From the NCBI GenBank assembly GCA_903813345.2, contig CAIIXF020000001.1, forward strand, positions 10,168,001-10,232,000: DNA of 64,000 nucleotides, written 5' to 3'. The DNA is from Owenia fusiformis. Taxonomy: Eukaryota. Positions 1-64,000 of this stretch are shown here, piece by piece. Under the pieces are notes generated by a model. The model saw nothing but the letters and a program-made list of their open reading frames with translations, did no database searches and was not told the DNA's origin. A program made the position numbers and the translations under genes. How positions within the stretch are numbered: the stretch's first letter is position 1; each line of letters begins with the position of its first letter.

Positions 1-171
1 CGTTGCCTCTTGTAACATGTGAGATGGGAAAACCCACACAGTAATCAACCAACCAGATTACCAGAATTTTACATAGTATAGTAAAGTTCTATTTATGTAA
101 TATTCCTTGCAATGTAATTATGGTAGTTGCTGAATTTACTGCTGAAGTTATCAATCTAAATTGAACAGGAT

Positions 172-688
172 CAGGCCCGTAGCCAGAATTTTCCAAGGGG
201 GTTCACTTTTCCAAAAAATTCTAGGGGGGGTTACTTTGGCAAAGGACGATTCTCGGTTTGGAGAACGAAGTTCATCAATCTAAATGAGCATTATCCCTGC
301 TTCGGACAAATTTGATTTTTTTACATAATATAGATTTGAATGTCTTCTTTTGAATAGTCATAATTTAATTTGGGTAATATTTCTAGATTTTTCGCAAAAA
401 AATATTAGCGCAGTACACTGATGAACTTCTTTCCCCAAATCGAGACTTGTATTTGTTATTTTTACATCTTGTAGATTTAAATGTCCTCTTTTGAATATTC
501 ATAGTTTAATTTGGGTAATATTTCTATATTTTTCATGAAAATTTTTTTAGCCCAGGAGGCTGCTCTCCAAACCGAGAATCGTCCTTTGGCCAAAAATCAC
601 TCAAAAAATAGTCAGAATGGTGAAAAACTGCATAATTTTGGCCAGGGCGGGGATCGGGGGGTGGGGGGTTCGCCAGGCTATGGGCCTA
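172..688. mobile_element. CAGGCCCGTAGCC-ended MITE with 5-bp TSD, containing a nested inverted-repeat element
   Basis: TSD AGGAT (167-171 and 689-693); TIR (C)AGGCCCGTAGCC / GGCTATGGGCCT(A); nested 24-bp inverted repeat AAAGGACGATTCTCGGTTTGGAGA at 241-264 and 564-587. Confidence 0.75.
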
Positions 689-1074
689 AGGATTTTGTAA
701 AAATATCTAATAGCATAGAAACTAGAAAGGAATCTCATAGTCATTCTTGTATGTCATGTGTAGTTTCATAAAATGCTCTGGAAATGATGCGTAAGGGACA
801 AGTGACATCTTTAAATACTACACAGAGTTATAAGGCTCAACATGAAGTTTATCAACCTAGGATTTATAGATGTCACTAGGACAAAAGGTTTCAAAATGCA
901 ATTTCAAATTTTTTGTTTAATGGATATTTGTTGTATACTCCAGGTGGTGTACACAATGTGTATATAATGTACATCTCCATGAAAATTTAATTTCAATTTG
1001 ACAATCTTCTAAATGGCACATGATTTTGGTGAAAACAACAACCAGAGAAAACAAAATATTGTTTTACATTTCAG

Positions 1075-3592
1075 CTATTTACTGGTTTGGTTATGAGTCC
1101 ATGAAGTCCTATATTATAAGAACACAGAGCATAGAACACCCATCATTTCTACAATGTTTCGGTGCAGGAGCTATTGCTGGTTCAGTAAGTCCTCTAAATT
1201 ATCATCTACATGTACAGTAAAACCTGAAATAATGACCACCTCTTTAATTTGAACATCTCTCAATGTGAGCACCGTTTTGGTTCCATTTTTTAATATCCCA
1301 TATACTCTACACTTTCATGTGAAAAAAACTCGATATGTGAACACCTTCTAATCTAAACATTTTTGGCAGATCCTATTGGTGTTCGGATAAGATAGGTTTT
1401 ACTGTATGCTTCATCTGGGTTTTTCTAGTCAGCTGTATTGTTTGATGACATTGTCACTGTGGGGCTTATGCCACGTTGATATATGGATAATATAGGTTGT
1501 AATGTTGAATAACATTTGAAAAGACAGGATTATTCCATTCGAATAATCATCACATCTTATGTTTTCAAAATTCTTGATAGGAGAGGTCTCAAAATTGTCA
1601 AAAAGTGGTTTCTATGACCCACCCGATGCATTTGTTACTTACTTTTCTTTACTTTTTCAAATGCCATTTTATAATAGAATATGTCAGCTGTCTCTGTTTG
1701 TCATAAGTGAATTTACAATGTTCATATTTCAGGTAGCAGGGGTCATCACTCTACCCTTTGATGTTGTGAAGACACATAGACAGATAGAACTCGGAGAGAT
1801 AGAGTTAAGAAAAGGTAATAAAATACTGTTCTAATATTTCATTATGTCACCACCACAAATGGTGACATATTTTTATTGTCTCCAACTATTTTGTGGATGG
1901 TGTTTGGTGGTTGGTTTCGGCATGGGCTTTCAACTAGAATTGAAATTAAAAGCCCATGGTTTCGGTGGTCAGCATTCGGCATCTGTAATAAATCATGTAA
2001 ATAGTATGGTGACATTTTTCATGTTAATGACTTTTATGTCACCACCTCAAGTGTTTGGTGGTTGGTGTTCAGTGGTTGATGTTCAACAGTTAGTGTTTGT
2101 TATTGTGCTTAGAATCAATATCATAATGTCTTATTATTTTGTGAAACATTGACCTATTTCCTACCATTATTTTCACAGGTGAGAACCATCACTCAAAAGA
2201 TTTATATTCTGTTTTAGCATGTTATCACTAAGCTCATAGCCAGTTTTTGGCATGGGGGTTCACTTTTCGAAAAATTCCAGGAGGGTTCACAAAAGAAACT
2301 TTGGTCTAAAATCACTTGAAAAGTGCTCAGAATAGTGAAATACTGCATGATTTTGAACGATTTTTTGGCGAGGCCAATCACCAATTAACTGCCATCACTT
2401 CTGGCTTGAACACCAGTCAGTCTATGTTAAATTGACTGCAATATTCTGTTTCTGTATGTTGTAGGTAACAATGGCAAGCCCACCAGTACCTGGTCACTTC
2501 TGAGACAACTATATTCTAGCAATGGAGTCCAAGGGCTATTTGCAGGTACAGTATACACAGTGAAATGAAGTGTCTAGTCTTGCTTCGAGACTGTGGACTC
2601 CCCCTATCTACTTCACCAATACTTGTAGGGATATGTGTAGTTGGGGGACTCACAAGGGCTTATATCTAGACCATATATATTAGATTAGAAAATGAAGATA
2701 CAATCAAATCCATTTGATCAGTATTTCAAACACAGTTCACCCCCTCACTCACTCAGAAAAATTTCTTTTGTACATGCACATAGTGAATGGGGGGTGAACT
2801 CTTATAGTGTCTCAAGTTGAAGAATATGCAACTTTAAAATCTTCTGCATGGTATTGTATTATTCTAGAATTTAAAAATGGTTCTCTACTTATGGTGGATA
2901 TACTTTAAAAGCCTTGAAATGTGTGACATAAGTTAAGTACAGTGCATGCAATACACTTCTTTAGTGTAATCTAAATACAATAAATGTATATCATACAGGG
3001 GTTTCATTAGCAGCAAGCAACAGGCGATTTTCACCAGTTGTTTTCACAAAATTGCCTGTTGTTTTTAAGGACTTTTTAATTTTTCCGTGTTAAATTTTTG
3101 ATTACCATTAATTTTGCCTGTTGTTTTCATTTATTTAGCTTGTTGTGAGAAATTCTAGTGAAACCCCTGTCATACATGATTTTGAAACCTCTTACAGTAC
3201 ATGTAGGAAGCATTCCTGAAGTTGAATTCAACTGCCAGCTGATGGATTAACCTACTATTTTATGGCCAACTCATTTTAGTATCCGCCACTATTCCATTCA
3301 TATTTAAATGAGTTGGCCATAAAAAGCAGGTTCAACCGTCAACCATCAGCTGGCTGTTGAATTCGCGAATCCTGCCTTAAATAGAACTGATTGATAACTC
3401 AATGCACAGAAATCATTATGATTCAATGCTTTTTTCTTGCTAATTTGAATTCAAGAATTATCTTTGTTTGCAGGTTTAATTCCAAGAGTAGTCAAAGTTG
3501 CTCCAGCATGTGCAATAATGATTAGCACATATGAATACAGTAAACGTTTCTTCCGGACTTACAATGAACAAAAAGCTCTAGAAGTGTCATAA
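1075..3592 (+). CDS. SLC25A40: Mitochondrial carrier SLC25A39/SLC25A40 family, last four coding exons (5' part lies upstream of the window)
   Basis: Exons 1075-1184, 1733-1814, 2465-2545 and 3474-3592 are GT-AG flanked and phase compatible. They translate [11 protein letters not shown]...[30 protein letters not shown].../...[46 protein letters not shown]...*. Carrier signature PxDxxKT is present, and [16 protein letters not shown] and [11 protein letters not shown] are characteristic of SLC25A39/40. The two vertebrate paralogues cannot be distinguished here. Confidence 0.93.
1215..1404. mobile_element. TA-flanked Tc1/mariner/pogo-type MITE
   Basis: TA|CAGTAAAACC...GGTTTTACTG|TA. Confidence 0.78.
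2996..3169. mobile_element. MITE with CAGGGGTTTCA TIR and 5-bp TSD
   Basis: TIR CAGGGGTTTCAYTAG, TSD TCATA (2991-2995 and 3170-3174). Confidence 0.8.
3224..3364. repeat. Long imperfect inverted repeat (foldback) in the last SLC25A40 intron
   Basis: GAATTCAACTGCCAGCTGATGG..TTTTATGGCCAACTCATTT pairs with AAATGAGTTGGCCATAAAA..CCATCAGCTGGCTGTTGAATTC. Confidence 0.8.
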
Positions 3593-5527
3593 TACCTACT
3601 TCATTATTCCATTTCTAGAATATAATTAATTTAATAAATTCAGATACTAGTCGGAATGAAGTGCAACAGCGTCTAGTATAGATATCAGCATATTAGTGCC
3701 CCTCCTTAATCTAATGGATGATTGCAGCCCAACATTGTGGTAAGCCACCCATCTTCATCTTTGTCCTCCTGGACCGATGCACAGTGAGAGGTGCTATGAA
3801 CATCAGAATGGCAGCTCAAGGCAATGTTGGAATAAATTTGTTCTGAATAGGTCTTGGAGACCTTTCTTTATATGAGGAAAACTGTGGTCTTTTTATCAAA
3901 GTCTTGAATCCTGACTACATGGTGACTTGACGAGACACTAGGTGTATAAAAAGAACTTCAAACCTCCTGATAGAAGTTCAATGACAAAAATAATCAGCTG
4001 GACAAGATTGAAATAACCAGCCAGCTTGACAAGATTGAAATTAACTGGCATCCAAGATTTAAGATTATTATATTCTTATTCCTAGTGCATTTTCACAGAG
4101 ACATATTAAACATGTTTTATATGTCTCTGATTTTCAGTAACAGAAATTCAATGTTTCATCTCATAAGGCACATGTGCATCACATTAATGGGGTTGATCAC
4201 AAAGTTAAAGCAGTGAGTAGTAGATATTATATGTGAAACTACAAATAGTATATCTATCACTTATTTTCTGAAATAAAGTACACACTCAGGCATGTAATTT
4301 CTGCATGAGAGCTTGTCTTACTTTTACCTGACGGTGTACTTGCTAGTAATATAATGCACTTCATGTTGGACTTTAAAATGATGTTCCTGTTTATTCAGCT
4401 GCGTTACTGTTATGAAAGGGGATTAAGAAGTCTTCCTTTGTCTTAGACAGGTTGAGTACAGGCACTTATTTCTAGACAAGATTAAAAGATCATACATCAG
4501 TGATCATACTGTACACCTACAAATTGCAATCAAGTTTCTTAATCCTTTTTCCAGACAGGTAGTTGATTGAAAAAATATGTTTTTAAAAAGAATCATGGTT
4601 TTCTGTTGTAATCCCCCTGGCAGTTTGATTTCCTGAAGAAAATTGTTACTACATGTAGACTTGCTTCAAGGTTGTGTATCCCCCTCCCCCAGTGTACTTC
4701 ACCTTCACCTTGAAGCACGGTGAAGTAGATAAGAGGGAGGGGGTCCAGTGGTTACATGTGAATGTCAAAGTTGTATATTACCACTTATTATGTCAGTTTG
4801 TATAATTATATGTTCCACAGTATTATTTAGATATTTTTGTAACTTAGAAATTCAATTTTGAAATTGAAACCTAAAAAAGTGGATTTGTCATGCACCATTT
4901 TCCCTAAAGGCATGTTCGTTGTATTATCAGCATTTAGTTCTTCAGTACAAATTAAAATCATGATAATTATTATTCAAAAGCATATAAAGTGACATAATTG
5001 CATGTAAAATATGGGCATAGTGCATGCAATTTTAATCATACCCATAATCGTGAAGTCTTGCTTCAGCGGTTGTTGAAGTAGAAAAGGGGGTGGGGGGGAA
5101 GTCCGGGGGTCCAGGGTCTTGAACCAAGACTGGTAATCATGTGTTAGAATCAAAAATCTTTCTAAAAAGAGCATGATATATTACTAGTACACTGTTAGGA
5201 ATTAATAAGACACTAGATTAGTGTGTATGGATTAGTAATTGGTTGATTGATTTTCATCAGAGTGTCAGATGTACAGATACTACGCATATACTAGTTACAT
5301 GTACAATCTAACTAGAAAAAATATAATTATGAACATGTACACGTATATATATTTTAACCCATTTTTGATATGGTTTTGTTAACACACAATCTAATTCTTA
5401 ATATTTCATTTGCTTCACTGCTATGTCTAAATTTAAAAGTTCTTAAAATATTTGTTCTACACATATCTTGTATGATTAGAACAGTTATGCCATACAGTAG
5501 TATGCCTTTTTTTTCCTGTACATCTAT

Positions 5528-5727
5528 CAGCCCGTTGCCGGGCCGTTAGCCTGGGGGGGGGGGTGGCCTGGCCCTGGCAAAATTCTTTTTTCAAAATCAA
5601 GCAGTTTTCCACCATTCTCAGCATTTTTCATGTGAATTTGAACTCAAGTCAAAGCAAACCCCCCTTGGATTTTTTTGAAAAGTGAACTCCTTTGCAAAAG
5701 CTGGCTACAAGCCGGGCTACAAGCCGG
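5528..5727. mobile_element. MITE of the same family, degenerate TIRs, 5-bp TSD
   Basis: TSD TCTAT (5523-5527 and 5728-5732); internal GCAGTTTT.CACCAT.CT.AGCA and GAAAAGTGAAC blocks shared with 12046-12238. Confidence 0.7.
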
Positions 5728-5748
5728 TCTATAACATTTATAAGTACC

Positions 5749-5991
5749 CATGGACGTAGCCAGGTTTCAGTCAGGGGATGTGACCATGGAAAACAATGTC
5801 AGTTTACAGTCAGGGGGGTGCAATCGTGGCATAAGAGAGCCAAACATTTGATGTAACTTCTTTCAAAATTGAGCTAGAAACTTCAAATAAAAAGCATTTA
5901 AAGCTCTTTTCTTCTATCTCTTTTATTGGTTATGGGGGGGGGGTGCAATCGCACCAATCACAACCCCCCCCCCCCCCTGGCTACACCTATG
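5749..5991. mobile_element. MITE with 6-bp TSD
   Basis: CATGGACGTAGCCAGG...CCTGGCTACACCTATG imperfect TIR, TSD AGTACC (5743-5748 and 5992-5997). Confidence 0.72.
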
Positions 5992-7170
5992 AGTACCTGT
6001 AAATAAATGGGCCCGGGTAAATGGGGCTTGATGAAGATGATCTAGGAATGGATGATTGGGTCTAGAGATGATGAATGTATGTATCTTTATTAATCCCACA
6101 TCAAAGTGGGTTTCAAATGTATTTTAAAATCTTGATGGTCAGTGTGAAAAGTCAGTTCTGTGCTAATGTAAAATTACACTGCGCCCAGAGTCTAGTTATA
6201 AACTAAAATGAAGAGACGAAGCTAAGTGAAGTCCAACGAATGCAAAGGGTAATGTAAAATTGTATTATAATTTTGCATAATTTGTACAATATGTGTTGAT
6301 ATGAGAATAAACAATAATATATTTTACATACACCAATTTTTTGTTACACATTTAATTAAAACATGTCCTTGGGCAAGATCGGGGCTCTCAAGTTTCTTCC
6401 TAATTTTAAGGTCAAAAGTTAGGTTGGGGGGGGGGGGGGGTAATGTAAGACGATGGGAGGTTTGACAGAAAGCTACTGTAAGACTACATCTTTGAGGTGC
6501 ACAGGAGATTGATTTGGAAGTTTAGACAACTGATACCTATACGATAAAAATATATTTGCTCATAAATAATATAATTTCAATTTTTACCCGTTGTGACATT
6601 TGTGATAATTTTTAATTCAATCATTTTTCCAAATGTAACAATAAAAACATAAGGATGTTTAGATAAGGGATTGCTCTCCAAATAAATGTCTGGGATCACC
6701 GTTGATCTCATCAACAGACTATGATCATGAGTTTAGTCGGAAACAATAAACAAACTAAAAGAAAGTTTCAGTTGCTTCAACTTAATTCGTTTACAACCAC
6801 ATTGGAAGTCAAAGATGTGCTTTTCGTGGTAAACTCCCCAATTTGAAGACCCATCCCTGAGGAAGGGGTGTACACTTCCATTTTTGGGTTTCTGCTATAG
6901 AAAAAGCTAACGAAAGAAAAAAGGTAAGAGGAATGCCAAAAAAAGATTATATCATTAGCTGATGCCATCAAAAGATTGTTGTTATATTGTTCAAGGGACC
7001 TCAAAGGGCACAGAATCAAAGAACGTACCCCGGGGATGGGGTGATGAAAAGATTACGATTAAGCATAATTTTGATGTAATATTGCGATATTGAATTGATA
7101 ATAATGTGCAGCATTCAGAAGTTTAAGAGATAAGTAAATCAAAAGTTGAGTTGTAAGAATATGAATCCCC

Positions 7171-7392
7171 GATCAGTACCCAGATCAGTAATCTATTTCG
7201 GCGATCAGTTGATTGCATCAGCGTTCTCTGATCACGCGCTCACAAACTTGTCCCAAGCGCGTCAGGTGACTTAATTACCTTTAATTGGGCTTTGTTTCTT
7301 TTAACACCCGAAGCATTTGTTTATTCAACGCAACTAGCGTGTCATCCCTGGGCGACAAGTGTCTGACCAAAGATTACGTGGATTGGTATAAA
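7171..7392 (+). promoter_or_regulatory. Putative promoter of the homeobox gene (TATA box, inverted CCAAT, repeated GATCAG motifs)
   Basis: TATAAA 7387-7392 lies about 145 nt upstream of the ATG and is preceded by ATTGG 7382-7386. GATCAG occurs at 7171, 7183 and 7203, and TGATTGCATCA at 7210-7220. The region is locally CpG-rich. Confidence 0.5.
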
Positions 7393-7532
7393 GCGGAACC
7401 GCTGATGAGACCAACCAACACTTGTTGTCAACACCTCGAACAGTACACATCTCAGCGAATATTAAGAATAATCATCAAATCGGCGTATTTTCTCGTGTTA
7501 GCAGATCGAAACTTGCTATCTCAGTCACAAGA

Positions 7533-9149
7533 ATGAATTCAATCATGGCCTTGAACAACAACACATTGAGGGGATCATCCGACGTATTTCGAGCATTGGA
7601 GATCGATGTTGAGGACTACCCTGGACATCCAAGCTATCTCACTCTTCCCTTAACGCCCGTTCACGAGCCAGATTATCACATCAGAGCAGAGCCTCTCGCC
7701 CATAGTACCCCGGCGATGTCAGCGGATCTAGGGAGCGATGGCGAGCTAAGTCCGACGTTGAGCGAAATAGACTCAACATTCCTGTACAACACAATCAACG
7801 ATGGCCCGGAGCTGGATTTATGGAGCGACAATGCATGGGACGCACTTGGAATCGTGGAAGGGGACCTCTCGGTTGACATCGACTCTAACCCATCAACACT
7901 CTTAGATCTGTCATTGGCATCATCTGGTAAGTTGATTACACTTACACAGTTATCTTATAGACCCTGGACCCCCCCCCCTTATATTAGATGGGTGAGTCTT
8001 GAAGCATGACTAAAAAACTGCCGCTTGTGCAACTAGTTACAAATGTGCCGTGCAATATTTATCACAATCAAAACCATCTAGTATTACGTGTGACTTAAAA
8101 ATGAAATGATAATTTATTTTTTGGTTTATTGATATGTGATGCGAATATATTCCAATCAAATATTGCAGATTGAAAAAATTGATGATATAGTATTTCCAGA
8201 CTTGTAGTTAGTATTTCAAATCATGGTCTCACATATACCTATCACATTATCCAAATAAATAAAAAATTTATATCCTGAATAATTGCTGTTTGCGTTGTTA
8301 CAATTTGCAAATATAAATTGTGTTTTTTTTGTATTGCAGAATTCTACAGTAGCGAGTCTGACAGTTCAAGTAACCATAGCAACCCGGGTGAGTCCCCGGC
8401 TAACAACTCTACGAGTTTCGATAGTGACATTCCCTCAACGCCAACCAGTCGTCCATCAAATCAGCAACGTACACGAAGAGGGCAGTTGTCTTTGCGTCAG
8501 AAGTCACAGTTAGAGGATGCGTTCTTTAAATGTCCCAACCCAACAGAGAGCCAGCAGCGGAACCTTGGCAAAAAGATTGGAATCACAGTGGACAGTGTCC
8601 AGGTAAGATTTGCTTTTTGGATGGATCATCAGTCAAGTTAACGTTCCAACTTGTGTAATGGGTATCCACTTCTTTCTAGATAAAGAAGATCAAAACCCTT
8701 CCTCGGTCTGTAGTACTAAAATGACAAGGCTAGTTTTAGCGTGACTAACTTTATTAAAAACCGTGAATTATGTGAAAAAGTATTCATGAGCAATAAAAGA
8801 TGTCAGGCTTGTGGTTGATTAAAGTAGACCTGATTTTACATTGATTGATCCAATTTTTATTTGTATGCCTGTATACAAGTTATTTCTCAATCGCATATTT
8901 TAATGTGGAGATTTTACTATTTTATTAAAAGTGTTCTATTTTGTAAATTTTTAAATGTGTTTAATTTTGTACTTTCAGAAATGGTTCAGTAAACAACATG
9001 CTAGGTGTATCCGTGACAATCACCAGTATCTCTATGACAACTTGGACATCTGGATGGGTGTTACTAGCAACCGTACCTATCTTCTTCCCGTATTGTCTTC
9101 TTCTACGGATCTGGACTCAGAGGAACTCGTCTATAGTAACCATGATTGA
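7533..9149 (+). CDS. Divergent PRD-class-like homeobox protein, 3 exons, 275 aa
   Basis: Exons 7533-7926 (G|GTAAGT), 8340-8602 (CAG|GTAAGA) and 8979-9149 join in frame. Homeodomain 8465-9020: QRTRRGQLSLRQKSQLEDAFFKCPNPTESQQRNLGKKIGITVDSVQ|KWFSKQHARCIRDN, keeping R5, Q12, L16, E17, F20, P26, W48 and F49. The intron between codons 46 and 47 is the PRD-class position. An alternative ATG at 7545 has a good Kozak context (ATCATGG). Confidence 0.85.
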
Positions 9150-9194
9150 AGAGTGCTGCAATATCATCTCTATAAGTGCTGTAATATGATCCCT

Positions 9195-9630
9195 TCATAG
9201 TGATACTTCATCTGTACATAGTGCTACATCATCTGTACATAGTGCGACATCATCTGTACAGTGCTGAAACTGAACATAGTGCTCCATGAACTGTATTGCT
9301 GCAATACTAGCTGTACATAATACTACATCAACTGTACATAGTGCTCTGTCAACTGTATATAGTGCTACATCATCTGTACATAGTGCTCCATAAACTGTAT
9401 ATAGTGCTTCATCATCTGTACATAGTGCTCCATAAACTGTACATAGAACTGTAATATCATCTATACTTGGTGCTTCCTGAACTGTATATAATGCTGCAAC
9501 ATAGAACAAACATACACTGTATAAAGTGCTCCATCGACTATACATAGTGCTCCATCAACTGTACATAGTGCTACAACACCATCTGTACACAGTGCTCTCA
9601 GAACAATTCATGTGATTTGTAAATAGTGCT
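9195..9630 (+). repeat. 21-bp minisatellite (approx. CTGTACATAGTGCTMCATMAW) in the inferred homeobox 3' UTR
   Basis: TGTAHATA cores at 9213, 9234, 9312, 9333, 9354, 9375, 9396, 9417 and 9438 (runs with exact 21-nt spacing), then 9483, 9560 and 9618. Confidence 0.9.
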
Positions 9631-12045
9631 TATACACATATACATGTAGCTAGCATCAAATAGTACTTCATGGACAATCTATCTACACACAGTGCTTTAC
9701 CAATAATTCTTGATATTTTTACAACCACACAGTATTTTGCTAAATAATCTCATTTTCTGAGTGACTTTAGATTGTAAAGACAGTGTACGTATTCTGTTCA
9801 TTTTTTCTGAAAAATGTATTACATGCCAAAATTGATATTTGCCACTAAAATGAAACGAACTAGGAATGTCTCTTTATGCACTAAAGTGAAACAAACTAGG
9901 AATCTCTCTTTATGCCAAAATCCTCAACAGTATCAATTATATTCCTAAAGGTGGTGTTTGGAAATTGATAAATCAAATTGAACAATGATAATTTTTTAGA
10001 TAATAATTTCAATTACTATTCCTCTATGTACATAGTCAAAAACAAATATTTCTGTAATTCAAATACTAAAACTGCTTTTGTGTAGTAATAAAATGAATAA
10101 TTATATGTAAATATAGTAATTATCAAATTGATTTAATTTGTCTAGATGTAAATAAATACTACAACTTTATGATGATATATAACTTCAATATTTTGTTCAT
10201 ATGTATGGGTTTAACAAGTTCAAACATTGCGCTCCAATAGCCAGGATTAATTTGTTTACTCAAGCAGTTAGTCAATTAGTCTCAATCAAAAGACATGGAA
10301 CATTTTGTTCCTTTTTATTATCCCATATTTGTATATTCATATGCATATTAAGTCATATTCAACCATGTTATTATTCTATCCCTTATTATTCAACCAGTTC
10401 TTTGATATTTTCCATAGTAACCCAGCTGTTAAAATCAAATTGTTTTAGCTCAGTTTTTTGGTCAAATACATTTTCCCATGTTTAAAAGGTGTCACTAGTA
10501 GAAATGTACTCCTGCCCTCTGATGAGATACTACCTTTCCAAGATTCTAGTCCGAAAATGTTGCCAAAGTTATTAATGTGGGCATACAATGCCATCTATAA
10601 TGGTTCACGCCATTCCAAAAAACTACACTATCGGTGTCTCTATCCCAAGATATTATTGAAACCAGTGTATTCCTTCTGTTAAATGAAATACTGTGATGAG
10701 CCAAGATAATTAACACATGGTGACTGATTTGTCAAAATGATTTACCATCATATGTTCAATTTGAAGGATTATTTCTTGCTATTACAGTGTCTTGAATGAC
10801 AACCTGCTTTTCCAAAAATATCAAAACTTGATAGAAATTCCTCACAGTACAAGTTCCAAAACTGGAAAAACTACTTGCACATTTTCAATTTTACAAATTT
10901 CAGGGAAGGAGTTGTACATTTGGCTAAAAACTGGTCCGAATGGTTTAAAAATGCATGATTTTGATTTTGTTCGATCAAACCCTCTGAACCCCCTGGCTAT
11001 CATCCTCCTCACAAGCAGGTGTCCAGAATTTCATACCTCCTTCTTCCCCCTGCTATAACCAATTTGGAAGCACCAGATTTAACTGAATCATGTGTTCTAA
11101 TTATGCGCAATGACTTCTACATGATTACTGTCGCAGTGTTGCGACAGCCAACCAGATTGCGAGTTCTTAATTGGGGAAATGGTAACTGCTTATCGCAGGG
11201 GGTAAAAAGAAAGAATATATTCTGGATTTTGGAGCACTGTGATCGGAGGATGCCTGGCTATGGGGCTGTTCACGTTCATCTCAATCAAATTCCTCATTGG
11301 AATACTAATAATTTCAAGGTGATACTTTTCTTTACATATTATTATATAAAGTGTAAGCCAACAGGAACTTAATCTGTTATTGCTCGAATATATCTTTATG
11401 ATCTGACAATTTAATAAAATGATCAAGGGATACACTACAATGGGATAAAAGAACATCTATTGCATCTGTGTTGATATGTTCTAATCCACTCTCGAATAAA
11501 AATTCAGTTATTTATCTCTCTTGGACGCAAATCATTGATAAAAATGAATGCTTTCAATTATCAAGGTATTTAAAACATATGTAAAATGATATCCTAATTA
11601 CCGGAATGTCAGGACATCAATACCTTCAAAGAAACCCTAAGTATTAAGCAATTCTAATATCAATCCAATTTAATAAAGCATTAGTATAGATATTATATCA
11701 TATAATTTATTATGAAACTTTATAATATACAATAATGAGAACAATATCACAATTACAATTTACAATAAAGTATTTTGAAGAATGTCAACACATTTTTATT
11801 TATCATTAACAAACATATACAAATTAAAAATTTCCTTTACAAATTGTGTATGACATATAATTCTATGATACTAAAAGAAATCCAACCCCAGGTATGGCTT
11901 TCATTTACATTTATACACCACGCTATAATCTTAATTACATGCAATATACATGTAGATGTACATGCACATGGATAGTTTAGTAAACTTCTTTAGCTCCATC
12001 TCTTGTTACTGTTTAACACAATAATATCAAAAGTTGGATCAACTG

Positions 12046-12238
12046 CAGGCCCGTAGCCGGGGATGGGAGGGGGAGGGTTCGAGTAAACCCTCCCCTGGCC
12101 AAAAATCATGCAGTTTTTCACCATGCTGAGCACTTTTTAAGTGATCTTCGCCATTTTTGGACCAAAATTGTCTAAAGTGAACCCCCCCAGAATTTTTCAA
12201 AAAGTGAACCCCCTTGGCAAATCCTGGCTACGGGTCTG
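12046..12238. mobile_element. MITE of the same family, 5-bp TSD
   Basis: CAGGCCCGTAGCC...GGCTACGGGTCTG flanked by AACTG (12041-12045 and 12239-12243). Internal similarity to 172-688, 5528-5727 and partial copies near 2235-2370 and 48015-48128. Confidence 0.85.
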
Positions 12239-12422
12239 AACTGGCTATGCAGAAGTATATTCAACTATTGTATATGTATGTTTGTCAGTTCCTTAACAGT
12301 CAGATTGCACTGGTTTTCATATATATATTACATGGCAATGTCAAGCAATGAATGAGATTCATTATATAAATATTCCATTTCGGTACTTATTGTCAGAATA
12401 TCACGATAGATTGGTGCTGTAA

Positions 12423-15400
12423 TTACAGGTAAATCCGACGCAAATCTGCGGGTGACGTTATAATGTTGCATTGTGGGCAAAGTTTCTTGGCACCTAATGT
12501 ACGTAACCAGCATTCTTCACAATGAACGTGCCAGCATTGGATTGAAGTTAGGGGATTAGTATACTGCTCCTAAAAAACAGAAAAAATTTGGTCGATAAAA
12601 ATTTGGTTGATACTGATTTATATTTCAAATAAACCTATTAAACTTGATGCTGCGCAATCTTTTAGCCAAAGGGAAGTCAACTTGTGTATTTTCAAATATC
12701 TATGCAGACTTACCATACATATCAAACACTTGTTCCTTGGGGGTGAGTTAGGGGCTCGTTTGCCAGGGGACAGTTTGGACTTTGGAGAGCTGTCATTCTT
12801 ATTCTCTGGACTACCCTCATTGCTGTTACTCAAACCATTCACTAAAATGTAATAAATATTAAAAATAAATATAACTAATACTAGTTATACTAGTTTTCTA
12901 TCTAAAATTTTAAATTTTGATTATAAAATGTTTGGTTTATTTATCAATAGCAACTCTTTGTCGGATCCACAGTCTATTATATCCCTCTCACAAGCTTTAG
13001 ATAAAGAGAGACTCTGATAAATCAGAATGGAGCTGAGTGAGTTATAAACAGGTTCCCACTATGAAAAAATACTGTGGATTTTAAGGCCCTCGTGAACCCT
13101 GTTCAAGTCCATGAGTGGGTTGAATTGCTACTCACCCATTGAGGACTCCCATTTACTATTCTCTGCCATAGATGTCGTTGGTGACATTTGGTCCCCTGTG
13201 GCTTTAAGAACTGCTCCACGAAGAGCTTGACGTGCTTTCTCCTCACTCGGTTCATCCTCTATTGTTGGTATGATGTTTACCTCACTATATTGGGGTTTAC
13301 CATACAGGTCATTGTCATCGTCATCAACGTTTAACACACCACTATCTTCTTCTTTTGATGAGCTTGCATAACCTATAAGAACCATAAATTAAGATGAATA
13401 CAACTGACACACTTTATAAATGTGAACCCTTTTCTTAGTCTCAATTTTGTTATCTCCCATTGGCTCAAATATTAAGAAACCTTGAAATGTGAACACTTGT
13501 TAATCCGAACAATTTTGGAGAGTCCCAGTGTTGTTTGGAATAGACTTGTTTTACTTTATACAGTTGTGAACATATGTTGAGGAATCTTCTTACCAAGTAA
13601 GCCTCCAGGCACCATAGAGGTGGCTCTGACCCTAGTCTGGCCTGCCCAGGTATACTCCTCATACTGCTCATCGTCACCCTCAACATCTACTGGCCCAGCA
13701 ATGTCACATCCTCCACGCTAGAACCACAGAGAAAATATCTTGTAATTGCAGAGTACATACATACAGGGTCACCAACTCAGGCCAGTAGTCAGGTGAGTTT
13801 CTTTCAAAGTCATGCAACTTTTTTCTATTTTGAGCACTTTTCATGTGATTTTATGTCAAAATTGTTAGATTTGAACCGCCTTTGTAAAGCTGGCTACGGG
13901 TCTAATCTCATCCACACTCTAATCTTGGTTCATCCATTATCATGGGGGTACTACAGAATATTCATAATAATATTACACATGGTTGCTCTATAACCTCTGA
14001 CTAACTGACTGAAATTCTAAGACCTTAGGAGGAATGAGAGACCATGTCTTAGCAAACAAATTATGTCTTTTCATAAATTGTACTATAGATGTGAAAACAT
14101 GGTTTGACCAAGGCAAAAAATCTCTAGTTCAAGTCAATAGAACTAAACTGAAATGGCTATGAACATGTACATATGTAGATTATATACTTTATGAAGGTGG
14201 TCAGATTTCTTTCTCACATTTGTCATTTTAAAAACTTGTCAGTTCATGATAAATGCCAGGTCAATTGTCTGGCAAAAAGGCTATGGGAGTGAAGTGTTAG
14301 AAGTTCAATTCCATTCTTCCAAGGTCTTTAGTGACCACATAAAACTTTGGGAATAATATGGATGAAGTCCATTGCATTGAATACACAAGTACTGCGTTGA
14401 ATACATAGAGTTTATGAGCCGTAGAGTCCCATACAACACACTATAGTTCACTTCCTAGCTCCTCACAACAACCTGATTAAATCGCAATTACATTAAAATT
14501 CGTCCTGTATGGCGTTAAGAATGGGAATTAATTCTGGTAGTTCAGAGTTGAACAAGTTCATTACAAGTCAGTGGTGTGGCTAATTTTTGAGTTGTGTGAT
14601 TGTGTGAAAGTATTGGCCTGTAAAAGAGCACAAAGGCCAGTGGTCAAGTCACATAGGGCACAGCTGGGGGAGGCAGATTAAGTAGAGAGGGTGGGGCACT
14701 CGACCCTTGCTCATGTAACAAATATCTCATCCTTATTATAGAGTCACTTGATTCATGTCATGACAAGGAAAAACTTGTTCGATGGAAATTGCTAGTTTTG
14801 TATTCAGAAGTGGATTTTAGATTGCGGCAAGGAGGTTGACTCATTATTCCTGGGATCCGAGATGAAGTGATAAAGACGTGTTTATGTCCCCATCAACAAT
14901 ATCGCAACATAACATGGTAACTCAATAAAATAAAACATCAATTCAATTACATGCCATATCTCGCATTACAAATATTAATATTTTGCCCTGACTCCAAGAC
15001 GATAAAACGGTAATTAAGTGTATCATGCACCACTCGGCCTTATAATAAACAATTACTATCAGCTTTTCATTTGTATTTTCACTCTCTAATGGCCCTTTGT
15101 TAATTTAATTTGCTTAAGATCACAACAGTTGAGATTATAAATATGAGATGAGACTTTTATGAGGCAAGCTGCATTTTGCTATAACTAATCAATACGGCGT
15201 GTTAGGACAATTACAACTTTTTTATCATTAAACTCCAATAATTATTCGAGCTGATAGTTTAACTCATGGAATTAATTCATTACTTGAGATTAAGATACTC
15301 GAAGCATATGTGTAATTACATCCCATAATAACATCTGATATAAAAAAATATCTTAAAAAACAGTTTGTCTCAAATATTTCAAAATAAAAAAATGCAAATT

Positions 15401-18400
15401 AAAATACAGTGAGCTAAATGCCAAATGAACCTCATTACGTAGAACACCTCACAAGTGGAACATTTTTAAGAGGTACCAAATCTGTTCCACTTAGACAGGT
15501 TTACTGTACAGAAATTTTAATATTTTCAAAATAAAATTCTTAGTAGGGCTATCTCTAAGTAAATACAAAGGAATTGTTCTTACTCGTTTTAAACAATGTT
15601 CAACGTGTGAATTTAGCTCTTCTGGTGATCCCACCATTTTCTCGTCACATACTGGACAGGCACTTTCCTCTTGTTTGCGACGCTTTATACGATTTTTGGC
15701 TGCAAACAAATTAAATTGTCATTAAACCCTTAATTTGGTGATTGTGGTAGGGTTCTACAGACAAAATACTTGAGGATGTTTGCTATGGAAAAACTAATTT
15801 CCCTTTTCTTATTCCTTTTTATTACAGTTCAACAAAAACATGTTTTACTGAAATTATTTGATTTGTACCTTATTAATTAGGTAAGTATTTAAATGGCACC
15901 TACCATTCAACCGCGACTGCCTGTTAAGTTTAACACGGAGGTATGACTCAAAACGAGACTGAGCAACTGCCTCGAGACTTGGGGTACCTCTACGCCCAGA
16001 AGATGGAGTTAGTGGTACATTCTACAAATATATGACAATAGACACATTAAAGCTACTGAAAGATTGATAAGCGCAGGATAGCTAAATCAGTAGAAAATAT
16101 TTAAATATTCGCTACTACATATAACAATCCTTGAATTTATATTTATCAATTTTTAGAATTATAATTTTGGTGTAAACTTTTGCCAGAAAAAGATTGATCA
16201 ACTAGTATTAAAAATGATGTTTTGTGATGCACTAAATACTTCAACTTTTGATCCACAATTAGAACACAGTATACATGACAGCATATATTTTAATAAAATA
16301 TTTTAAATGGTTCTTTTTGATGAGTTTCAGATCATAACTGAAATAAGCCGATAAACGGCATTGACAAAGAAGTTGATACAATACCAGATGAAAGTGTAAG
16401 TGATAAAAGAATCGATGAAGCGTGCCGATCTACATGAGACAACATAACACATAGACTGCAAGGCTATGTAGTGAGATGTTCTTTAAATTAAATTAATACA
16501 AATAGACATTCCACATGACAGATACTGTCAGTTCCTTATTTAAAACCATCCATTTGAAAATTAATTAGTCTGCTAATGTAACAGTTCATTGCTGCCGGAT
16601 TGACAGTATGTATTGTCACATGTGTGTTCTGTAGATGCACACAGAGCTGCAAACTTCCAACGAACATCTGACAACCCTCCGACAAATAAAAATGCTAATG
16701 AAACAATCAAGGCTCGCTGCTTTGTAATAGTGATATCTTCATTTAGAATTTTTAACACCATTTATTTTTTATTTAGGCTTTGAAATTATTCATATTTGAA
16801 ATGTCAATGATATGGTTTTTGGAGTGGTGATAGACAACTTAGGATAAAATGGCCTTCTAAATGTAGAGTATTAAACTCATGTAAACATTCCTATCTCTAT
16901 ATATGATGGAGACGTCAATGGTTCCCAAGTCAACCGATTTAAATATATGCTTAATTTTAATTAACTTGTCAAAAAATAAGTCAAGACTCTTGCCGAATTC
17001 TAAAAAGAGATTTCCAATTTCCATCAAATTAATAACTTTTTCACATCAAAATAATCATATTCAGAATTTATTTTATTGTGAATTTTATAATAAATATTTT
17101 CAAACATTTATAACCAATGTCAGGTTTGTAAATATTGCTGTGGATATAATAATTTCAAAGCAATATTGTAAACAGGCAATTTTTGCCCCTGAATTTTTCT
17201 GATTTTTAGTACATGTACATACTTTTTAATTTGTGATTATTTTGAAGAAGTGCATATGAGAGAAAATGTAAAAACATGAAAAGTAAATGCTGAACAAACA
17301 CTATAAAATGTTTTACAGTATTCACTTTTTATGAAGTTTTGTTAGAAAATTAATATAAAATTGTGCGAGATTATTTGTCAGAAGTCAATAGAAACATCAC
17401 GCTTCACTAGTTATGTACTAAAATAGATATATTGAATATACCGTAATAAATATCATATTTAACTTAGTTCTTCCTTCATCAGTATTCTATAGGATAAACA
17501 CAGCAATGAATTTCCTAGAATATTTAACTTATTGGCCATAAACAATCAATAGATGCACATTTAAACTCTCTTTCTCCAGTGTATAGGTTCCACATGAATA
17601 ACCACATAGTCAAACTTTATGAACATATTAACATTAATTTCTATTTTAGAGCCTGCAAATGTCACATTGATAAAGTTTGAATGATGAATATTTTTAATTC
17701 TGCTTTACAAGCATTTACACCTTATTCAAGAAGCAAATGACTGTGTTATGTTAGGAAGGTAAAGTATATATAGGGGGGGGGGGGCACAGTCTAGAGGCAA
17801 GACTAGTAAATTGTTTACCTTTCTTCCCAGGGGAGTTGATTCTCTGGAGGCCCCCTTTCTACTGAAAAAAAGAAAATATAAATATGAACAACATAAATAT
17901 TTAATCAAAAGACAAAATACAATAAAAACAATGTTTCATCAGAATCAAGAAGGATTTACAATTCACCGAAGCACTTGATAAACTTGGATGCTGCCATTGT
18001 TATGAAATTAGGAATGTGTTATTAATTACAATATAAAAGGCTAATCTTTTACTAATTCCAAGTTGAAATCGATAAATAACTAAACTTAAGATGCATAGTG
18101 CATATTGTTATGGGCAGTGTGGCAGTCGACACTGATACGAGAGCCTATTGAAACTTAAGCCTGTAATTTCCTGACTCTGATAAGAATTGTCGGGAGAAAG
18201 GGAACTACTTGATGTTTTGATTTGATACTAAACAATAATCAGTTAATGCTATTAAGCGCTAGTAAAGAATGCTAGCAATTATTAAGTAATTTCCACAGTT
18301 GTCTTCGTGTCAAACAAGCAATCTAGAGAATGTTATGATTAAGAAGATGGCAATAAAAGATCAATTGTTCTCATTGTTGACTCCAGGTACTAATCTGACT

Positions 18401-21400
18401 AATCCACAGAGCCAACAAAGCATTCTGCTGGTTGCTACAATACTAACTAAAAGTGTTATTTCACTGCAGAATTTCTTTAATTTAACTCTGAATTCAACCA
18501 ATTGTGTACATTAAGAAATGTGAAGTGCATGCTACTTAACAGTTTTATTTCACTGCTTTTAATTCACAAACACCAAGTATTATTTGCATTTTAATTAAAT
18601 TTACACTAGCCATAGGATCAACTCGTCAAAATGAACAATTCATATCAAACAACGTGATCAAACTGACTCAAACAAATTTCAAATATTTTAAAACCTAGTC
18701 ATTGCTGTAAACTAAGCCCCATCTGTATACGCCTGAAGTTGTCTAGATCAACTTTCATTGCTTATTTGATTACTAAGTTGAGGAACCTTTAGTTTGTTTA
18801 GATTGACATCTAATATGTTACATGGTGTTCTTTAAGTCCTCCGGTGATTACTTGTCAAGTTTCCCACCCTCCACCAAACTGATGTCAGAAAAAGTGACTA
18901 ATTAGCACATATCGTATGATACAAAAAATGAATAAAAAATTGCTTAACTTTTTTTCCCCAGAGCTATCTTTCAGGAATGCTTCTTTAAACCAAGACAGCC
19001 TACTAAATATGGTTGTTTTGAAGAATCCTCAAATATTATCTTAAATTTGTTGACGTTGCAATTATTCATGTCTCAATCTTTGATGAAATAAAACCACAGA
19101 AATAATCCCCAATCTGACCTATGGATTCTGTGGCTTAGAAATTAGCGATAAGCATAAAGTCCGGCACTTCTCAATTTCACATAAGGATTTTGAAGATCTA
19201 GATTCAGATGATATTACTTGATTACCTAGCTGTTGAGATCACATTGAATTTATCTTAATTCACAGACTTAGGATGATATGTTGTAATACATAGAAGATGA
19301 TAGACTTTACAGGGAAAGTAAAAAGCGAAAAGTTTTTTTGAAGTATAAAAAAGTTAATGGATGAGTAAGGTGGAGGTAGGATTGCAGGTCTAACGAGAAC
19401 CTACTCCTAAGACCACCTGATAGAGATGTGTAATCTTAGTGCCAACAATAACAAGATTAGTGGAACTTTTTACACAAGTAACTCTTGGTTAAAGTCGACA
19501 GTTAACGCCAGTTGGCTTAATCCCGACTCCCTAATTACACATTTAGTCTTAGCCGAAGCCTAATTGGACAGTTGTAATGCTCGGGACAGGATTTATATCC
19601 CCACTGGGGCACTTCTAGCCAATCTCCCACTCTAAGAGGCAATCTCCCACAATTACCTATTAACACAGGCTAGATTTGTGGCCGACCAATTAAAACGTCT
19701 CGTAAAATATGACAAATCCATAAGGTCTGTGGCCACTTTGGAACTACTTTACATATTGTGTTTTAAGTTTATCTAAATTAAGGAATGAGGTAATAGCATG
19801 GGACCATGGGGGAAAAATGGTATGTTTTCAAATCTGCTGATCTACGTGACCACTCCCACAGTGTTCGGTTGCTCAACGTATTGCCTAATGAGGTCACAGG
19901 TTTAACAGTTGTTACTGGTTTTTTATGCCACGCTCAATGCTATCAAGTTTGTCAAGACTATCGGCACATTACGGCATTCAGATAAACAGAGTGGATTCAT
20001 TTCCGTGTAGGAAACTTTATCATCACACCACAAATCTGACACTGCTATCTTCAACATTAAAGGCTTGTGATATCTCCAGCATCTATTTCTGCGCTACATT
20101 GCAATAAATTAAAACTCTTGCAATTACATGATAGCTAATCATATTAAAGATGTTAGTTGGTAATTTGCCGATTGTTTTCCACAGCCAGTTACATTACCAT
20201 TAAAGTCTTAATTGATATTTATTGGGAGACAGGGATACAGCAATTGGTTGTAAACACAAGAGATTAGTCGAGGGGCAGTTTGTCAACTGCAATGGGTACT
20301 CCAATGACACTTTGCACTTCTACATTCTCTTGAAATGCTCTAAAAGAAATTACTTCAGTAACATTCTTCTTAATTAGAAGTTAAGTAGATACCTCTCACA
20401 GTCACAACTGGCAGTCGAAGCTCAGAAAGCTTCTTGGAACTTGTTCTGAATCCCGATAGTTAATCCCTTTCAAATGGAATATATCAAGGGTAGAAGTGAG
20501 AATGGAAAGTGGATTACTTAAAATGGGGAGCAGAAATTAATTTATAGGCAAACAAGCCTGAAGAAATCAGGACTTACGACACTCTTGAATCAAGTGCAGA
20601 TTAGAACGTGCCTCCTTTATTACTCCTTAATTAAAGTCAGCACTATTACAAATTGCTATTCAAAACAACTGTTCTTATATAAATTGGGCACAAATGGAAA
20701 TATAACGTTATTTCAAACCTGTATTCAAACTACATTGAGAAATAGTTGATTGGATGTCTAGGACCAAGAAAATCATTTATAGCATTGTTTTGAAATTCAA
20801 TTTTAAAAGAAACAAATCTCTGATCTCTGATCTGAGAAAATATATAACACAATACCCTTTATGTTCAATCGACTTCACATCTTAAAAGAGAGCTTCATCT
20901 GTAGTTTATAACTAGTCTGTGTGCGCAGGGTAACAACATAATACATCTGTAATAAAATTCTGTAAATCTGTTTAGTTTTTTACTCTATTTAGTACAATTA
21001 GTAGAGTTACATAATTACCTATTGGAGCGTTCTAGACGTTCAATCTCCAGGGCATAGTGGGACTGTATTTCTCCAACACGCAGCGACAATCCACACGCGG
21101 GACAGACAGTTGCTCCATCTATGAACACACCAGACTTTTTTCGCTCTGAAAATATAATCAGGGAATTGGATTACCTTGATTGGGTGAGCAGGAAAAAATC
21201 ATTAAATACTTTGAACTAGTTTCACAGGTGTCGGGTGTTTTAAATAGGCAAACAATTGAACCAAATTACTGAATATTTAAACAAATAATCTTGGTGTGTT
21301 ATTGTTTTATTGGTTGATACAGTTTTATGTCCATGACAACTTCATCTTTCAAATACAAGAGTTCAAATAATTTGATCTTCCTTCAACATCCTGATATAAC

Positions 21401-24400
21401 TATTTTGTATTTGTCTTGAATAGGTTGTATTTACATAAATTGCACCACAAAAATAATGTAACTAATAAACAACGGAAAAATCTGACTTTGTTGATCGTGT
21501 AATTGCTCGCATTTTAAGAATATGAATACGTTTCTGATATCTAACCAACAAATTATATCATTCTTAGAAAGGCATGCCTCAATTAACGGCAATAGATTAC
21601 CAAGCTTATTAACAAAAGGCAAAAATAATCACAGGTTCGATGTGATAAATGAAGTTCTTGGCATTTCGACACCATTACTAAATGATTCTGTTACCATTAT
21701 GATCCGTCAAGAAAACTTAGCTTCACTCTTTCTGATGAAAAACTCATTAGCACATATTGAAAAGCTTCGATCTGCAAGTTCTTTAATTTGATAATTATGA
21801 TAAAGGTCATATATCATGTTCAGCTGTCGGCAAAGATACATTTCAGATACATAATAATCATTCTAAATCCTCATCCTGCCAGTTGATTTAATTTTTCGTG
21901 AATTCGTGTTTGAATACCTCGTTCTTAAAATATTTCTTATCAAGGTGACATTGCTTCTTCTATTGTGTCATATGCATTTTGTAATCTCAATAATATTAAA
22001 ACTCGGAAATAGAAAAAAATAATGACAAACCGATGAGTTGAAGTATTTCATGTCACCATACGAAGAATTTCAATCTCAATTTTTCAAGCAAATCATTTCT
22101 TCATAGTTTACATAGAAATGGACTGCCACGATTATGACTGTAAAATGGATACAAATTCCCGGCAATTAATCTTGAACTACCTGAATGGTAACATTGCTAT
22201 TGTTTTTAGATACACATACAAACCCGGCTCAATTTTTTACCATCATTTCGGAATTTAATGATCATTATGCTGCAGTGCAAACAGTACCGGTTTTTACTAA
22301 GTCATTATCCTGTTATACAAGACTCAATCGTCAGGGTCTAAATCACTCGTCACTTTCAAGAAATGTCACATGAAATATTGTGCTGGCGGTAAATCATCAT
22401 GATTCCATATGATGTTATCTGGATGAGAGACAATTAATGGTAGAAAAACAACATAAAGTGAGTATTTCCTTTAGACTCGTTCCTAATTTCCTGTAGGATA
22501 AAACGTCTACCTGAACAGTTTCTGGGGAAGATTCTACAGATAAAGTACCTTATTTTTTATGATGCTATATTTATTATTTTAAGTGGTTATCGTTCATTTT
22601 TACATTATCTGCTTCATTACTTTTCTCATAGAATTATTTCAAATCATTTTTTTGATGGTCTTCGATTGCTTAATCTTGAACCACAAAATACAAAAAATCA
22701 GATTAATGGAAATGGTATAAATAAGACTATACAAAACAAGAGAGGATATAAGTTTTATGAATGTACAATTATTTAACATTCAGTTTCGTTCTGGTGCTGA
22801 AAGGAATTCAAATCCTCATTTTGGTTCTTATAAATAATAAGGTTATCAATCAAAATAGTTGATTCTCCAATTTCTGACACAATGATGAGCACAAGCAATA
22901 GAAGGCAGTTTAAATTCATGGCAGGTAATGATTGCCTCACATTACCACAAACATAAAGAATATCAGTTTTACATCATTTTACATTACAAATAACAATACA
23001 GGTCTAAACCACCAGATATGAATCTTAATTTTGATACCATTTACAGCAATAATAGTCATGGGAATATTTTTTATTGGTACCATAATTGATTTTGAAATTG
23101 AAATAAGACATGATATTGATCAATGAATTTAAAGCGATAGCAAAGGAGAACAAAAAATTAGAAGCAATCTTTTAAAAAACATGATAATGCATTCTTTAGG
23201 AACCCTTAAATATTTGAAAACATTTGATTCAATTTGGAATTGAAGACATTAGGTGCAGAAATATCAAAATTGAAAAAAGGATGGTCCATTTTTAAGAATT
23301 ATTGCTAAGTATAAAAATCAAAGCATTTCCATGATAAAAACTATATTATTTGTTGCTATATCTTAAATTCATTGAAACACCAAATTACAACTTTCATATC
23401 ACTTTTGTATTAGAAAATGTATTTATTGGAATTTTGAAATATTATCATTATTAAAAAGTTGCTTGTTGGTGATCTCATTTGTTGAAGTAATGTTGTGCTC
23501 AACTGGTTGGCATCTAATTAAAGCAAAGAACAAATGTATTCAGTGAGTTGATGGCTTCAGCCCAGTGATGCATGCATATATGGATATAATGTGGTTATAG
23601 TTTGGACATTTGTCATTTTCCATCTCAATTTGTCAAGTATGAATCTACGTTAATGGCTTATTAAAAGATAATACCAAACTATGATCCATGTATTTTCGCT
23701 AGCTATTCAAAGCTGTAGTTAACGGTTTTGATATCAAAATGAATTAAATAGTTGATCAACATTAAAACGGAAATAATTCTATAAAGTGTCAGACATAAAA
23801 AGTGAAATACAAAACATAAATTCAATTAACATTTTATAGCAATATTTCAATGATCTGTTAGAAATAAAGACGATTTGACAACTTTGTCAAGTATCTTTAA
23901 AACGGTGAATGATGATTTTTGAATGAGTTAAAAAAAGTATTTTTCTAATTTTGTCATAAAATGTTAAATGCATTCTCAACACAAAACAAAGTCAACTGTG
24001 TTCTAGTATAAGACAAGGTGTATATAAAATGTCCCGAAAGTGACTAATAGACCTCTGACGATCCTAAAAAGCGTAAAACAATCTGGAATTCACACCTTAA
24101 ATACAAAAAGAGCAGTTTATTTTCTAATTTGTCATGCTAGAAGTAGCAATGTTAAAAGCCCAGGTGTATCATATTAGGCCATTACATATCTTATAAACAA
24201 CATAAAATGGAATTCAAAATTTTAAGCTTGGTGATTTCAGTTAATTTTCACACCGCATCTGACAAACGAATTTCTGTTACTTCTTAGTTGTGATGACTGA
24301 TATAAATATGATTTATTTTTTCAACCATTTAGTACAAAGACAAGTCTGTAAATTTATTTCAATTTGATGAGCACTGTAGCATATATTGAAAACTCTAAAA

Positions 24401-27400
24401 AGAAACTTGGAAACTGTCTGAAACAAAAATGTGAAGACGTTATCTCGCTAGTAGTTTTTACAGCTTAATTATATGTTCTTTTATGAGATAATTAAGGGGT
24501 AAATTAAATCTATAATTATAGTGTATGGAAGATCAAACTCCATAAGAAAGATTTTATTTATTGAGATGTCAACAGAAACATATTGTACATTGACAAGTGA
24601 AAAACTAAAAGAATCCTTTCCGCGTGGAGTGTGAGCCTTATATGGGAGGATAAACTAGGAGCCAACTTCTACATTAACAGTTTGTGATAGACTCAATAGA
24701 AAAGTCCAATTCACTTTCAATGGCCTTCCTAAACACCTAATAAATTAGCAAAGAAAATTTTATGTCTTAAGGTGTCAAACAATTTTCAATTTAGCGAGTG
24801 AAGAAACAGACAGAAATCAAACTAGCGATGAAAATAAGGGACGTTGTCCTATTTTATTTTGTTATGAAGAAGCTGTTTAGTGATGATTTTGGCCAAGAAA
24901 AGCATAAAATAGAAGTTGGAGGTCATTTAGAAACCAAATGTGGAATAATAAAAGTATGAAATAAAATATGGAAAATAAAATAATATCAATATGAAAAATT
25001 AAATGTTAGCAACAGCAAATCAACATTTTTAAAATTTCATCATACTGAGGAGACATTTGGGTGTTAAACGATAACAAAAGTAACTTCATTTTCCCCAACT
25101 GCCTCAATATTTAGATACCATCCCTAAGACATGTAATGTTCAAATTAAAACTGCTACTTAGTTGATCCTTGGAAGAATGAGGTTGAAAGTGCAGAATTCT
25201 GTTTGCTCAAAAAACAAAATTAGTGCTTTAATCAAGAGCTGTTTGGAACAAGAACAACACAATCAACTCTAGTTGCCACCCTAAACAACCAGTACAAAGG
25301 AGTAATTTTCTAATCTGGACGCTAAAGATCCTTCTTAGAGAGTTTCCTAGAGTCTCTTTATAACATTACAAACACACTTTGGCATGGTAAATAGACAAAT
25401 CACACCAAAGTTCAAGACTTAAATGTCTTTTTATTTTGTCTTAAAATTTTTCTCATGATTTCCGAATTGGTTTGAATTCTTGGTGAAGGGTCTGAGAAAA
25501 ACTTCACTAGTCCATGGATAAACTCATTAGTAAGGGACATTTTAACAAATTATAATGTTCTCTTTTTATTTCTGACCTCTCCAAAATGTCAATTCGCTAA
25601 AACACATTTAGACATTAAAAATACCATAATTCACTGGTTGTTCAAATTATAATTGCTTTTTATGTTTCTTTGTCACCAGCTTAAGTAAATATAACTTGTA
25701 TTGATTTGTCTAAAGCAAAACTGTGAAAGATGTTTTCTCAAAAATTAATGAAATAAAAGTTTTGTTAACAAAATTAATTCAAGTGTTATTGGCCATCATT
25801 TTCAATTGATAATGCATGAAAAAGGCATTGTAGATATAGTGTGACGGAGTGATTTTCATTTAGAATGCGGGACGCATTCTTTGGAGGAGAAGCAAATGTG
25901 ACGGAGTGATTTTCATGTTGTATTTTATAATTAATATCTTATACTTTTACTTTGTTTTTACTTTGTAAATTAATTAATGGAAACATGATACAAAAAGCAT
26001 TTAGATAAACAACAGGTCATGTAGTACACCTGGGATATCTCTGGTCAGTTTCTCACATTAAATATGCAATCATTACAATTGTTCAGAGCATCTTCAGACT
26101 TACAAATGTTTCTTTAATTTACATTTAATTTACATTTCTATATCTTGGATTCTAATTAGGATTTGAAGCAGTCTTCCTATTGTTAAACTTTTTACATAAC
26201 AGATTTGAAGTGATCATGTGATGTCTGGTTTTGAAGAATATACTATATGCCATGTGAGATTTGGGACACTTTCGGCCTAGACTTCAAAAAGACATAACTA
26301 GATTTAGTGGGTAGCTTAGAAGTGAAAACAAGTGAAATAAATAAAAGATAGAAATTAAAACATCACACTTTTGTGTACAATTAATATAAAGAAAGCCCGG
26401 TCATATTTTGGTGGAGCTGCCTGAGGTTTAACAACAATGGATTTATCAATATTGGACAAATTCCATGGAAAATCAGAAGAAAACGTTATTATTTGGTTAA
26501 ACACTATTGACACATTCGCAAATTTAAAAAACTGGAACCAACAAAGAAAATGTAGTTTAATCCCACTTTTAGTCAAAGGAGAAGCAGCAAAATACTTTGA
26601 ACAATTAGAGGAAAATACAAAGAACGACTGGGAGGAATTGACGGAAGCACTTAAAGAAAGGTTCCCACCCAAACAATCGGAAAGATGGGAGTTGTTGGAT
26701 AAATTGGATACTCTCAAACAAAATGATATGTCTGTGGATGAATTTCACAGCAAGCTCATGTATTATACCAGTAGACTAAAAAAGGATGCTGAGGATGTTA
26801 AAGAACTCTTTGTCCAAGGATTGAATACATCTACAAAGAACTTTGTAAGGCTCAAAGAACCTGAAAATTTAGAACAAGCTGTTAAGTTCGCAAGGATTCA
26901 TAGCAACATGCCCCAAGATTCAGCGCCAGAGATGTTAGCAGCCTCGATTAAAATTCTCACGGATAAAGTCGATAAGCTATCCGTTGCTGCAGTCACAGTC
27001 GATGCCATGGGTCAACGCTATGCCAACAATAACCAGTTTCCAGTGCAACAAAGTGCCCAAAGACAGCAGAACCAGTATCAACCGCAGAATCAGTACCAAC
27101 CGCAAAAGCAGTATCAACCGCAGAATCCGTTTCAACAACAGAACCAATTTCCTGGGAATCAACAGTTTACGCAACAACAGAAACGGTATCCCCAACATGA
27201 CCAACAATTTATGCAGCAAAATTCATCAAGCAGAAACCAGTGTGAGAGGTGCGGTAAGTCAAACCACCTTTCATTAAATTGTTATGCTAGGTTTAAGCAG
27301 TGCTTTCAGTGTGGTCGCGGGGGGCATTATTCGTATATGTGTCGAAACGTTGCTAAATGAGGACTCGCGCCTGTTCCTCATAGGGATGGGCACCTTGAAA

Positions 27401-30400
27401 CTAAAGTTGACAATCAAAAGTTTAAACAAGTGAAAAGTGATAGTGGCAAGGTGGCCATCCCTGCAGTTCAATCAGTCAAGGTTAATTTGCAAAGATCAGT
27501 TTCAAACATAATTATTCATACAAACATAGTTGACAATAATATCAAAGCCTTGGTAGATACTGGTGCAGAACAATCCTGTATGAGATTAGCACTCTATGAA
27601 AAATTGAACTTGCACAAGAAATGTCCTATCAGTCCAACTAATATTGAGTTATATGGGGCTGGGGGAGAAACTCACAAGCTAGAAGTACTGGGTGTGGCAA
27701 ATGTTCCTCTAAAATTTGAAGAATTTGAGTACGTTCAACCAATGCATATCCTCAAAAGTGCAAATCATGATGTAATTTTAGGTGAGGACTTCTTCTCACA
27801 AAGTCAAGCACTCATAGACTTCACACAAAAAGTTGTCATTTTACAAAGGGGAGATCCTATTAAACATAGTACATATACTACTAATAAACCAAGACTAACA
27901 GCATGTGTAAATAATGTAGCTATTGGTAGTGGAGTACAAACATCAGGTATCAATCTAGAGAAATCTAAATTACCAGAAGGGGAAAAGGCAGAATTGATAA
28001 CTTTCATTGATAAAAATAAAGATGTCTTTTCTCAAAACATGAATGAGCTAGGCTGTGCAAATAGTACATATGAGCATGTTATAAGAACAAAATCAGATAA
28101 GCCAGTCCAGCAAAGATTCTATAGGTATTCTCAAGAACAGAAAAATGAAATTGACAAACAATGTGACCAAATGTTAGAATATGGAATAATTGAACATTCT
28201 GTGTCAGAATATGCTAGCCCTGTTGTGTTAGTGAAAAAGAAGTCAAATGAGTACAGGTTAGCAATAGACTACAGAAGGCTCAATAAAAACACAGAAGCAA
28301 TTCATTACCCTCTTCCACAATTAAATGACATTATAGATTGCATAGCGCATTCAAAAGCAACAATATTTTCAGTTTTGGACATGCATAGTGGGTTTTGGCA
28401 ATTACCTCTTAGTGAAAGCTCAAAGCATAAAACAGCATTTGTAACCCACAAGGGCAAATTTCAGTTCAACAGAATGCCTTTTGGACTCAAAAATGCACCA
28501 ATGTCATTTCAGAGGGTCATGAATGATGTTTTGAAAGGTCTTACTTGGGACTTTGTGTTGGTTTACTGTGACGACATAATTGTTTTCAGTAAAGACATGA
28601 AAGAGCATTTAAACCATTTAGACCAGGTATTCACAAGACTTAGAAAAGCAAATTTGAAGCTTAAACCCTCAAAATGTAAACTAGCACTGGAAAAGGTTGT
28701 TTATTTGGGTTTTGTCTTCACCAAAGAAGGTATAACAGTAGACAATGAAAAGATCAAGACAATTCTATCATACCCACAACCTACAAATGTCACAGAGGTA
28801 AGGGCATATTTGGGACTTTGTAACTTTTACCGCAGATTTGTTAAGGGTTTTAGTAACATAGTAGCCCCACTAAACAATCTTATGCGAAAAAATGTCGAGT
28901 TTGTTTGGGATGAACAATGTGAAAATGCATTTCAAGAATCAAAAATTATGTTGACTACAGAACCAGTGTTAGTATATCCTGACTTACAAAAGCTGTTCAT
29001 TATATCATGTGACGCTTCAGGTACAGCTATTGGTTACATATTAGGTCAAATAGACGAACAAGGGAGAGAGAGAGCAGTTAGCTATGGAGGTAGGTCACTC
29101 TCAACAGGAGAGAGAAAGTGGTCCATTACTGAGAGAGAATGCCTTGCTTTAATTGAAGCAATCAATGAATACCACATATACATAGCAAATGCACATTTTA
29201 TAGTTTACACTGATCACATCTCATTAAAGTACCTGCAATCAATTAAAGATCATACAGGTAGGCTAGGTAGGTGGTCAATCAAACTTCAAGCATATGATTT
29301 CACCATTGAGTTCAGGTGTGGCAAATCAAACTCAAATGCAGATGCATTAAGCCGGAGACCATATGAAGTAAATGAATGTAAACAAATGTGTCAACAAACC
29401 ACAACAATACAAACAGAGGACTCAGGTATTACACAAGACAACTGCACTGATGAATGGGTAGCTTATAGTATTCCAAGCCCTACTACAATGCAAACAGGTA
29501 ATATAGGGGCAGAAGGTCAAAATGTTAAGTGTCCAATAAGTGAATCAAAACAACAAACAGGTATGTGTAGTGACCTAAGTGCCCTAAGTTCAATATGTGA
29601 AATTACTCAATCATCAAATGAGGTGTTTCAAAATAAACAAAGACAAGATCCTCAGCTGCAAATGTACATAAAGTATTTAGAGCAGGATGAGTTACCAGAC
29701 AAAGAGAACTTAGCAAGAAAGGTAATACTTGAAAGTCAGGATTTTCTTATCAAAGATGGTATTCTATATCATATGTATTATCCAAGGGGAAAAGGTCATA
29801 AATCAGACAGAGTTGTAATACAATTAGCAATACCACAACAATTGAGAGAGGATGTTCTACAGTGTTATCATGACTCCTTAATGGGAGGGCATCAAGGTCA
29901 AGATAGGACATACAACACAATCAGGTACAAATATTACTGGCCAAAAATGTATTCTGACATAGAGAAATATGTAAAATCGTGTGAAATTTGTCAACAATCA
30001 AAAAGGTATCATGGCCAGAGAGCACCCTTACAACCATTACCAACAGGAAGTCTATTCAGTCGTGTCCACATGGATATACTAGGACCTATACACAAGGTAA
30101 ATGGATTTCAGTACATTCTTTTGATTGTAGACTCATTTTCGAAGTGGCCAGAAGCGGTAGCCTTGAAATCTATAGAGGCAACAGAGGTAGCCAGGGTATT
30201 GTTTACAGAATTCATATGTAGATATGGTTCCATGAAGACTTTAATTACAGATAGAGGCCAGAATTTCATGTCAAAAGTTATTCAAGAATTGTGTAGAATG
30301 TTTGGTATTGAACACAGGGCAACCTCAAGTTATCACCCTGAGACCAATTCAAGCTGCGAAAGGATGAACAGTACAATCAATCAAGCATTTAGGTGTTTTG

Positions 30401-33400
30401 TTGATAAACAACAATCTAATTGGCCACAACTTCTACCAGGTATTTTAGCCTCTTATAGGTTTTCACCAGCAACTGAGTCTACTGGGTATTCCCCTTACTA
30501 TTTGTTGTATGGTAAGGAACCCCTTATGCCACTAGATACTATGGTACCAGTAAGTATGGGACAAAGTACAGTCACAGACAGACTACAAGATATACAGACT
30601 AACTTAGAGGTAGCAAGGGATATAGCTAAAGAGAATCAAGAAGCTGCAAAGATAAAGACTAAAACCCAACATGATAAAAAGGCGAAACTACCACAGTTCA
30701 AGGTAGGTGATAGAGTATGGTTACATGTGCCTAAAACTCCAACAGGTCTAACACCTAAACATTGTAGAAAATATCAGGGTCCATATTACATTGTAAGGGC
30801 TAATGCTAACATGACATACAAACTAATAAGGTGTAGTGATGATCGTTTATTGAGATCTTTGGTACATGCAAATAGATTGAAGCCTTATGTAGATCCAGAG
30901 ACAAGACCAACAAATATACCAAGAGTTCAACAGGGACAGGTATTACAGGATGACAATCATATTGATCAAGGTAGTAGTAGTATTAGTGATAGTAGTAGTG
31001 AAAGTGATCAGCATCCACCTCAGGTACAAGAAGTTGAGCGACTCTTGGCATGTGGTAAACACAATGGAAAAAAGTGTTATAAGGTGAAGTGGCGTAATGA
31101 GAAAAAGAGTACATGGGAGTATGAAGAAAATATTCCAAGAAATTTAATAAGGGAATACCATATCACCAAAACAAACACTGGTAAAGTAAGGAAAAGGAAA
31201 ACTAGATAAGAAAGCAAATCGATACATCATGCATGCATTTAAGTCCCATATTAGTTAGTTGTTTGAGTAAGTACATGTAGGCATTATATGATGTATGATA
31301 TGGTATTGTAAAGAAACTATAGCAGTTTATTGTTTGATATATTCTATGGTACAAGTATACAGCACAGGTGAGGTATAAGAGATGATGCTATTAAATTAAG
31401 GTAAGGGTATCAGGTGTAAATGTAAAGATAAAAGAGTATTAAGTGAGAAATAATAAAGTAAATGCAATGTAATAAAGCAAGTGAAATGATAATAAAGCAA
31501 GTGAAAAATAAAGAGAATATCTGGTTCCAATCAAGAGGATTAAAACACAGGTCTATTTAATGTACAAGTAGATCTGCGGATCCCAGGAAGATCAAACCTT
31601 AAAGAAAAGGTTAACCTAGGACAGCGTGCGACCTAGTCTGAGTTATTTAATGGCTAAAACCCCACATTACAAATGCAGTAATAAGACGTTGTTATCTGTG
31701 TATGTAATTGTGTAGCCAGTGTCTTAACGTCTAATTAAAGGGGCAGGTAGTGGCTCACGAATGCGGCAACCCCACCTTGCTGTCATTTATACAGTAAGGT
31801 AAGTCCAAGTTCTGACATAAGCACGTAGTACATATAGTGTGTAGAAGTGTTAGTTAGAATAACATATGTAGTTCAAGTGAAAGTAAAACAAATGTAGTCC
31901 AAGTGAAAGTGAAAGAAATGTAGTTCAAGTGAAATCCTAATGAAAAAGGATAAGACAGTGAGCCAAAATAAAAGTGTCAATATTGCATGGCCAACCCTGC
32001 TAATATTTTTAAATGTCTTAACCTGTAAACTAATAAAGTGTTAGGATTATTTACTAATATTTAGTATAGTGCCTTCTGGTAAATATAGTTACTGGGTGCA
32101 AACTACTTCCTGGGAGCTAGACACTAATTGGGACCAGTTAATTTGAGAATGACAACTTATAATAATCTTAATTGTTCAAAATATATAATTAATTAATCCT
32201 AAATTAAATATCTATGTACAACTTAAATTGAATTCATGGACTGCTACAGTCAGTTTACATTGTTTAAGAAGTTCAATTGCAAGGGATTATTTGCCTTACT
32301 TCTCTTATACTTCATCAATGTGAGTTTCTCATTATTATTTAAATGTGCCAGACAAAGGTCATATACCAAAGCATTATGGTAGAGATAAAGTTTGCACAAA
32401 CAATTATGATGTGCATCATTAACAGTGTTTATAAACAAAACTTAGTAGAAAGGTAGGATTTAGTGCAAGTTACTTTTAACTAGATATGGTTATAATAGGC
32501 CATAAAAGATTTTTTTTCTCCTGTACATATGATTGTAATTTTTAACTCAAGAAAATACAGGATTGGATTGTGCCAAGTTGAAGTTTTTACTGGCAACAGA
32601 ATCATCACGTGAAATTCTGTACTGGTGCATAATGAGTGATCAATTACCTTTGTTGGTTGTTAATTACAGTTTGGGTATTTTCACAAAGAAATTGTCCTAT
32701 TTATAATTGTTTTATTGAGTTTAATAATTATTATGGTAGTTTATGATGATTTTAGTTAGATAAACAGTATGTAAATTGTAAAGTAGAGTATACAAATAGG
32801 TGTTTAAAAATATATATATATATGCGACCACTCTGAACACTAAATTGCTTAAAATAAGAATTGCTAGCAGACAATTTGAAAGTTGGTAGACTTATGGCCT
32901 CAAGAATTTATGGAGGAGTTATTAATCTTCTAATATGATGAATTTCTTGATTAATGAAAATGATGCTGAATTATATTAACTCTGATAGTGCAACAATTAA
33001 TATTATAAACAATGTGACTTTACTTCAGGAAGGAAGGACAATATGACACTCCTCATCTCCAGGCAATGACATCAACATTGGGCGATGACATCAACGTTGG
33101 ACGTTGATATAACATTTTACGTATTTTATACTTTGATAGAATTTAACATTACAGGTTATATATTTTTAACTTGGACTGATTAAACGGAGTGATTTTCATT
33201 TAGAATGCGGGACGCATTCTTTGGAGGAGAAGCAAATGTGACGGAGTGATTTTCATGTTGTATTTTATAATTAATATCTTATACTTTTACTTTGTTTTTA
33301 CTTTGTAAATTAATTAATGGAAACATGATACAAAAAGCATTTAGATAAACAACAGGTCATGTAGTACACCTGGGATATCTCTGGTCAGTTTCTCACATTA

Positions 33401-36400
33401 AATATGCAATCATTACAATTGTTCAGAGCATCTTCAGACTTACAAATGTTTCTTTAATTTACATTTAATTTACATTTCTATATCTTGGATTCTAATTAGG
33501 ATTTGAAGCAGTCTTCCTATTGTTAAACTTTTTACATAACAGATTTGAAGTGATCATGTGATGTCTGGTTTTGAAGAATATACTATATGCCATGTGAGAT
33601 TTGGGACACTTTCGGCCTAGACTTCAAAAAGACATAACTAGATTTAGCAGTAGATTAGAAGTGAAAACAAGTGAAATAAATAAAAGATAGAAATTAAAAC
33701 ATCACACTATTGTGAACATTTAATATAAAGAAAGCCCGGTCATAATAGCTTCAAGTTATTGATACCTAACAAGGCAACTACAAAACCCTAAACAAATAAC
33801 TATTTCCAAAGTTTATATATTTATTGGAAGAAAATTGTTTGAAACTCAACTCCAATATCTGTTAAGCCAATGCATTGTCATTTAACTCTCCGGTTTCTTT
33901 ACATCCAAGTGATACATTATACATGTTAAAAGAGCAAAATATATTGGGGAATGCTTTTTGTATTGTTACCTATATAACTGAGAGAGTATGGAGTGATTGA
34001 TTCCAGTTTCAAAGCGGTAGTAGTCAATCAATGTTTTACATATTGAGTGAAGCGAGGAACGGGGACACGATTGGGGAAAATGTTTAATCCTGACTCTGGA
34101 GACAAATGATGACAGGGTGGATAAGAATTAGCATAGGTTTCCGATGAAACCATACGTTATACGCTAGTTAATGGGGCCCTCCATGACAGTTACACATAAT
34201 CCAATAACACCACTAATCAAACCTATCACTCAACTAAGAGATTGCAAAGAAAAATACACATATAATAGCCTCACTGGTGGATTAGCGTGTTGATAGGCAT
34301 ATTAATATCGCCAATCACACACAACTAGTTAAAAAGAAATCAGTCATCGAAAGTTAATCACTAGTTACGGATAAAGGCTGTTTTTATACAATAAGAGTGT
34401 ATTATGGTTTGACCCTGGGTTAGAGGCTAGGATCCCTCCCTCCCCCAGCTCTAACTGCTGCTACATCTAACGGGAAATTGCAGGTGTGCTCAACACATCA
34501 CCTCATTAAACACACATCCCTTGGCGCAACAAACCACTCAGAAAATTGCTAATTTCAAAGTTAAGTTTATAAATTGCCGTTTTGGTCATCCTTTTTGCTG
34601 CTTATCTGCATCTATTCAGCTTTATGAGGAAATTATTCACCTAGTTCAATGTAGTTATTTCCCCATGCAGCCTGTATAGAGTGGCTATCTAATGGTGGGG
34701 GATAAATCAACTCCAAGTGACGGTATATCGCACCTTCGATCAACCAGCCGGCAAACACCTAAACCCCATTAGAAAGTCAAAATATCTGGTGTTATTTCAC
34801 GCTTTAGAAAGTGAGAAAATGGATTGAGAAAAAGTTATTAGAGTTGAAAAGGTGCTGAATGGCGAAATGAATGCGTATGATTTGAGCGTATATTGGCGTG
34901 AAATAACTCAGTGGCTCGGAATAACATTGTGCTCCATAGATGTTCAGTTGAGACAACTAAAGTGTATTGAGACACTGGTGTAGCTGTCACACAAGTTCAT
35001 ATTTCAAATTTTCATCAAGTCATCAACCCATAATGACATTGTGCGTCACTGAATATTTTGCGTCAATGGCAATCTTGGCTATGAATGAGCTGAATTCCAA
35101 TTCTAAACATGATACAATGGTAAATTATTTTTTGTAAGTGATTCCACATGACAAATTGGTATAAATTACATTGAAAAAACATTTGTCCACTCATGTATAT
35201 GTATCCGTAACCACCACACACATTGAGAAACTAACACACCGTAGTAGGTTTATTAGACAGTGAGACTCTTCGCTATATATATGACTCCCAGCTGCATCAA
35301 ACTTTCACTTTTTTCATGACTCGACTCCATAAATCAAATCATTAAAATTAATCTTTCATTTTTCAAATCTTTTTCAATGAACTCAGTTCAAGCATTATTT
35401 TTCAAATCTGATGATGTTTTTTAAGAAAATTGCTAAATTACATGTTGTTTGAATAGATTGTTGACTGAGGGAAACGGTAAGAGAACTAGAGAGTATGACA
35501 TTTTGATTGAACTTAACACTGTAAGCTGCGAGCCATCTGGGCCTTGGGGAGCTCTCAGTGGTTAAGTGTCAATACATCGCTGCTTTATCACCCCACAGGG
35601 GTCCCCCGTCCACAGTGCCTCTATCTAGGCGGAAAATTCACTGACAATCAGTGAATGGAGTCCTCTCTCACAACATAGACTCTATTCAGTTTCACGCTAT
35701 GATCCATTATGTCTCCACCATGGCTAAGCAAGCCAAACCAGGCAGAGAAAATTTGACTTTTGATGTTAAAAATTGATCCCTAGGGCGCAAAAACATCTCA
35801 ACGGGAGTTTAAAAAAGTTACCTTGAGAGAAATTAGCTAATTAAACAGTCAACCATACTGAATAAATGTTATCCTAATTTTTCATCAATATTATTTGAAG
35901 ATGATAAGAGAGTTGACAATGGACCATATTGCCCTCACGGTGGGATGTAGTTGCTAAGAAACAGGGCCAATTTGTAGTTAGGAGTCAAGCCAGAATGATG
36001 CCATCTGTCTCTATGGGGTCTACAATTAGCCAATACTACCTAAGAGTTGTCAAGTGGCTCTCGGCTTCACAGAAAAATGGGAAGAAGCATGTTTTAAAAG
36101 TAGATCCTACAAATCAGCAAACACTTGAAATAAACCAAGCCGAGATGTTGCTACTTTTTATCCTGAAAAGGCATGAATATTACATGTGATGTAGTGCTAA
36201 ATAACATGTCTTAAATGAAAGAATTGCCACTTTGCTTCTGTTATTTGATACTGGTATGAATAAATAAAATGGAAATAAAGAATAATCTACAATGCTGGCT
36301 GATCGTTTGAATATTAAAAATTATAATTTTTGGAATAAATTATATTTTATAGTTGATAAATAAAAGTTAATGAAAATATACTATGAATTATTTACCGTAT

Positions 36401-39400
36401 ACATTGTATAATAAAATTTTAAAACTGGTTTGGTTTTCTAAACAGTAAATCAATCATATATATTATTGTATTACCAATGAAGTATAAATAACCATAGTGC
36501 TCTCAAAAAAATATAAGGGTTTTTCACATCACTTACAATTTGATGTACAATTTTATGTCTGACCACAGTTTTATATTGGCCTTCCTTTTTAATGTGGGGG
36601 ATGAGACCGACCTGCAGGTGTGTGTCAAAAAGACAATTATAAATGAAGATGTCTTGATAACAAATGATGTAAACCATCATGTATAGACAAAAAAGATGCT
36701 AGGGGACATGGATGCATCGATGTATACATTATGAATAGCTTCAAAGCAGCCTATTGTTAATAGATATCGTAAATAAATGACATTTAGTCGGCCATTGTCA
36801 TTGATGCCACTGTGCATATGTAGGCCCGCCCCACAGTATGCTAATCTATGGCTAATTAGTAAGGTTGAACAAATTTGTTTTTTTATTCAGTCAACTTGCA
36901 CAATGTCGAGGTGCAGTTTATTATTGACAGGGCTGGTATGAAGCTGCTAAATGGTGCACATAATGGAAATATGTGGCTAACAACTGTGGTTGCCGTAGAG
37001 AGCTTGACGAGGTGTTATCCACGATGTCACATTACTTCTCGATATCACTCGGTCCACTCCATAAAATCTGTATTACCGCAAACATAGTACATCCATGTGC
37101 AAATCACTTCCATTAGAACTCTAAGTCGGTCTCTTTGGACCAGTTTATCAAAAATTGCTATTGGCTCCATTACAAAGAAGTAGCTTTGTGGGACATAAGT
37201 AATGAAATGCATGGTCATTTGCAACATCACTTCAGGCCTCTTTGGAACTTCAAATAGACACTATGAGAAAATAAAATGAACAATTAAGCCATCAAATCTA
37301 AAGAATGACAATTTAATCGTAAATTAAGTTATTGTGGTCCAAGTCTATTGGATATGCTGTATAGTGATAAAGGTATACAATTTTACGCTTTAATAGTTGT
37401 AATGAAATCGCGGTTTAATTTTAGTCTTATTTTTAGTGTTGAAAATGATGATAAAATGAAATCCAAATCAATATATTACTTCCTTTTTATCATGGATATT
37501 ATTTCAGAATTGTAAATTGTTTCATTATTCATGAATTTATTTCGTGGATTTATTCTTTAACAGAAAGAGTTAATATTATAAATAATTAAAAGTATTATAT
37601 CCACAACAATTATGAATTCAAACATGTATAATTGTATGCAACATGTTATTGTGCCGCAATAATACATTATTCATTTTTACAAAACATTTCCGTAAAGTAT
37701 AAATTGTACACATTAAAACAAAACATGACACTTTCCCATTATTTTGAAATAATTTTAATGTTGCAAAAACTAGTCCTTTTAAAATAATGTTTGCTCGCGA
37801 TAAACTTTCCCAAAAAGAGCATTTTTTCAATGAATCACAAGTTCAAAAGAATTAGCTAATTAATTCATAATTAAGTATTTGATTAACATAATGTGATTTT
37901 AATAACCTCTGCATAATCCCACCTGTGTGTTGAATATGTGTGAAGAGACGATTTGAGTACCATGCTCGCTTTTTTAAACTCAAGTACTCTTATAAGAATT
38001 GCAAAGAAAACATATGGTATGCGTCCCTATCAATTATCGAGCAATGAAGAGCCTACTGGATTAACTTGCCGTTTAATCTTATAATGAGGCCTACATTAGA
38101 ATGAATAAATAATTATGACATGCTATTGAAAGTTGACAGAAACAGTTTATCTTAGATTTTTGCAATTACTTATGCTTTTTCTCATACGCATATTGAAAAT
38201 AGTCGCGTTAAAAGATCATGAAAAGGGACTATTTTATAAACTGTAATAGACCCTAAGCTTTGAGAATAAAACTTGTTAAGCTTGGGTTTAACTTTGATGG
38301 ATTCTTCAAAAACCGGAAAAGCTCACAAGTCGTTCACTAGTAGGCATCTTCAAACTCAAGAACAGAAAATGAATTTTTATTGATGATTTTCAGGATAAAT
38401 TATGAAAGAGAAGAGTGCAGCTCTTTTGACTGGGGTGGCGTTAATCTTAATGCTAAGTAATTAAAGACTATTAGTTGAGGGTACTTGACTGATGAAAGCA
38501 ATCGGGAGTTTCTTAGAGAAGATCTGAGCTTTGTTGAGGGAGAGAAAGAGAATCTAGTTGGCTGGTATTAGCATGAGATAGTAGCTGCAGGAGTCTGTTA
38601 CCTAGCCAGGTAAGCAGCTAGTCCCAGGTGAGAAACACTAACGAACTTGTTCCCTTACCTGTGGCCCATCTAACACACAGTGTTAATCTCTCCCAGCCGT
38701 GTAAAGCAACATGAAAAGCCATCAAAAACATGGTAAAAAATAATGCTTTGTAAGCTTATCCTTGTCCTTTTGGAAATCATCTCCAGTTAACAAGAGTTGA
38801 GTATTGGGGATAGGTGAAGATCATGGTGTACAATTACAAACGCTCAAGTGACTGAGCCACAACATGGGTGGGAGGAAAAAAGAAGTAGAATGGAATGATT
38901 GGAGAAGTCTGGGTGTGCGTTACAGGGCAGCGAGGAACAGATGTAACAACTATCAAGCTGCAATTTCAGCCACTTATATCTCAGATCACTTTCAAAGCCA
39001 CATAGACAAACCAGCATCTACAAGTTCTTACACCAAACACACACTTTGATCGGCGCACTCCTTCTAAACAGAACTCATGTTTTACACAGTTCTGCTAACC
39101 CTACTCCCTACACATGGGGCTCAACTTCTTCGTTTTCCGTGCTACATGGAAAAGGTGTGTTATTTGGTGAGACTTGGGGCCTCAGTTACAGGAGTAAGTG
39201 TAATGTATGGGCACAACTGGTCTTGTTTAGAATAAAGCAGATGCTTCTCTGAGAAACAGGTTGGAGAAATATGTTGGTGTGTAAGCAGTGTAAGTTAGGC
39301 ATAAGTTGCACAAATAAACAAAAAGGTATTATTAACCTGGCTCAGATGCAGCGGCCCTCAACTGCATTATAATGCACACATGTGGCCGAAACTTGTCAGA

Positions 39401-42400
39401 AATACTTCACTAATGGCAGCTAAGGGCCTAATTGTTACCAACTTTACTCACTTAACCAATCATATCAGGATGTGGAAAATCGCTAAACATTTCTGAAGTT
39501 TATTATTTCTTTTCATTTCAAACAGAAACGTTTGATGTGTCATATTCTCCATTCTCCAATGGTGGAATGTGTAAACAAAAAATAGAGAATGGGAAAATGG
39601 GAAACAAATATGAATTCATGAGAAAGAAAAAAATGCAACCATAATTTATTCTGTTGCAAAATAAGTTAGAAAACATGGTCCCCATATGTATATACAATAA
39701 ACTGAAAGGAATACACCAAGTCTGAAGAGAAAATAGAAAACAGTTTCTGATGCCCTGTTGCTCAGTAAAATTAGATTGTATAGTCAGCTGATCTTTTAGG
39801 TATGAATTGCAGACTCAACAATTCTGCAATGATCTAAATATATTGTCCAACAAGTATAAACCATATATGGTTGACCAACTGTCACACACTATTGAATTGT
39901 AAAACAGGCTGAACAAAATAAGAAAAAATTATGTACCTCATTGAGTTGGAAAGATATATTATTGCATACAACTACTTTTTTGCTACACTAAAAATTATTT
40001 TGAAGTATATTTTAAGCCTTTAAAATGTTACCTTATCGAAATCAATTTAAACTAATATTTTCATATTTTTGTTGATACTATCTATATAAATACTATAATA
40101 TAAATATGATGAAAGACATGTATAATTCTAGCATGAGTAAAATTTTATAAATATGAACATCACGAGTTTAGTTTGAAATGTAATTAGCATTTTGCAATAG
40201 GTGCCGTTTCGTGTTGACAATGCATTTCTTATAATTAGTCTTGATTATGTAGTTTTTATTAATCTTGCCCATTGTTCTTTCTCATAGAATAGGAATTGTT
40301 AGGAATTTCATTTCTCAAGACTATATGCTTTCAAATATCATATTGACTCAACATGGTATGACTTCATGATGCGCATACTGAAAATAAAATCTTTGGCTTG
40401 ATTTCATTCAAAAAACAAAAACAAACCAAAGGTTTAGCCAATATGGTTTCTTATTCTGGAACTTCAATGACTAAAAGTCTAGACATATTATCGAAGTGTG
40501 ACAACACTAATTTGTACAGTGTATACAAAATATTTAATAATATACATGTACTTTAAATTCAAATATAGTTACACAGTGTTGGTGGAGCATAAAATATGTT
40601 AATTCAAATATACAATGAACCTGTCAAATTGGAACACCACTTAGACACAGCCAAAAGTGTTCATATTAGCACTTAGCAGGTGTTCACAATATGAGGTTTT
40701 AAAAATTGAGAAAAAAGTGTTCATATGGAGAGGTCTTTAGATTTAGAGAGGTACACAGACTTTTAAATAGGAGTTCTATTTTAACCAAAATTAGTTTTGA
40801 GGGTTTCTCCAATTAATTAAATAATTAAAAAAATTAATCTATACTTTTTTCAGCTGAAATGACTTCAGATGTTTCCAATATTATAAAGAAGAACTTCAAG
40901 AGGAAGATTCATTATTCTTAGATGTAACAAGGTTGCTTCTTAAAACAATTGAATAATTGAGAGAACTATGTATTTGTAAGTTCAGCAAAGGTGCTAAACA
41001 GATAAATATTGGGACCACAACCATTTCACTAGACCTTCTCTATAAGAAAATGCGTTCATTCAAAATTTATTAATCTATTCATGAATATAAGGCTAAGGTA
41101 AAATCTTGGGTATAGTTTATGATTATTTCATTCATTTTTATGGATAATGGTTATGCTTCTTTCAACATGGCCTATACAAATATCATGTTTCTCAACAATT
41201 ACAGAATTGCTATCAGCTAGAATGTGACACCAATTTAATCAAATCATGCAATCAAAACATGCAGTAATTTCACATTTGAATACATGTACAAAGTGGATGA
41301 TTGCATCATTTGCCTCCTAAAAAACAAATTGCTCTCTCAAAAATAGTTCATCAAAGTACAGATACCTCAGACGGAGTAATTACTTATTAAAAGCATCCTT
41401 TTTAATGATGTTATAACAAGATTTTGTGTTAATTTGTGATTTTTAAAAACAACAATCTTGACTACAGTTATCTTTAAGATAATATCAAAGCAGATCCACG
41501 ATGTTTTATCATCCCTAATTATTAAATTTGAATTGATGATTTTGAATATTTATAATTGATTTAAAGTTGATTTAATTTAAGGTGTATGATTACTATATAA
41601 TACTTTAACATTCTCCAGACTACTTGTTTATTTACAAATCTATATTTAATATAAATTACATCAAGATTATCTTCTTATAGTTAAGACTAATTTTAAATAA
41701 ATAAATTAAAGTTTAATTAACTAAAGCGTTACGGGTAACATTTGGTCTCTTATAATTTCTTTTTGATATTTCCTTTAGAAATATAATGACATAAACCCAA
41801 TGTATTATGTATATTAATTAGAGTAACTTTTTTCAACATATAGCTTATGCACAAAGTCAGACTTTCTGAAAGTTTTCATTAAAATTTCTGATGTATATAT
41901 TTAAAAACGTTTGTGGAAATTTTAACATGGAAACATTCCGGTTCCTCAAAACAACGAATAAATATTCAATATAAATCCTAGATATCTTTTTGAAAAATGT
42001 TGTAAATAAATTACATAGAAAATAAATGCAAGTCAAAAATTTGAAACTTGAAAATAGTGTTGATCAGGTGAATTAGTGAATTTTAGACTACTAATATACT
42101 TTTATAATATTAATCAGGATAAAAAGATTATTCCGTGGATGGGGTTTCATCTGAGGTTCCTCTATCAGGATGATATGATATCTTCCCTCTGACTCAATGG
42201 TCCTCTACCAGATATCCTATCATATCATCTCTCATATTGAACACCTATATAATCTCTTGCTAGATATACTGGGTATATAATGTTAACCTCTTGGTATCAA
42301 GGATTCTATAAAATAAATTTATGAATTTTATCTAAAAGAGTTAGTAATCTAATGATTTTTTACTCACTGTCTGTCATATTCACAAAGCTACATGTACATA

Positions 42401-43092
42401 TTAGAAATAAAATAAACTTATGTTCAAAAACTTTTTACATCTGATTAAAATAAATTGTTAAACTTACTTCTTAGTGTTCTGCCCTCGCTATCTGGTGTGC
42501 CTCTATCTATTGAATCCCCACCTTCAGACCGTGTCTCAATATCATACGCTGATGCTGACCCTCCAGGACTAGACAATTGACCATCCTTACCCCCGTCATC
42601 ATCTGTTTTCCCTGGGCTGGAGGGGATTTCTTCTAAACGGGACCGTTTTGCAGGTGTGAAAGCTGAATGATAGCTTTCCCTATCTTCAGGGGACAGAACT
42701 GGCCTAAATGCACCCCCACCCCCTGGGTTAATGAGACCCATAGGTGGTCTTGCAAATGGTCCATGCATGTGTGCATACATGGGTGGAGGATACGGTCCAT
42801 CTCCTCGTTGGTAAACACCATATGTGTTAGGTGTAGTATGTGCTGGGTCTGGTTTCTTCTCCAAATTTTGTGGGTATGCAGGGTGGGGCGGTCCACTTGC
42901 CTGAGACGGAGTTTCCCTTGAGGCTTCTGCAGTGGAGGCAAGGACCATCAAGGCTGGCGAAGTCAGGGGGTTTGGCAAGTAGGCACCATTTTCCATTCCG
43001 TGCCCTGGTAAAGAAGCCAAATATGGTTTAGCCGCATTAGCCCACAAGTTCAACCGAAACATTTCAAATGACATATTTGGAAAGTTCTGCAT
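12423..43092 (-). CDS. RNF220: E3 ubiquitin-protein ligase RNF220, 9 coding exons, 554 aa
   Basis: Exons (-): 43092-42468, 21145-21019, 17861-17819, 16021-15904, 15699-15584, 13717-13594, 13372-13136, 12841-12714, 12569-12423; 1665 nt, all GT-AG and phase compatible. Diagnostic motifs: YLPNPLTSPALMVLASTAE, GAFRP..EDRESYHSAFTPAKR, YLRVKLNRQSRLN, YEEYTWAGQTRVRATS, YGKPQY, ALRGAVL, and the C-terminal RING CLICM..YTNPLTSIQCWHVHCEECWLRTLGAKKLCPQCNIITSPADLRRIYL. Confidence 0.96.
25897..26405 (+). repeat. 5' LTR (509 bp), preceded by an extra 57-bp unit at 25840-25896
   Basis: TGTGAC...GTCATA; direct repeat of 33237-33744; AATAAA near 26336. Confidence 0.95.
26409..26421 (+). promoter_or_regulatory. 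Primer binding site, probably for tRNA-Ala
   Basis: TGGTGGAGCTGCC starts 3 nt after the 5' LTR and matches 12/13 to the complement of a typical eukaryotic tRNA-Ala 3' end (TGGTGGAGATGCC, from recall). Confidence 0.7.
26437..27360 (+). CDS. gag: Gypsy Gag (capsid, Q/N/Y-rich linker, two CCHC zinc knuckles)
   Basis: 307-aa ORF with retrotransposon-gag-like N-terminus (KFHG..W....KGEAAKYF..W.EL..AL.ERF) and two CX2CX4HX4C knuckles, CERCGKSNHLSLNC and CFQCGRGGHYSYMC. Confidence 0.93.
   Translation: MDLSILDKFHGKSEENVIIWLNTIDTFANLKNWNQQRKCSLIPLLVKGEAAKYFEQLEENTKNDWEELTEALKERFPPKQSERWELLDKLDTLKQNDMSVDEFHSKLMYYTSRLKKDAEDVKELFVQGLNTSTKNFVRLKEPENLEQAVKFARIHSNMPQDSAPEMLAASIKILTDKVDKLSVAAVTVDAMGQRYANNNQFPVQQSAQRQQNQYQPQNQYQPQKQYQPQNPFQQQNQFPGNQQFTQQQKRYPQHDQQFMQQNSSSRNQCERCGKSNHLSLNCYARFKQCFQCGRGGHYSYMCRNVAK
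27361..31209 (+). CDS. pol: Gypsy Pol: protease, RT, RNase H, integrase with GPY/F motif and C-terminal chromodomain; same frame as gag
   Basis: ALVDTGA protease, YCDD RT, DAS RNase H, HHCC and DDE integrase core, KYQGPY, and chromodomain-like EVERLL..GKKCYKVKW..STWEYEENI (31027-31161). The frame is open from the codon right after the gag TGA; the ORF-track start at 27430 is a GTG. Confidence 0.95.
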   Translation, partial: GLAPVPHRDGHLETKVDNQKFKQVKSDSGKVAIPAVQSVKVNLQRSVSNIIIHTNIVDNNIKALVDTGAEQSCMRLALYEKLNLHKKCPISPTNIELYGAGGETHKLEVLGVANVPLKFEEFEYVQPMHILKSANHDVILGEDFFSQSQALIDFTQKVVILQRGDPIKHSTYTTNKPRLTACVNNVAIGSGVQTSGINLEKSKLPEGEKAELITFIDKNKDVFSQNMNELGCANSTYEHVIRTKSDKPVQQRFYRYSQEQKNEIDKQCDQMLEYGIIEHSVSEYASPVVLVKKKSNEYRLAIDYRRLNKNTEAIHYPLPQLNDIIDCIAHSKATIFSVLDMHSGFWQLPLSESSKHKTAFVTHKGKFQFNRMPFGLKNAPMSFQRVMNDVLKGLTWDFVLVYCDDIIVFSKDMKEHLNHLDQVFTRLRKANLKLKPSKCKLALEKVVYLGFVFTKEGITVDNEKIKTILSYPQPTNVTEVRAYLGLCNFYRRFVKGFSNIVAPLNNLMRKNVEFVWDEQCENAFQESKIMLTTEPVLVYPDLQKLFIISCDASGTAIGYILGQIDEQGRERAVSYGGRSLSTGERKWSITERECLALIEAINEYHIYIANAHFIVYTDHISLKYLQSIKDHTGRLGRWSIKLQAYDFTIEFRCGKSNSNADALSRRPYEVNECKQMCQQTTTIQTEDSGITQDNCTDEWVAYSIPSPTTMQTGNIGAEGQNVKCPISESKQQTGMCSDLSALSSICEITQSSNEVFQNKQRQDPQLQMYIKYLEQDELPDKENLARKVILESQDFLIKDGILYHMYYPRGKGHKSDRVVIQLAIPQQLREDVLQCYHDSLMGGHQGQDRTYNTIRYKYYWPKMYSDIEKYVKSCEICQQSKRYHGQRAPLQPLPTGSLFSRVHMDILGPIHKVNGFQYILLIVDSFSKWPEAVALKSIEATEVARVLFTEFICRYGSMKTLITDRGQNFMSKVIQELCRMFGIEHRATSSYHPETNSSCERMNSTINQAFRCFVDKQQSNWPQLLPGILASYRFSPATESTGYSPYYLLYGKEPLMPLDTMVPVSMGQSTVTDRLQDIQTNLEVARDIAKENQEAAKIKTKTQHDKKAKLPQFKVGDRVWLHVPKTPTGLTPKHCRKYQGPYYIVRANANMTYKLIRCSDDRLLRSLVHANRLKPYVDPETRPTNIPRVQQGQVLQDDNHIDQGSSSISDSSSESDQHPPQVQEVERLLACGKHNGKKCYKVKWRNEKKSTWEYEENIPRNLIREYHITKTNTGKVRKRKTR
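33202..33236 (+). promoter_or_regulatory. Hairpin plus polypurine tract upstream of the 3' LTR
   Basis: AGAATGCG-GGA-CGCATTCT perfect 8-bp stem (33202-33220), then GGAGGAGAAGCAAA (33223-33236) abutting the TG of the LTR. Confidence 0.8.
33237..33744 (+). repeat. 3' LTR (508 bp)
   Basis: Identical to the 5' LTR over the first 411 bp, with 6 substitutions and 1 indel in the last ~98 bp. It follows the PPT directly. Confidence 0.95.
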
Positions 43093-46000
43093 CTTGAAAG
43101 TTCTTTGTAAAACTTTAAAACTTTGAATTTCCCTCCTTACAATCTTGTTTAATAAATTAATTCTGTCCTTAAAACTTCTTTTTCAAAATAATCGCCTAAA
43201 TTCCGACTTCAAATTATTAAACTTTTTTGCGAGCCAAGTATCATCATTGATCAGTGACTAGTGGAGTGCTAAATGAACTATTCAAAGCAACTTCCAAGTT
43301 ACAACCTACTCTCAACATACTTCATCCTGGTTGGTTCATTTAACTCACTACTAGAGCCACCAAGTGGCCAGGAAATCAACTAAACTCATCACATTATTTC
43401 CATCAATTTTCTTTGAAGCTACTGAGTGGCTGTGCAATCAATACACGCAGCAACTGATGCTAAGGATCAAAGAGGCAGCAACTCCATAAAATATTTATGA
43501 GTATTGGAAACTGCAACTTTGAAACTATAGTCAAAACTCAAGAATTTGATGTTCAATGTGAACAAATATTGGATTTGGCTTGGGTTTGGTCACAATGAAG
43601 GTTTAAACTGGGCAAAACATCCCTTTCACGGGTGATATAGGCATTGGTTTGAGAGAAGAAAGTAGATAAATGAACATAAAAGCTCTATATTGATATAAAA
43701 TTAACTGGGACCTTCAGATGGAATTGGATTGGCTCTGAGAAAAAATGTAAACAAACAAGTACATGTACTCACCTTCAGTCATTGCTGTACACTTAATACT
43801 TTCAAAGGCCGTTTTAAAACTTTGTCAACCTCACAAATACAAAATAATACAAGCAACTGATAGAGGAAAGAGTGATGATGCCAGAAATAACTTAACTTTA
43901 GAATGACTTGAAGCGATGGTAGCAGAATTTGACCGATTTTGTTGACAATCTTCTCGGACAACTTGGGGAAATTCCCTCCTGTATGCAAATGTCAGCCTCG
44001 TTTTCAAATATGGAGTTTCCCATGAAGAATTATGGGTAAATAAGGAGTTCCCTTGTAAAATGTCAACAAAACACAATCAATCAAAGGTACTAAATACAGT
44101 ACTAATCTACTTATTAACCGTGACATTTATTCAACAAGTTATTCTTCAAACTACATCACAAGTATGCTTAAAATTAGTTGTGCTAAACACAATAAATATT
44201 GATTGTGCTAAACACAATACACAATTGGTGAGTGAATATTACATGTACATGTATATAGAACATGATATAGTCACAATCAAAAATTGCGATCCAAATAACT
44301 AAATTCATATGGCTTAATTTGGATTTATTGGTAGTTAATTTTCCAATAAAGCAGCTTTGAGGGAAAAATGGAAGCAATAACAGTTTCATTGCTACATTAG
44401 ATTCAATAAAGACCATCGATAGTCCTCTTATCAAATATCACAGTTCAAGTTGTATTAATCCTGCATGCTCCAGTCTCTATATTCCAATTTGTTGCTGGGA
44501 GTTAGGAGTCAAACTATACTCCCCTGGGCTATAAATTGTTGTAATTGTTACATCAAAGTTTATAAATGCTGTGACAAGTGGACTCTTCTCTCTCGGAACA
44601 TCATTGTGATTTTACAGCCTTCCTGACTCACAGGCTCAACAGGAATGCAAATATAGTCAGTTCTACTAGTTATTGGGTTGGTCGTAAAAGTCAATTCTCC
44701 ATCTGCTGGGAGGTTTTACTTGCATAAGATATCAAGCTTTATTAGGGCATCAAGAGTCTGGGTGTGTAAATAACTACCAAGGTGACATCTATTAATGCAA
44801 TGAAAATAAAAATAAATTCCAAGTCAGACTTTTTTGTGTTTGCATAGAGTGCTGCAGAACTAAAATGCAAATATTCAATTTCTTGGCGAAATGCCATTTA
44901 TTTTTAACATGGAAGACTTTTCAATCATGTTCTTTCTTTGACTACAAATCACATAAATTATCAATTTAAAATATTGGTGCAGCATATGCCGCTAATCACA
45001 AGTTCACTGGGAATTACTACCATCTAGTTATTAATAAGTACATACTTTACCCATATACCTTAATTAGTATACAGTCTCAGTACTGGGAGAACTATGCTTT
45101 AATTAATGACAATTAAGGGATATGGAAGTTTAAAGCACTCAAGGGGCATCTGGCTAGCATGTAACAATCACTTGGAAATGTACCATAAATTTCTCCTCTT
45201 CAAACATACAGAGTATCGAGTAATTCAATACATATTTGATCCCAAGAAGTAATGTTGACTTGGCACTCTGAAGCCATATTACCAAGTTGTGTGGAGCTCG
45301 TAAATTTTGCTGGTTTAGATTATGATGGCTCGAGGATTTTGTATTACTTAGGAGAAGTAGATACTTCATTTTGCCTAATTTAATTATAAAGTCTGGGTAC
45401 AATAAATTAAATGGTGACATTGAAATGCACAGAGTCAAACAATATAATTTACAAAGTTAGAATATCATGGAACATGTTCCTATTTTTATCAGTCATGTTT
45501 TCACAAAAATGTTCAAAATGGTCATTTGTGAACTGAAATCAAAGATTCTCATTTTAGATATTTCAAGAGTCAGACAGAATTATTCTATTGTGGTGACTTT
45601 GCATTTTTGATCAAATCTACAAAAATGCATTTTACTGAATTTGGGTGTCCACAATTTAAAAGTCCACAATTGTTCACAATTTAAAAGGCACCAATCTCAA
45701 GAATCAAAATTCCATATATTAATTATTTTATCTAAAAATATTAATTTAATATCCATTACTTGGTTTAAAATTAAACTTTTTCTGTTAAACCATTAACGAT
45801 TGTTCAACGTACTTCCAAATATGAGCGAAATTAGTTTACAAGTATTTGAGTTATTACATGACAATAAATGACAATACATGTACTATAGCAAATCAGCAAT
45901 GGGCCAATTGTCAAGTTCAAGTTTACAAAAATTTGGAGACCATAACAATATGTCACCACTTTTGGTGGTGACATAATAAAGTAAACCGAGGTTCCATAGA

Positions 46001-46857
46001 ATTCACACGCTCCTTTCTGCAAAAATTAAGCACTCGGATGTCAGGGTGTAAAACTGCTGAAGCCCTTCCTCTAAAATATATATTTCCTCATCATACGCTA
46101 ATTAATCATGGAAGGCATGTATCAATAAAAGTCATTAATATTCCTAAGATGACTAGTAAGTATTCATATTGCCATATATCAGCAATGCGATTTAATATCC
46201 TTCCAACATAACTCTTTTTATGTAAATGTCATCGTTAATTACCTCTGTAGAGTAGTTAATTGCCAGCAGAGATGAAATATGAAGAAGTTTTATGAGCAAG
46301 AAGAAACAGCAAACGCTGATATGCTGATCAATGAAATCTCCCCGGCCTCATGTATTTTTCAGATGAGAATTACGAAGAAATAATAAGAGAACAAAAACTT
46401 AGCAACAGAATGAGATTTCTTCATAACAACTGGATAGAAAAATCTCAACATTAATAATCATGTACAGTTGAACATATTCCAATTTTATAAGGATCATCAT
46501 TTAGAGTATGCAAGTAATCATTGCTAATAGGTACGCGTACTAGTTTTCGAAGGCCGTCTTGGTGTTTGGTATCTGTAACAAATGGCAGGTGGTGACATTT
46601 TGCATGTTAATGCCTTGTTATGAAATTGTCATTCAGAGGTCCATTAAGGATAGGCCATTCAGAGAAAACCACTGCCAAGCACCATTCACAAAAAAGTTGG
46701 AGACAATAACAATATGTCACCACTTGTATATTACTTGTGGAACTTTTATTTGTAAAGAATAATTTGAATTTGTTCCTCAACAAGCCAAAGTATTATTGAT
46801 CCTTTTCATTTTTTGAAATTGTAATGTAAATAACATTCCACATGTATAATCATAATA

Positions 46858-46999
46858 CAGTAAAACCAGTCAAAGTGGAACACCATTTGTGCATCAAATT
46901 GTTCCACTTTGGAAGTGTTCTATTTATAGAGTTAATTTAACATGAAGTCAGTGGGTCTTGTTCTATTAACAGAAGTGTTCCACTTTACAGGTTTTACTG
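46858..46999. mobile_element. TA-flanked Tc1/mariner/pogo-type MITE
   Basis: TA|CAGTAAAACC...GGTTTTACTG|TA with internal AAAGTGGAACA/TGTTCCACTTT inverted repeats. Confidence 0.78.
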
Positions 47000-47670
47000 T
47001 ATATATTAAATAATATATGGAAAATTAAATATGTATGGTTTCTGGGTACATGACTGCAACATAACATACGTTTCATTTATATTACAATATAATCAGTTTT
47101 ATTACACATTCAACATCATGGACTTCGTTGATATGGTAACTCATGTATCTATACACATATAAAATGTTACTGATAAAGTAACAATTCTCAAAAGTACTCC
47201 AATATAAGAAGCAATTTCTGAAAAATCTCATTGATCTCATTTGAATTTTGATGTTTTTCTCATTGAAAATGTAATTCAAATTAAATTAGCTATAAAAACC
47301 CCAAAACTCAAATTTTGTAAATAAATAAGGGTAATTAACGCAAATTCCCGTACTACTGCTAAATAATAAAATAAAATACAATTTGAAAGAATAAACCAAT
47401 AAGCATCATAAATAATGTTAACAAGAAAGAAGCCTATTTTACACACATAATTTTACATCAGTTTATGTCATAGACTACTTTAGCATACTTTATTTACCTT
47501 TATATTTGAAAATCGATGCTGTTAGCCCTTTAACACTCCACCCACTTGCTTGAGCAAAATAAATATTGTATAACAAAACTTTAACAAATATTTTACACTA
47601 ACAACGTAGTCTTATACATTTGGGTAAAATATTAATTTTCTTTCTTTCTTATGGAATAATATTCAGAATA

Positions 47671-47771
47671 CAGTAAAACCTGTCTTAGTGAACACCTCTC
47701 TCTAGTGAACACCTACCAACATTGAACGCTTTTTCTTGGCAAAAAATGTTCAATATACACAGGTTTTACTG
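47671..47771. mobile_element. TA-flanked Tc1/mariner/pogo-type MITE
   Basis: TA|CAGTAAAACCTGT...ACAGGTTTTACTG|TA. Confidence 0.78.
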
Positions 47772-49068
47772 TACATAACAGTCAAAATCCTTAACAGAAT
47801 TGATATTTCATAAATTATCAATCCAAACAGTAGACTTTCATTCTATGATTTTAAGGTCAATGGATCTTATCTTATTATGAAGTTCTGATATTTGAAACAA
47901 TCCTTGTTCACCAGTTTAATATGCAGTTAGTCACAAACATGACAATATTTAATGAAAATTAACTTTCAGGTGTGATAATCAACTGGACAGTACACAAATT
48001 TGACATACCATAAAGCAGGGGTCAAAAATTTCTTTCATAATCATGCAGTTTTCCACCATTCTGAGTGCTTTTGGGCCAAAGTTGTCAATTCGAGCATTTT
48101 GAAAGGTGAACCCATTGGTTATGGCCCTGTTGTACAATGTACAAAGGCCTATAAATGGTTGAAACTTTGTGAACCACACACTGTTCAGTTCTGTTATCAA
48201 ATGCTGCGGCTTAAATTAAACTTAAATTTTAAAAATTGGTTGATTCATATCTATTTTTGATTTTATATTTAACTTTCTCAGCAGTTTAACTTAACATATT
48301 ACAAGCAGCACCATAATCCTATAGGAAAGCAGAGGTGCTAACATTAGATTAGAATAATATAGGATAGAACTATCATACAAGCGTGAAATACATTCGTTTA
48401 ACATATAACATGGGGACATCTATATACAGACAACCACATTGTATATATACATAGATAATTTTCAGAATCAGAATAGCATACTTGTATGGGCAGGAACCAC
48501 ACATTCATATCCATGTAACTCACACCATCAATAGTCCATTGTTCATAACCAGGAATAATACAATGATTTAGTCAAGAGGTTATGAACTGTTCCTCTTTGA
48601 CTGTCTTTTTGCTTCTTATATCCTGGATTTTGCATTGTCATGTACATGTACTCATTTACAAAGTTAATTTATTCATAATTATTATATTTTAAAGTTGATT
48701 AAAGTACTCTATGATTTTATACAATGAAAAAATATGGAAATGTCCATTTCAAGAAATTTTTGACTTGCACACATCTAACAGATTAGATATATAATTTGAT
48801 AACAACTAATAAAGATATTAACAACTCCCATAAATACAACTTTTACATTCCTAATAATTCCATGTTCAATCTGCTGGTTGAGTGATAGCTTCTAAAATTG
48901 CATTCATCAATTGTTCAACAAGAATCAATCAAGCTTGCTTTTAAGTACAACGTACATTTCATCAATGGAATTTCAGTAGGTATGTTATTATTACAGGTAT
49001 TCAACTACATTAAGTTAAATTATTAGTCAGAATACAAGGAATAATATCTTCATTAGCATTCAAATTAA

Positions 49069-49556
49069 ACCTGCACTTCGCTCCGAAACGCAATTTTGGG
49101 TCGTTTCGGGGGTGAACTTTATCATTTTGAGCCTAATGAAAGATTATAGAATGATGAACAAATGGGGCAAATCTTGTGTAGAAATACTTACGATAAATGT
49201 GTCATTTCAAAGATTTTTCATTGAATTGCTTCGATCGGAGCCGGCGATATGATTTTGGAAAGGTTTCTAAATGAAGAACGTGACGTCACTTCCGAATCAT
49301 AGCATTCAAAATAAGTAGCGTTTAATTACTTTCACCATTCATAATAAAACGGTGGTCTAGCGGAAGAATCCTCGCTTAGTACGCGGGAGGCCCGGGTTCG
49401 AATCCCGCACTTGCCTTTTTATTTTTTTAACTAAATGATTGTTCTTTGATATTACGCGGAAAAAAATTTTTTTTATTTACATAAACTTTATATTAAAGCT
49501 TGAAAATGTAAAAACAATATATGTCAACATATTGCGTTTTGGAGCGATGTGCAGGT
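49069..49556. mobile_element. TTAA-flanked MITE (Kolobok/piggyBac-type target), 488 bp, carrying a tRNA-derived segment
   Basis: TTAA at 49065-49068 and 49557-49560; 26-bp TIR ACCTGCACTTCGCTCCGAAACGCAAT with 2 mismatches. Confidence 0.82.
49351..49420 (+). pseudogene. tRNA-derived sequence (tRNA-Gly-like body, AGT at the anticodon position, broken acceptor stem)
   Basis: A box TGGTCTAGCGG, anticodon arm CTCGC-TTAGTAC-GCGGG, B box GGTTCGAATCC and a T5 run at 49416. The 5' acceptor strand does not pair with the 3' strand. Confidence 0.75.
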
Positions 49557-51050
49557 TTAATAATGAATAGATTCAAATTCAGATTGTTTGTCTCAGGTAC
49601 CATAGAACATTCAGTCATCAGCTCGTTGTGAGGGTAAGTGACATGAAAATTGTGTTTGCAAGAATACTCATATTTTATATTTAATACCTTGCAAATGTAG
49701 ATTTTTGAAAAAAAAACATGTCCATACATCATGTTAGATATTTTATCCATCTATTGACTTCAATATTTTTGATGATTTTGCACATGTCAATGTCCCTTCA
49801 AGATAATTGGAAGAAACACTGAATATTAGAAAAATCCCGTCATCAGCAGGCAGAAATTGTCAAGTTTTCATGAGGAAAACCCATGTAATACCTAGCGAAT
49901 TTATACTACAGAATACACTGAAGTGGCAGCCCCTTACAGTCGAGACATACTGAACTTAATAAATTGAAAATACTGCACGTTGCTAGCTTAAGTAGTTGTT
50001 TCTTATTTACATTCATGATCATTATTAATTCTAATTTGATCTGTCGGACACACTTCACCATACTTTCAATATATACATATTAATTTGTCGTTCCCTATAT
50101 ACATGCCGCCCCATATTGTTCAGAGCTCCAGGATAAGACTAGTGTTATTTTATTACATAATGATTTCACACGAAAAGCCTCATTCTGTTAATACTAATAT
50201 ACATGAAGAAGCCCGACTCTCACTGACACTATTTCATCCTGTATAGTGCTTGTATAAAAATATTTCCGACCATACAGTCATTCAGTCAACAACTTGGAAT
50301 TCTAAATTATTCCATTTAGCTCAGTTAGCTACATTTTCTGAAGTTGGAATGAATCTGGATGATTCCAATTTCCAAATGCAACCTATTTTTGTAAATGTTT
50401 TGTCTGAGAATTTACTCATCAAAATACAATGGACTGTATAAAAATGAATACTCATGTCAATTCATCATAGCATGTATGTACATGTTACCACTGGATACTG
50501 TGCCAAATTTGGTGGTGTAATACTTGCTTGTCTACACTGTATTAAACAAAACCCACTCAATATGAATGATATTTGATCACCTCTTGGCTGTTTTAGTACA
50601 TTACACAAGCCCTTTTACTCATTAAATAGGCAACATCTATTTTGTTCTTCATTCACAAGTGAATCTGCTTTAATGAACTCTCATTGATTTTATATCGATA
50701 TTGATGGTATAAATCAATCTTTTGTACTATGTACTTGCATAATACTATTTTTTCTCTACATTGTCATATTCTTTCAACCTCTCCGTATCAGAAAAAGTGC
50801 GTCAAATCTCGAACAGCAAACAGTTTATTCAACCATGTGTGAAGAAGAAAACAGGCACATCGCAATATTTCTCTCTCTTTATCATAACAAGTTTTCATTC
50901 TCAAGCATATAGATAGAGTTCTAGAATGTTTTCAACATGTTATTACACCTTTGCCTTATTGTGATGCACATCATTCTCCTCCTTTTCCTCATCCTCCTCC
51001 TTCTTCATCACCATTCATCATCAGTTGTAATATTGCAATGTTTCTATGTG

Positions 51051-54000
51051 TTAATGGCCATTAAGAACATTGTCCATAATGTCATTGAGATCGCTAGGTA
51101 ACTGCCCATGTCTGCGGACCTTTAAGGGAGTTGTTGGGGTTTGCTCTTCTGATATGTCCATATTAGCTGGATCTGAAGTATAAAAATTGTTTTACATAAA
51201 TAACAGTCTCATAGCACTATTAATAATTATATCGAAATAAACAGGTTCAGTTCAGAAAATCACAATTTATATCAAGGAGGTAGAAGGGATAGAATGTAAA
51301 TGTTGCAAGTGATATTTTGTTAAACAAGATGGCGACATCATGATGGCAAGTACTATATACTTTTTTAAAGTGCAATAAAAATCATGCCTTTGTTTCCCTA
51401 ACAATTCTATTTAATTTTATGAAATAAAGAATAAGACATCTGATCAAATATAGAACTCCTGGACTTTTTAGAAAATATGAATATGCACACATACCCATGG
51501 AACAATGAGCAAACAAATAGGAAATTGGACACCATATAAGGGTGCTTCTACCACAACCTTGTTGGATCATGGGTGTACTGAATATTTTAAACACAAACAT
51601 CTTCCAAATGTTTCAACAGATGGACAAAAGGATAAGGGAAGTTAACTGAATTCAACCAAGCACAGGGCCATAGTACTTTAGTGATGTAGCCCAGACTTCA
51701 TAATGATATGTCAACATGGAATCTTCCTCATGGTCATGGTCTATTCTTTCAAGATGATTTTTTCTGATTTTCTAGTCTTGAATTATTTCTCATGCAACAA
51801 GTACATACAAGAACACAAATGTGTACAAAATGTCCCCACCAAGTGGTGATCCCGTCAAATGGTTATCCTGAAAATGAGTACACAAGACTTTACCAACACA
51901 ATTTGAGGACGGAAAATCCAAAGTGGCCACCTTAAAATTTTACCCAGAATGCCAAAAATTAAGTCAGTTCTAGATTTTCATACTAAGAACCACCCCTGAA
52001 AATTTGAAATTGATCCGTCACACAGTTAACCAGAAAACATGTAAACAAGACTTTACAGACAAGATTTCAGGATGGAAAATCCAAAATGGCTGCCTTGACA
52101 TTTACCCAGAATGTAAAAAAACTAATCTGTTTGTAGATTTTCATACTAAGAATCATCCCTGAAAATATGAAATTGATCTACCAAATGGTTCACCTGAAAA
52201 CGGGTAGACAAGACTTTACAGACAAGATTTTAGGACAGAAAATCCAAAATGGCTGCCTTAACATTTACGCAGAATGCAAAAAAACTAATCAGATGTAGAT
52301 TTTCATACAAAGAATCATCCCTGAAAATTTGAAATTGATCAACCAAACGGTTCACCTGAAAACGCGCAGACAAGACTTCACAGACAAGATTTTAGGACCG
52401 AAAAATCCAAAATGGCCGACAATAAAAAAGTCCTTATGAGTTTTTGCTGATTTCTTTTTACAAAATTATCACATATAACTACTGTTAACAATAAAGTAGG
52501 CTTTTACAACAAAGTACATCTGAAATTATTTATTAAGCTACTAAATAGTTAAAGTATAAAAACTCAAAAACACCATCCAATATGATACAAAGTATTATTC
52601 AAAATGGCCGATAGGAAGTAGGTTCCGAGTTAAATTTTTTTCATCCACATCTATAGGCACTCATAAGTTATCCCTGAAAATTTGAAGGTGATATCTGTAG
52701 CGGTTTTGGAGAAAACTCCCGGACGTACGGACGGACAGACGGACGGACGGACAGACGGACGGACCAGTTGGACGCGCCTAGGCCGACAATATGGCCCCAC
52801 ACTATGTGGTGGGGACATAAAAAGTCAAACATACCAAACTTACTTTTTGCTTCTTGAGCTTCCTCTTTAAACCCTAGAGCAGCCGCAAACTCTTCTACAT
52901 CATACTTGCCATCATGGTTCAAATCAAACTCCTTCAGCGTGTCCTCATCAGGGGTATCAGGTCCCAGGAATCCTGGTAGATCCCTGTATTCAAGAAAGCC
53001 ATTTCCACGAATGTCCCACTTGGCAAAATATTGTTCAAGATCTAGAACATAAAATAAATAAATTCAAGATGGGCTGATTTGTGATGTCTGCTATGTGTCA
53101 CTGCTAAATAAGTTGATGTCGATTCTCAGGTGCAGATTGTACAATAAACAGTCATTCATCTACAGATAATTAATTAGAGAATGACTATGAGAGAATCTAA
53201 TAGAGTATTGTCACATTCGAATATACTGTATATTATCAATGCTGGTTCTTCTCTAAATGAGAAATGCTCTACTATCTATACATTCTGTACACATATGTTT
53301 TATTCAAGGATTTAAGCCTTGAACTCAGTGCATTGTGTGCTGAACCATTCCACGAAGGTGTTGTTTCCAAATCCAATTGGAATGAAGCAGCCACAATGCA
53401 TTAAGTCTTGGGCTTAAATTTTTTTCACACATTGCAAAATATTTTCTATAAAATCGCCTAAAAGATGCAAAATCACCCAAAGAACATATTTTCAATGAAA
53501 CAGGGGTCAAGTATTGGAAAACTCAATTTCAATCTCAATCACTAAGCAACTGTATGCGTTATTGATATTTCACACACTGTTTATTATGTGAATACTCTGT
53601 TTGGATTGGCTGGAATCAGACACACCTTGCCTAGCTATGTGTGAATTATAAATAATACACTTCGAGTACAGTACATTGTGTTCTGTAAAATACAGGATGA
53701 AGTTAAATAAAATAATACGATGTATTACTTCATTGTCAATCTCACTAGTCTGTACTCAGAACTACTTACCTTCCATGTCATTAATGTTAGGAATGGTAAT
53801 GGCAGCACTGCTAGAGACAGACTGGGTCGTTACTTCTATAAACAAGACAAATATATATTAATGGCATTACACAAGTGAATGATGAATTAAAAAAAAAGGT
53901 GTAATGTTATCTTGATATGAATTCTTGTTAATGTAAAGTTTATGGAATAGATATAAGATCAATTATTGTACTGGTAGCTGATTTAAAAAGCAAAGCATGT

Positions 54001-57000
54001 GTTCTCATTATTTTCATTCTTTAGCAAGCATATTCAACAAAAATTGAAAAAGAATCTATTGGCTGTACCACAACAAACAACTGAACAACAATATAGATAT
54101 ACCCTGTGAGGCATTTTCACCAGTGTCAGGGTAGTCATCCTCTCCTTCCATGAGTGGATCGAATGTATCCAAGCTAGTGCTATTATCAACAAGGCTTGAG
54201 GTAAAGTTGGTGGTTGTGCTGTTATCAACATTGGTTGATGTATAGCTAGAGGTTGTGTTATTATCACTGCTTGCAAGTGTTGGACTAGTTACTACAAGCA
54301 ATTAAATATGCATGCATATTATAAAGCATGCATTCAAAACAAATCAACAAATCTGAACAAAAACAAAACCTAAGAAAGACAAGCAATCTAAAAATACAAA
54401 TATGTGAAACAATACTAAAAAATCATTATTACCATAAAAACACAACACATTGATAAGGACAACATACAAAGCAAAACATTTAAATCAAACACCTTTTTAA
54501 ATTGTCATCATCAGATACACATGACTGTATCTAACACATTCCGTAAGCTAAAAGAAATGGTTATACATGTCAATACAACATAGATTATTTGTACTATGCT
54601 ACGCAACAAACAAAAATCCCCATATTAACATGCTAACATACCCTCAGTTTGCCCAGTAGTGGTTGATGCAGGTTGACTACTGGTAATGTCTGTAAGAGGC
54701 TTAGGCTCCGTAGGTGTAATAATGTCTTTAGGTCTTGGTGCAAGTTTGCTTTTAGTTGCTATAAGGTTACGTAGAGATTCATCCATGGCATCTAGGTGTG
54801 TGGAGTGACGGACAAGCTGTATCGTATTATCCCCAATGCTTTGGTTCAACAATGAGATGTTTCCATGTAACTCCTCAAACAATCTCAGTTGCTGTAATGT
54901 ATGAAAAAAAAGTAAAAATTTTAATATAGTTTTATATTCAAGGAATACCCAGTGTTTCTTCAGCTCTATGTATGGTTTTCTGTACGACCAATGATTATAG
55001 AAGTTTTAATATACACAGTAAAACTGGTATAGTAAAAACTTGAATCCTGCCGGTACTCGTCAAAAGTGTTTGTAATGGCAGATGTTCACATTTCAAGGTC
55101 TTTAACATGATAGTGGATTAAGAAAAATGTTGAAAAATTTGAGAGATATTCAGATTACAGAGAGAGTCATTTGGATATGGAGATTTTACAATATGTGTGA
55201 GCTGATCTTGCTCAAGGTCTTGTAATTTCTTTCTGCATTTATGAAAAATATCTAGTATTGAGTTGCACAAATAATATGGAACATTTAACTTCAGTCAGTT
55301 CAATGATGACATCTATTGTCATTTGTCAGTCACAGCTCTATGTAAATAAATGAAGGTTATTTAGTAATGTGACATTCATTAGGTCTCAACATAGCATATT
55401 TCTTGATTCTAAACTCGACTGTTAACATTAAACTGAAGCAATATCTTACGTTTTTATGTACAATAAAAACAATGCAAATAGTTGTTCCTGAGACTAAGAC
55501 TTGAGAATGAACTAAACATGAGTACAACTTACAACAATTTGAAGGTGCTTGGCATCTTTGAAAATCTCCATAACAGAAGACATTGCTGTATTAATAATAG
55601 GACCTAAAGCTGTTAGGTTCATTCCCCCAGGTTGACTCATTGACATAAACTGAAAGAAGGAAATATTTTATATGAAGACAACATAATTGAAGGGATAGCA
55701 AACATTCTCTCCACATTGTTGGAAGTCAGCTAATAGTAGACAAACCCTTTTTTGCTTGTGTCTACTGTAGTAACCAGACACCTAGGTATCATTTCTAAAA
55801 GTTTGTATTTAAGTAAATAATTTTTAAGCACACATTCTGGGCTTACTTATCAATCAGTTGCAGATACAAACAGGATGTTACAAAAGAATTTAGACAATAT
55901 GAAATTAGATAAAAAGCAAATATGGAAATGGTGACCATATATTTACCATAACCATCTATACATCGGACACAAACTAGTAGGGGTCAAACGGTTCAAAATT
56001 CTAACGGTTCGGTTCGGTCACAGTTTTTAGGTTCACGGTTCGGTTCTTTCACGGTTCTCGCGGGTCTCGTAAATTGGTAATATTTCCTTATAAAATTGTA
56101 AAGACAGCTCATAAAAAAACAGGTTTTAGCTTTCTATCTAGCCTTGCCCAAGTTGGTCACTTTCTGGTCCCACTATCCTTTTTTATTAAATTGACTTGAC
56201 AAAGCAAAGTTTATTGGCCTAGTGGCCCACTTTAAATTTTAAACTTTAGATTTTTCTGTCCTTGATAAGATTTCTGTCAGATAAGAGATGAGATCTACAT
56301 GTAGCACAAGCAGTAACATAGCCCCGGGATTCTTGTAGTCTGTCAAAGCAGCTGAATCAGCACAGATGGCGCTGCGATTGTGCGGGAGATTTAAACACAA
56401 ATATGTTTCAAGTTTTTAACAAAGACATTAGTAATGTTATAATTTCTGTAATTGCAGTATTTTTTAAATAATATTGATTAAAAACTAACTCATTATAACA
56501 GACAAAACACCTCCACGAAGCAAAATTAATTGTAGTATGAATAGCGTAATCTGGCGAGACCAACTTCCGGTCTATTTATATGTCACAAAAATGTAAACAA
56601 TTACTTGTCTATCGATTTGTGAGCGATCTGTTTCATATCTAAGGTAAGAATTGAATGTTCTCTATTGCTATAAACATGTTTTTAAGGAATATATACATGA
56701 AGAATAAGTTCATGTCGAACGAAAGAGAGAATATTGAAGTCTAAAAAATTTCATATTTCAATTTTTCCTCGAACCGTGGATGAACCGAATCTCATGTTTA
56801 TGAACCGAAAATACCGTCCTAGCATCATTAACCGCGGTAACCGCGTACCGCGGTTAACCGTTTGACCCCTACAAACTAGTATATAGCAAAAAATCAGTGG
56901 AAGGTCTCTATAAAAAGAGCATCTCCATAGGTGAATCCCTTTCCCATATTTGATTTCCATTAACTTAATATAGAGTAAACCTCTGTAGGTTGAGCACCTC

Positions 57001-60000
57001 CAAAAATGTGTCCACTTACACAGGAGCATACCAATCAATGACAGTGGTTGTACTTACAGGGAGAAGAACAGAGGATATCAGTTTTTTAGGAGCATCTGCT
57101 AATTTTCTCTGCAGTTCCATCATTGTGGAAAAAGTAGGATCTATAAGTTCACTCTGGTGCTGACCTATATCAGCCATCTGGAACAGATAAACATGAGTCG
57201 ATTAGCTTATGTAGTCTTCAGATATACCTTAACATGTTGTCCATCAGGTATATAAAGGGTTGTCCCTATTCCCTTGGTATATTAACATAATATCATATGA
57301 TAAAATGAAAAAAATAAAACCCTACTTTTTCTCTCCATGTATGTCTTACCTCATTGTCAGGTTGGGTAATATTCATAAAGGCTGCAAATAGAGTATATCT
57401 TACCTCATTGTCAGATTGGGTAATGTTCATAAAGGCTGCAAACATAGTATATCTTACCTCATTGTCAGGTTGGGTAATGTTCATAAAGGCTGCAAACATA
57501 ATATATCTTACCTCATTGTCAGATTGGGTAATGTTCATAAAGGCTGCAAACATAGTATGTCTTACCTCATTGTCAGGTTGGGTAATGTTCATAAAGGCTG
57601 CAAACATAGTATGTCTTACCTCATTGTCAGGTTGGGTAATGTTCATAAAGGCTGCAAACATAATATATCTTACCTCATTGTCAGATTGGGTAATGTTCAT
57701 AAAGGCTGCAAACATAGTATGTCTTACCTCATTGTCAGGTTGGGTAATGTTCATAAAGGCTGCAAACATAGTATATCTTACCTCATTGTCAGGTTGGGTA
57801 ATGTTCATAAAGGCTGCAAACATAATATATCTTACCTCATTGTCAGATTGGGTAATGTTCATAAAGGCTGCAAACATAGTATGTCTTACCTCATTGTCAG
57901 GTTGGGTAATGTTCATAAAGGCTGCAAACATAGTATGTCTTACCTCATTGTCAGGTTGGGTAATGTTCATAAAGGCTGCAAACATAGTATATCTTACCTC
58001 ATTGTCAGGTTGGGTAATGTTCATAAAGGCTGCAAACATAGTATGTCTTACCTCATTGTCAGGTTGGGTAATGTTCATAAAGGCTGCAAACATAATATAT
58101 CTTACCTCATTGTCAGGTTGGGTAATGTTCATAAAGGCTGCAAACATAGTATATCTTACCTCATTGTCAGGTTGGGTAATGTTCATAAAGGCTGCAAACA
58201 TAATATATCTTACCTCATTGTCAGGTTGGGTAATGTTCATAAAGGCTGCAAACATAGTACCCATCATCTGCTGAAGGCCTGCTGTTGCATTAAATCTTGT
58301 TGGTTCATTATAACCTTGATTGGCTGCCTGCATCTGTAACAGTTATTAGTATCTTTCAAGTAGTATCTTTCAAGTCTTCATCAAAACCTAATATTTTGTT
58401 TTGGTATCCTTGAATGAGCCCATGACTTGTACATTGTTTGGTGAACATATTTACAACAAACAAAAATTGATGGAAGATTCAAATTTTTTATGGCATAATT
58501 GACTGGGTTTTATTTCTTTATATTCCTTGTAATATTTTAGGATTTCTCACTTGTAACAATACAATGCAATGATTTTCAAATAATATAAAATGAGATGTTT
58601 TTTTGTTTTCTTCAACATTTGACAATATATTCTAGAAATTTATTTTTCTTTATGTACCTTCGAGTAATCTGGTGAAACTAATTTCTTACATGCACATAAT
58701 GTTTTCAGTTACCTGGCTTAACTGTTTCTCAAAAGTGGTGACCATTTTTGTGATGTTGTCTATTTGTGCTGTTATGGTAGCCAGCGTGACATCAGAAAGG
58801 GGAACAGTGTTGCCATCTATCTTTGTAGGTGTTGTAAGGTTGTCTGAAGCAGTAGTCAGGTCAACATTTTGCACCTACAAGTACAGTATAATTGTTTCAG
58901 TAAGCAAATATACTTCAAATGGCCATGGAATAAATTTTTATAATGGCAACAAAGCTCCATTGCTATGACATCTCAACTTATTTTTGTGGCTGTATCTTTG
59001 TTAGTCACATGAGAAAGTGAAAATGAAATTTCTTCAGATTTTAAAAACTGACATGATGACAAAATATCCGTTAACTTTCATGACATACAGTACCTAAACA
59101 TAACTTATATCATATAACTTTATTCGGCAAAACTTTGACTTTGAGGAACTCAACATACAGCTTTTTGCACTGCCTCAGTGACTAATGTTTTGATGATCTG
59201 CTCCTGGCTCCCATTCAGCACCATTCGTATATGGGGTGACAACTCAATCAGGTTAAGTCTGGTGTCCACTGCAACTGTGCGATTTTCTACAACTTTCAGC
59301 TGGCTCTGCAACAATTAATGTAAATAGAGAGGTTACACATAAATTTACTATACTTTAATCTCATATTTTTACACTGAGAGATTTCCATATAATTCTGGAC
59401 TTAATTAAGTACATGATTTATTCATTAACACAAAGCATGATGGTTTTAATAATTTTCTTATTTTAACTAAATTAATGTCTAAATCATAAATGCTCAATGA
59501 GTAAACTTTTGGATATTACAAGTAAATGTTGACTCTTTTTTATAATGAAATGAAAGATGCAGTACGCAGGGGCTTAGCCTGCAATTATCAAGGGGAGGAG
59601 GTTAACATCACTGTGAGTGACGATAGCCCCAAAAAGGGGGGTGTACAGATGTTCACCCCCTGGCTATGCCCATGGTATGTGTATTGATCAAATGAAGATA
59701 ATTAAGCCCTAAAAGTCTGATTGCAAAACCTTTTAACAGTGGTAAATGTTATGCCTTGGTCACATTTGCTCTGATTTTCACTACGGCGCCCGGGCGAATG
59801 AGTATTTTGTTCAATATTGAATAAAATATTGAACAATACACTAGATCGGCCATGCGCCGGGAGCCGGCTGATGGATCGGAGCAAATGTGACCCAGGCATT
59901 AACAAGTATTTCAACCAATTAGTAAAATGAAAAGGTCACAGAACAATATAGCAAATTTCCTATGTATAGTCTTTGATGATGTTTTATCTCCAAATTACCC

Positions 60001-63000
60001 AATATTGTTCTGTTGTACCTCAGCATTTAAATGAATTGCGAATTGAAACCTAAGACTACGTAGTACAAGTATAATGCTAAAATTATGAATATAAGCAGCA
60101 TTACCTGGATGTTGAACATCTGCTGGTGCAGGGTATTATTAATATTCTGCATTGATGAAGTCACACTGGCCAGAGACTAAAATAAACAGAAAATGTCCTT
60201 TAAATTCTATAGTTACAGAATCAGATCTAGAGTGATAAAATTACAAGCAATGTTATATTGTTCTATAGACATAATAAGGAATGATATGAGTCCAAAATAT
60301 TCTAAAATTGAATCCGTTTTGTCAAAAGTACTGATAGTAGTGAGTGCCATCTTGCTAGATCTGATTCTACCTTTAAAGGGTGCTTGTTATGTTCAGAATC
60401 AAACTTTCCAAACGACTGATTTGCCAATGATAATGTCAGCCTCGTCTTTAGTCAAGTAGCAAAAATATGTTAAATTCATCAGAAACCTCACCAAATCTCT
60501 TGGTTTAAAAGTTGTATTCATTGGTTCAGTGAATACTTGCCAAAAACTTTATATTTTTTCCACTGTTTACAAAAATTGGATTTTTTACTTTGACATGATA
60601 TTTTAAGTATTAGTAACTATGGAAACAACCATAAAATAATGGAATAAAGTACAATTATTACAATATACTTAACACTTTTTCAGCAGAAACCATATTTTCT
60701 ACGACAGGCATTAGATTTTTGTTATGATATAGACTACACATTAAAATTCAATAAACACTTTTTACAAATGGGTATATTCTCTGTCATTTGTCAACGTTCT
60801 GGCACATATACCCTTAAAATTTGTCCTCCATTGAAAGGGTCATACTAACTTGAGGAAAGAGGACAGACTTAACAGGAAAATGACTTGAAGAATGTTTAAC
60901 TCAGGAAGAAAGAACGGATGGTTTCTATATTCACAAACTTTGTTCGATGGAGTAATCAAATGGATTCAAATCTGTTGATAAAGAAACATTCTGTACCTTA
61001 TCTAAGTAGGTCTGGAGAGAGGCTGAATCTGTTTCAGATAGATCTATGTCACCAACCCCTGGTGTGGGATTAACAGGAGCAGGAGCACCGGACAGCTTTG
61101 TAAGCCCCTCCTAACAAAACATAACAAGAATGTATGCTACACATTTATATATTTACGGGGTAACCCCAAAAAACACAATTGACCTAATGTTGGACCATTT
61201 CATAAGTATCTGCGATCAACTTCACTTTTGAAACTAAAACTTAGAAATCATGTTTTCTTTTTCTTTAGAATCTTTTGATTTATGGTCTGAGATTTGATTT
61301 TGTCTTGGTGCTGGTTCCTGAATTTGGCATATTCTACAATAAGCGAAACTAAAATCCAGAATTGTTTCTACAAATGTTTTCAAAGCTTATGTCTCACCTC
61401 AATTTTCTGCAGTCTGTCCTCTACTGTCTCAGAAGTAGAACTTGTTGAAGTTTTAAATTCTTGTAGCATTTTCACATTATCTTTCAGAGTGTTAATATCT
61501 GACCCAAATGCTGCTACACTCTGAAAATGGAAAAAAGCTATCTTAAATCAAATGTGCTTGATTATTGTACAATTTTATCTGAATATGTGGATTGCCCCTT
61601 GTAAAATAAACAGGGATATGATGAGTTCTTGAATGCTTGATTGCCCAGTAATCCAAGTCTGGTACTAGCTGTATACCAATAGTTGATATAAATATAATCT
61701 TTTTTTTTACTGTTTTACAGTTTTAAGATAGAATTAACATTTATCAAGAATTTAAAAAGGGTAAGGGTACGGGACGGGTGGTACGGTGGTTAAACCAGTT
61801 AAACAGGATAGGTCGTATGACAAGATACCTGGAATTTTTTTAATTTTGTGAATTTCTTAAAATTTCATGAAGGGTGAAAGAATTAAGATGAAGCATATTT
61901 ATAGGCATAGAGAAAAGCAATGACTATCATTGCAGTGGCATAAACCCCAAATTGAAACTGATAAATGGGGATGGTTGACACAATTCTTTTACAGTACTCA
62001 GTACTTGAAATCACGGGATAATCATCAAAATAATCAAATTAATTGATCCGATATACTAGAGTGCTCAAGCAAAGTTCTATTTCCCTAAACTGACAGCCAA
62101 GTTTATCAAAGCTGAAAACTAATTTACGTCCCTGGATATTTGCGTCAAGGGGCAATTCAGACAAACATTGAGCCACTAAGTCTCAATTCATGCTTGATTG
62201 AGCAAAACAGGACCTCAATAAATTGCTGTTCAAGGGCTGGTCACCATGACAATATGAATAAGAAAATCATTTGAAAAGAACTCATCCCTTTTTATGTGGG
62301 AGTTGAGATGGTTTCAACATTGATCTTCCAAGGCAATGAAATCTTTTAGATAATTAACGATCCAATTGAAATCCAGTATCTCATTTAGTCTCGGCTGATT
62401 TCAGCCACGGGCTTAGCTAACATTTTACTGATGTGAGCAGGAATTCTACATTTAAAAATATAAAAATACAATTTAACGAGGAAGACACTTCGCCATCTCG
62501 TTTATGTTAGCAATGTGATCAAAAATGTTTTTGACAAATCAGAGAAGATGATGCCATGATTCATATCAATCATAAATCAATAAAATTTTGAAGTGATACG
62601 CTTCTAGGGTATGAGATTTATTTAAAAAGGTGCAGTGTCACCAGCATGCAAAAGTCAATCTTTTTGTTATAAATCAAGCAATGGGGGTCTACACAACCCA
62701 AAAAACGTCCCCTCAACATTTTGTACAGGCAGTGTGCAGGCGTGATAACAATAAAATCTTAAATGTGATGTTTATAATCACAAAATATTTGACCAAAAAA
62801 AATTCATGCAACTTTGTTCTACGTTATAGGTATATTACTCCCCCACTCTCTGACTATATCATCTTAATTATTTTTGACATACAATTTGCTATAATAGCGT
62901 AACCTACAAGTATTTATTATAGGTTGTGTAGACCCTTGTTACTATGAGATATAACACTCTCTCCCCTGAGATTTCCCCATCACTTACATTTGTGAGTGTT

Positions 63001-63982
63001 TCTACTTCTCCAGGGAGTGTTTTTATTTCTGGAGCTGCTTTTATGCCCTTATTCAGCTCTTTAAAGTCTTCCTTCAGTTTGTTGTACTGAAACAGAAATG
63101 AAAGAAAATCACTAAATTAAGCTTCCATGGTCATACTCATACTCCCTATATGAAGAGATTGCACCAATTCCGAATGGTAGTGGTAAAGACAAGCCACAAC
63201 GATTAAAAACCAAAATGTCGTATTTTTACATCACAATGTGATATTTATATCTGATTCTATGCTATTTTAGAAGTAGAATATATTAAATTATGCATACTGT
63301 GTGTTTTCAATGTAATCAAATGCATAGTAAAGATAAAACAGTTATATAAATATACAATTTGAATACATTGAAATAAATTACAATCTAATACAGTCAAAAT
63401 GTCTACAAATCCTGATCGACGACACATAAAAAGGTATATGAACATGGATATGTTTTACTTCTTCATACATGTGAAACATTGCAGTCTTTAAATCATATAT
63501 ATCCAATGCAAAATGCATGTTTATCAGCGATCAGAATTTCGATGATGTGAAATGATTATGTAATGTATGAAGAGAAATGGCTATAGGTATGCACTCAGCT
63601 ATGGTATATTACTGCAAAGCTGGTCTAGTCAGAAAAAGTCAACTTTACTCATTTTGGCTCTTCTTTACAACTTCCATTCAAAATTGGTGCAATCCTTTTC
63701 TATAGGTTGTCATATTAACTTTTGAAAATCCAGAAATCTTCCCTGAAATTTTCTTGATGTACAGAATCATACATAAAAGTGATGTCTACTGAAAAAACAA
63801 TCAAAATTCTAAACAGTTTACTTCAAATATACTAACCTGTTTTGTAAGAGAAGATATGTTAGCTGTCAGTTGGTCTAGACCATTCTTGCCTATTTTGTGC
63901 TCATCTATAGATTTGTCTATTTGTCTTAAGTGGGTCTGGATTTCAGCGAACTCATTTGGTACACTCTGGCTTCCAGTTTCAA
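51051..63982 (-). CDS. EFCAB14: EF-hand calcium-binding domain protein 14-like, 15 coding exons in window (5' exons lie beyond 64000)
   Basis: Exons (-): 63982-63837, 63086-62988, 61520-61398, 61110-60997, 60176-60105, 59305-59159, 58874-58713, 58333-58214, 57177-57058, 55649-55533, 54891-54642, 54291-54103, 53835-53770, 53041-52844, 51172-51051; phase compatible, about 680 aa. The coiled coil GLDQLTANISSLTKQ..IKAAPEIKTLPGEVETLTNSVAAFGS and the C-terminal ITIPNINDMEDLEQYF..LGPDTPDEDTLKEFDLNHDGKYDVEEFAAALG resemble recalled human EFCAB14 (SAADLISLPTTVEGLQKSVASIG; FDSDGDGRYSFLELRVALG). Middle exons rest on splice and phase logic only. Confidence 0.82.
51807..52823 (-). mobile_element. Helentron-associated (HINE/DINE-1/pearl-like) non-autonomous element with ~163-bp internal tandem repeats
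   Basis: On (-): T-run, subterminal inverted repeat ATGTCCCCACCA...TGGTGGGGACAT, (GTCY)n microsatellite at about 52720-52763, ~3.4 core repeats (ACAAGACTT anchors at 51882, 52045, 52208, 52370), short terminal palindrome ACACAAATGTGT and CTTGT end. Confidence 0.8.
55978..56871. mobile_element. Non-autonomous hAT (Ac-like) DNA transposon, 894 bp, in an EFCAB14 intron
   Basis: Perfect 16-bp TIR TAGGGGTCAAACGGTT, 8-bp TSD CAAACTAG (55970-55977 and 56872-56879), subterminal CGGTT/AACCG repeats, no transposase ORF. Confidence 0.92.
57338..58255 (-). repeat. 54-bp VNTR, 17 copies, spanning an EFCAB14 exon/intron boundary
   Basis: Unit (-) ATGTTTGCAGCCTTTATGAACATTACCCAAYCTGACAATGAG|GTAAGAYATAYT; near-identical copies with no spacers. 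Confidence 0.97.
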
Positions 63983-64000
63983 CTAAAAATATAAAACGAA

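Follow-up and report, generated by a model that had tools for sequence, protein, structure and literature searches.

A 21-bp minisatellite with twelve Pumilio-type octamers in the 3' untranslated region of a divergent homeobox gene of Owenia fusiformis

The homeobox gene and its product

The window analysed here, a stretch of Owenia fusiformis DNA of 64 kb to whose first letter all positions refer, carries on its + strand a homeobox gene and, immediately behind it, a tandem repeat. The RNA evidence consists of contigs from runs X1, X3 and X9, the spliced ones coming from two studies, and of the raw reads of run X13; X3 and X9 were taken as RNA because introns are removed in their contigs. The 5' starts of the contigs lie at 7430 (X3) and 7440 (X9), and a TATAAA box upstream of them probably has a promoter role. 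The gene is made up as follows.

7387..7392, + strand: TATAAA box, some 40-50 nt 5' of the RNA contig starts (sequence reading)
7430..7926, + strand: exon 1, 5' UTR and coding sequence from the ATG at 7533 (open reading frame; GT..AG joint 7925/7926 to 8339/8340 in X3 and X9 contigs)
8340..8602, + strand: exon 2, homeodomain residues 1-46 (Pfam Homeodomain; RNA joints on either side)
8979..9149, + strand: coding part of exon 3, with homeodomain helix 3, KWFSKQHAR and the C-terminus (joint 8599-8602 to 8976-8979, GT..AG)

The reading frame ends with the TGA at 9147-9149, and the spliced product corresponds to P0001, whose exon 1 and exon 3 parts match. The original prediction had called the gene a homeobox gene, and the 275-aa product indeed matches the Pfam Homeodomain profile over residues 175-228, scoring 31.8 bits where 22.9 are required; exon 2 alone reaches 23.4 bits (E=5.4e-05, profile positions 1-45). 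The homeodomain is 60 aa long, an intron separates its positions 46 and 47, and Ser occupies position 50, while Lys stands at position 51 in place of the near-invariant Asn51. The Homeobox_KN profile gives 15.2 bits on the same product, below its cut-off of 24.

Homeodomains of the PRD and PRD-like type are recognized by a 60-residue domain without TALE insertion, an intron at 46/47, Ser, Gln or Lys at position 50 and a class-level affinity. Length, intron place and Ser50 of the Owenia domain fit this description, and its sequence affinity is weak and non-specific. The solved structures that it matches (PDF2, Oct-3/4, DUX4, Exd, Aristaless and Paired) all do so weakly and without specificity, at E 1e-4 to 1e-2. 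With such weak matches to PDF2, Oct-3/4, DUX4, Exd and Paired, the homeodomain cannot be assigned to a class.

A word-indexed search for an orthologue yielded a single protein among 271 candidates, the gene's own product. A full HMMER search of 1.84 billion representatives returned 45 proteins at E<=0.001, with essentially homeodomain-only matches and no orthologue; ten of them were looked up, and the seven with a named source came from sheep, nematodes, fungi and Owenia itself, the latter being one paralogue of 32% identity. Within the 64-kb window, tblastn with the three exon peptides recovered self matches only (others E > 1). Thus, the earlier description of the gene as novel is upheld: judged by sequence comparison, it is an orphan, highly divergent homeobox gene.

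The transcript and its 3' end

Contig 10 of X3 (983 nt) covers 8421-8599, 8976-9367 and 9410-9821, and so takes in the splice between exons 2 and 3, the stop codon and the array. Both introns are out of contig 15 of X9 (830 nt), which reaches 9397, and other contigs of this run extend to 10030; within both introns the depth is 0 in X3 and X9. Since the spliced contigs of the two studies lead without a break from the coding exons across the stop codon into the repeat array, the array belongs to the mature mRNA and lies in its 3' UTR on the sense strand, as the original prediction had proposed. That proposal would have failed with a transcript stopping before 9210, and the contigs continue to 10030-10034. 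Ten of the 12.7 million raw reads of X13 were placed on the locus, about four of them within 9126-9791; on the gene their first mate is always on the minus strand, so that the pairs point to + strand RNA. Antisense coding was considered for a 119-aa minus-strand open frame at 9195-9554 and rejected, because this frame is a mechanical product of a stop-free 21-bp (7-codon) unit and the read pairs indicate the + strand.

9150..10034, + strand: 3' UTR seen in RNA, about 885 nt (contig ends at 10030 in X9, 10031 in X1 and 10034 in X3)
10002..10007, + strand: AATAAT, alone among poly(A)-signal-like hexamers in lying 20-35 nt before the 3' end of the RNA contigs (hexamer scan)
10027..10034, + strand: thirteenth octamer, at the extreme 3' end of the RNA contigs
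10106..10154, + strand: pair of octamers (10106 and 10147) in the gap that separates the observed transcript from a convergent one on the minus strand

From its position, AATAAT at 10002 is probably the poly(A) signal in use, and the octamer next to the contig ends may be cut by cleavage. The depth is 0 over 10125-10346 in all four runs and resumes from 10347, where the X13 pairs are oppositely oriented and reveal the convergent minus-strand transcript. The two AATAAA hexamers (10087 and 10151) and the distal octamers at 10106 and 10147, which had been taken as parts of the transcript, all lie beyond the observed RNA 3' end, and the RNA contigs do not support the membership of these two octamers.

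Structure of the minisatellite

The array begins right behind the stop codon of the homeobox gene and makes up most of the 3' UTR. Tandem Repeats Finder reports it with a period of 21 (9196-9596, 19.4 copies, 66% matches) and with a period of 42 (9196-9597, 9.7 copies), and a parse of 9157-9696 resolves 27 units. Head-to-tail copies of a unit within the 10-100 bp range make it a minisatellite.

9150..9700, + strand: minisatellite of about 27 units of 21 bp in a 42-bp higher-order repeat, well kept over 9196-9597 and degenerate at both edges (Tandem Repeats Finder and unit parse)
9213..9625, + strand: twelve consensus Pumilio octamers, eight UGUACAUA, three UGUAUAUA and one UGUAAAUA (motif scan)
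9368..9409, + strand: 42-bp higher-order unit with two octamers, missing from an X3 RNA contig (joint 9367 to 9410, depth 16.3, 255 nt on the shorter side)
9843..9915, + strand: another UTR tandem repeat, two copies of 36 bp, unrelated to the 21-bp array (Tandem Repeats Finder)

On the mRNA the intact unit reads UGUAYAUAGUGCU. Two unit subtypes, ..ACATCATC and ..CCATAAAC, alternate and differ at unit positions 14, 18 and 20. The spacers had been described as drifting; differences between spacers do exist, but they mostly reflect this alternation of subtypes.

In the 64-kb window, blastn with the UTR as query gave 11 rows, all within the region itself, and a permissive approximate-match scan with the 13-nt core picked up only chance-level near-matches outside the array. 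Contigs lying only partly on the locus stretch numbered none of 22 in X9 and one of 16 in X3. No inverted repeats flank the array, which speaks against a transposon origin. No Rfam family exceeded its threshold in the array region; the one match, a mir-329 hit to the minus strand of the 36-bp repeat, stays below its cut-off of 76.8 with 22.9 bits (E 0.12) and was dismissed as chance. Some 20 other tandem arrays are present in the window (24 rows of Tandem Repeats Finder, some overlapping).

The copy number of the array had been predicted to be tunable, and both its length and its number of sites do differ between alleles in the RNA contigs. The X3 contig lacks exactly 42 bp, which qualifies the array as a variable number tandem repeat (VNTR) and takes away two octamers, and low-depth contigs of X1 show further length variants. 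In individual alleles, a T>C change at 9620 abolishes one octamer and a TATA insertion behind 9293 creates one. Alleles other than the reference have about 10 to 13 consensus Pumilio elements. The 36-bp repeat is polymorphic as well, one copy being absent in X1 and X3 contigs (joint 9868 to 9905, skipping 36).

Number and density of the Pumilio octamers

All fifteen predicted TGTAHATA sites were recovered on the + strand, at 9213, 9234, 9312, 9333, 9354, 9375, 9396, 9417, 9438, 9483, 9560, 9618, 10027, 10106 and 10147, the first of them 64 nt behind the stop codon. Their sense orientation was likewise confirmed: the lone minus-strand match in the span, at 10025-10032, is a palindromic overlap of the site at 10027. 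In the reference allele, twelve consensus elements lie within 413 nt, all in the minisatellite, at successive distances of 21, 78, 21, 21, 21, 21, 21, 21, 45, 77 and 58 nt. The 21-nt period leaves 13-nt spacers between octamers, with a G+C content of 31-54%, mostly 46%. These twelve sites are one motif amplified by tandem duplication and do not represent twelve independent events.

The whole window contains 53 TGTAHATA matches against 19.08 expected, a number that none of 100 shuffles reached. The density is 14.7 per kb in the 3' UTR and 0.29 per kb per strand in the remaining window, where the octamer is nevertheless about twice as frequent as expected (37 matches outside 9150-10154, with the expectation of about 19 referring to the whole window). 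A random 21-mer unit drawn from the window has an octamer on the strand read in 717 of 125,756 cases (0.57%), a figure to be taken together with the fact that the Pumilio motif was chosen post hoc among many known RNA motifs.

Retention of the octamer and of other words

The octamer is retained in 12 of the 27 units and lost from 15. Over these units the match to the consensus is 0.80 at the fixed octamer positions, 0.87 in GTGCT and 0.69 in the rest, and the most invariant unit positions are T10 (0.96) and G11 (0.93). Copies of AGTGCT number 16, spread between 9152 and 9691, and those of CTGTA 17, against 12 for the octamer. When the fifth position is left free, the Pumilio window ranks first among the phases (12 versus 4-10). 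This lead vanishes once every 8-nt window is given its own best free position: the octamer is then intact 12 times, A.AGTGCT 15 times and.A[A/T]CTGTA 14 times. Conservation specific to the Pumilio core, as originally supposed, is consequently contradicted by the array, where AGTGCT and A[A/T]CTGTA have survived in a larger number of units than the octamer. Nor can weight be given to the observation that intact cores vary mainly at their fifth position. The argument is circular, as intact cores were defined by a free fifth position. The T variants at 9354 and 9396 lie 42 bp apart, which marks them as a single change duplicated along with the 42-bp unit; part of the C/T variation at position 5 thus goes back to one event.

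Taken over its full length, the array has a lower folding stability than shuffled versions of itself (z = +3.08), all 100 of which fold equally well or better. In the predicted ensemble, octamer bases are more paired than spacers (unpaired probability 0.27 versus 0.50), which fits a remark in a human reporter study that such elements pair with each other (PMC11602169).

Discussion

The reading we favour, with a probability of roughly 45 per cent, is that the array acts in cis and mediates Pumilio-dependent repression or decay of the homeobox mRNA. The conserved PUF-domain protein Pumilio would bind the octamers, several molecules loading on each mRNA at the 13-nt spacers, and the bound protein would recruit the CCR4-NOT deadenylase. 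The homeobox mRNA would then be translationally repressed and/or rapidly degraded wherever Pumilio is active, with a strength set by the length of the array. The array itself is put down to replication slippage or to unequal exchange, acting on a unit in which the octamer was present by chance.

Pumilio/Nanos response elements are well known from 3' UTRs, such as those of Drosophila hunchback (NRE box B, UGUACAUA) and of cyclin B. For binding by a PUF domain, one perfect match to the consensus octamer in the 3' UTR of a cytoplasmic RNA is normally enough, and natural Pumilio targets usually have one to few dispersed sites kept by selection. The Owenia mRNA has UGUAHAUA on its RNA strand (twelve in the array and one at the 3' end) in the 3' UTR of a spliced mRNA; the further mark of a Pumilio target, conservation of the site beyond its surroundings, is missing, the octamer not being the best-kept window in the array. 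Unlike the natural targets, its twelve sites stem from one minisatellite, vary between alleles, lack site-specific conservation and are candidate sites of binding and repression. According to a human massively parallel reporter study, in which UGUACAUA is the standard element, more elements per tile give stronger binding and repression, spacers of 8-12 nt give the strongest repression in reporter arrays, and flanks of more than 50% G+C abolish it (PMC11602169). The Owenia array resembles Pumilio/Nanos targets and these reporter arrays in its octamer, its sense position in a 3' UTR and the grouping of several copies, and its spacers, at 13 nt, come near the 8-12 nt optimum of that screen (PMC11602169). 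For another annelid, most germline/multipotency genes are reported to be maternally expressed, and pumilio is absent from the exceptions named there (PMC10740902).

In favour of repression in cis we count the location of the array in the mature mRNA, its twelve perfect, sense-only octamers at 14.7 per kb, its less stable folding than that of shuffles and the lack of any sign of another identity (inverted repeats, an Rfam family or a copy in the 64-kb window). Against it stand the lack of preferential retention of the octamer, the sites that come and go between alleles, the predicted pairing of octamer bases and a motif with a prior of 0.57% that was picked post hoc. Nothing yet shows that the octamers have been selected for repression.

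It is quite possible that the array is a neutral 3' UTR minisatellite, in which UGUAYAUA was incidental to the unit, was multiplied by slippage and is tolerated rather than used; Pumilio may touch the sites, yet without any selected or measurable part in regulating the gene. The absence of preferential retention, the loss of the octamer from 15 of 27 units and the variation of sites and whole units between alleles all suit such a history, as do the 66% matching and degenerate edges expected of a decaying repeat, the second, unrelated polymorphic repeat in the same UTR, the roughly twofold excess of the octamer throughout the window and the some 20 further tandem arrays there. The prior of a sense-strand motif in the unit, just 0.57%, argues against neutrality, and so does the scaling of repression with site number seen in the human study (PMC11602169). 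Because repression scales in this way and an octamer is normally sufficient, twelve sites without any effect would be unexpected if Pumilio is co-expressed. It is distinctly unlikely that function resides instead in A[A/U]CUGUA...AGUGCU, a core wider than the octamer or adjacent to it, with a Musashi-type protein or a small RNA as its reader and Pumilio absent or only a partner. The counts of AGTGCT (16) and CTGTA (17) against 12 octamers and the invariance of T10 and G11 speak for this core, and AUAGU, presumably a Musashi-type word, occurs 13 times. However, a motif of 5 nt is common by chance, high retention of a word may merely reflect which units decayed, Rfam offers nothing and no candidate reader is identified.

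We regard as highly improbable a role of the mRNA as an abundant sponge that titrates Pumilio off its other targets in the manner of NORAD. Each molecule does offer twelve sites, and contig word depths of about 47 in 49 million letters (X9) and 16-21 in 99.5 million (X3) hint at abundance in some samples; contig depth is, however, a poor measure of expression, runs found with the gene cover it by choice, and X13 places only the 10 reads in 12.7 million on the locus. Moreover, a NORAD-like decoy is a non-coding RNA with a site pool to rival that of all targets, and the RNA here is an mRNA coding for a 275-aa protein; its spacers of mostly 46% G+C do not match the G/C-rich flanks that limit NORAD's own repression (PMC11602169). 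The least probable of all these readings takes the UGUA words, 19 of which occur in the array, for upstream elements of cleavage and polyadenylation (CFIm-type) rather than Pumilio sites; yet the RNA contigs continue 400-800 nt past the array and no 3' end falls inside or just behind it, whereas UGUA enhancers work no farther than about 100 nt from where the RNA is cleaved.

NORAD, described as 12 repeat units across 5.3 kb (PMC11602169) and as 18 UGURUAUA motifs without a classical tandem repeat (PMC11294396), likewise collects many Pumilio sites in one RNA through duplication of a repeat unit. In contrast to this non-coding, abundant RNA with long units over 5.3 kb and G/C-rich flanks, the Owenia array is a true minisatellite of 21-nt period in a coding mRNA, and its sites are about 10 times denser. 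It shares with expression-modifying VNTRs in or near genes (e.g. PMC8024321, PMC8096271) the position in a transcript, the polymorphic copy number and the potential to tune expression; the reader of those VNTRs is usually unknown or acts on DNA, whereas the Owenia unit matches the defined code of an RNA-binding protein. The gene itself recalls the fast-evolving, PRD-like embryo-restricted homeoboxes (ETCHbox and DUX of mammals and the novel homeoboxes of lophotrochozoans, PMC5322547) in its orphan, divergent 60-aa homeodomain, its intron at 46/47 and its Ser50. DUX4 is among its best, though weak, solved-structure matches (E about 5e-4); its weak matches permit no assignment to a class, and Asn51 is replaced by Lys.

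Were Pumilio-dependent repression to operate here, the slippage-prone minisatellite might be a heritable rheostat of mRNA lifetime for this lineage-specific homeobox regulator. Changes by a 21- or 42-nt unit would add or remove one to two Pumilio sites, so that natural alleles with 10 to 13 sites would supply the Owenia embryo or germline with unequal doses of the transcription factor, or for unequal lengths of time, and the array at peak expression might buffer free Pumilio. On the sequence data at hand we consider this extended scenario rather unlikely.

As judged by titles and abstracts, none of the papers listed for Pumilio and minisatellites describes a minisatellite of Pumilio sites; those listed for VNTRs combined with Pumilio do not mention Pumilio, and those on Owenia fusiformis and Pumilio contain nothing on this homeobox gene. 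To our knowledge, NORAD, a vertebrate non-coding decoy, is the only well-known multi-site Pumilio RNA, and work on Pumilio sites normally deals with conserved words taken one at a time. If the Owenia sites are inert, the array is an ordinary 3' UTR VNTR and a caution against inferring function from motif counts inside repeats. A natural, allele-variable array of a dozen sites with a 21-nt period in a coding mRNA would be a ready-made dose series, which could show how the number and spacing of sites set repression in vivo. Embryo injection and staged transcriptomes are established in Owenia and make the idea directly testable. The array could also illustrate how a tandem repeat can bring a newly born developmental regulator under post-transcriptional control.

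Transcript evidence

The homeobox gene and the minisatellite in its 3' UTR (the array) comprise the following features, the repeats as delimited by Tandem Repeats Finder.

7533-7926, 8340-8602 and 8979-9149, plus strand: coding exons, encoding 275 residues
9196-9596, plus strand: 21-bp repeat, 19.4 copies, 66% matches
9196-9597, plus strand: 42-bp repeat, 9.7 copies

Four sequencing runs (X1, X3, X9 and the raw-read RNA run X13) were mapped to the window, and two proved to be cDNA by content. Contig 10 of X3 (983 nt) joins 8421-8599 to 8976 across a spliced-out GT..AG intron, then spans the stop codon and the array as far as 9821. Contig 15 of X9 (830 nt) lacks both introns and extends to 9397; other X9 contigs of similar depth extend to 10030. 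Depth inside both introns is zero in X3 and X9. Ten X13 reads were placed, in the exons and in 9126-9791 and none in introns, and on the gene the first mate was on the minus strand in all of them. Whether the array belongs to the mRNA was the main caveat of the original prediction; the spliced X3 and X9 contigs, which join coding exons to the array, remove it. X1 shows the gene mostly in unspliced form: one contig of 739 nt (8414-9152) spans intron 2 at a depth of 33, equal to exon depth, cover of intron 1 is shallower, no splice joint was reported and depth is 0 past the 3' end. In that sample, the intron cover (8016-8903) has the look of pre-mRNA or retained introns, or of carried-over DNA.

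Contigs end at 10031 (X1), 10034 (X3) and 10030 (X9), and depth is 0 across 10125-10346 in all four runs, so the 3' UTR is about 885 nt long; the minisatellite makes up 45-62% of it. AATAAT at 10002 is the sole hexamer resembling a poly(A) signal at a suitable distance from this end. The predicted Pumilio words at 10106 and 10147 and the AATAAA candidates at 10087 and 10151 fall outside the transcript as observed, and the word at 10027, at its very end, may be cut by cleavage. Past 10458 the orientation of X13 reads is reversed, which fits a convergent neighbour. A convergent minus-strand transcript was placed at 10347-10650, about 310 nt past the homeobox 3' end, from X1 and X3 contigs running from 10379-10382 onward and oppositely oriented X13 pairs.

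Organization and variation of the array

A wrap-around parse resolved 27 units within 9157-9696, with both edges degenerate and the octamer TGTAHATA kept in 12 of them. AGTGCT is present from 9152, 3 bases past the stop codon, so the repeat starts directly behind the coding sequence. No flanking inverted repeats were found around the array, no second copy within the window and no Rfam family (the single match was sub-threshold). Only 1 of 16 X3 contigs and 0 of 22 X9 contigs lie partly on the stretch; thus, these runs hold almost no contigs in which the array runs into foreign flanks. Two larger tandem arrays occur elsewhere in the window, at 57339-58259 (54 bp, 17.1 copies, 96% matches) and 51856-52416 (163 bp, 3.4 copies, 84% matches).

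The array varies between alleles. Exactly one 42-bp higher-order unit (9368-9409), with its two octamers, is missing from an X3 contig, a TATA insertion behind 9293 in a minor X1 contig turns a broken unit into TGTATATA, and T>C at 9620, in X1 and one X13 read, destroys the site at 9618; the sequences examined therefore carry about 10 to 13 sites. Low-depth X1 contigs also show larger rearrangements (skips of 276 and 36; a step back of 85), which could be allelic or could come from ambiguous assembly. A separate tandem repeat in the 3' UTR (9843-9915, 36 bp, two copies, 91% matches) is also polymorphic, being single-copy in X1 and X3 contigs (a skip of 36 at 9868/9905).

Within 7779-9397, divergence of X9 and X3 from the reference is much higher in exons 1-2 than in exon 3 and the array: X9 contig 15 differs at 15 letters over 408 nt in exons 1-2 and at 1 over 422 nt in 8976-9397, and X3 contig 10 at 1 over 392 nt and at 2 over 412 nt across the UTR. 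This contrast could reflect haplotype structure, repeat homogenization or constraint. The leader is highly polymorphic too, since both X3 and X9 carry six small insertions/deletions and four substitutions in the 5' UTR (7459-7526).

The homeobox protein

An identical protein is already recorded, without a name, for the annelid Owenia fusiformis. The Pfam Homeodomain model matches residues 175-228 at 31.8 bits (cut-off 22.9). The homeodomain is 60 residues long and is interrupted by an intron between positions 46 and 47; it has Ser at position 50 and, in WFSKQHAR, Lys instead of the near-invariant Asn51. Helix 3 (window 8979-9005, residues 221-229) reads KWFSKQHAR, with His for Arg53 as well. 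At E<=0.001, HMMER retrieved only 45 proteins from 1.84 billion representatives; they match essentially the homeodomain alone, and no orthologue was found among them. Sources were checked for 10, and the 7 named were sheep, nematodes, fungi and one other Owenia protein. Matches to solved structures (PDF2, Oct-3/4, DUX4, Exd, Paired) are so weak and mixed that a homeobox class cannot be assigned. With matches so few and essentially limited to the homeodomain, the label 'novel homeobox' is fair. The other Owenia protein, P0023 (237 aa), is 32% identical over 124 residues and has the unusual KWFS[K/R] helix in common (KWFSRRRQ in P0023); the two together suggest a small homeobox family, specific to Owenia, in which DNA contacts are altered. 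Ahead of the homeobox promoter, 5090-6440 contains several long homopolymer runs of G or C (e.g. near 5090, 5557, 5935-5980 and 6424), possibly repeat-element remnants.

Are the Pumilio words selected?

All 15 predicted TGTAHATA sites (span 9195-10154) are present on the plus strand; the one further minus-strand match (10025-10032) is the palindromic overlap of the 10027 site. The whole window holds 53 octamers, against 19.08 expected from dinucleotide shuffles (none of 100 reached 53). Since 37 lie outside 9150-10154, this DNA in general carries the word at about double the expected frequency, as the original prediction had cautioned. On a given strand it occurs in 0.57% of random 21-mers from the window (717/125,756), a figure to be read knowing that the Pumilio word was picked post hoc, and the statistical weight of the 12 array sites shrinks to one event.

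Core-specific conservation did not hold up. The seven fixed octamer positions agree with the unit consensus at 0.80 per position, those of GTGCT at 0.87 and the other eight at 0.69. What looks like spacer drift comes mostly from positions 14, 18 and 20, which separate two subtypes of the 42-bp unit; the other spacer positions stand at 0.81. At 9354 and 9396 the fifth octamer position is T; as these two sites lie 42 bp apart, they represent a single change that the higher-order repeat has copied. Leaving the fifth position free put the octamer window on top (12 vs 4-10); this test favours whichever window has its free position at the variable C/T. Once each window could use its own best free position, intact copies numbered 15 for A.AGTGCT, 14 for.A[A/T]CTGTA and 12 for the octamer. 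That such an array is a neutral VNTR, its sites incidental, is credible if less probable; recognition of a wider core by another reader is unlikely.

In human reporters, of which the standard one uses UGUACAUA, binding and repression rose with the number of elements, repression was strongest for arrays with 8-12-nt spacers, and with five elements a 10-nt spacer was best among the 1, 4, 7, 10, 13 and 16 nt tested (PMC11602169). The same study reports that flanks above 50% G+C abolished repression and that Pumilio elements are prone to pair with one another. The array spacers are 13 nt long with 31-54% G+C. The predicted array fold is less stable than all 100 shuffles (z = +3.08), with octamer bases more paired than spacers (unpaired probability 0.27 vs 0.50). 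In another annelid, most germline/multipotency genes are maternally expressed, pumilio being absent from the named exceptions (PMC10740902). We infer that Pumilio may act on the array. A literature search, mostly of titles and abstracts, yielded no account of an mRNA minisatellite built of Pumilio sites.

Use of the UGUA words as a polyadenylation enhancer is most improbable, as the RNA runs 400-800 nt beyond the array. A Pumilio sponge is scarcely less so, its sole backing being a contig depth of about 47 in a 49-million-letter run, and depth is a poor measure of expression. Chemically, a Pumilio array is a plausible reading, and its spacing is well matched, while selection on the sites is unsupported by the tests run; we tentatively favour cis-acting Pumilio repression or decay, at a probability of roughly 0.45. 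The array itself is a real, transcribed and polymorphic feature.

Follow-up and report, generated by a model that had tools for sequence, protein, structure and literature searches.

The gag and pol genes of a young Ty3/gypsy LTR retrotransposon with a chromodomain share one reading frame that is interrupted by a single TGA, and Pol is very probably made as a Gag-Pol fusion through programmed readthrough of this stop codon. The element spans positions 25840-33744 of the window, i.e., of the whole 64,000-nt stretch of Owenia fusiformis DNA that was analyzed. The stop codon is fixed among the copies of the family, pol is under selection, and the stop together with a hairpin behind it occurs in distant families, which points to readthrough. 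The preliminary description of this DNA, made from the sequence alone, had proposed programmed readthrough in an animal gypsy lineage with a layout like that of MuLV. This proposal is supported by the retention of the stop in 21 of 21 copies and by the conservation of the stop and of the stem.

The domain order of Ty3/gypsy elements was found by Pfam search, with gag followed by protease, reverse transcriptase (RT), RNase H and integrase. LTRs, target-site duplication, primer site and polypurine tract are all present (Table 1), and the LTRs end in TA, not CA. The chromodomain at the integrase C-terminus was detected with PF00385 (E 4.4e-6, 27 bits against a cut-off of 25.1). An exact 15-nt search of the genome with the primer-site sequence matched only the 21 element copies and no tRNA gene. 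Of the 120 proteins listed as relatives, named ones come from Mytilus edulis and Haliotis rufescens.

Table 1. Features of the retrotransposon and of its gag-pol junction in the window.
Feature	Position	Strand	Remarks
Target-site duplication, 4 bp	25836-25839 (left), 33745-33748 (right)	+	
57-nt extension before the 5' LTR	25840-25896	+	duplicates the sequence preceding the 3' LTR, including the polypurine tract; in 3/21 copies
5' LTR, 509 nt	25897-26405	+	98.6% identity with the 3' LTR
Primer-binding-site-like sequence	26409-26426	+	starts with TGG, 3 nt past the LTR
gag, 306 aa	26440-27360	+	capsid, Gln-rich linker, two CCHC knuckles; PF03732, PF19259
CCHC knuckles of gag	27241-27282, 27301-27342	+	
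Consensus 5' splice donor	27251-27259	+	within the first knuckle; cut after 27253; 5 RNA reads
In-frame TGA, end of gag	27358-27360	+	AAA before, GGA after; 21/21 copies
8-nt spacer	27361-27368	+	position 1 is G in 5/5 hairpin-bearing elements
Proximal stem-loop, candidate readthrough stimulator	27369-27391	+	10 bp; base G-C, C-G, C-G, U-G; conserved
7-bp helix over the stop	27357-27381	+	27357-63 with 27375-81; compatible with the long stem; unconserved in relatives
Purine-rich strand	27382-27397	+	shared by the hairpin (3' arm) and the long-range stem (5' arm); 27392-97 unpaired when the hairpin forms
Distal strand	27447-27462	+	15/16 Watson-Crick complementary to 27382-97; this family only
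pol, 1282 codons stop to stop	27361-31209	+	ORF and Pfam domains
Protease DTG	27556-27564		pol domain
RT	28231-28716		pol domain
RNase H	28981-29295		pol domain
Integrase	29830-30339		pol domain
Chromodomain	31030-31161		pol domain
3' non-coding region, 2 kb	31210-33222	+	longest frame 63 codons; without env
Polypurine tract	33223-33236	+	
3' LTR, 508 nt	33237-33744	+	

From the ATG at 26440 to the pol stop at 31209, the shared frame comprises 1590 codons with one TGA as its only interruption. This codon is located five codons past the last Cys of the CCHC knuckles and sits between the nucleocapsid knuckle and the active site of the protease. The geometry reported in the preliminary description was verified, with an 8-nt spacer, stem arms at 27369-78 and 27382-91, a 3-nt loop and three G-U pairs; a 7-bp alternative pairing of 27357-63 with 27375-81 likewise exists in the sequence. 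It also holds that no in-frame Met precedes the protease site, the first Met being codon 74 of pol and the DTG codons 66-68. In the window alone, the stability of the hairpin is unremarkable (z-scores of -1.1 to -1.75 in four short folding windows), and a stem of at least 10 pairs beginning 9 nt past a codon was found at 1.2% of 1234 pol codon positions, so that the window by itself is not above chance. Judged by the sequences of the relatives, the placement exceeds chance, since the spacing and the stem base recur in four other elements.

Copies of the family were searched at the DNA level over the genome assembly (499.5 Mb, 819 contigs). The 22 matches comprised 21 full copies and one remnant. 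A sense codon at the position of the stop was found in none of the full copies, which speaks against a private nonsense mutation, and the segment 27339-27403 is identical in all of them. Both frames are open in 16 of the 21 copies and the LTRs are identical in 15 of the 20 copies in which they could be measured, a sign of very recent movement of the family. When one degraded copy was excluded, pN/pS was 0.09 for gag and, for pol, 0.16 (shared variants) and 0.22 (singletons); these pol values show purifying selection and indicate that Pol is being made and used. Three copies share one frameshifting base in gag, which may reflect defective copies moved in trans or a homopolymer error. A contig from a separate run also spans the junction; it shows 13 differences, none of them within 26746-27669.

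Other gypsy loci of the same genome were inspected as well. Among 60 loci, hand-picked from the 130 non-sister loci among 150 scored matches (875 candidates), none has an intact in-frame gag-stop-pol junction and several are broken; the readable ones have a -1 overlap or one frame. Furthermore, 15 additional genome stretches yielded no in-frame stop junction, a tight pattern for the TAG-type relatives (see below) gave no match in this genome, and an RT of 53%-81% identity was not present among the 150 scored matches.

For the comparison with more distant elements, 160 loci from metagenome and bacterial-bin contigs and four loci from a viral collection were classed (164 in total). The retrotransposon contigs within bacterial bins probably represent contaminating host DNA. 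An in-frame stop between knuckle and protease was found in eight of the 164 loci, confirmed by eye as the automatic junction labels are rough, and in two more loci on further contigs of one bin. In a tree of RT-RNase H (FastTree, 94 sequences, 430 columns), the window element belongs to a clade with a support of 0.896 that holds 10 DNA loci, eight with a readable junction and two without a junction. All eight readable junctions carry the in-frame stop, which is TGA in the window, L262 and L342 and TAG in L263, L264, L266, L343 and L312; the identity of the codon varies while it remains a stop. In the sister group, the junctions that can be read place pol in the -1 frame. Three clade members known only as proteins are single Gag-Pol frames, as are five of the 77 related proteins in which a protease motif is present. 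Recoding by selenocysteine was rejected, as five of the eight clade junctions are TAG and a scan of 27200-27700 gave no Rfam match near the stop, with one hit far below its cut-off.

Additional searches contributed little. A search for Gag homologues passed none of 755 candidates. Viral contigs searched with the single protein gave no match, and searches with alignments gave 80 and 73 loci at no more than 40% identity, which were uninformative. No new in-frame stop was detected in 20 further bin stretches, 201 genomes of the family to which the bin belongs added one weak match, and a loose motif search in four bins resulted in counts at control level.

In five of the eight clade junctions (window, L264, L266, L343 and L263), the stop is followed by G, the spacer is exactly 8 nt long and the stem opens with G-C, C-G and C-G. 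The other three (L262, L342 and L312) have C after the stop and are without such a hairpin. RT-RNase H identity among the five hairpin elements is 50-62%, and that of the four relatives to the window is 50-54%. All four hairpin relatives come from two bacterial bins, possibly from one host species. The gag of L264 contains a second stop, L266 is interrupted by a stop before RT, and for L343 just 31 codons are available upstream. The internal branches of the tree are weakly supported and the hairpin elements are scattered over it, which suggests an ancestral signal.

In the four elements that can be aligned without a bulge, 38 of 40 cells pair and both sides change in three of the 10 pairs. The covariation amounts to 0.45 compared with 0.12-0.22 in slid registers, in which the pairing is 31-57%. 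The aligner shifted L263 by one column, and with this element added 42 of 50 cells pair. In shuffle controls, the score was reached in 16 of 500 and the double-change count in 34 of 500 cases, both being inflated by relatedness; with only four sequences, these controls are merely suggestive. The codons provide stronger evidence for conservation of the stem than the shuffle-tested covariation: all five elements keep the fourfold-degenerate G at the start of the stem, within codons for Ala, Ser or Val (background 7-24%), and in all five it is followed by one and the same Pro codon (background 17-57%). The basal pairs of the four relatives have predicted probabilities of 0.97-1.0 in folds out to +170. 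Conservation of the stop and the stem in related families, with compensatory changes, had been suggested beforehand as a check of the readthrough proposal, and it was found in these distant families. The stem of L263 is bulged, and a covariance model built from the other four junctions missed this element. When the model was run on 20 bins, its strong matches were only its three training relatives, with six weak hits in addition, and among 17 loci neither L263 nor any junction was recovered.

In the window family, the 3' arm of the hairpin also takes part in a 16-bp long-range stem (27382-97 with 27447-62) that is absent from the preliminary description and is predicted to displace the hairpin. 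Over 27369-27470, the predicted energy is -25.4 kcal/mol for the hairpin form and -35.0 kcal/mol for the long-stem form. In folds of at least 110 nt, the pairing probability of the hairpin is about 0 and that of the long-range stem about 0.97-1.0; according to this prediction, the window would lack the conserved hairpin at equilibrium. Within the 7.8-kb element, the two strands have no counterpart among 16-bp inverted repeats when up to one mismatch and a span of up to 150 nt are allowed. The segment 27361-27470 has the lowest energy and the lowest z-score (-3.27) of 120 windows across gag-pol, and the distal duplex outscores 200 of 200 shuffles. The stem starts at +22 after the stop, or at +11 with a 4-bp extension, and encloses a loop of 49 nt. 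It is built from rare codons (six codons with frequencies of 0.08-0.33), which fits selection as well as a recent inverted duplication without distinguishing between them. Among the copies, 0 variable sites were counted in the 56 nt of the stems compared with 151 in 3849 nt for pol; with about two expected, this is not significant. An equivalent distal duplex was found in none of the four relatives, whose best ones are no better than shuffles. The long stem as the conserved signal in place of the hairpin was therefore rejected.

The long stem leaves room for the 7-bp helix over the stop, which has a probability of 0.91-0.92 in naked RNA in the three folds that include it. The stop itself is predicted to be paired (0.93-0.98) in a helix stacked on the 16-bp stem. 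A conformational switch between this helix and the hairpin had been considered in the preliminary description. The helix is indeed predicted in naked RNA, but no equivalent helix over the stop was found in the relatives, and the real competitor of the hairpin is the strand 27447-62. Moreover, a ribosome positioned at the stop would already have melted the 7-bp helix.

With regard to the role of the long stem, it is quite possible that the hairpin still acts transiently and that the long stem damps it. It is rather unlikely that the long-stem form, extendable to +11, would itself have become the stimulator, and unlikely that the stem would serve something else, e.g., the hiding of splice acceptors or packaging. 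A family-specific RNA switch is a doubtful variant, in which 27447-62 would dock on the 6-nt toehold 27392-97 and displace the hairpin. Readthrough would then be off at equilibrium and would be turned on if the hairpin is allowed to refold first, either by a ribosome fresh from a readthrough event or by the nucleocapsid of Gag acting as a chaperone. If such a switch were true, Pol would be produced in bursts or with Gag feedback on its synthesis, and the competitor strand would have compensated for the shift from UAG to the leakier UGA.

In the proposed mechanism, most ribosomes would terminate at the UGA on the genomic RNA and release Gag, while a few per cent (a figure taken over from MuLV) would decode it with a near-cognate tRNA and go on to translate protease, RT and integrase. 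The stem with its three opening G-C pairs would meet the mRNA entry of the ribosome 8 unpaired bases past the stop, where the hairpin presumably stimulates readthrough. The signal as a whole, with A before the stop, G after it, the 8-nt spacer and the stem, would be ancestral to a gypsy clade of marine invertebrates.

Other routes to Pol were weighed with the help of three raw RNA runs (171, 185 and 133 reads, both strands), which are about 1-2 reads deep at the junction. Pol could be translated from a spliced RNA in which the donor at 27253/27254 is joined to an in-frame acceptor past the stop, e.g., before 27467 or 27476, with loss of both knuckles and of the stop. The donor, 104 nt upstream of the stop, is strong, and several AG sites beyond the stop are in phase. 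The sole internal read-based loose end in the three runs (five reads, run X18) lies exactly at the donor, and the first-mate-minus depth in run X19 falls from 7.7 to 0.5 across it. However, the letters of the loose end match nothing in the examined stretch, so that they lead elsewhere, and a genome search allowing up to one mismatch did not locate them (agreement among reads only 0.64). A joint within the element is not listed in any of the three runs, at the depth given above. L264 and L266 have donors of this pattern within the final 250 nt of gag; four of the six relatives checked have no donor, two of these with less than 100 nt upstream. Of the acceptors, the one richest in pyrimidines (before 27384) is out of phase, and splicing would leave the shared gag-pol frame and the fixed 8-nt spacing unexplained. 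Overall, splicing is regarded as a highly unlikely source of Pol.

There is only a slight chance that Pol is made separately from Gag, whether through reinitiation, from a non-AUG codon or from a minor promoter located at the junction. Pol is normally packaged into particles as a Gag fusion. A minor promoter activity is described for the Tca2 junction (PMC2194720), where a reporter artefact had suggested this route. An in-frame Met before the protease is present in five of the six relatives checked, among them all four hairpin relatives, but it is missing in the window and in L342, and its position in the relatives is not conserved (codons 10-56). At their low depth, the RNA runs list no site where many molecules begin. 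It is scarcely credible that A-to-I editing, guided by the surrounding double-stranded region, recodes the stop in the RNA. Both stop types of the clade are editable to a sense codon, and the stop of the window is predicted to be paired in the stacked helix described above, but edited RNA would be copied into new insertions and its trace was found in 0 of 21 copies. Furthermore, a conserved stop helix was not found in the relatives, and the very shallow RNA reads list no variant at the stop. Hardly any credence is given to an inherited nonsense mutation in a helper-moved family with a hairpin that arose by chance. The hairpin alone is not significant and the shared frameshifting base in gag makes mobilisation in trans possible, unless it is a homopolymer error. 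Yet pol is open over its 1282 codons at a pN/pS of 0.16-0.22, no RT in the identity range mentioned above was among the scored genome matches, and seven distant relatives carry a stop at the same place, a conservation that refutes this explanation.

The signal was compared with known systems. The gag-pol junction of MoMLV (type III) likewise places an in-frame stop between the zinc knuckle and the protease DTG (PMC13517186, PMC3159437). It agrees in the G directly after the stop, the 8-nt spacer and the structure from G9 with three consecutive G-C pairs, and its codon after the stop is GGA as in the window (PMC13517186). According to the same source, a review from 2026, the 8-nt spacing and the three G-C pairs are common to MoMLV, VEEV and CTFV, UGA is functional in the MoMLV context, and type III contexts include UAG-GGV, UAG-GUA and UAG-GAU; a purine-rich spacer with G1 and G5 and an H-type pseudoknot also belong to the type III criteria (PMC13517186). 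In the clade, the 8-nt spacer, the G9 start and the three G-C pairs are present in the sequence of 5/5 hairpin elements, the stem being predicted to form in the four relatives and to be displaced at equilibrium in the window. The codon after the stop is GGA in the window, GGG in three relatives and GAT in one, which gives three UAG-GGG and one UAG-GAU contexts in the relatives, all of them on the type III list, and GGA after UGA in the window. In contrast to MoMLV, the clade has a simple stem-loop whose loop varies in length and sequence, and there is no sign of an H-type pseudoknot, as judged by eye because the folding program models none. The window uses UGA, half of its spacer is purine (4/8), and G5 is kept in 1/5 elements only. 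The clade signals would work like the MuLV signal, but they would not be members of that class. As the element described here is a non-enveloped gypsy retrotransposon, the likeness to MoMLV is probably convergent.

Among retrotransposons, Tj1, Tcry1 and Tosmo1-3 of fission yeasts share the Ty3/gypsy type, the chromodomain and an in-frame TGA between gag and pol (PMC4600332, bioRxiv 10.1101/2022.12.06.519325), and the transposition of Tj1 needs the stop (PMC4600332). The context is GAA-TGA-CT in Tj1/Tosmo (bioRxiv 10.1101/2022.12.06.519325) and AAA-TGA-GG with a conserved stem in the window. Tj1/Tosmo are self-primed; the window element has a putative primer site of the tRNA type starting with TGG, for which the exact 15-nt search matched no tRNA gene, and Tj1 has a 5-bp instead of a 4-bp target duplication (PMC4600332, bioRxiv 10.1101/2022.12.06.519325). 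In Tca2 of Candida albicans, gag and pol are separated by a UGA that is followed by an 8-nt spacer and a predicted structure, but this is a fungal element of the copia type and the structure is a proposed pseudoknot (PMC2194720). When the Tca2 junction alone was placed in a yeast reporter, no readthrough was obtained (PMC2194720), which calls for caution with the present layout. The stimulators of alphaviruses, tobraviruses and Drosophila kelch likewise combine UGA, a spacer of 8-12 nt and a stem, and the long-range stem of the window with its 49-nt loop resembles their long-loop form (PMC3159437). The viral stem-loop cases are UGA-C (type II) according to the same source, whereas the long stem of the window lies at +22 or +11 and is found in one family only.

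The finding most likely represents a variant of a known mechanism in a new host group. Gag-pol readthrough is established for gammaretroviruses and a few fungal retrotransposons; animal gypsy elements have mainly been described with a -1 frameshift or a single frame. According to a 2003 survey (Gao et al.), as cited in PMC5009743, 28 of 51 animal elements use the -1 frame for pol. The survey reportedly also includes a small number of elements in which a stop separates gag and pol, one of them perhaps from an insect. No report of an in-frame-stop readthrough signal for animal gypsy elements was found in the literature searched. Readthrough is not mentioned in the keyword-matched passages of the mollusc and annelid LTR surveys PMC6238403 and PMC8556966, nor in those of PMC6875170, PMC13524379 and PMC2678813.

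An invertebrate clade that apparently combines the MuLV geometry with a plain hairpin would provide natural variants for the open question whether the spacing and three G-C pairs are sufficient or whether a pseudoknot and spacer bases are needed. Both stop types and both contexts (G-type and C-type) occur in the clade, and one of its families carries its own competitor strand. To annotation pipelines that require one open frame, such elements appear broken.

Three of the 21 full copies of the family, namely the element in the window, L393 and L411, open with a 57-nt extension, which duplicates the sequence located 5′ of the 3′ LTR including the polypurine tract and is flanked from outside by the target duplication. 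Since the LTR start recurs as a 16-nt direct repeat directly upstream of the polypurine tract, slippage during plus-strand synthesis is a likely cause. The 5′ and 3′ LTRs differ at seven positions, and the grouping of all of these within 73 nt near the LTR end suggests recombination between variants rather than age.

In the gag region, a consensus splice donor is the point at which five RNA reads exit from the element. The sequence of these reads past the donor is absent from the stretch compared, and they are possibly chimeric transcripts with host exons. In addition, one extra base in the G run of the second zinc knuckle is common to the copies L007, L016 and L017, where it shifts the gag frame. 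Either these three copies form a defective lineage that was mobilised in trans, or the base is a homopolymer error. In the RT catalytic motif (YCDD), the variable position is occupied by Cys.

Retrotransposon contigs are numerous in the bacterial genome bins G001 (15 matches) and G002 (128 matches), which is a sign of heavy contamination of these reference bins by host DNA.

Coordinates of the features in the window and at further loci
Feature	Position	Strand	Remark
Extension	25840-25896		57 nt
LTR differences	26308-26380		
Splice donor	27253/27254		
Extra base	27323		G run
YCDD	28564-28575		
Sister-family remnant	L022:1506-1855		67% over part of protease
Sister-family remnant	L347:4393-4855		64-82% over start of Gag
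In-frame TGA after gag	L259:1239		context CAG-TCA, strong stem (z -4.3)
In-frame TGA after gag	L201:2049		context CTAG
In-frame TGA after gag	L225:2055		context CAA
Tandem array	57231-58394		54-nt unit; several frames open on both strands
Tandem array	9156-9604		21-nt unit, degenerate
Exon-like frame	8279-8641	+	match to divergent homeodomain
Exon-like frame	52671-53063	-	match to EF-hand pair

An older sister family is represented by two decayed remnants; the gag-pol junction is seen in neither. Outside the RT-RNase H clade of the element, an in-frame TGA after gag was found in three elements (L259, L201 and L225), in each case in another known readthrough context. For this reason, readthrough seems to have had several separate origins.
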